Assembly (NCBI RefSeq): GCF_000011805.1
Contig: NC_006841.2
Strand: one strand, 5' to 3'
DNA from: Aliivibrio fischeri ES114
GTDB lineage: Bacteria > Pseudomonadota > Gammaproteobacteria > Enterobacterales > Vibrionaceae
Length of the DNA stretch: 32,000 nucleotides
A program made the translations under genes and the position numbers. Below, one piece after another: positions 1-32,000 of this stretch (position 1 is its first letter; each line of letters starts with the position of its first letter). The notes beneath the pieces were generated by a model. That model saw only the letters and a list, made by a program, of their open reading frames with translations, did not search any database and was not told the origin of the DNA.

Positions 1-508
1 AAAACCGCTGCTCAATAGTTGCTCCATGAACAACAAGAATATTGCTAGGTAAATTTGAAAAGAAACATTCCATTGCCTCTTCGAGTGAAATCCCCATTTT
101 TTGTTGCTCAGGTAAAATGTGATGCAATGAGCGTGCGATATGCTCTCTTTCTTCATGTCCATCCTCTGCACTTATTGAGGTTGGTTCATTGATGATATGG
201 TGCTGGGCACTGCTGAGTTTGATTACGCCATCAATAATGTGAACCCAACCAACGCTCACGATATGATCGGTTTTCGGATTTAACCCTGAGGTTTCAAAAT
301 CCACAACGGTGAACGCCATATCATTACTGTTTTCTTTCGGGCTTGGATAAGATGATTTAAGAAAACAGACTAAATAATCAGGTAGCGTTAAATTTTGTTC
401 AATTAATGCTTGTCTCTGCTCTTCTAAACGGTGCAATGGATGGCGATTAGAGAATAGATCCATCATATGAGTGATGATATTTTTGTTCTTTAATGATTTA
501 TCAGGCAT
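1..508 (-). CDS. DEDD-family 3'-5' exonuclease (DnaQ/epsilon-like), partial; C-terminus lies beyond the left edge
   Basis: Absent from the ORF track because it runs off the edge. My minus-strand translation from ATG 508..506 reads MPDKSLKNKNIITHMMDLFSNRHPLHRLEEQRQALIEQNLTLPDYLVCFLKSSYPSPKENSNDMAFTVVDFETSGLNPKTDHIVSVGWVHIIDGVIKLSSAQHHIINEPTSISAEDGHEEREHIARSLHHILPEQQKMGISLEEAMECFFSNLPSNILVVHGATIEQRF. 'VVDFETSGL' is the Exo I DxE motif. 'VHGATIEQRF' sits where Exo II (HNAxFDxxF) is expected. The start lies 3 nt after the stop (514..512) of the upstream gene. Confidence 0.8.
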   Translation of the reverse strand, partial: MPDKSLKNKNIITHMMDLFSNRHPLHRLEEQRQALIEQNLTLPDYLVCFLKSSYPSPKENSNDMAFTVVDFETSGLNPKTDHIVSVGWVHIIDGVIKLSSAQHHIINEPTSISAEDGHEEREHIARSLHHILPEQQKMGISLEEAMECFFSNLPSNILVVHGATIEQRF

Positions 509-511
509 GTA

Positions 512-2380
512 CTAGACACCAAATTTCATTTTCATTAATTCTTGAAAGTTTGAAACGATACGAAATGCATCTTTTAAATGCTGACGTTCAAAACTACCAA
601 ATAAATCAGGCTGTAGTTGACTATCAATGGGTGTGTCATTTTGAATCGCTTTTAATTGGTGTTGGAAACGCAAGCGATTTGCATAATGATAAGTTTCATT
701 GAGATCTTGATATGTTGAATCGTTAAGAACCCCGACTTGGTGTAAGAATTCCATGCGCTCTGTAGTATTTAATGCAGTACTTTCTTGTAGTAGTGAATAA
801 ATACGGATGAAATCAACCATACAAGAAATTGCGGCTTTTTTGATATTTAACACTTTATTATTGTTACCATCTTTTTCTAATACCAAATGCTTAAAGATGC
901 CTAGTGGGGGGCGAGTTCTTAATGCATTACGTACAAGAGCAACGGTTAACTGCATATTATTGCTTACCAATTCATGGCGGCAGGAATCAACAGAGTCAAA
1001 GAGTGCTTCATCCCCATAAATTGGACGAATTTCTAAAAATACATTCAGATTAAGCAATAACTCGTATTCAGGGTTATTACTCCATTTACGGTAATATTCT
1101 TGCCAAATCTCAGCTTTTTGGCACCATTTCGGTGTAGCTGCCATAAAGCGACCTTTACATAAGGTGTAATCTAATTCTGAGAGTGCTTTACATACGTACA
1201 TCGAGAAATGATTAAAATAGATTCTGTCTGATTCTGTCGCGTCGTCAGCAAGGATAATGGCATTATCTTGATCTGATGCTAAATGAACTTCATTTCGAGC
1301 ATGAGAGCCCGCGACTATCCATGTAAATTTACAAGGTGGCTGACCGAATTGTTCAATGGCAAGTTCGATTAACCGGTACGTAAATGCATCATAAATCATA
1401 CTCAGTACTTGCCCAATAATACTTGGCGATGAATTGCTTTCCATCATCCCCTGAAACACAGCACTTCGTTGTTTGGATAAATCAATTAACGTCGAGATGG
1501 AATCAGCGTGACGAATTTTATCTAGTAAGAAAATAGATTGAACACTGTCATTTTGAATTAAATGTTGTGGGGTGATAAAGCCTGTTACCTGTTTTTGATG
1601 ATTAAGCACCGGAATATTTTGAATATTATGCTTCATCATCAATTGAACAGCCGACATCACTAAATCATCTTCATACACGGTATGAATTTCTTGGGTCATG
1701 ATAGAAGAGATAGGGTCATGAACATTTTTTGCTTGAGCAACCACACGTTTCGTCATGTCCTTATCGGTGATCATTCCAATTAGATGTTTATTTTCATCAA
1801 CAATAAAAGCACATGAAACGCCAACCACATTGCGCATTTGATGAGCTACAGCTTGAATCGTATCGGTAGGGGAGGCAATCGCTATGGTTGAATCCGCAAT
1901 ATCACTGTTAGGACGAAGGTAGTTTTGATGCGCATGCTGTTGGTTGTCTTGTTTACTATCTTGCGCTCGCAAACGCGTTTTTAAACTTAAAGCAAGAGAT
2001 GAAGCGACTTGAGGATAAGCCTCCACTGACGCCATTAGTGATGTGTAGTCAAAGCGATATAGAAGCGTATTTTCTATGGCAAAAATGGAATAGCCAAATT
2101 CTGAGTCATTTTGCTGTAGGTTAAAGCCAAAGATATCTTCAGAGCCTAGTTTGGCACGCAATGTTCCATCAAGATTATTCTGTTGTACTACACCTGTACG
2201 AATAATATAGAGATGGGTAGCGTTATCTTCATGAGAAATGGTTTCTTCAGGGCCAAGCAATAAGATATCGACAGTTTGAGCAATATCATTGAGCGCTGTT
2301 TGTGGCAGTAAATCAAAAGGAGATATTGTTTGTAAGAAGGAAACAATATTCGGGAGGAGTTCATTATTCATATTGTTCAT
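512..2380 (-). CDS. Sensor nucleotidyltransferase: cNMP-binding domain + tandem CBS pair + DUF294 (Pol-beta/GlnD-like) NTase + DUF294_C substrate-binding domain
   Basis: 622-aa ORF. The N-terminus resembles a Crp-type cNMP-binding fold (..HLYIIRTGVVQQ..GSEDIFGF..). A CBS pair follows (..SCAFIVDENKHLIGMITDKDM.. / ..IQNIPVLNHQKQVTGFITPQHL..). The NTase signature is G-S-x10-D-x-D (WIVAGSHARNEVHLASDQDNAIIL). The domain order matches the COG2905-type family as I remember it. Confidence 0.85.
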   Translation of the reverse strand: MNNMNNELLPNIVSFLQTISPFDLLPQTALNDIAQTVDILLLGPEETISHEDNATHLYIIRTGVVQQNNLDGTLRAKLGSEDIFGFNLQQNDSEFGYSIFAIENTLLYRFDYTSLMASVEAYPQVASSLALSLKTRLRAQDSKQDNQQHAHQNYLRPNSDIADSTIAIASPTDTIQAVAHQMRNVVGVSCAFIVDENKHLIGMITDKDMTKRVVAQAKNVHDPISSIMTQEIHTVYEDDLVMSAVQLMMKHNIQNIPVLNHQKQVTGFITPQHLIQNDSVQSIFLLDKIRHADSISTLIDLSKQRSAVFQGMMESNSSPSIIGQVLSMIYDAFTYRLIELAIEQFGQPPCKFTWIVAGSHARNEVHLASDQDNAIILADDATESDRIYFNHFSMYVCKALSELDYTLCKGRFMAATPKWCQKAEIWQEYYRKWSNNPEYELLLNLNVFLEIRPIYGDEALFDSVDSCRHELVSNNMQLTVALVRNALRTRPPLGIFKHLVLEKDGNNNKVLNIKKAAISCMVDFIRIYSLLQESTALNTTERMEFLHQVGVLNDSTYQDLNETYHYANRLRFQHQLKAIQNDTPIDSQLQPDLFGSFERQHLKDAFRIVSNFQELMKMKFGV

Positions 2381-2438
2381 ACCTTCTTATCATGGGCTAT
2401 TTTGATTGATAATAACGTTACGCTCTACAAACATTGCA

Positions 2439-2485
2439 GGCTATTCATATTAATTGCAACCAATTGATAATTAATATGAATAGCC
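2439..2485. repeat. Perfect 17-bp inverted repeat (GGCTATTCATATTAATT / AATTAATATGAATAGCC) with a 13-nt loop, in the sglT to NTase-gene spacer
   Basis: Read directly: arms at 2439..2455 and 2469..2485 are exact reverse complements. The loop GCAACCAATTGAT contains CAATTG. No U/T tract follows on either strand, so this is not a canonical intrinsic terminator. Confidence 0.9.
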
Positions 2486-2511
2486 CCATCATTGGATGAG
2501 GCTAGAGAAGA

Positions 2512-4143
2512 TTACCAGAATACTGAGTACAGCACTGCAAGAATAATCACAACAACGTAAGCGGCAATATTAAAATTACGTTCTGTCGCAAACATGGAAG
2601 AGTCTAATGCGATAGCTTTAGGATCATCATCATGATCTGAGTAACTTAGACTCGTGAATGCAATCACTGCCATAGTAAACAGAAGTGTGTATAGCATTTG
2701 ATCCATAAACGGCATGTTTAATGGCATAAATTTTAAGAACAGTGCAAATGGGATTGATACTATTACACCAATAACTGCACCTTTACTGTTGGTTTTCTTC
2801 CAAAATAGACCTAGTAAGAAGACCGCCAAGATACCTGGGCTTACTAAACCTGTGTATTCTTGAATATATTGGAATGCTTGACCAAGGTTACTTAGCATTG
2901 GAGCGATTAAACAAGCGACAACTAAAGCCACGATAGCTGAAATACGACCTACATTTACAAGCTTGTGGTCGCCTGCTTTTTTACCAACAAATTCTTTGTA
3001 GATATCCATTGTGAATATGGTAGCCGTTGAGTTCAGCATTGAAGCTAATGACGACACAATTGCTGCGGCTAATGCGGCAAATACAATACCTTTAAATCCA
3101 ACTGGTAAGAATTGTGTTAGCCATGGATAAGCTTTATCTGCATGAGCAAGCGTAGGAACGTTGGACGTTGCAATACTTCCAAGTTGTGACATCAGCTCTG
3201 GAGAAGTGGTAATTACGTAAGCGGCGATCCCTGGAACGACAACTAGGAATGGCACGAGTAATTTTAAGAAAGCAGCGAAAATAATCCCTTTTTGAGCTTC
3301 AGCAATAGATTTAGCCGCTAATGTTCTTTGAATGATGTATTGGTTAAAGCCCCAGTAATATAGGTTTGCAACCCATAGACCACCAATAAGAACTGCGATA
3401 CCTGGTAAGTTCATATATTGAGGATTACTTTGATCTAAAATCATTTCAAAGTGGCCTGGTGCAGCTGTCGCCATTTTTGATAAACCACTAAACCAACCGT
3501 CAGTACCGCCGATGAAATCAACAGCCATGTAAGTGGTTAATAGGCCACCAAGGATCAAGAAGAATACTTGAATCACGTCAGTCCAAACAACCGCTGATAA
3601 CCCACCGTAAATAGAGTAGGCCAATGCAAATAATGCTAAGCCAATAATTGAGTACATGAGTGGAATACCAAGAATCGTTTGCAGTGCAAGGCCGCCTAAG
3701 TATAGAACTGAGGTTAGGTTTACAAAGACATACAAGCAAATCCAAAATACCGCCAAAATGGTTTTTAAGTTTTTGTTAAAGCGTTTTTCTACAAATTCTG
3801 GAATCGTGTAGATGCCTTTATCGATAAAAATAGGCAAGAAATACTTACCAACAATGATTAAGGTTAGTGCTGCCATCCATTCATAGGAAGCAATCGCTAA
3901 ACCGATAGAAAAGCCAGATCCTGACATTCCAATAAATTGTTCCGCTGAAATATTAGCGGCGATTAAGGATGAACCAACCGCCCACCAAGGTAGCGATTTC
4001 CCTGCGAGGAAATAATCCTCTGTACTTTTTTGAGAGCCTTTTTTATCTCTGGATACCCAGAGGCCAACGCCGATAATGATTGCTACATAGAGAGCAAAAA
4101 CGATGATATCGACAATACCTAATCCATTTTCTACATGAGACAT
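2512..4143 (-). CDS. sglT: Na+/galactose (glucose) cotransporter, solute:sodium symporter family (vSGLT orthologue)
   Basis: 543 aa, the same length as V. parahaemolyticus vSGLT. It agrees with my memory of that protein over long runs (e.g. STEDYFLAGKSLPWWAVG, SLIAANISAEQFIGMSGSG, GIYTIPEFVEKRFNK, QYIQEYTGLVSPGILAVFLLGLFWKKT). It is divergent from galE and shares GalR-type operators with it. Confidence 0.95.
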   Translation of the reverse strand: MSHVENGLGIVDIIVFALYVAIIIGVGLWVSRDKKGSQKSTEDYFLAGKSLPWWAVGSSLIAANISAEQFIGMSGSGFSIGLAIASYEWMAALTLIIVGKYFLPIFIDKGIYTIPEFVEKRFNKNLKTILAVFWICLYVFVNLTSVLYLGGLALQTILGIPLMYSIIGLALFALAYSIYGGLSAVVWTDVIQVFFLILGGLLTTYMAVDFIGGTDGWFSGLSKMATAAPGHFEMILDQSNPQYMNLPGIAVLIGGLWVANLYYWGFNQYIIQRTLAAKSIAEAQKGIIFAAFLKLLVPFLVVVPGIAAYVITTSPELMSQLGSIATSNVPTLAHADKAYPWLTQFLPVGFKGIVFAALAAAIVSSLASMLNSTATIFTMDIYKEFVGKKAGDHKLVNVGRISAIVALVVACLIAPMLSNLGQAFQYIQEYTGLVSPGILAVFLLGLFWKKTNSKGAVIGVIVSIPFALFLKFMPLNMPFMDQMLYTLLFTMAVIAFTSLSYSDHDDDPKAIALDSSMFATERNFNIAAYVVVIILAVLYSVFW

Positions 4144-4175
4144 TGTATTAACCTACCACTTATTGTTTTGATTTG

Positions 4176-4188
4176 AGGTTGGATTGTA
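4176..4188 (-). promoter_or_regulatory. Putative sglT promoter: -10 TACAAT (minus strand, 4188..4183), predicted TSS near 4176
   Basis: The minus strand reads ..TGTGAcagctaTCACC-21 nt-TACAAT.. With a TSS 7 nt after the hexamer, the CRP-site centre (4217.5) falls at -41.5, which is class II geometry. The -35 region is poor, as expected for a class II promoter. The -10 lies inside operator O1. Confidence 0.45.
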
Positions 4189-4200
4189 AACGTTTACAAT
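4183..4200. promoter_or_regulatory. GalR/LacI-family operator O1: perfect 18-bp palindrome ATTGTAAACGTTTACAAT
   Basis: An exact palindrome with the central CG typical of LacI/GalR operators (TGTAAACGTTTACA core, 4185..4198). It lies 42 bp upstream of the sglT ATG. A GalR orthologue is encoded at 16842..17840. Confidence 0.8.
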
Positions 4201-4209
4201 TGTCGTGGT

Positions 4210-4225
4210 GGTGATAGCTGTCACA
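4210..4225. promoter_or_regulatory. CRP-binding site candidate (GGTGA-tagctg-TCACA)
   Basis: 9/10 match to the TGTGA-N6-TCACA core. It sits in the divergent sglT/galE control region, between the two GalR operators. Confidence 0.6.
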
Positions 4226-4339
4226 AAATGTTACAAATGGTATTGTTTTCTTTGTGATTTTTTAAGTTGCTGTTTTTATTGGTTTATATTGTAGTTTTCT
4301 GGTTTCGTTAGTTGTATTTATGTGCTTTTTTTGCTTTAG

Positions 4340-4353
4340 TGTAAACGTTTACA
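4340..4353. promoter_or_regulatory. GalR/LacI-family operator O2 (TGTAAACGTTTACA), overlapping a candidate galE -35
   Basis: The 14-bp core is identical to O1, and the two centres are 155 bp apart (4191.5 vs 4346.5). TTTACA (4348..4353), an 18-bp spacer and GATATT (4372..4377) form a plausible galE promoter. Confidence 0.8.
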
Positions 4354-4428
4354 TTTTTTGAAACTGATCACGATATTATTTTAAATTCGCTGATAAACTT
4401 TACTAAAATTTAGCAGGAAGGTTTAACC

Positions 4429-5439
4429 ATGAAAGTATTAGTAACTGGTGGAATGGGTTATATCGGTAGCCATACGTGTATTCAAATGATTGAAGCAGGT
4501 ATTGAACCAATCATTTTGGATAATTTAGGGAACAGTAAAGTTGCAGTGCTTGATTGCATTGAAGCGTTAACTCACGTTCGTCCTGTCTTTTATCAGGGAG
4601 ACATTCGTGATGAAGCCTTTCTAGATAGTATTTTTGCAGAGCATTCTATTTCATCGGTTATTCACTTCGCAGGATTAAAAGCAGTCGGTGAATCGGTAGC
4701 AAAACCATTGGAGTATTACGATAACAATGTAAATGGCTCATTGGTATTAGCTCGTTCAATGCGAAAAGCGAACGTAAAAAGTATCGTATTTAGCTCATCT
4801 GCAACCGTCTATGGTGATCCTGCCATTGTTCCTATTACTGAAAGTTCACCAACAGGTGCAACAACCAACCCATATGGCCGCAGTAAATACATGGTTGAAG
4901 AGTGTTTCTCTGATTTGTTTGATGCTGAGAACGATTGGAGCATCACCTTACTTCGCTATTTCAACCCAGTAGGTGCACACCCATCAGGCACTATGGGTGA
5001 AGATCCTCAAGGTATTCCAAATAATCTAATGCCATTTATTGCTCAAGTTGCTGTAGGTCGTCGTGAATCATTGTCTGTATTTGGTAATGATTATCCGACA
5101 CCAGATGGAACAGGGGTTCGTGATTACATTCATGTAATGGATTTAGCCGATGGGCACATCGCCGCATTAAAAGCGGTGGGTGAAAAATCAGGCCTGCATA
5201 TTTACAACTTAGGCACCGGTAAAGGCTCAAGTGTATTAGAAATGGTTGAGGCATTTTCTCAAGCATCAGGTAAGTCGGTTCCTTATACGTTATGCCCTCG
5301 ACGTGCAGGTGATATTGCTGAATGTTGGGCAAGTACAGAAAAAGCAGAAAAAGAATTGGGATGGAAAGCGACTCGCAATGTAATGGAAATGAGCGCAGAC
5401 ACATGGCGTTGGCAGTCGAATAATCCTGAAGGTTATTAA
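4429..5439 (+). CDS. galE: UDP-glucose 4-epimerase
   Basis: 336 aa with the Rossmann motif VTGGMGYIGSH and the YGRSK catalytic motif. It is colinear with E. coli GalE and is the first gene of a galETKM cluster. RBS AGGAAGG lies upstream. Confidence 0.97.
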   Translation: MKVLVTGGMGYIGSHTCIQMIEAGIEPIILDNLGNSKVAVLDCIEALTHVRPVFYQGDIRDEAFLDSIFAEHSISSVIHFAGLKAVGESVAKPLEYYDNNVNGSLVLARSMRKANVKSIVFSSSATVYGDPAIVPITESSPTGATTNPYGRSKYMVEECFSDLFDAENDWSITLLRYFNPVGAHPSGTMGEDPQGIPNNLMPFIAQVAVGRRESLSVFGNDYPTPDGTGVRDYIHVMDLADGHIAALKAVGEKSGLHIYNLGTGKGSSVLEMVEAFSQASGKSVPYTLCPRRAGDIAECWASTEKAEKELGWKATRNVMEMSADTWRWQSNNPEGY

Positions 5440-5460
5440 GATCTAAAGAGTAGAGTTCAA

Positions 5461-5500
5461 AATTCAGATCAGTCGCAAGCTCCTTGAAAGAATTCAGAGA
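5461..5500. repeat. Copy A of a ~40-nt repeat in the galE-galT spacer (inverted relative to copy B)
   Basis: aattcagatcAgtcgcaagctcc-ttg (5461..5486) matches the reverse complement of 6726..6752 (aattcagatcGgtcgcaagctcccttg) with 1 substitution and 1 indel. Similarity continues through agaattcagag versus agagttcagag. Confidence 0.85.
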
Positions 5501-5576
5501 AGAGCATGATTAGAGCGACAAATATGAAGATTTGGGTTCATGTATATTTTATTGGGAAGAATTGAGTATAAAAATT

Positions 5577-6629
5577 ATGTCAAATGTTGAGTTTAATCCT
5601 GTCGATCATCCGCATCGTCGTTATAACCCATTAACGGGTCAATGGATTTTAGTATCACCACATCGTGCGAAACGCCCATGGAGTGGTCAAGATGAAAAGC
5701 CATCGACAGAGCAACTACCACAATACGACAAAGGCTGTTTCTTATGCCCAACCAATGCTCGTATCTCTGGTGACACCAACCCAGATTATAAAGGCACTTA
5801 CGTATTCAGTAATGATTTTGCTGCACTGATGACAGATTCACCAGAAGCGCCGCAATCATCTAATCCACTATTTAAAACACAAGGGGTTCGTGGATTAAGT
5901 CGAGTGATTTGTTTCTCGTCAGATCACAGTAAAACCTTGCCTGAATTACCTGTAGGTCAAATTCGTAATGTGATTGATACATGGAATGATCAAATTGAAG
6001 AGTTAGGAAAAGAATACCTTTGGGTTCAAGCATTTGAGAACAAAGGCGAGACAATGGGCTGCTCTCAACCGCATCCTCACGGTCAAATCTGGGCAAACAG
6101 CTTCTTACCTAATGAGATTGAACGTAAAGAAAAACACCTTAAAGAGTATTACCAAGAACACGGTTCAAACTTGTTAGTTGATTATGTTGAATCAGAACTA
6201 AAAGATGGCGAGCGCACAGTCGTAGAAACGGAACATTGGATTGCAGTTGTTCCTTATTGGGCTGCATGGCCATTTGAAACCATGTTATTACCAAAAACAC
6301 ACATTCGTCGTATGAGTGAACTGACAGACGAACAACGTGATGATTTGGCGTTAGCCATTAAAAAACTAACCAGCCGTTACGACAACTTATTCCAGTGTTC
6401 ATTCCCATATTCAATGGGTTGGCATTATGCGCCTTTCTTTGAAGAGGGCACTGACATTGAGCATTGGCAATTACATGCATTGTTTTATCCGCCACTGCTT
6501 CGTTCTGCATCGGTTCGTAAATTCATGGTGGGCTACGAAATGTTAGCCGAAAGCCAACGAGATTTAACTGCAGAGCAAGCCGCGCAAAAACTGCGTGATG
6601 TGAGTGATGTGCATTATAAAGATCTTTAA
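5577..6629 (+). CDS. galT: Galactose-1-phosphate uridylyltransferase
   Basis: From ATG 5577 the protein starts [35 protein letters not shown], colinear with the E. coli GalT N-terminus. The HPHGQ active-site motif is present. The track's TTG 5532 extension adds 15 unmatched residues and is probably not used. Confidence 0.95.
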
Positions 6630-6635
6630 AAGAAC

Positions 6636-6667
6636 AGATCGCTCCGCTTGAAGATCGCTTCGCTTAA
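6636..6667. repeat. 16-bp tandem direct repeat x2 (AGATCGCTCCGCTTGA / AGATCGCTTCGCTTAA) just after the galT stop
   Basis: Read directly: 6636..6651 and 6652..6667 differ at 2 of 16 positions. Each unit carries a GATC. Confidence 0.85.
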
Positions 6668-6724
6668 AGAGTTCAGAGGTGTTTGTGTTGAAGATAGTAC
6701 TCGCAAAAAGTGACTCTGAACTCT
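6668..6724. repeat. Perfect 11-bp inverted repeat AGAGTTCAGAG / CTCTGAACTCT (35-nt loop) in the galT-galK spacer
   Basis: 6668..6678 and 6714..6724 are exact reverse complements. Related motifs occur in the galE-galT spacer at 5452 (agagttcaa) and 5489..5499 (agaattcagag). Confidence 0.85.
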
Positions 6725-6752
6725 GCAAGGGAGCTTGCGACCGATCTGAATT
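6713..6752. repeat. Copy B of the ~40-nt repeat, in the galT-galK spacer (inverted relative to copy A)
   Basis: See copy A. The reverse complement of 6711..6752 is aattcagatcggtcgcaagctcccttgcagagttcagagtca. Confidence 0.85.
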
Positions 6753-6822
6753 CTAATTAATAAAAATATTGAAGACATCTTTGAAATAACAAAGATAACA
6801 ACTCTAAAATTTGGAAATAGCC

Positions 6823-7977
6823 ATGACAAACCTAATTAAAAACGTAAAAGACGCATTCAACTCAGTACTTTCTTACGCACCAACGCACATTGTCCAAGCT
6901 CCGGGTCGTGTAAATTTAATTGGTGAACACACCGATTATAATGACGGTTTCGTATTACCTTGTGCGATTAATTACCAAACGGTAGTGGCAGCGGCAAAGC
7001 GTGATGACAACATCGTTCGCGTGGTGTCGGTTGATTATGGTAATGAAACGGATGAGTTTGATATCACCCAAGAGATCACTTTCCAAGAAAACAAAATGTG
7101 GTCAAATTACATTCGTGGCGTAGTGAAATGTTTAATTGATCGTGGTTATGAGTTTAAAGGTGCGGATATTTCGGTATCGGGTAACGTACCTCAAGGTGCA
7201 GGTCTTAGTTCATCAGCCGCATTAGAAGTCGTTATTGGTCAGACGTTTAAAGAACTGTATAACCTAAACATTAGCCAAGCAGAAATTGCACTGAATGGTC
7301 AGCAAGCTGAGAACGAATTTGTTGGTTGTAACTGCGGCATTATGGATCAAATGATCTCAGCAGAAGGCAACGAAAACCACGCGATGTTATTGGATTGTCG
7401 TTCATTAGAAACTACTGCGGTATCCATGCCAGAAGACATGTCAGTGGTTATTATTAACTCAAATAAAAAACGTGGATTAGTGGATTCGGAATACAACACT
7501 CGTCGCGAGCAATGTGAAGAAGCGGCTCGTATCTTTGGTGTGAAAGCACTGCGTGATGTGACTATCGAAGAATTTAACGCAAAAGCACATGAATTGGATG
7601 AAATGGTCGCAAAACGTGCGCGCCACGTGATTACAGAAAATGATCGTACCGAAGAAGCGGCAAAAGTGTTAGCGTCAGGGGACATGAAACGCATGGCGGT
7701 TTTAATGGCTGAATCTCATGCCTCAATGCGTGATGATTTTGAAATCACGGTTAGTGAAGTGGACACCTTGGTTGATATCGTTAAAAACGTGATTGGCGCA
7801 GAAGGTGGTGTACGCATGACAGGTGGTGGTTTTGGTGGTTGTATTGTTGCCTTAGTTCCACCTATGTTAGTGGATGAAGTGAAAGCGGCCGTTGAAGAAT
7901 TATATGAAGCGAAAACAGGCTTAAAAGAATCCATTTATGTTTGCCAAGCAACCAATGGTGCCGGTCTGGTTTTATAA
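6823..7977 (+). CDS. galK: Galactokinase
   Basis: From ATG 6823 ([12 protein letters not shown]..). Contains [24 protein letters not shown] and the GHMP kinase motif [16 protein letters not shown], and is colinear with E. coli GalK. The track's TTG 6811 start adds 4 residues and is unlikely. Confidence 0.96.
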
Positions 7978-7986
7978 GGAATAAAG

Positions 7987-9048
7987 ATGATAGAACAATC
8001 AACATTGTTCGAAACCATGACTAAGGAGGCGACCAGCGATGGTCGCCTTGCTCAGTTATTCGAACTGAAAAATCAACATGGAATGCGTGCCGTATTTATG
8101 GATATTGGCGCAACGTGGTTAAGTTGCAAAGTGCCGGTTAAAGGTCAATTACGTGAAGTGTTGTTAGGGCAGTCAACCATGGCTGATTTTTTAGAACAAC
8201 AAAGTTATATGGGGGTCACTGTTGGCCGCTATGCAAATCGTATCGCAAATGGCCAATTTAAAATTGATGGTATTAAACATCAAGTTGAAACTAATCAAGC
8301 AGGAAACACCTTACATGGTGGGCCTGAAGGGTTTAATAAACGTCGTTGGAACGTAGTAGAAGTAACAGAAAACAGTGTTGAATTTGGTTTGGTATCATCA
8401 GATGGGGATCAAGGTTTTCCTGGTGATCTTGATGTTACCGTAAAATATCAACTTACCAATGATAATGAAGTAGCCATTAGCTACAAAGCGAAAACGAATA
8501 AGACAACGCCGATTAACTTAACTAATCATGCTTATTTTAATTTACTTGGAGCGGACAGTGAACACTTAGGGATCGATCATATCTTAAGTGTTAATTCGCA
8601 AGAGTTTGTACCAACGACAGAGTGTGGTATTCCTAAAGGGCAATGGAAACGAGTTAAAAACACGAATTTTGATTTCACTTCACCTAAAGTGATTTCGCAA
8701 GATTTCATGCTCGATAAAGACCAAGAAAAAGTCAAAGGGTACGATCACTCTTTTGTTCTTGATAAATCTTGTTCTAAGGGAGAGAGCGCTGCGAGTTTAA
8801 CTTCTCCTGATAGCTTGGTAACCATGCATGTATTTACCACTAAGCCGGCAATACAGCTGTATACCGGAAATTGGTTAGCTGGCACACCAAATCGAGTGGG
8901 AGGGGAGTATCAGGATTATTCTGGTATTGCATTAGAGACTCAATTCCTGCCTGATGCGTTAAATCATCCAGAATGGGATCACCCAAGTACCATTTTGCAA
9001 CCAAATGAAACGTATCAACATCAAACTTGCTATCAATTTATTGTTTGA
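7987..9048 (+). CDS. galM: Aldose 1-epimerase (galactose mutarotase)
   Basis: 353 aa with GRYANRIANG, LHGGPEGFNKRRW and DGDQGFPG, all matching E. coli GalM blocks. RBS AAGGA lies 6 nt upstream. Confidence 0.95.
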   Translation: MIEQSTLFETMTKEATSDGRLAQLFELKNQHGMRAVFMDIGATWLSCKVPVKGQLREVLLGQSTMADFLEQQSYMGVTVGRYANRIANGQFKIDGIKHQVETNQAGNTLHGGPEGFNKRRWNVVEVTENSVEFGLVSSDGDQGFPGDLDVTVKYQLTNDNEVAISYKAKTNKTTPINLTNHAYFNLLGADSEHLGIDHILSVNSQEFVPTTECGIPKGQWKRVKNTNFDFTSPKVISQDFMLDKDQEKVKGYDHSFVLDKSCSKGESAASLTSPDSLVTMHVFTTKPAIQLYTGNWLAGTPNRVGGEYQDYSGIALETQFLPDALNHPEWDHPSTILQPNETYQHQTCYQFIV

Positions 9049-9070
9049 TAGTTAAGGCCATTAGATAGAA

Positions 9071-9096
9071 AAAAGGAGCGATCATTCGCTCCTTTT
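9071..9096. terminator. Bidirectional intrinsic terminator between convergent galM and the RND gene
   Basis: AAAAGGAGCGA-tcat-TCGCTCCTTTT is a perfect 11-bp stem. It is flanked by an A run on one side and a T run on the other, so a U tract follows the stem on both strands. Confidence 0.85.
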
Positions 9097-9121
9097 GATT
9101 TCGTTCTTTTTATGGACGATG

Positions 9122-12100
9122 TTACTCTTCAATCGCTTTGATTCTGAAGAACATGGCATAGAACAATGGAATCACGATTAACGTCAGGATTGTTGCAAAT
9201 AACAAACCAAACATAATGGTTACTGCCATACTCTTGAAGAATGGGTCAATCAATAATGGTGCAACCCCTAAGATAGTGGTTAATGCGCCAAGTAATACTG
9301 GTCGAGCACGACTTAAAGAGGCGTCGATAATGGCATTATATGGCAGCTTACCTTCTCTAATTTCAGCATCGGCTTGGTCTACTAATACAATGGCATTTTT
9401 CACCATCATACCAATTAAGCTTAAGAAACCTAATATCGCCATAAACTCAAATGGGGTTTGGAATATGATCAATCCAACCGTAACCCCAATGATGGCAAGT
9501 GGAGCAGTTAACCAAATTACGAGTGGCTGACGTAGCGCATTAAACATGAAAATAACCGATAAGATCATTGCAGCAAAACCATAAGGAGCTGAAATTACTA
9601 ATCCTTCATTCGCATCTTTAGACGCTTTATATTCACCATACCAAATTAACTCGTAACCTGATGGCAGCTCGATCGCTTCGATTTTTTGACGAACTTGATT
9701 AAATGCATCAGCGGTTAATACGCCCGGAGCGGGGTCCGCCTGCACCAGAATCGTCGGCATTCTATCAATACGACGCAAAATCGCATCTTCCCAAACCACA
9801 TCAGTGGATTCAACTAATTGGCTAACAGAGATAAAACCACCAACAGCATGACTGTATACTTCTGTGTTTTCAATTGCACGTTGGTGACTACGCTCTGTTT
9901 CTGGTGAACGTGCCACAATCGGGATAAGATCATTACCTTCACGGTAAACACCGACATTACGTCCAGATAAGGTCTGTGCAATGGCCTGATTAATTTCTTG
10001 TGTTGTTAAGCCAAATTGTTGTGCTTTTTCTTCTGAATAACGAGGACGTAGCACGGGTACTTGTTGACGCCAATCATCTTGAACTGCAATCAATTGTGGA
10101 TCATTTAGCATGATGGTTTTTGCTTGTTCCGCTAATTGACGAAGTACGGCACTGTCTGGACCTTTAAAGCCAGCTTCAATCTTTTTACCGCCCCCACGAC
10201 CCAGCATGAACTTCCATACTTTGATTGATGCATCTGTGTATTTTTCATCAAGCTCACTTTGTAATTCTCCCAATAATGGCGCAATGTTTTGGTAATCATC
10301 AATATCAATTAATAATTGACCGTAACTTGGATTACGCGCCTCTGGTGAATAAGTCAGCATAAAGCGTAGACCACCGCCACCAACAAAGCTGGTGATGTTA
10401 GTAATACCGGCTTTTTGTTTTATGTCTTGCTCAATACTTGCAATAGTTTGTTCTGTACGTTTTATGTCTGAACCTTGAGGTAAATATACATCAACAACAA
10501 ATTGTGCGCGCTGAGATTCGGGCATAAAGCCTGGTGGAATATATTTCGCTCCGTAAATAGAGGTAAATAACACCATCAATAGTAGGCTTAGGCTAATTAC
10601 TCTGTGTTTAATTACCCAAGTTAATAATTGACGATACCAACGGCTTACTCGACCAACAGGTGCTTGTGTGTCTACTGGTTTTACTTTCAAAAAGTCATAA
10701 CACAGCATCGGTGTAATGGTAACGGCAAATACCCAGCTTAGTAACATAGAGTATAGGATTACCCAAAATAGCGAACCAGCATATTCCCCCATATCAGATG
10801 GAGATAAACCAATTGCACTGAATGCACAGATACCAACAACCGTACCACCAAGTAGAGGCCATTTTGTTGTATTAACCACATCAGATACGATGTCATCTCG
10901 GCTATCGTTTGGCGTGGTTTGTAAGCGAACCAAAATCCCATCAGTTACAACAATGGCGTTATCCACCAACATCCCTAATGCGATGATTAAGGCGCCTAAT
11001 GAAATGCGTTGCATCGCAATGTCTTCAATCAGCATGATGCATAAGGTTCCAGCAACGGTTAGTAGCAATACAAAGCCGATGATGATCCCTGAGCGAACGC
11101 CCATAAAGAGAAGAAGAACAATGAATACGATCACAACCGCCGCAATCAAGTTATCAATGAAGTTCGTAACCGAAGCTCGAACCGAATCTGATTGCATTGA
11201 AATAACATTGAGCTCAATGCCTAAAGGACGTTGGTTTTCTAATTCAGCAATGCGCGCTTTTACGGCATCACCCATATCAACTACGTTGCCACCTGCGACA
11301 TTCGAAATACCAAAGCCAACCGCTCGTTGACCATTGTAGCGAACCATCATGCTTTGCGGTTCTTGATAACCACGAGTTACCGTTGCAATATCACCTAAGC
11401 GAAGTACTGCATTGTTATCTCCAAGATTGATTTGCAGATTAATGAGATCATTAAACGAATTCACATTTGAGCTTGGGATGACAGGGATACGCATTGAATC
11501 GGTTTCAATACTTCCTGCAATCGTTACCATGTTCTGCTTTTGCAATACTTGGTACACTTTTTCTGCTGAAACACCAAACTTAGCCATACGCTCGCCAGAC
11601 ATTTCAATAAAAATGGTCTCTTGGCGTTCACCTAACGTGGCTGTTTTTGCTACACCTGGAACCAATACCAGTTCTCGTCTGAGATCATCCACATAATCTT
11701 GCAGTTGTTTATCACTAAATCCATCACCAGTAACGGCGAAGAATAGGGCATAAACATCTGAGAAATCATCGTTAACGATGGAGGCACCAGCACCCGGAGG
11801 TAGCATACGTTGTGCATCACCCACTTTACGGCGTAATTTGTCCCATACTTGTTGTAGTTCGGCTTGACTGCCTGCAAATTCAAGTTTGATCTCAACAGTC
11901 ACTTCAGACATGCCTTGTTTCGATACCGACTTTATCTCTTTCACTTCTTGAAGAGATTGAACGGCTCCTTCAATGATATCAGTGACTTCATCAGAGACTT
12001 CTTGTGCAGTCGCACCTGAATAAGGGGTATTTATCACCGCTTGGCGAATAACAAATTCAGGATCTTCAAATCGTCCGAGTTTTAAGTAACTTAAATAGCC

Positions 12101-12172
12101 ACCAAATAAAATTAACGCAATAAGCACCCACACGGAGGTACGCTTAGCAATAGTGTAACGTGCGATATCCAT
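9122..12172 (-). CDS. RND-family efflux permease (AcrB/HAE1-like inner-membrane component)
   Basis: 1016 aa with a 12-TM-like layout and two large periplasmic loops. It has typical RND N-terminal (..KRTSVWVLIALILFGGYLSYLKLGRFEDPEF..) and C-terminal blocks. It starts 3 nt after the MFP stop. Confidence 0.9.
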   Translation of the reverse strand: MDIARYTIAKRTSVWVLIALILFGGYLSYLKLGRFEDPEFVIRQAVINTPYSGATAQEVSDEVTDIIEGAVQSLQEVKEIKSVSKQGMSEVTVEIKLEFAGSQAELQQVWDKLRRKVGDAQRMLPPGAGASIVNDDFSDVYALFFAVTGDGFSDKQLQDYVDDLRRELVLVPGVAKTATLGERQETIFIEMSGERMAKFGVSAEKVYQVLQKQNMVTIAGSIETDSMRIPVIPSSNVNSFNDLINLQINLGDNNAVLRLGDIATVTRGYQEPQSMMVRYNGQRAVGFGISNVAGGNVVDMGDAVKARIAELENQRPLGIELNVISMQSDSVRASVTNFIDNLIAAVVIVFIVLLLFMGVRSGIIIGFVLLLTVAGTLCIMLIEDIAMQRISLGALIIALGMLVDNAIVVTDGILVRLQTTPNDSRDDIVSDVVNTTKWPLLGGTVVGICAFSAIGLSPSDMGEYAGSLFWVILYSMLLSWVFAVTITPMLCYDFLKVKPVDTQAPVGRVSRWYRQLLTWVIKHRVISLSLLLMVLFTSIYGAKYIPPGFMPESQRAQFVVDVYLPQGSDIKRTEQTIASIEQDIKQKAGITNITSFVGGGGLRFMLTYSPEARNPSYGQLLIDIDDYQNIAPLLGELQSELDEKYTDASIKVWKFMLGRGGGKKIEAGFKGPDSAVLRQLAEQAKTIMLNDPQLIAVQDDWRQQVPVLRPRYSEEKAQQFGLTTQEINQAIAQTLSGRNVGVYREGNDLIPIVARSPETERSHQRAIENTEVYSHAVGGFISVSQLVESTDVVWEDAILRRIDRMPTILVQADPAPGVLTADAFNQVRQKIEAIELPSGYELIWYGEYKASKDANEGLVISAPYGFAAMILSVIFMFNALRQPLVIWLTAPLAIIGVTVGLIIFQTPFEFMAILGFLSLIGMMVKNAIVLVDQADAEIREGKLPYNAIIDASLSRARPVLLGALTTILGVAPLLIDPFFKSMAVTIMFGLLFATILTLIVIPLFYAMFFRIKAIEE

Positions 12173-12175
12173 TTG

Positions 12176-13288
12176 TTATTTCTCAACCTGTGAAGAAAGT
12201 GTGTCGGTATATGGTCTCACTTCCATGCCTTCTTTTAAGCTAGAAGCCCCTGCTGTAATAATGCGTTCACCAGTTTGCAAACCATCATTAATGACAATTC
12301 GATTTGATACTAAGGTACCTGCGCTAATAATGCGTTTTTGAACTTTATTCTCTTGAGTCACAACCCATACAAACTGACCGCCTTGGTTGTCCGGAACAAC
12401 CGCTGTTAGTGGAACAGTAATGAGTAATGACGCTTGATCTTGTTCATCTGAATAAACAGGTACGACTTTAACTGTCATTCCTGGAAGTACATTGAAGCCA
12501 CGAAGATCTTCAAATGTAAGAACCACAGGGTAAGTTTGTGTGATTGGGTCCGCTTGCGTTCCATAAGTGCTTAGCACAAGAGGGAAGGTTTCATTACGAA
12601 GTGCACTGATTTGAGCCAGTGCTTTCGAGCCTTTTAAATCCCCTAACATTACGCTATCAGGAATATTGATGAGTACTTCTAAATCATCAACATTATGAAC
12701 CGTTAATACTGGACTATTCGCTTGAATTTGGACGTGATTATCAATCATTTTTTTGCCAATCACACCATCAAATGGTGCATGTAACTGCGTATATTCAAGC
12801 TGGCGTTGTGCTTCATCTAGACGATTTTTGGCTAGTTGATAACGAGTGGTTAAGGTATCTAAATCACTTTTTGCTATTGCTTGGCTTTTTTCATAAATGG
12901 CTTTGCCACGAGTGTATTCAGCTTTACTGTTTTTGTATTCAACACGAGCAGATTCTAGTGCTGTTTGTGCATCACGAGGATCAAGTTGAGCTAATAGTTG
13001 CCCTTTTTTAACTTGTTGACCTTCATCAACCAACACACTGATCACGCGACTGCTCATTCTAAAAGCTAAGTCTGCGCGTTGTGCAGAGCGAACTACGCCA
13101 TTAAAACGCAGTTGTGCGTTAGCACTAGGAGATACTATCTCAGTGAGTGCAGGTCTAATTGTTGGTTGTGAGATCTCTTTAGCTACTTCATTAGTGTCAC
13201 AACCAGAAATTACCATGGAGCCAACAGCAAGACTTACTGCAATGGCCGTTTTTTTAATTAACATTAATGTAGAAGTGGTAGAACGCAT
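12176..13288 (-). CDS. RND efflux periplasmic adaptor (membrane fusion protein), lipoprotein
   Basis: 370 aa with a signal peptide ending in the lipobox VISGC, followed by HlyD/AcrA-like lipoyl and coiled-coil segments (..QLLAQLDPRD..YTQLHAPFDGVIG..). The start could instead be Met9 (13264). Confidence 0.88.
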   Translation of the reverse strand: MRSTTSTLMLIKKTAIAVSLAVGSMVISGCDTNEVAKEISQPTIRPALTEIVSPSANAQLRFNGVVRSAQRADLAFRMSSRVISVLVDEGQQVKKGQLLAQLDPRDAQTALESARVEYKNSKAEYTRGKAIYEKSQAIAKSDLDTLTTRYQLAKNRLDEAQRQLEYTQLHAPFDGVIGKKMIDNHVQIQANSPVLTVHNVDDLEVLINIPDSVMLGDLKGSKALAQISALRNETFPLVLSTYGTQADPITQTYPVVLTFEDLRGFNVLPGMTVKVVPVYSDEQDQASLLITVPLTAVVPDNQGGQFVWVVTQENKVQKRIISAGTLVSNRIVINDGLQTGERIITAGASSLKEGMEVRPYTDTLSSQVEK

Positions 13289-13348
13289 TTACTCAGTCCT
13301 CATGAAAGAGCGATTAATCCAATAAATTGATTGAAGGAGTTTTATAGT

Positions 13349-13378
13349 TATAAAGTAAACTCTTGAGTTTATTTTATA
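13349..13378. promoter_or_regulatory. 30-bp near-perfect palindrome, candidate TetR operator (TATAAAGTAAACTC-tt-GAGTTTATTTTATA)
   Basis: The arms at 13349..13362 and 13365..13378 are 13/14 complementary. The palindrome lies in the divergent MFP/TetR spacer. Confidence 0.6.
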
Positions 13379-13387
13379 CGTAAAAAC

Positions 13388-13401
13388 TATAAAGTAAACT
13401 C
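13388..13401. promoter_or_regulatory. Third exact copy of the operator half-site TATAAAGTAAACTC
   Basis: A 14/14 direct repeat of 13349..13362, located 39 bp downstream. Confidence 0.5.
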
Positions 13402-13458
13402 AAAAGTATACATTTGTTTTGGTAATGGTTAGACTAGGTCCTATAGCTTGGAGGGGAC

Positions 13459-14070
13459 ATGCAAAAGAAATTGACAAGATCGCAGCAAAAACACTTAGAT
13501 ATCATTAACGCAGCAAAAGAAGAGTTTATTGAATTCGGCTTTTTAGCCGCGAATATGGATAGGATCACATCGTCTGCAGAAGTGTCTAAACGAACGCTTT
13601 ATCGACATTTTGAAAGTAAAGAAGTGTTGTTTGAATCAGTATTGACCATTATTAATGACTCAGTGAACGAAAGTATCTCTTATCATTTTGATCCAAATAA
13701 GAGTACGGAAGAGCAGTTAACAGAGATTGCTTATAAAGAGATTGATGTTCTTTATAAAACTTATGGGATAGCTTTAGCTCGAACAATCGTGATGGAGTTT
13801 CTACGTCAACCAGAAATGGCCAAAACGCTTATCCAAAATATCTATAGTATCCGAGCTATTACTCAGTGGTTTAGAAGTGCAATTGAAGCGAAAAGACTTA
13901 AAGATGCAGATCCAAAACTAATGACAGATGTGTATGTCAGTTTGTTTCAAGGGTTATTCTTTTGGCCTCAAGTAATGCATTTGGATCTAGAGCCTCACGG
14001 GGAAGAGCTAAGTCAAAAAATAGAAACACTAACCACGATTTTCTTACAGAGTTATGGGGTTGCTGAGTAG
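13459..14070 (+). CDS. TetR/AcrR-family transcriptional regulator
   Basis: 203 aa with an N-terminal TetR HTH (..IINAAKEEFIEFGFLAANMDRITSSAEVSKRTLYRHFESKEVLF..). It is divergent from the MFP-RND operon. Confidence 0.9.
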   Translation: MQKKLTRSQQKHLDIINAAKEEFIEFGFLAANMDRITSSAEVSKRTLYRHFESKEVLFESVLTIINDSVNESISYHFDPNKSTEEQLTEIAYKEIDVLYKTYGIALARTIVMEFLRQPEMAKTLIQNIYSIRAITQWFRSAIEAKRLKDADPKLMTDVYVSLFQGLFFWPQVMHLDLEPHGEELSQKIETLTTIFLQSYGVAE

Positions 14071-14217
14071 ACCATTTGTATAAAGATGTAAATATGCACC
14101 ATATTCTTTGAATAATTAATGAGGGTAAGATCAAACTTAGCTGAGTTATTTTACGACAAAGTACTTAAGGCGATTATAGTTAATAATAATATCTACAAAT
14201 AAAGTGCTAGGTTTTTT

Positions 14218-16812
14218 ATGAATAATAATATGTCATTAAAGAAAAAGAGCATTCTCGCGTTAGCTTGCTATGTTTGTTTTTTAATTACGGTTATTGGCAG
14301 TATTACTTATTGTGTTGTTGAACCTCCTATTCGTGAAAATCTTGAAAACAATCTTAATTTACGCACTCAACTTTTAGCTAGGGAAATAGAGGATCCGCTT
14401 AATCATTCTCTTTCCATATTGCATGCACTTGTTGGGGTCGCTGCAAGCGGTTACTCTATCGATGTTCTTGAAGATATGACTTATTCTGTTTTCAAAGAGA
14501 GCGACGATATTATTATTAGTGGTGGCATTTGGCCAGAACCCAATACATTGGAGCCATCCAAACAATTAGCTAGCATTTTTTATTCTCGTGATGAACGAGG
14601 AAAAATCACCTCTGTTAACGATTACAATATTCCTAGCAATACACCTTATCAACAAGAGTCATGGTATACATCGGTTTCACATGAAAACAGTAGCCATAAT
14701 ATTTCATGGTCTGAGGTTTACATTGATCCTTTTACCAAGCAGAAGATGATCACCGCTTCACAACCTTATTTTGAAAATAACCAGTTTGTTGGTGTAGCAA
14801 CCATTGATATTTCATTAAAAGGGTTGATCGGTGTTATTGAATCACAAGCTGAGAAGCATCAGTTAGGGATATCTGTCTACGATGGAAATACCACAATAGC
14901 AGAATACAAATTCGCTGTTGATGAAAGTATGTATGTTGTAGAGCTCTTTATGGATGATCTTCGTTGGGAGCTCAAGGTGGTAAATTCAGTTCTTACCGTA
15001 GCTGATGAGACTTTCGCTCAGGTTGTTAATATCGAATTGGGGATTGTGCCTATTTTATTGGCTTGTGTGATTTTAGCTTATTATTTTATTAATCGTAGTT
15101 TAATCAATCCAATCGTCCTGATTTCACAACAAGTAAATGAGAGAGAATCGAGTGAAAAAATTGATATAAATTATGGTTATAAAGATGAAATTGCTGATTT
15201 GATCTATTCTTTCAATCAAGAGACAGAATACTTAGAAATTGAAAAGTCAAAAGCAGAAGCGTTAGCAAAAGCCAAAAGTTCATTTTTAGCTAATATGTCA
15301 CACGAAATTCGAACACCTCTAAATGGCATCATTGGTATGTCAGACATCTTAACTGAAACCGATTTAACACCGGTTCAATCAGAATATGTTGAAACTATTG
15401 ATACCTCTTCGCAAACACTGCTTTTATTGATTAATGATATTCTTGATTTATCAAAAATAGAATCTGGAAATTTAGTTATTGTCCCTCAAGAATCGAATGT
15501 TGAAGAAGTTGCCTACGATACTCTGACTGTCATTTTGAGCAAAGCGACGGAAAAAGGCTTGGCGTTACAAGTTGACATTGCTAATGATTTACCTGAACTC
15601 GTAATGCTTGATGAACATCGATTGCGCCAAGTACTGATGAACTTAATGTCTAATGCCGTTAAATTTACTCAGGATGGAGCCGTCATTTTATCCATTAATT
15701 ATCAACAGAAAGAGAATGGAAGAGGGTTATTATTCTTTTCTGTAAAAGATACGGGCATTGGGATTAGTAAAGATAAATGTGAACAGATTTTTGAACCGTT
15801 TACGCAAGAAGATAGTTCAATAACTCGTCAGTTTGGTGGAACGGGTCTAGGGTTGGCAATATGTCGCCAGTTAGTTGAAATGCTTGGTGGTGAGTTGAAA
15901 GTTGATTCAGAAAAAGGGTTTGGAAGTAAATTTCATTTCATATTAGATGTTGAGGTGATTGAGCCAACACATAAAGGATTAGAAGAATATGCTCAGTCCT
16001 CATGTGTCATTGTGAGTAATCATATGCTTTATGCAACTCAGCTTGAGATGGAATGTAAAAAGTTGGGAATTAATAGCAGAATCGTCCAAAAATTTGTTCC
16101 GCAGGATGATCTAATCAGTCAAAGTGATGTGGTTATTTATTGTCAAAAATCCTCTTCAGAGGCATTAAATCATGTGAGGTTAATGAATGAGTATAAGCAT
16201 CGACCAGCGATTATCATTTGTAAAAAGCATCAAGATGAAAAGGTGGATTTTGAACGTACAATTGAAGGTGTCATTACTTATCCATTACTTGGTAAACGTT
16301 TTTATAAGGTAATGAAACAAGCATTTATTGCAAGTCAATCGCATCAAGGGATTGTTTCAGAAGTAAAAACAAGCGGTGATTCTGAATATGGTGAGATGAT
16401 AGATTTACCTCATAAGCGTAAGGATAATCTGGACATAATAAAAACGGTTCTTGTAGTAGAAGATAATGCTATTAATCAAAAAGTTGCATCGTTGTTGCTT
16501 AAAAAGGCCGGATTTTGCGTTGAAATAGCGAATAATGGACAAGAAGCATTAGATATGGTGATGAGTAAAACGTCACCTTATAGTTTAGTTTTAATGGACT
16601 GTATGATGCCGATAATGGATGGATTTGCTGCAACTGAAGCAATAAGGAAATGGGAAGAGAATCAAGAGCAGAAACGCTTGCCTATTATTGCGTTAACAGC
16701 GAGTGTTTTCATTGAAGATATCGATAAATGCTACCAATCGGGCATGGATGATTATGTAGCAAAACCATTTAGAAAAGAGCTTATACTAGAAAAATTGGAA
16801 GCGTATACATAA
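14218..16812 (+). CDS. Hybrid sensor histidine kinase/response regulator with a periplasmic Cache-type sensor
   Basis: 864 aa. Layout: TM1 ([23 protein letters not shown]); a ~220-aa periplasmic domain with Cache-like motifs ([34 protein letters not shown]); TM2; a HAMP-like linker; the H-box ([15 protein letters not shown]); the N/G boxes ([23 protein letters not shown]); a receiver-like segment lacking the acidic residues (CVIVSNH.., DVVIYCQ); and a C-terminal REC ([27 protein letters not shown]). No HPt domain is present. Confidence 0.9.
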
Positions 16813-16841
16813 ATAATGATTCATATATACGCTCATTTTAT

Positions 16842-17840
16842 TTATAGAGTATGTACTGAATTACGTTTAACGAGTGTTGGCGTATATACTTTTTTCTCTG
16901 TTTCTGGTTTTTCATCTTTTGCTAGCAATAGCGATAACAGGGCTGCTTGTGAGGCCATCTCACTAATAGGGTAGTCAATGGTTGTTAGTTTAGGGTGTAG
17001 ATATTTGGCAATTAGACCGTTATCGAAACCAATAATGGAAACCTGCTCTGGTACTGAAATACCTGCTTTTTCAAGGGCTGCAATAGCTCCCGCTGCCATG
17101 TAATCGTTATAACAAACAACACCCGTAAATGATTGTTTATTTTTAATTAATTCATTCATCGCGTTTTCCCCCCCTTCGTCAGTGGGTTCGCCTTCACTTA
17201 ATAAAGAACTATTAATGATTAATCCATGTTTTTCTAAGGCTTGAGCAAAACCGTGCTTTCGATCAATACAATCATCAATTTGTTGATTAGAGTTGATGTA
17301 GGCTAAATGTTGGTGACCACTTTCAATAAGGTGTTCTGTGGCAAGTCTTGACCCAAGTTGGTTATCTAGATAGATGCATTTATGAGCTATTTGGGGGATA
17401 TGACGATTAATAATGACCAATCCAGGTACTTCTTGTGAAAATTGAATTAATTCCTCATCACTTAATCCTTTAGAGTGAATAATCAGAGATTCACAACGGT
17501 TATGGATTAATAGCTCTATGGCCTCTTTCTCAACTTCAGCATTGTGATAACCATTACCAATTAATAAATGTTTGTTGTTGGCTCTAGCTACACCATCAAC
17601 GGCTTTGATTAAAGATCCAAAAAATGGGTCAGAAACATCTGCAACTAATACCCCAATAGTATTGGTACTTTTACTGACTAAAGCACGAGCATTAGCATTA
17701 GGTCGATAGCCGAGTTTTGTCATTGCAGCATTAACAGATTTTATGGCTGCTTTACTGGCTTTAGGTGATTTATTTACTACACGAGAAACGGTGGCAACAG
17801 ATACACCAGCTTCTTTTGCTACATCTTTAATGGTTGCCAT
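16842..17840 (-). CDS. galR: Galactose operon repressor, LacI family
   Basis: 332 aa. The N-terminus MATIKDVAKEAGVSVATVSRVVNKSPKAS..YRPNANARAL, together with DVSDPFFG, LLIGNGYHN, VCYNDYMAAGA and PTLVKRNSV, is colinear with E. coli GalR/GalS. I cannot distinguish GalR from GalS by eye. Confidence 0.88.
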   Translation of the reverse strand: MATIKDVAKEAGVSVATVSRVVNKSPKASKAAIKSVNAAMTKLGYRPNANARALVSKSTNTIGVLVADVSDPFFGSLIKAVDGVARANNKHLLIGNGYHNAEVEKEAIELLIHNRCESLIIHSKGLSDEELIQFSQEVPGLVIINRHIPQIAHKCIYLDNQLGSRLATEHLIESGHQHLAYINSNQQIDDCIDRKHGFAQALEKHGLIINSSLLSEGEPTDEGGENAMNELIKNKQSFTGVVCYNDYMAAGAIAALEKAGISVPEQVSIIGFDNGLIAKYLHPKLTTIDYPISEMASQAALLSLLLAKDEKPETEKKVYTPTLVKRNSVHTL

Positions 17841-17930
17841 AATGGAGCCTTAGTTATTATTAATTTGATCGAGTTAAAGTTTTAGTAAACTTTTATTTCG
17901 TTTTCAATCTTAATGCAATAGGATTGATTT

Positions 17931-17944
17931 TGTAAACGTTATCA
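17931..17944. promoter_or_regulatory. Degenerate GalR-type operator (TGTAAACGTTATCA) upstream of galR
   Basis: 12/14 match to the O1/O2 core. It lies in the 130-bp divergent galR/ygjH spacer, 91 bp upstream of the galR ATG, which suggests autoregulation. Confidence 0.5.
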
Positions 17945-17964
17945 TTAATTAATTGTAAGGATAA

Positions 17965-18303
<339 letters not shown>

Positions 18304-18317
18304 TACCTTTAAAATTA

Positions 18318-18348
18318 AGTGCCATTAAGAAAACATAATGGCGCTTTA
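18318..18348 (+). terminator. Possible weak terminator after ygjH
   Basis: AGTGCCATTA-agaaaaca-TAATGGCGCT (one G-U pair) followed only by TTT. Confidence 0.4.
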
Positions 18349-18562
18349 AAATAAAAGTCATCTTTTAAACCTCCTCTACAGCATAAAAACACAGTATTGA
18401 AATATGAAGTGAATCTTTCATTTGTTAAATCAATTCATTCTGTTGTTTAGTGCTGCATTTCACATTTTTGCTCTATTTAAGCTCTTGTTGTTAACTCATT
18501 GTTAATTTCTAGTGTATGGTTGGTTGTGTTTTATACCAACACTTACAATTAAAGGGATTTTT

Positions 18563-20071
18563 ATGCAGGGTGTAGTTGATTTTTTAAATGGGATTATTTG
18601 GAGTCCATTTCTCATTTATTTATGTTTGGGTGCTGGTCTGTTTTATTCAATTCAGACTCGGTTTGTTCAAGTTCGACATTTTAAAGAAATGTGTCGTTTA
18701 TTAATTTCAAACAAAGAATCCAGTAAAGGGATCAGTTCATTTCAAGCGTTAGCAGTATCTCTGTCTGGACGAGTGGGTACAGGTAATATCGCAGGTGTTG
18801 CGGCGGCGATTGGCTTTGGTGGTCCAGGTGCAGTATTTTGGATGTGGGTTGTTGCCTTTTTAGGTGCTGCAACGGCTTATGCGGAATCTACGCTTGCTCA
18901 AATCTATAAAGAAGAAGATGAAGGGCAGTTTCGTGGTGGCCCTGCTTATTATATAGAGAAAGCAATGGGGCAAAAGTGGTATGCGTGGATTTTTGCTATT
19001 GCGACTATTTTTGCTTGTGGTGTTTTACTTCCTGGCGTTCAATCAAACAGTATTGGTAATGCAGTCGAAACGGCTTTTGGATCAGGTAGTATGATTGATA
19101 CTGGGTTGGGTGTATTTAGTTTTGCTAAGATCTTCACCGGTGCAGTTATCTCGATAATTCTTGGCTTCATCATTTTTGGTGGAGTGAAACGTATTGCCAA
19201 CTTCACGCAAATTGTTGTCCCGTTCATGGCTCTGGCTTATATTATCTTAGCGTTTGTCATTATTCTGCTGAACATTAATGAAGTTCCAGCGATTTTTGCA
19301 CTGATCATTGGTGATGCATTTACGCCAATGGCAGGGTTTGGTGCTGCTATTGGTTGGGGGGTTAAGCGAGGTGTTTATTCAAACGAAGCGGGTCAAGGTA
19401 CTGGTCCACATGCAGCTGCTGCGGCAAGTGTTGAACATCCTGCACAACAAGGGTTAGTTCAATCATTCTCTATTTACATTGATACCTTGCTAGTTTGTTC
19501 TGCTACAGCATTTATGATTTTAATTACCGGCGCCTACAATGTACATGGTAGTGGAGAGGGAGTTTTCTTAGTTCAAAATATCTCTGAAACCATTGGTGCA
19601 AATGGTCCTATGTTCACTCAAATGGCAATTGAAAGCACTCTACCTGGTATCGGTAAAATCTTTATTGCTTTTGCATTATTCTTTTTCGCATTCACAACAA
19701 TTTTAGCTTATTACTATATTGCTGAAACGAACATTGCTTATATACGTCGAACATTAAAAATTGATGGAATGATGTTTGTTCTTAAAGTGGTGATCATGTC
19801 TGCGGTATTTTACGGTACGGTTAAAACGACTAACCTTGCTTGGGCTATGGGTGACGTTGGTGTTGGGGTAATGGCTTGGTTAAATATCATTGGTATTCTG
19901 ATTATTTTCTTCTTGTCAAAACCTGCATTAAAAGCGCTAAAAGATTATGAAGAACAGCAAAAACAAGGTGTAAAAAGTTTTACTTTCGACCCTGTAAAAC
20001 TAGGAATTAAAGGCGCAACTTATTGGGAACAAAAGTTAGAAAGAAACAATAAGAAATCCAGAGAAAAATAA
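18563..20071 (+). CDS. Alanine/glycine:cation symporter (AGCS family)
   Basis: Typical AGCS blocks are present (QALAVSLSGRVGTGNIAGVAAAI..GGPGAVFWMW, YSNEAGQG). I prefer ATG 18563 (MQGVVDFLNG..) with RBS AAAGGGA 6 nt upstream. The track's 18512 start adds 17 unlikely residues. Confidence 0.9.
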   Translation: MQGVVDFLNGIIWSPFLIYLCLGAGLFYSIQTRFVQVRHFKEMCRLLISNKESSKGISSFQALAVSLSGRVGTGNIAGVAAAIGFGGPGAVFWMWVVAFLGAATAYAESTLAQIYKEEDEGQFRGGPAYYIEKAMGQKWYAWIFAIATIFACGVLLPGVQSNSIGNAVETAFGSGSMIDTGLGVFSFAKIFTGAVISIILGFIIFGGVKRIANFTQIVVPFMALAYIILAFVIILLNINEVPAIFALIIGDAFTPMAGFGAAIGWGVKRGVYSNEAGQGTGPHAAAAASVEHPAQQGLVQSFSIYIDTLLVCSATAFMILITGAYNVHGSGEGVFLVQNISETIGANGPMFTQMAIESTLPGIGKIFIAFALFFFAFTTILAYYYIAETNIAYIRRTLKIDGMMFVLKVVIMSAVFYGTVKTTNLAWAMGDVGVGVMAWLNIIGILIIFFLSKPALKALKDYEEQQKQGVKSFTFDPVKLGIKGATYWEQKLERNNKKSREK

Positions 20072-20094
20072 ATAAGATTGCTATCTAAAATAAG

Positions 20095-20124
20095 AAAAAT
20101 GCCGTTAATGTAACGGCATTTTTT
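20095..20124 (+). terminator. Intrinsic terminator after the AGCS gene
   Basis: AAAAATGCCGTTA-atg-TAACGGCATTTTTT: a GC-containing stem followed by a 6-T run. Confidence 0.8.
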
Positions 20125-20150
20125 ATGTCAAATTAAATATGGAGTACAGC

Positions 20151-20543
20151 ATGTCAGGAATTTTAGAATTAGATGAACTGCTTAAAACAATGAAGCCAGA
20201 ACTGTTAACTCAAGAGTATGTGTTTTGCTGTGTGGAAGGGGAGCTGAAAGAATATATTAGCTTAAACCCTATCGGGAGTTTTGTTGAGCAAGAAGGATTA
20301 ACCTTAGTTTTAGAGAAAGACGTTGCTCTTAAGGAAAACATCCCATTTGAAGGGGTATTTCGTCAAATAACGTTAACGGTTCATTCAAGTTTAGATGCTG
20401 TAGGTCTCACTGCCGCTGTATCAACTAAATTAGCATCAAAAGGGATAAGTGCGAATGTGGTGGCCGCGTTTTATCATGATCATATTTTTGTTCAATCTAG
20501 TAAGGCTGAGTTGGCATTATCTGCGTTAAAAGAGATCGAATAA
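20151..20543 (+). CDS. Small ACT-domain protein of unknown function
   Basis: About 130 aa. The C-terminal half (..ITLTVHSSLDAVGLTAAVSTKLASKGISANVVAAFYHDHIFV..) has the ACT beta-alpha-beta-beta-alpha-beta pattern. GGAG lies 6 nt before ATG 20151, whereas the track's 20139 ATG has no RBS. Confidence 0.7.
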   Translation: MSGILELDELLKTMKPELLTQEYVFCCVEGELKEYISLNPIGSFVEQEGLTLVLEKDVALKENIPFEGVFRQITLTVHSSLDAVGLTAAVSTKLASKGISANVVAAFYHDHIFVQSSKAELALSALKEIE

Positions 20544-20623
20544 TCACTATACATTTTATATGGCATTGCTAATGCCTATGGTAAAATCAGAGCTCATTTT
20601 TTTGTTAACCAAGAAGTATAAAC

Positions 20624-20971
20624 ATGGATATTCAACGTATTAACCCAAGCGAAAAATGGTCTGATGTAACAGTATTTAATAAAATGGCTCATTTTGTTGA
20701 AGTGGCAGAAGATGAAACGGCAGATATGCTAGGCCAAACTGAGCAAGTATTCGCTCAAGCTGAAGCGATGCTAGCAAGTGTAAATAGTGATAAGTCTCGT
20801 TTAGTATCGGTTACTATTTATGTAACTGATTTTGCTAATCTAGCCGTATTTAATGAAGCATGGATAAAGTGGTTACCAGAAGGGTGTGCTCCAAGCCGTG
20901 CCTGTTTAAAAGTAGAGCTTGCCGATCCTAATTACTTGGTTGAAATCGCATTCGTTGCTGCAGTTAAGTGA
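20624..20971 (+). CDS. yoaB: RidA/YjgF/YER057c-family protein (YoaB-like)
   Basis: 115 aa. The pattern I..I.....WSDV...N......V.E........QT.......A.L...GS.KS.......I...D...F..MN.AW..W......P.R.......L..P.Y.VEI...AAV is colinear with my memory of E. coli YoaB. Confidence 0.75.
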   Translation: MDIQRINPSEKWSDVTVFNKMAHFVEVAEDETADMLGQTEQVFAQAEAMLASVNSDKSRLVSVTIYVTDFANLAVFNEAWIKWLPEGCAPSRACLKVELADPNYLVEIAFVAAVK

Positions 20972-21137
20972 TGATTATGTCGCTAAATAGGAAGTCTATT
21001 TAGTGGCATAAATACAGATTTATTCAGTTGTTGTTTGCTCCTGTTTATAATGAAATGCTTATTATCAATAAATATGCTTTACAATCTTCGGGCTTTGATT
21101 TAGTTTAACAACAATTATTTTATAGAGTGTATAAGTT

Positions 21138-21233
21138 ATGTTTACGAACATTAAAAACAATCTGACTGCTTATCAAGCAGAATCGAGCAAGATTGCGTAT
21201 ACACTTGTCTCTGTCGTCGTTGTCATTCACTGA
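21138..21233 (+). CDS. Candidate branched-chain amino-acid leader peptide (31 aa: MFTNIKNNLTAYQAESSKIAYTLVSVVVVIH)
   Basis: My own translation; the ORF is too short for the track. Seven of the last 9 codons are Leu, Val or Ile, including GTC GTC GTT GTC in a row. This resembles the regulatory runs of E. coli ilvL and ivbL. The ORF ends inside a terminator hairpin and lies 102 nt upstream of brnQ. The SD is weak (GAGTG, 8 nt upstream). Confidence 0.6.
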   Translation: MFTNIKNNLTAYQAESSKIAYTLVSVVVVIH

Positions 21234-21252
21234 TACTGACGGCTTTTTTATT
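21213..21252 (+). terminator. Intrinsic terminator (attenuator) overlapping the Val codons of the leader ORF
   Basis: 5' arm GTCGTCGTTGTCA (21213..21225), loop TTCAC, 3' arm TGATACTGACGGC (21231..21243). This gives 12 of 13 positions paired (9 Watson-Crick, 3 G-U) with a GC-rich base, followed directly by TTTTTTATT. A competing hairpin, ACTGACG (21235..21241) with CGTCAGT (21253..21259), re-uses the 3' arm. Confidence 0.6.
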
Positions 21253-21334
21253 CGTCAGTTAGGCTGGCGGATAGAGCACTCCTTTTATATCTTCTAGCCC
21301 AACTGATACCAAGTTAACTTATAAGGTATGTTGT

Positions 21335-22651
21335 GTGAACAGAAGAGATCTCGCTGCTATTGGCTTTATGACCTTCGCCTTGTTTTTAGGTGCTGGCAAT
21401 CTAATTTATCCACCATTAATGGCTCAACAAGCAGGTGAAAACTGGTTGATTGCTATTGTTGGCTTTCTCCTTACTGCCGTTGGTCTACCTGCATTTACAC
21501 TTGTCGTGTTAGGGCGCTTATCTTCTGCTGATAAATTAACAGCGCTATTACCTAAATGGATGGACCGTTCATTTTGGTTTTTAGTTTTAACCACTTTAGG
21601 CCCTGCATTTGTATTACCTCGAGCTGTAACTGTTGCTTATGAAATGGGGGTAAAGCCTTTTTATTCTGGAAATGGCTTAATGGTTTTTTCTGCTTTATTT
21701 TGTGCATTAACGCTGTGGTTAGCACTAAAGCCGGGTAAGTTAGTTGATTATATTGGTAAAGTGATGACACCTGCTTTAATCGCTATGCTAGCGGTATTGG
21801 TTATTGCAGCATTAGTAAACCCTTTAGGGGAACCAAGCCAAGCGATTGAAGTATATCAACAAGCTCCTGCGGTGAATGGTTTAATTCAGGGTTACATGAC
21901 ATTAGATGCTATTGCTGCAGTTGCGTTTGGTTGGGTGATTATTCAAACTATTCGCAGTAAAGGAATTGAAGAGAAAAAAGCGATTTCTTATTACACCATT
22001 CGTATTGCGGTTATTTATTCTGTTTTAATGTCGTTATGTTATTTAGCTATGGGCTATTTGGGTTCTACATCATCTGAAATTGCACCAAGTGCAACCAATG
22101 GTGGTGAGATCTTAACGCGTTATGCTGCAGGTGAGTTTGGCATGTTAGGTCAAATTTTATTAGCTGCAATTACATTAATGGCTTGCTTAACGACAACCAT
22201 CGGCCTAACAAATGCAAACTCACAGTATTATAAAAATACTTACGGAATTACATTTAAAGCTAGTGCAACAGTGATCATGGTATTAACGGCAATTATTTCA
22301 AACTTCGGTCTAGAAACTATCATTGAAGTAAGTCTTCCAGCGATTTTAATTTTGTGTCCTATTGCCATTTCATTGATCATCGCTATGGTGTTAATTTCTG
22401 AAAAATCAGAATCAAATACGTTAACGATTTCAATGAGCCACACAGCTGTTGTATGTATTGCAGCGCTGTTTGGTACAATTGATGCCTTACATATTTTAGG
22501 TAAGTTGCCTGAAGGTATGGCAGCGTTTTGTGAACAATGGCTACCGTTGTTCTCATCACATACATCCTGGTTGTTACCTGTCTTTATAACTATTTTTGTT
22601 CATAAGCTGTTTAATAAAACAGTGTTAAAGAACGTTGTAGTAAATAATTAG
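21335..22651 (+). CDS. brnQ: Branched-chain amino acid:cation symporter (LIVCS family, LIV-II)
   Basis: 438 aa with a GTG start and RBS TAAGGT 7 nt upstream. The N-terminus [24 protein letters not shown] and overall length and topology are colinear with E. coli BrnQ (..[24 protein letters not shown]..). Confidence 0.93.
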   Translation: [438 protein letters not shown]

Positions 22652-22670
22652 TATTATTTTGCGTATTGAT

Positions 22671-22705
22671 AAAGAGCAGCCATAATGGTTGCTCTTTTTG
22701 TTTTT
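22671..22705 (+). terminator. Intrinsic terminator after brnQ
   Basis: AAAGAGCAGCC-ataat-GGTTGCTCTTT (11 bp, one G-U) followed by TTGTTTTT. Confidence 0.8.
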
Positions 22706-22724
22706 GGAATAGGGCTTTTCGTAT

Positions 22725-23621
22725 ATGTTGGCGTTAATTTATCATCCGATATATTCTCAGTTGGCTTTGCCTGATGGGCACCGTTATCCTATTCAAAAGT
22801 ATCAGCGCTTGTATCAAGCTATTCAGTCTCATTATTCTGATGAGCTTTACTGCTGTTTCGAACCAATACCGTTATCTATTGAAGCAATTAAACAAGTCCA
22901 TGAAGAAAACTATGTAAATGCGCTAGTTACTGGAACTTTACCTGCAGCTAAAATGCGACGAATTGGTTTTCCTTGGAGCGAATCATTAATTGAGAGAACA
23001 CTGCTGTCAGCTTCTGGTACTTGTCTAACTGTTGATAAAGCATTAGAAAATGGCAGTGCTATACATTTAAGCGGTGGCTACCATCATGCTCATTATGATT
23101 TTGGTAGCGGTTTTTGCTTAGTTAATGATTTAGCTATTGCTGCACATCACGGATTAAGCAAAGACAGTATTGATAAAGTATTAATTATTGATAGTGATGT
23201 TCACCATGGTGATGGAACCGCAACACTTTGTGCTGATAGAGGTGACATCATCACGCTCTCTTTTCATTGTGATAAAAACTTTCCTGCGCGAAAACCTATC
23301 TCTGATTATGATGTTCCGTTAGCTATTGGCACTCAAGATAATGAATTTTTAGAGGCGTTTGAGCAGATTGTTGAAATGGCAATTAATCATCATCAGCCTG
23401 ATCTTATTATTTATGATGCAGGTGTAGATATTCATATTGATGATGAATTAGGCTATTTAAATATATCAACAGAAGGATTGTATCAACGAGATAAATTTAT
23501 GAGGAATATTACAGCACAAAAGGGGATCCCTATTGCTTGTGTTGTTGGTGGTGGATACAGGAGTAATCACGAAGACTTAGTTGAACCGCATTTGCAATTG
23601 ATACGTGCATTTGTTAATTAA
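22725..23621 (+). CDS. Histone-deacetylase-family (arginase/deacetylase fold) Zn-dependent amidohydrolase
   Basis: 298 aa with intact class signatures: GGYHHAHYDFGSGFCLVND (His-His dyad), DSDVHHGDGT (Asp/His zinc ligands), YDAGVDIH and VVGGGY (catalytic Tyr). Confidence 0.85.
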   Translation: MLALIYHPIYSQLALPDGHRYPIQKYQRLYQAIQSHYSDELYCCFEPIPLSIEAIKQVHEENYVNALVTGTLPAAKMRRIGFPWSESLIERTLLSASGTCLTVDKALENGSAIHLSGGYHHAHYDFGSGFCLVNDLAIAAHHGLSKDSIDKVLIIDSDVHHGDGTATLCADRGDIITLSFHCDKNFPARKPISDYDVPLAIGTQDNEFLEAFEQIVEMAINHHQPDLIIYDAGVDIHIDDELGYLNISTEGLYQRDKFMRNITAQKGIPIACVVGGGYRSNHEDLVEPHLQLIRAFVN

Positions 23622-23839
23622 GTTTTAACAAGGCTCGTGACAGTGTCACTAATCTGGCGAGATGGAAGGGGGATTGTTGTTGGCTGTAGAGAAAGAAATT
23701 ATATTGTTTTTTAACTTTATGATTTAAAAGATTTATTTTCCTTTTTAGACGTTTGTTTTATCATCTGGTTTTTTTCTTTATTTTTGTATTGTTATGAAAA
23801 ATAAAAGCGTATACTCCTTTCTTTTTTTAAAAACCAAAA

Positions 23840-25525
23840 ATGAAAAAATTAATCTTGCTGCTTGCAGGTATCATCATTATTTCAGTTGCGACTGCTTTTG
23901 TTGTGAATGAAACGCTTCACTCCCATGATGTTAGTGATAGATCTGTTGATTATAAGAAGCAGCTCATTGAACTATCAACGGTATGTAAGTCACTTGAATG
24001 CCAAGTTATTGCCGATTTTAACCGCTTTAATAAAAACGAATATCAAAATAATATTGAAGATATAGCTGAAAGTATTCGACCAATTATTAATTATCAAAAT
24101 GGTCCTAAAATTGGTACTGCAATCTTAAATATTGCATTACAAGATGGCGATCTAAATGAAGAATCCCAATTATTAGTTTTAGATAAAATAGCGACGTTAC
24201 GATATAAAGATAATGATCTTTATGGAATGATCGACCCATCATTAAAATATATAGACATTGCTCATGAAAGTGGAGATGAATTAAAAGTTGCCACTGGAGA
24301 ATTTAGCTTAGCATTAATTATTACTTATTTTAAAGGTTATGATTTTGCAAATAAAATCATTAATTCTATTCAATATAAAGATAGCTCAGATGAGTGGAAA
24401 AAATTAAAAACTAGAGCAACATTAAGTTTAGCTGAAAATAAATTAGCAATAAATAAACCTAAAAAAGCATTGGATCTTCTTGAAAATGTAGATCAATACC
24501 AAGCAGCTTACAACGAAGAAGATTGGCGTGATTATCATGTTTATCTATTATCTCTGAGAGCCGAAGCTTATGATGAGATTGGTTTGAGCGAGAAAGCAAA
24601 TCAATGTTTAATGCTTGCTCAGGTTGAGTTAGAGAAAGATAAAGTTAGCTTATTATTAGATAAACATATTTTAATAAAGATAATTGAATTCAAATTAGCA
24701 TTAAAAAATGAAAATTATTCATTGATTGAAAATAAGAAAGAAGAACTATTAAAAATAGCAGATAGGACGAATCAAATAAGATTTACTAAATTAGTGTATT
24801 CAACTCTTTTTGATTATTACCTTAAAACGAATAATACAATCGAATTTTACAATTTAAATAAAAGGTACAATGCTGTACGTGATGAAAGACAGAGTGCCAG
24901 TTATCATCTTTTGATTTCAAATAAATTAAAGCAAAGTGAAAATAGTCATTTGAATGAAGACCATCAACAATCGTTGTTATTTTTAAAAATTGCATTTGTC
25001 ATATTACTTGTTATCTCATCATTATTATTAATGATGGTAGTTAAAATAAAGTATCTGAATATTGAAACGTATACGGATCCACTCACTCGTTCATTAAACC
25101 GAAGAAAGTTTATGATTGATTATGAGGGGATTGCACAGAAGGACCATGCGTTTTTAATCTTAGACATTGATGGATTTAAGGCAATTAATGACAGTTTTGG
25201 TCATGAGGTTGGAGATGAGGTATTAGAAAAAGTTGCACGTGAAATCGCTCTAATACTTGGGAATCATCATAAATGTTACCGGATAGGCGGTGAAGAATTT
25301 GTTGTTCTCTTTACTTTGATTGAGCCTCTAGATTGTATTGAATTGGCTGAAGATATACGTAGAAGTGTTGAGAACTTACAGTGGAATCATGACCTTAAAG
25401 TAACAATTAGCGGTGGATTGAGTTTCTCTGGTAAAGAAAAAAACACGTATAAACTAGCTGATGAATTGCTTTATAACGCAAAGCGTACAAGCAAAAATGT
25501 TATTTTGAACGACAGTATCTATTAA
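23840..25525 (+). CDS. Membrane diguanylate cyclase: signal anchor + ~350-aa periplasmic helical domain of unknown type + TM + GGDEF
   Basis: 561 aa. TM1 is KKLILLLAGIIIISVATAFVV and TM2 is LLFLKIAFVILLVISSLLLMMVV. The GGDEF domain has DPLTRSLNRR, LDIDGFKAINDSFGH and the active-site motif RIGGEEF. No RxxD I-site lies 5 residues upstream of GGEEF (the sequence there is NHHKCY). Confidence 0.85.
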   Translation: MKKLILLLAGIIIISVATAFVVNETLHSHDVSDRSVDYKKQLIELSTVCKSLECQVIADFNRFNKNEYQNNIEDIAESIRPIINYQNGPKIGTAILNIALQDGDLNEESQLLVLDKIATLRYKDNDLYGMIDPSLKYIDIAHESGDELKVATGEFSLALIITYFKGYDFANKIINSIQYKDSSDEWKKLKTRATLSLAENKLAINKPKKALDLLENVDQYQAAYNEEDWRDYHVYLLSLRAEAYDEIGLSEKANQCLMLAQVELEKDKVSLLLDKHILIKIIEFKLALKNENYSLIENKKEELLKIADRTNQIRFTKLVYSTLFDYYLKTNNTIEFYNLNKRYNAVRDERQSASYHLLISNKLKQSENSHLNEDHQQSLLFLKIAFVILLVISSLLLMMVVKIKYLNIETYTDPLTRSLNRRKFMIDYEGIAQKDHAFLILDIDGFKAINDSFGHEVGDEVLEKVAREIALILGNHHKCYRIGGEEFVVLFTLIEPLDCIELAEDIRRSVENLQWNHDLKVTISGGLSFSGKEKNTYKLADELLYNAKRTSKNVILNDSIY

Positions 25526-25554
25526 ATTATTATCAATTATTCCCACTGATTAAG

Positions 25555-25581
25555 CCGCTAATTTAAGTTAGCGGTTTTTTT
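25555..25581 (+). terminator. Intrinsic terminator after the GGDEF gene
   Basis: CCGCTAA-tttaag-TTAGCGG followed by TTTTTTT. Confidence 0.75.
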
Positions 25582-25592
25582 ATATGCGTAAT

Positions 25593-25608
25593 TGTTACTG
25601 AACTCACA
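25593..25608. promoter_or_regulatory. CRP-binding site candidate (TGTTA-ctgaac-TCACA) upstream of the PTS operon
   Basis: 9/10 match to the TGTGA-N6-TCACA core. Its centre is about 205 bp upstream of the EIIA ATG, which is rather far from the CDS. Confidence 0.4.
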
Positions 25609-25805
25609 CTTTGGATCTGAGGGTACAAAAGTCCAGTAAATGCTTGAAATATCAACTTACCAACCGTGTCATTTATTCATATTATTTCCTCATCGAATGA
25701 AACCCAATGCATTTAAAATTGAATTGCTTTCGAAGTTAACATTTTGAAATGTAATGGTTTTATGTTTTTAAAATATTAGCTCAAACATGAGCGTAGGAAA
25801 TAAAA

Positions 25806-26237
25806 ATGATTACATCATTAGTTAATACCGACTTAATTACATTGGATTTAAAATCAACTACAAAAGATGGTGTTTTTTCTGAACTGGCTGAAACACTGCT
25901 TCAAAATGGTCGCATTAATAATAAAGAAAATTTCTTAACTGATATTTATACGCGTGAAGCACAATGTGTAACTAGTGACATGGGTATTGCTTATCCACAC
26001 GCTAAAAGCCCGTCAGTTATCACTCCTGCAATTGCGGTAGGGGTATCTAAAGAGCCTATTGAATATCAAGCTGATGATGAACAGCCAAGCGTATTTTTTA
26101 TGATTGCCTCACCAGAAAGCGGCGATCACCACATTTATGCACTACAAGCGTTATTTGAAAAATTTGGTGATGACCTGATTGCAGATATGCAAAAAGCGAC
26201 CACTAAACAACAAATTTTAGATCTATTGACTAACTAA
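25806..26237 (+). CDS. PTS EIIA component, fructose/mannitol/Ntr type (PTS_EIIA_2)
   Basis: 143 aa. The phosphorylatable-His context is GIAYPHAKS and the second conserved His is in GDHHIYALQAL. RBS AGGAAA. Confidence 0.85.
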   Translation: MITSLVNTDLITLDLKSTTKDGVFSELAETLLQNGRINNKENFLTDIYTREAQCVTSDMGIAYPHAKSPSVITPAIAVGVSKEPIEYQADDEQPSVFFMIASPESGDHHIYALQALFEKFGDDLIADMQKATTKQQILDLLTN

Positions 26238-26254
26238 CTTTTAGGATTACTTTT

Positions 26255-27658
26255 ATGTCAACGATGACTGCAACGCATAATCAAAGTGATTGGAAACAAA
26301 CACTATCAAAATTAAAAGGACACTTACTTTTTGGTACTTCTCATATGCTTCCATTCGTGGTCGCTGGTGGGGTTCTGTTAGCTTTAGCGGTAATGGCAAC
26401 AGGTAAAGGTGCGGTTCCTGATACAGGTATTTTAGCTGATATATCAACCATTGCGATTAAGGGCTTAGTGCTTTTCCCTATTATTCTTGGTGGTTTTATT
26501 GGTTACTCAATTGCGGATAAACCAGCATTAGCGCCAGCATTTATTGCATCAGGCATTATGGCTGATTTAGGCGGTGGTTTCCTAGGTTGTATCGTCGCAG
26601 GTTTCATTGCCGGTGGTGTGGTTCTTCAACTTAAGAAACTTCCAATTCCAGCTCATTTAAGTGCATTAGGCGTATACTTTATTTACCCTCTAGTTGGTAC
26701 ATTAGTATCTGCGGGTATCGTAATGTGGGGCTTAGGTGCTGCTATCTCTTCTTTCATGGTTGGCATGAATGAATTCCTAGCATCAATGGCAGGTTCTTCT
26801 AAAGCGGTACTTGGTGCGATTCTTGGTGGTATGACAGCGTTTGATATGGGCGGTCCAATCAACAAAGTAGCAACTTTGTTCGCTCAAACACAAGTAAATA
26901 CACAACCATGGTTAATGGGTGGTGTTGGTATCGCGATTTGTACTCCACCGCTAGGTATGGCGCTTGCAACTTTCTTATTTAAGAAGAAATTCTCTAAAGA
27001 AGAGCAAGAAGCAGGTAAAGCAGCGGCAATCATGGGCTCAATTGGTATCTCTGAAGGTGCAATCCCATTCGCAGCAAACGATCCAGTACGTGTTCTACCA
27101 TCTATCGTAATTGGCGGTATGGTTGGTTGTGTGTTTGGTTTCTTAACTGACGTGTTACTTCATGCTCCATGGGGTGGTTTAATTACAGCTCCTGTATCTA
27201 GCAACATTCCAATGTATGTTGTAGGTATTGCACTAGGTTCGTTAACAACAGCATTAATCGTAGGTTTCTGGAAACCTGTTGTTATCGAAGAAGATGAAGT
27301 TGTTGTTGCTGCTCCGTCAGAAACACAAGCAGCAGCACCAGTGGCTGGTGAAGGTGAGTATGATGTTCTAGCTGTGACTTGTTGTCCGTCTGGTGTAGCT
27401 CACACATTCATGGCAGCAAAAGCACTAGAAAAAGCAGGTGCGGCAGCTGGTATCAAGATTAAAGTTGAAACTCAAGGCTCTAATGGCCTAATGAATAAGC
27501 TAACCGCAAAAGATGTAGAAAACGCTAAATTCATTATTCTTGCTCATGATATTCCAGTAAAAGAAGCAGAACGTTTTACTAACATTCGCCAAGTTGAATG
27601 TTCAACAAAAGGTGCAATGAAAACGGCATTATCATTAATTCAAGATAACCTTAAATAA
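26255..27658 (+). CDS. PTS fructose-family EIIC-EIIB fusion (C domain N-terminal, B domain C-terminal)
   Basis: 467 aa. The polytopic EIIC(Fru) region (..LPFVVAGGVLLAL.., GGMTAFDMGGPINK, SEGAIPFA) is followed by an Ala/Pro/Glu linker. The EIIB(Fru) domain then carries the Cys motif LAVTCCPSGVAHTFMAAKALEKA. Confidence 0.85.
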   Translation: MSTMTATHNQSDWKQTLSKLKGHLLFGTSHMLPFVVAGGVLLALAVMATGKGAVPDTGILADISTIAIKGLVLFPIILGGFIGYSIADKPALAPAFIASGIMADLGGGFLGCIVAGFIAGGVVLQLKKLPIPAHLSALGVYFIYPLVGTLVSAGIVMWGLGAAISSFMVGMNEFLASMAGSSKAVLGAILGGMTAFDMGGPINKVATLFAQTQVNTQPWLMGGVGIAICTPPLGMALATFLFKKKFSKEEQEAGKAAAIMGSIGISEGAIPFAANDPVRVLPSIVIGGMVGCVFGFLTDVLLHAPWGGLITAPVSSNIPMYVVGIALGSLTTALIVGFWKPVVIEEDEVVVAAPSETQAAAPVAGEGEYDVLAVTCCPSGVAHTFMAAKALEKAGAAAGIKIKVETQGSNGLMNKLTAKDVENAKFIILAHDIPVKEAERFTNIRQVECSTKGAMKTALSLIQDNLK

Positions 27659-27678
27659 TAGTTTGCTCTAAGTTAATT

Positions 27679-27710
27679 AAAAGCCTCTTACTCCCCCTAA
27701 GAGGCTTTTT
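27679..27710 (+). terminator. Intrinsic terminator after the PTS operon
   Basis: AAAAGCCTCTTA-ctccccc-TAAGAGGCTTTT is a perfect 12-bp stem followed by a T run. Confidence 0.85.
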
Positions 27711-27720
27711 GTTATTAACA

Positions 27721-27766
27721 ATAAAAAGCCCGCATTATTTCCTTATACTGCGGGCTATCTTTTTTA
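27721..27766. terminator. Second hairpin, terminator for hdeD (minus strand), possibly bidirectional
   Basis: AGCCCGCA (27727..27734) pairs with TGCGGGCT (27749..27756). On the minus strand a TTTTT run follows the stem. On the plus strand ATCTTTTTT follows. Confidence 0.7.
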
Positions 27767-27812
27767 ATTCGGAACTCAGTCGTTCATTACTGGTAGATCT
27801 AGAATCAATTTA

Positions 27813-28373
27813 TTATGCCTTTGATGCATTTCTGAGTCGTAAACCAATGAATAGAAAACTCATTCCTTCAAAGATTAGCGATACACCAACAAAAGTACCT
27901 AATAAGGATAGAGAAAATTCAGGATTATCGAATAGGCTAAAGAAGTACCCACCGATAACGACAGAAAGTAATCCACTCAAAATAACCATTCCACAACCAG
28001 GAAGGCTTCTATTGGTAAACCCAAAAATCATGCGTGTTAGGCCATTAAAGATCATAATCACAATCATGATGGTAGTGATGGTCATAAGCCCTTCTAGTGG
28101 CTTAAAGAGAATAAATAGAGCACCAACAATATAAAATAAAGCACTTAATACATACCATAATTTTTCTTTCCAAGAGTGAATACGAAAAGTATGGTAAACC
28201 TGAACTAACCCTGTAATTAATAATAGGGTGCCGATGATTGTTGAAATCGTCACACCAGCCATAACAGGTAGGCTAGTTGCTCCTAACCCAGCAAGCGCGA
28301 CAATGACGCCAACAATAATAAAATATTTCCAACCTTTGGAAATTAAAGCCTGACTTGGAGTTTGATTTTCCAT
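27813..28373 (-). CDS. hdeD: HdeD-family (DUF308) acid-resistance membrane protein
   Basis: 186 aa with six hydrophobic segments. It has the HdeD-like repeat pattern and C-terminus (..GTFVGVSLIFEGMSFLFIGLRLR). RBS GAGGT. The + strand ORF 27709..28134 is its antisense shadow. Confidence 0.75.
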   Translation of the reverse strand: MENQTPSQALISKGWKYFIIVGVIVALAGLGATSLPVMAGVTISTIIGTLLLITGLVQVYHTFRIHSWKEKLWYVLSALFYIVGALFILFKPLEGLMTITTIMIVIMIFNGLTRMIFGFTNRSLPGCGMVILSGLLSVVIGGYFFSLFDNPEFSLSLLGTFVGVSLIFEGMSFLFIGLRLRNASKA

Positions 28374-28804
28374 TTTAACCTCTGAGTTAAATATAATACC
28401 AATCTACATAAGTACTTGTTCATTCTTGCTTGTTAAAATAGATTATATCTGTGTTATAAATTTTGTAATTAGATCCACTAGTTACTGTAATTTATGCCTT
28501 GATCTAATCGATTTTTCCTACGCAATTATCTGAACAACTACTTATCCAGAATGGTATAAGAGACGTTAAGATTGTAGTCCTAAAAAGTAGATTTGACTTA
28601 AAGCAATCTAAGTTTTCAAAATTTTTGATTGTGCGTGTGTTTTATTCTTTTTGTATAAGAAAAATACTATTTTTTGGATGCTATATATTTATTTGTGATT
28701 TGCCATGGCTATAGAACCTATACTTAAAATAGTGCTTGTGGAAACAGGCTAAAAGTCTATGATTATTAACATATAAAATGATTGAATAAATTAAGGATGG
28801 CTGC

Positions 28805-30064
28805 GTGTTAGAGCATCATGTACGAGATTATATTTCAGATAAATTAAGCGCTCTAGGGATCAATAGTGATCCTTATGGGGTTGAGTTGACTATCGTATTT
28901 GTATCGGTGGTAATCGGTATTGCTATTATTGGTCATCTAATTACTCATCATATTATTGTTCGCACCATTAGAAATGTACTCCATCGAACAAATGAACCCT
29001 TATCTGATGCGTTTTCTAAATATAAAGTACTTGAAAAATTAACGCTTCTTGTCCCTGTAATGGTATTGGATCTATTAATCCCATTAGCACTTGGGCATTA
29101 CACATTACTATCAGCTATTGCAGATAAAGTTCTCAGTATCTCTATTCTTATCAGTTTTATAAGGCTCGTTTTTGCATTACTTGATGCACTTAATGATGTT
29201 GCCACTTTTAAAGGCATTACCCGTCGAATGCCAGTTAAGAGCTTTGTTCAACTCATAAAGTTATTTACCTTTTTTGTTGGCCTTGTGGTATCCATGTCTA
29301 TCCTTGCCAATGAATCACCGGTTATTTTCTTGAGTGGGCTAGGGGTTGCAACTGGTTTTGTCATGTTGGTATTTAAAGATACGATCTTAGGTTTCGTGGC
29401 AGGTATTCAGCTTTCAGCAAACCGTATGATCTCGTTAAATGATTGGATTGAGATGGATTCGTTTAAAGCGAACGGTTCAGTTGAAGAAATTTCACTAACG
29501 ACGGTCAAAGTTCGGAACTTTGATAATACAGTCAGCATGATCCCAGCTTATGCTTTGGTTCAAAATGCGTTTGTGAACTGGCAAGGAATGTCTGATTCTG
29601 GTGGTAGACGTATTAAACGAGCTGTAAATATAGATGTAAATTCAATTCGTTTCATGACCGATGAAGAGATTGAGTCATTGAAAGATATTCGAATTTTAAG
29701 AGAGTATTTATTTGAAAAATCAAAAGAAATTAAAGCATATAATGATGAACTAGATGAGATCCCACATTTGGGCAATACACGTCAGATGACCAATTTGGGG
29801 GTTTTTCGTGCGTATTTAGCCGCTTATTTACGAACAAATAAAGACATTCATTCTTATATGATGTTTATGGTGCGTCAACTAGACCCAACTCCTGAGGGCT
29901 TACCATTGCAGATTTATGCTTTTACCAATAATACGGATTGGGTCTTTTATGAAGGGGTTCAAGCTGATCTCTTTGATCACATATATTCTATTATGCCATT
30001 ATTCGGTTTGCGTCCTTATCAAGCGTTAAGTGGGCATGATGTTTTAGGTCTCAAAAAAAATTAA
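28805..30064 (+). CDS. ybdG: MscS-family mechanosensitive channel, YbdG(MscM)-like, paralog 1
   Basis: 419 aa with a GTG start and RBS AAGGA 7 nt upstream. It is colinear with E. coli YbdG blocks as I recall them ([82 protein letters not shown].P...[20 protein letters not shown]). Confidence 0.88.
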   Translation: [419 protein letters not shown]

Positions 30065-30079
30065 GCAATACCATAATAA

Positions 30080-30105
30080 TACCAGTTCTTAAACTGGTAC
30101 TTTTC
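30080..30105 (+). terminator. Probable terminator between the two ybdG paralogs
   Basis: TACCAGTT-ctta-AACTGGTA (a perfect 8-bp stem) followed by CTTTTCAC. Confidence 0.55.
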
Positions 30106-30218
30106 ACATTTATCTTTTTCGATTAATAGCATAGATTAGCTCCCCATATGTTTATTAAGTCTGAATTTATATTAGGAATACTATTTTTTGATTCGAGAAA
30201 AATAAATAGGGAGCAGCT

Positions 30219-31493
30219 TTGTTAGATCTTCGAATTCGTAACTATGTGACTGATAAATTAAATGTTTTCGGTTTTCATGATGAGCCTTATGGTGTAGAAC
30301 TTGCGATTGTTGTTATTGTCATTGTTATTAGTGTTTCTATTGGATATTTAATTACTCGACATGTCATAGTTAAAATCGTTAATAATATTCTTCACAAAAC
30401 TAATGAGTCTTTATTTCTGTATTTATCTAGTCATAAAGTAGGACAAAAACTGACTGTTCTCGTGCCTATTATTGTCTTCGATTTGCTATTTCCTTTTGCT
30501 CTTGGGTATAACACACAACTGGCACATATTACGGATAAGTTGCTAAGCATATTGATTGTAACCATATTTACCTCAATGTTATTTAGCTTACTTGATGCGT
30601 TGAATGATATGGCTACGAGTAAAGATGTTACACGTAGAATGCCAATAAAAAGTCTTGTGCAACTTATTAAATTATTCGCATTTATTATCTGTATTATTCT
30701 ATGTCTCGCTATTTTTATTGAAGAATCACCAGTCATTTTCTTGAGTGGTTTAGGGGTCGCTACAGGGTTTGTCATGTTAGCGTTTAAAGACACAATTTTG
30801 GGGTTTGTTGCGGGAATGCAACTGTCTTTAAATCGAATGGTAGGTTTGAATGAATGGATAGAAATGGATGAATATAAAGCTAATGGTACAGTTGAAGAGA
30901 TTTCATTAACAACTGTAAAAATAAGGAATTTTGATAATACCGTGAGTATGTTACCCGCTTATGCCTTAGTTCAAAATGCTTTTGTTAACTGGCAAGGAAT
31001 GTCTGATTCAGGTGGAAGGCGAATTAAACGAGCGGTAAATATTGATGTAAATTCTATTCGCTTTATGACTGATGATGAGATTGAGTCACTCAAAAGTATT
31101 CGCATTTTACGTGAATACTTATTTGAAAAATCGAGTGAAATAAATACGTTTAATGAAGAGGTGGATGATATTCCTCACGTATGTAATGTTCGACAAATGA
31201 CTAATGTCGGTATTTTTCGTGCCTATCTAACGGCTTATTTACGTACACACAGGAATATCCACTCACATATGCTGTCTATGGTTCGGCAGTTAGAGCCTAC
31301 ACAGGAAGGATTACCATTACAGGTTTATGCTTTTACTAATAATCCTAGTTGGGCATTTTATGAAAGTGTGCAAGCGGATATTTTTGATCATATATACGCG
31401 ATTATGCCTTGGTTTAATTTACGACCTTATCAAGCATTAAGTGGGCATGATGCTTTGACTCTTGCTTCTAGCAATCCTCAACATTTATCGTGA
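30219..31493 (+). CDS. ybdG: MscS-family mechanosensitive channel, YbdG(MscM)-like, paralog 2
   Basis: 424 aa with a TTG start and RBS AGGGAG 5 nt upstream. It shares long identical runs with paralog 1 ([59 protein letters not shown]). Confidence 0.88.
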   Translation: [424 protein letters not shown]

Positions 31494-31645
31494 AATAAAT
31501 ACTATTACGTTACTAGTATTTTATTTAATAGGCCACACCTTAATTCTTCTTTGATATTCATTATAGCAATGCATTTGTTATTGGTTTGTATTTCTGATTA
31601 AATTTCCACCGATTTTTGGTTGATTAAATCCATTACTTTCTAATT

Positions 31646-31680
31646 AATCCAGTGTATCTGCAAAGTACACTGGATTTTTC
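31646..31680 (+). terminator. Intrinsic terminator ~150 nt downstream of ybdG paralog 2
   Basis: AATCCAGTGTA-tctgcaaag-TACACTGGATT is a perfect 11-bp stem followed by TTTTT. Confidence 0.8.
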
Positions 31681-31784
31681 TTATGTTTAGCAAATAAATG
31701 CATAAATGGGTGTTACTTACCATAGGGTTAATATGAATGGTTTGCTACAATCAGCGCCAATTATTGTCTATACATAGGTTCATC

Positions 31785-32000
31785 ATGTCATTTGCGTCTC
31801 TAGGATTAACAAAACAAATCCTAACAACGGTTGCAGAATTAGGTTTTAAAGAAGCAACACCCATTCAGGAACAAGCTATTCCACTAGTATTACAAGGACA
31901 TGATGTACTGGCTGGAGCACAAACTGGTACAGGTAAAACAGCAGCGTTTGGTCTACCGCTGATTCAACGTTTGATTGAAAGTCCAATTGAACGTCATGAA
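31785..32000 (+). CDS. rhlE: DEAD-box ATP-dependent RNA helicase (RhlE-like), N-terminal 72 codons only
   Basis: My translation from ATG 31785 is [72 protein letters not shown]. It contains the Q motif (ATPIQ) and motif I (AQTGTGKT), and is colinear with the E. coli RhlE N-terminus. Confidence 0.9.

What the first reader, a model, noticed from the sequence alone, without database searches (positions are those of the whole stretch)
21138..21334. Val-rich leader ORF fused to an intrinsic terminator upstream of brnQ: candidate amino-acid attenuator on a transporter gene, with non-canonical geometry
Seen in sequence: a 31-codon ORF (21138..21233) ends ..T-L-V-S-V-V-V-V-I-H-stop. Its GTC GTC GTT GTC codons form the 5' arm of a 13-position hairpin (21213..21243) that is followed at once by TTTTTTATT. 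The TGA stop is the first triplet of the 3' arm. brnQ (a Leu/Ile/Val carrier) starts 102 nt later. Established: ilvL and ivbL leaders use similar Val/Ile/Leu runs for ribosome-mediated attenuation of biosynthetic operons. Inference: BCAA-tRNA charging controls read-through into brnQ. What is unusual is that the regulatory codons sit inside the terminator arm itself, and I could not find a classical 1:2 / 2:3 antiterminator set upstream. A ribosome stalled on the Val run would therefore mask the terminator directly, a pyrBI-like coupling logic. The freed 3' arm could then pair with CGTCAGT at 21253..21259. I do not recall leader-peptide attenuation being described for brnQ in gamma-proteobacteria, but I cannot check the literature here.
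Basis: partly seen in the sequence, partly recalled or inferred. Interest (0 to 1): 0.7.

Follow-up and report, generated by a model that had tools for sequence, protein, structure and literature searches.

The report
Valine-sensing leader peptide before brnQ
A tiny valine-rich reading frame and a set of competing RNA hairpins sit in front of a branched-chain amino-acid importer gene in Aliivibrio fischeri and many marine relatives. They most likely raise importer production when valine runs short, and I could not find this control element described anywhere.

Summary
The element is real. An in-frame leader ORF ending ..SVVVV(I/V)x-stop occurs upstream of all 45 brnQ genes of this paralog type examined (Aliivibrio, Photobacterium, Enterovibrio, Vibrio, Shewanella, Ferrimonas). 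A paralogous brnQ group (also Psychromonas, Moritella) carries an Ile/Val/Leu-rich version. E. coli has none.

The hairpin scores as an intrinsic terminator in just 10 of 49 distinct leaders, A. fischeri among them. A ribosome at the leader stop would mask it as well as a stalled one, so direct masking senses valine poorly.

What is conserved everywhere is a chain of mutually exclusive helices:
- 1:2
- a local 3:3' hairpin
- a long covarying hairpin (3+3'):4
- pairing of the pyrimidine-rich segment 4 with the brnQ ribosome-binding site

I propose a classical stall-dependent relay whose output is mainly brnQ translation initiation, possibly with Rho. A terminator is added in some lineages.

Rfam, NCBIfam and the searchable literature hold no match. 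This is a new variant of a known kind.

The parts
21077..21106 (+). Putative promoter: invariant CTTTACA (21077-83; -35 TTTACA 21078-83), 17-nt spacer, -10-like TAGTTT (21101-06). Predicted start near 21113.
   Evidence: CTTTACA is identical in all 19 aligned orthologous upstream regions, and TA..TT is conserved 17 nt downstream. The start site is inferred, not measured. The consensus scan missed it because the -10 is weak.
21138..21233 (+). Leader ORF, 31 codons: MFTNIKNNLTAYQAESSKIAYTLVSVVVVIH-TGA. A second in-frame TGA lies at 21237-39.
   Evidence: An ATG-started ORF in the Val frame is present in 24 of 24 lineage representatives, against 5/24 and 2/24 in the other frames. The N-terminus is divergent and the C-terminal ..SVVVV(I/V) is conserved.
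21152..21164 (+). CA-rich motif AAAAACAATCTG inside leader codons 5-9.
   Evidence: (C)AACAAT(C/T) is conserved at this position in both leader types. Its function is unknown. It could be a GcvB site or a translation enhancer; this is speculative.
21213..21225 (+). Segment 1: Val codons GTC GTC GTT GTC (+A), the 5' arm of helix 1:2.
   Evidence: GTC makes up 9% of Val codons in the window's long ORFs.
21231..21243 (+). Segment 2: TGATACTGACGGC. It is the 3' arm of 1:2, holds the leader stop codon, and pairs alternatively with segment 3.
   Evidence: The pair at columns 136/154 is C-G in 20 sequences and U-A in 10.
21244..21252 (+). U-rich linker TTTTTTATT. It is terminator-like in this species, and its last four bases belong to segment 3.
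   Evidence: Terminator discriminant +8.5 here. It is above 0 in 10 of 49 distinct leaders; window controls score +31.7 and +17.5.
21248..21259 (+). Segment 3: TTATTCGTCAGT. It pairs with segment 2, with 3', or with 4b.
21263..21273 (+). Segment 3': GCTGGCGGATA. It forms the local 11-bp hairpin 3:3' (-11.9 kcal/mol) or pairs with 4a.
   Evidence: This is the RNAalifold consensus helix.
21254..21307 (+). Long hairpin (3:4b plus 3':4a) enclosing a pyrimidine-rich loop.
   Evidence: It is the MFE of the whole leader. Eight of 18 pairs change on both sides, against 4.2 +/- 1.1 in shuffles, with 0 of 500 shuffles reaching that. L034 carries GTCGG/CCGAC.
21288..21310 (+). Segment 4: 4a TATCTTCTAGCC (21288-99), 4b AACTGAT (21301-07) and ATACC (21306-10). 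It is complementary to the brnQ ribosome-binding region.
   Evidence: Per-sequence folds. The stretch from 3' to the SD has C/G = 2.6 here and 2.5 overall, against a window background of 0.85.
21323..21346 (+). brnQ translation initiation region: SD AAGG 21323-26, GTG start 21335-37, and AGA AGA (codons 3-4) 21341-46.
   Evidence: The start is TTG or GTG in nearly all orthologues. AGA makes up 12% of Arg codons in the window.
21335..22651 (+). brnQ, the LIV-II / LIVCS branched-chain amino-acid:cation carrier, 438 aa.
   Evidence: Pfam PF05525, E = 1.8e-114. It is 97-100% identical to A. fischeri BrnQ.
22671..22707 (+). Canonical intrinsic terminator after brnQ. It shows that the gene is monocistronic and serves as a positive control for terminator scoring.
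   Evidence: d = +31.7.

Best explanation
The brnQ mRNA begins with a ribosome-read sensor of Val-tRNA charging.

SHOWN:
- A conserved promoter-proximal 31-codon ORF ends in a run of rare GUC Val codons.
- Those codons are segment 1 of helix 1:2, and the leader stop codon lies in segment 2.
- Segment 2 can instead pair with segment 3.
- Segment 3 can instead form a local hairpin with 3', or, together with 3', form a long hairpin with segment 4.
- The long hairpin covaries.

INFERRED mechanism:
1. With Val plentiful, the ribosome runs to the stop and covers segment 2. Segment 3 then folds at once into the 3:3' hairpin. This leaves the pyrimidine-rich segment 4 free to pair with the brnQ Shine-Dalgarno sequence, the weak GUG/UUG start and codons 3-4. 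brnQ is poorly translated, and the untranslated C-rich, G-poor leader may also invite Rho.
2. With Val scarce, the ribosome stalls on segment 1 and segment 2 captures segment 3. Segment 3' then pairs with 4a. When the ribosome leaves, 3:4b zips up to give the long hairpin, the initiation region stays open, and brnQ is made.
3. The two end states are nearly iso-energetic and separated by a large barrier. The choice is therefore made during transcription and then kept.
4. In A. fischeri and a few other lineages, helix 1:2 is also followed by a U-tract. There it probably pauses or terminates polymerases whose leader is not being translated, adding a transcriptional layer.
For: ORF and codons:
- An in-frame ATG ORF of 20-44 codons is found in every locus. 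The N-terminus diverges and ..SVVVV(I/V)x-stop is conserved.
- GTC is the rarest Val codon in the window, at 9%.

Helices (alignment A1, 38 sequences):
- 1:2: 88.7% of cells paired, one compensatory pair (C-G in 20, U-A in 10).
- 2:3: 97% paired, with 0 of 38 mismatches at the one variable pair (GU 15, GC 13, AU 10).
- 3:3' is the RNAalifold consensus.
- Long hairpin: 8 pairs with changes on both sides, 0 of 500 shuffles reach this, and slid controls are far lower.

The terminator is not conserved:
- d > 0 in 10 of 49 leaders, with none downstream in any leader.

Output:
- In 17 of 19 representatives, the MFE of the stretch after 3' pairs segment 4 with the SD or start.
- Lineage-specific complementary pairs: UCUUCU/AGAAGA, UCUUCC/GGAAGA, CUCUUC/GAAGAG, UCUCG/CGAGA, CUCUUUU/AAAAGAG, GCAAGUU/AACUUGC, AACCACC/GGUGGUU (sequences).
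- OFF and ON energies differ by 0-5 kcal/mol in most representatives (up to about 9), with findpath barriers mostly 15-25 kcal/mol.
- Unpaired probability of the initiation region is 0.56 (ON) against 0.45 (OFF), higher in 20 of 24.
- A crude co-transcriptional heuristic gives stall -> long hairpin and no stall -> 3:3' plus sequestor in 4 of 5 sequences.

The same module sits on a paralogous brnQ with Ile/Val/Leu leaders and no U-tract.
Against: - Pairing of segment 4 with the initiation region is not column-conserved: RNAalifold finds 0 pairs.
- That pairing is only about 1.2 sd better than dinucleotide shuffles, because any CU-rich stretch pairs with a purine-rich start region.
- The accessibility difference between states is modest.
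- In A. fischeri a short ATACC/GGTAT helix can cover the SD in both states.
- In several type-2 leaders a GUCC/GGAC helix does the same.
- 2:3 (-8 to -10 kcal/mol) is weaker than 3:3' (-12 to -14), so the relay works only kinetically. In one of five simulated sequences (L031) it reverted to OFF.
- The kinetic simulation is my own heuristic.
- There are no expression data of any kind. The direction of regulation is inferred from physiology.
Confidence: 0.55

Rival explanations
1. Helix 1:2 plus the U-tract is an intrinsic terminator, and a ribosome stalled on the Val codons masks it directly (pyrBI-like). The downstream helices are secondary.
For: In this window the hairpin (-13.2 kcal/mol, z = -4.35) is followed by T6ATT and scores as a terminator, d = +8.5. 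The same holds for some other Aliivibrio, one Photobacterium clade and Ferrimonas. The Val codons lie wholly inside the 5' arm.
Against: - 39 of 49 distinct leaders, including all type-2 leaders, have no terminator-grade tail, yet they keep the ORF and every helix.
- The leader stop is the first codon of the 3' arm. By my estimate from the known sizes of the ribosome and polymerase footprints (from memory, not computed), a closely coupled ribosome would sit on the Val codons or the stop when polymerase reaches the U-tract, whatever the Val supply. Masking would then not discriminate starved from fed cells.
- This model does not explain the strong conservation and covariation of segments 3, 3' and 4.
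Confidence: 0.2
2. Rho-dependent attenuation. The C-rich, G-poor 45-60 nt stretch between 3' and the SD is a Rho loading site. It is exposed when 3:3' forms and folded away in the long hairpin, so the leader ribosome controls Rho access, as in mgtL/mgtA or tnaC.
For: C/G is 2.0-4.4 in all type-1 representatives and 2.5 overall, against 0.85 for the window. No intrinsic terminator is found in most leaders. The alternative folds differ in how much of this tract is paired.
Against: The tract is short for a rut site. Much of it stays in an unpaired loop even in the long hairpin. Its pyrimidine richness is equally explained by pairing to the purine-rich initiation region. Rho sites cannot be recognised from sequence with these tools. 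This model is not exclusive of the main one, since polarity would follow from translational repression.
Confidence: 0.15
3. Reverse logic. Stalling frees segment 2, 2:3 forms, segment 4 loses its partner 3 and closes the brnQ start. BrnQ is then made when Val is plentiful, for example for catabolic uptake.
For: The chain 1:2 / 2:3 / 3:4b / 4:start has an even number of switches if 3:3' is ignored. In the stall-only simulation 4b still pairs with the SD region. In Shewanella, brnQ is assigned to a catabolic TyrR regulon (PMC3223726).
Against: This ignores the universally conserved 3:3' hairpin, which is the structure RNAalifold recovers. After stall release, simulated RNAs go to the long hairpin with the start open. 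Shutting off an importer when its substrate's tRNA is uncharged is physiologically odd.
Confidence: 0.06
4. The ORF is incidental. The region is an untranslated structured RNA (a riboswitch-like or protein-binding element, or a 5'-derived sRNA).
For: Strong primary-sequence conservation of GCTGGCGGATA and CGTCAG. The overall fold z-score is -4.0.
Against: The ORF is kept in the Val frame in 24 of 24 lineages despite indels and a free-running N-terminal sequence. A second, unrelated leader sequence that again ends in a BCAA-codon run sits on the paralogue. There is no Rfam match.
Confidence: 0.03

Closest known systems
ilvL (ilvGMEDA) and ivbL (ilvBN) leader-peptide attenuators of Enterobacteria
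   Same: A short leader ORF with a run of Val/Ile/Leu codons (ilvL ..SVVVIII.., ivbL ..VVVVRVVVVV.., from memory). The control codons lie in segment 1 of a 1:2 / 2:3 / 3:4 set. The ribosome reads tRNA charging.
   Different: Here the regulated gene is a transporter, not a biosynthetic operon. Helix 3:4 has no U-tract, so it is not a terminator. There is an extra local hairpin 3:3' and a fifth partner, the brnQ initiation region. There is no sequence match to any NCBIfam leader-peptide model or Rfam leader family.
trp operon attenuator (E. coli)
   Same: The logic is that a ribosome at the stop covers segment 2, while a ribosome stalled on the control codons frees segment 2 to capture segment 3. 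Helix 1:2 followed by a U-rich stretch could act as the synchronising pause, as the trp 1:2 hairpin does.
   Different: The final output helix is not an intrinsic terminator. In some lineages 1:2 itself carries the only U-tract.
pyrBI attenuator (E. coli)
   Same: The leader ORF overlaps the terminator-like hairpin, so a nearby ribosome physically prevents it from forming.
   Different: pyrBI senses UTP through polymerase pausing, not an amino acid. Its ORF reads through the whole hairpin, whereas here the ORF stops at the first codon of the 3' arm. The terminator is not conserved in this family.
ermC / cat-type translational attenuation
   Same: A ribosome stalled in a leader ORF re-pairs downstream segments and exposes the ribosome-binding site of the next gene. 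No terminator is required.
   Different: Those systems stall on a drug plus a specific nascent peptide. Here the stall signal would be uncharged tRNA at a codon run. The relay has more segments, and sequestration of the start is only moderately supported.
T-box leaders on brnQ in Firmicutes; GcvB repression of brnQ in Enterobacteria and Vibrio
   Same: The same gene family is put under control of BCAA or amino-acid status at the RNA level (PMC8787487 title and abstract; PMC9409037).
   Different: T-boxes bind tRNA directly and GcvB is a trans-acting sRNA. Neither uses a leader peptide.

Membership tests
Classical ribosome-mediated transcription attenuator (trp/his/leu/ilv type) | Short translated leader ORF with its own start codon upstream of the regulated gene | tested here: met
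   ATG ORF 21138-21233, conserved in frame in all loci. Translation itself has not been measured.
Classical ribosome-mediated transcription attenuator (trp/his/leu/ilv type) | Tandem codons for the amino acid related to the regulated gene, often rare codons | tested here: met
   V-S-V-V-V-V-I upstream of a Leu/Ile/Val carrier. Four of five Val codons are GTC, which makes up 9% of Val codons in the window.
Classical ribosome-mediated transcription attenuator (trp/his/leu/ilv type) | Mutually exclusive helices 1:2, 2:3 and 3:4, with the control codons in segment 1 and the stop near segment 2 | tested here: met
   The four-column chain at alignment columns 136/154/180/244 reads U-A-U-A, C-G-U-A or C-G-C-G in different clades.
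Classical ribosome-mediated transcription attenuator (trp/his/leu/ilv type) | Helix 3:4 is an intrinsic terminator (GC-rich hairpin followed at once by a U-tract) | tested here: not met
   No U-tract follows 3:4 or 3:3' in any leader. The best downstream discriminant is -14 to -64.
pyrBI-type coupling attenuator | Leader ORF overlaps an intrinsic terminator, so an adjacent ribosome blocks it | tested here: inconclusive
   Met in this window (d = +8.5) and in 9 other leaders. Not met in 39 of 49. The discriminant formula was recalled from memory and checked only on two terminators in the window.
pyrBI-type coupling attenuator | Nucleotide-sensitive polymerase pausing sets the ribosome-polymerase distance | not testable with these tools
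   Needs in vitro transcription.
Translational attenuation (ermC/cat type) | The SD or start of the regulated gene is sequestered by a segment that has an alternative upstream partner | tested here: inconclusive
   Segment 4 pairs with the SD or start in the MFE of 17 of 19 representatives, and with 3+3' in the covarying long hairpin. However, z is only about -1.2 against shuffles, there is no column-conserved helix, and the accessibility gain is 0.45 to 0.56.
Rho-dependent leader-peptide attenuators (tnaC, mgtL) | A C-rich, G-poor unstructured Rho loading site whose exposure depends on the leader ribosome | tested here: inconclusive
   The composition fits, with C/G = 2.5 against 0.85. Rho dependence is not testable here.
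Curated RNA and leader-peptide families (Rfam 15; NCBIfam 20) | A match to an existing model | tested here: not met
   No Rfam hit at gathering threshold in the 32-kb window, and none better than E = 2.2 locally. No NCBIfam hit for four leader peptides at E <= 10.

The most novel reading that the evidence does not exclude
An amino-acid-sensing leader peptide that works without any terminator. A five-segment RNA relay records, during transcription, whether the leader ribosome stalled. It stores the answer as one of two long-lived, nearly iso-energetic mRNA conformers that set brnQ translation. It exists in two paralogous versions tuned to Val and to Ile/Val/Leu in the same cell.
Probability: 0.35. 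Interest if true: 0.72.

Novelty: new variant of a known kind. Interest (0 to 1): 0.6.

Why it matters
Leader-peptide attenuation is a textbook mechanism, but the textbook cases are biosynthetic operons that end in an intrinsic terminator. This element puts a secondary transporter under direct control of tRNA charging in several families of marine gamma-proteobacteria (Vibrionaceae, Shewanellaceae, Ferrimonadaceae, Psychromonadaceae, Moritellaceae). Most of its members have no terminator. That points to translational or Rho-mediated read-out, and to a co-transcriptionally set, bistable mRNA.

It also supplies a compact natural Val sensor and a paralogous Ile/Val/Leu sensor that can be tested in genetically tractable Vibrio fischeri. 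BrnQ-type uptake is relevant there to growth on host-derived amino acids.

For genome annotation, it defines two unannotated or 'hypothetical' small-ORF families and a cis-regulatory RNA missing from Rfam.

Tried and rejected
- **Rfam, local at E <= 10 and whole window at gathering threshold:** nothing relevant.
Only one genuine locus turned up (L088, P. profundum-like), so it was unproductive.
- **RNAalifold on the stretch from segment 4 to brnQ +26:** no consensus helix.
- **Matched versus mismatched duplex test** between segment 4 and initiation regions: my automatic segmentation failed for several lineages and the compositional background was high, so it was not decisive.
- **E. coli K-12 brnQ upstream region:** no BCAA-rich leader, so the element is not universal.
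- **A second uORF between 3' and 4:** present only in two Photobacterium clades, so rejected as a general feature.
- **3:3' or 3:4 as an intrinsic terminator:** rejected, no U-tract.
- **Literature:** six full-text searches and four papers read turned up no brnQ leader peptide. Vitreschak et al. 2004 (FEMS Microbiol Lett, the main comparative survey of proteobacterial attenuators) is not held, so prior prediction there or in RegPrecise cannot be excluded.
- **V. cholerae brnQ:** not reached by either protein search, so published V. cholerae transcript maps could not be brought to bear.
Full report
**1. The observation**

- The ORF 21138..21233 encodes MFTNIKNNLTAYQAESSKIAYTLVSVVVVIH.
- Its GTC GTC GTT GTC codons (21213-24) are the 5' arm of a hairpin spanning 21213..21243.
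- The 3' arm opens with the TGA stop (21231-33).
- TTTTTTATT follows directly.
- brnQ (GTG 21335; Pfam PF05525, E = 1.8e-114) starts 102 nt after the stop.

The hairpin folds at -13.2 kcal/mol, against -5.1 +/- 1.9 for dinucleotide shuffles (z = -4.35). The whole leader 21100-21340 has z = -4.0. No Rfam family matches, either locally or in the whole window. BrnQ identity (97-100%) places the window in Aliivibrio fischeri.

**2. Conservation**

A genome scan with BrnQ returned 42 loci from Aliivibrio, Photobacterium, Enterovibrio and Shewanella. All 41 loci with upstream sequence have an ATG-started ORF of 20-39 codons in the frame that reads the GTC run as Val. In L022 the first in-frame ATG would give 69 codons; an internal ATG gives about 31.
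- The N-terminal two-thirds differ freely between clades.
- The C-terminus is ..(L)VSVVVV(I/V/T)x-stop.

The same leader was found with individually fetched brnQ genes of Vibrio taketomensis, Shewanella submarina and Ferrimonas. An ATG ORF of at least 20 codons covers the run in 24 of 24 lineage representatives in the Val frame, against 5/24 and 2/24 in the other two frames.

GTC is the rarest Val codon in the window's long ORFs, at 9% of 619. Rare control codons are a recognised hallmark of leader peptides (PMC2836559). The flanking gene upstream differs between genera, so the leader travels with brnQ.

An invariant CTTTACA (21077-83) lies upstream. A conserved TA..TT hexamer follows 17 nt later (21101-06). 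Together they mark the likely promoter, with a start near 21113 (inferred).

E. coli K-12 has no such ORF in the 406 nt before brnQ.

**3. A paralogous version**

A. fischeri has a second BrnQ (54% identical). Its gene, and its orthologues in Vibrio scophthalmi-like strains, Vibrio sp. CAU 1672, Shewanella violacea, Psychromonas, Moritella and Photobacterium ganghwense, carry a different leader. Examples:
- MLSLTVQQSAALCKMMLGSVSRVTSTIIAVILVIIN
- MTFNTKQQLTAYVVESANFERATPNIIAITLVIIN
- ..RIITAIILVIIY

In every case the leader ends in an Ile/Val/Leu run, and the stop codon TAG abuts GCTGGCGG. The sequence that follows is the same module: TTCCGTCAGCC..GGCTGACGGA, a pyrimidine tract, then CCCAGC..CTGACGG. 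These leaders have no T-run at all.

Gene callers have called some of them 'hypothetical protein'. The type-1 peptides are not in the protein collection, and none matches an NCBIfam model.

**4. RNA anatomy**

Alignment of 38 type-1 leaders (A1) shows near-invariant blocks:
- TCTGTCGTCGTCGTCA (segment 1)
- CTGACGCTGACG (segment 2)
- TTATTCGTCAG (segment 3)
- GCTGGCGGATA (segment 3')
- ATCTTCCAGC..ACTGAC (segments 4a and 4b)

The helices they can form were tested as follows.

| Helix | Result |
|---|---|
| 1:2 and local 3:3' | RNAalifold consensus; 3:3' is TATTCGTCAGY/GCTGGCGGATA, 11-13 bp, about -12 kcal/mol |
| 1:2 | 88.7% of cells paired; one compensatory pair, C-G in 20 and U-A in 10 |
| Long hairpin (3:4b + 3':4a; 21254-21307) | 87.7% paired; 8 of 18 pairs change on both sides, against 4.2 +/- 1.1 in shuffles (0 of 500 reach this); slid controls far lower |

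The 3:3' hairpin explains why the distal TTATT of the 'U-tract' is conserved. In the long hairpin, the P. damselae change GTCAG to GTCGG is matched by CTGAC to CCGAC. One four-column chain (alignment columns 136/154/180/244) reads U-A-U-A, C-G-U-A or C-G-C-G in different clades. That is what a 1:2 / 2:3 / 3:4 set predicts.

It lies downstream of the Val hairpin, not upstream.

**5. Is the hairpin a terminator?**

I scored every leader with the hairpin-energy plus T-weight discriminant of d'Aubenton-Carafa and Lesnik. The formula was recalled from memory. Two canonical terminators in the window served as positive controls and scored +31.7 and +17.5.

Helix 1:2 scores above zero in 10 of 49 distinct leaders:
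- A. fischeri (+8.5)
- four other Aliivibrio leaders
- one Photobacterium clade
- Ferrimonas

It scores between -9 and -79 in the rest, including all five type-2 leaders scored. The two type-2 leaders fetched later also lack a U-run. No other terminator-like site exists anywhere between the leader stop and brnQ. The linker after 1:2 is U-rich everywhere but often interrupted, for example GGUUAAUUUAUU and GAUGCUACUAUU.

A geometric argument follows; it is an inference from the known sizes of the ribosome and polymerase footprints, as I recall them.
- The stop codon is the first triplet of the 3' arm.
- When polymerase reaches the U-tract, a closely coupled ribosome is therefore on the Val codons or the stop, whether or not Val is limiting.
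- A lagging ribosome masks nothing in either case.

Direct masking thus reports coupling, not Val-tRNA. Where the U-tract is good, 1:2 may pause or terminate polymerases whose leader is untranslated. This parallels the synchronising role of the trp 1:2 pause hairpin. It cannot be the family-wide sensor.

**6. What the relay may control**

The stretch between 3' and the SD is consistently C-rich and G-poor: C/G is 2.0-4.4 in type 1 and 2.5 overall, against 0.85 for the window. brnQ starts with TTG or GTG in nearly all loci.

When 3:3' is formed, the remaining RNA folds in 17 of 19 representatives into a hairpin that pairs segment 4 with the SD, the start codon or codons 3-4. The complementary words differ by lineage:
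- UCUUCU/AGAAGA
- UCUUCC/GGAAGA
- CUCUUC/GAAGAG
- UCUCG/CGAGA
- CUCUUUU/AAAAGAG
- GCAAGUU/AACUUGC
- AACCACC/GGUGGUU
- GCUAGCU/GGCUAGC
- AUACC/GGUAU

The Arg codons at brnQ positions 3-4 are the uncommon AGA (12% of Arg codons).

The evidence for this pairing has limits.
- The pairing is not column-conserved.
- It is only about 1.2 sd better than shuffles.
- The gain in initiation-region accessibility in the long-hairpin ensemble is modest: 0.56 against 0.45, higher in 20 of 24. The sequences are not phylogenetically independent.

The two end states are '3:3' plus sequestor' and 'long hairpin plus open start'. They lie within 0-5 kcal/mol of each other in most representatives (up to about 9 kcal/mol). 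Where the long hairpin could be enforced, findpath barriers between them are 15-25 kcal/mol.

A crude co-transcriptional heuristic of my own gave these results.
- With a ribosome stalled on segment 1: 2:3, then 3':4a. After release, the RNA relaxes through barriers of at most 10 kcal/mol to 1:2 plus the long hairpin.
- With a ribosome that reaches the stop, or with none: 1:2 plus 3:3' plus sequestor, which then stays put.

This held in 4 of 5 sequences.

**7. Model and rivals**

I therefore favour a classical stall-dependent relay (1:2 / 2:3 / 3:3' / 3':4 / 4:start). Its output is mainly brnQ translation initiation, set kinetically during transcription.

Rho-dependent polarity on the C-rich leader is a likely accompaniment or an alternative. 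Intrinsic termination at 1:2 is a lineage-specific addition that includes A. fischeri.

The existence of a BCAA-sensing leader is well supported (about 0.85). The specific output is not (about 0.4 for translation as the main read-out). The direction of regulation (starvation turns brnQ on) is inferred. A reverse-logic reading and an 'untranslated RNA' reading are unlikely but not formally excluded.

**8. Comparison and novelty**

The element works like the ilvL, ivbL and trp attenuators in its sensing half, and like ermC-type translational attenuators (or mgtL-type Rho attenuators) in its output half. It fails the defining test of the classical family, because 3:4 is not a terminator.

Full-text searches found:
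- T-box and CodY control of brnQ in Firmicutes;
- TyrR control in Shewanella, where only six biosynthetic attenuators are listed (PMC3223726);
- GcvB repression in Vibrio alginolyticus (PMC9409037).

They found no leader peptide for brnQ. The main 2004 survey of proteobacterial attenuators is not held, so an earlier in-silico prediction cannot be excluded.

I rate this a new variant of a known kind and of moderate-to-good interest.

Noticed in passing
window 21077-21106: CTTTACA is identical in all 19 aligned orthologous upstream regions. That is more conserved than a -35 box needs to be. A TA..TT hexamer follows 17 nt later. This is the likely promoter, and possibly also a regulator-binding site.
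   Followed up: partly
window 21152-21164; same position in L044, L168-L171: A CA-rich motif, (C)AACAAT(C/T)TG, sits in leader codons 5-9 and is conserved in both leader types although the peptides differ. It resembles targets of the GU-rich GcvB sRNA, which represses BrnQ in V. alginolyticus (PMC9409037). It could equally be a translation enhancer. gcvB itself is not in the window.
   Followed up: no
window 21231-21239: The leader has two in-frame TGA codons one codon apart (TGA TAC TGA; TGA CGC TGA in Photobacterium). This is a by-product of the repeated CTGAC motif. It would catch read-through of the first, weak-context UGA-U/C stop.
   Followed up: no
window 21328-21438: An out-of-frame ATG lies 7 nt upstream of the brnQ GTG/TTG start, within the conserved AAGGTATGTC. 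It opens a 36-codon ORF that overlaps brnQ. It is conserved in Aliivibrio and most Photobacterium. It may be a decoy start or just part of the sequestor helix.
   Followed up: no
L044 (A. fischeri brnQ2, gene 2001-3326), L168-L173: A second brnQ paralogue carries its own Ile/Val/Leu-rich leader ending ..VII(N)-TAG|GCTGGCGG, with the same downstream helices and no U-tract. The two importers of one cell may therefore answer to different amino acids.
   Followed up: partly
L012 about 2418-2460; L020 about 2431-2470: In the P. phosphoreum and P. angustum clades, segment 3' reads GGATATG and opens an 11-12-codon ORF (MNFTSKLSLPAY, MLTLLFIFQPN). The ORF ends exactly at the TGA inside segment 4b. It is absent in Aliivibrio, so it is not general. 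It might be a second small ORF in those clades.
   Followed up: no
window 18512-20971: The genes just upstream of the leader are amino-acid related: a Na+:alanine symporter family protein, a two-ACT-domain protein and a RidA/L-PSP family protein. This neighbourhood is not conserved in other genera.
   Followed up: partly
By the energy and T-weight score it is not a terminator.
   Followed up: yes
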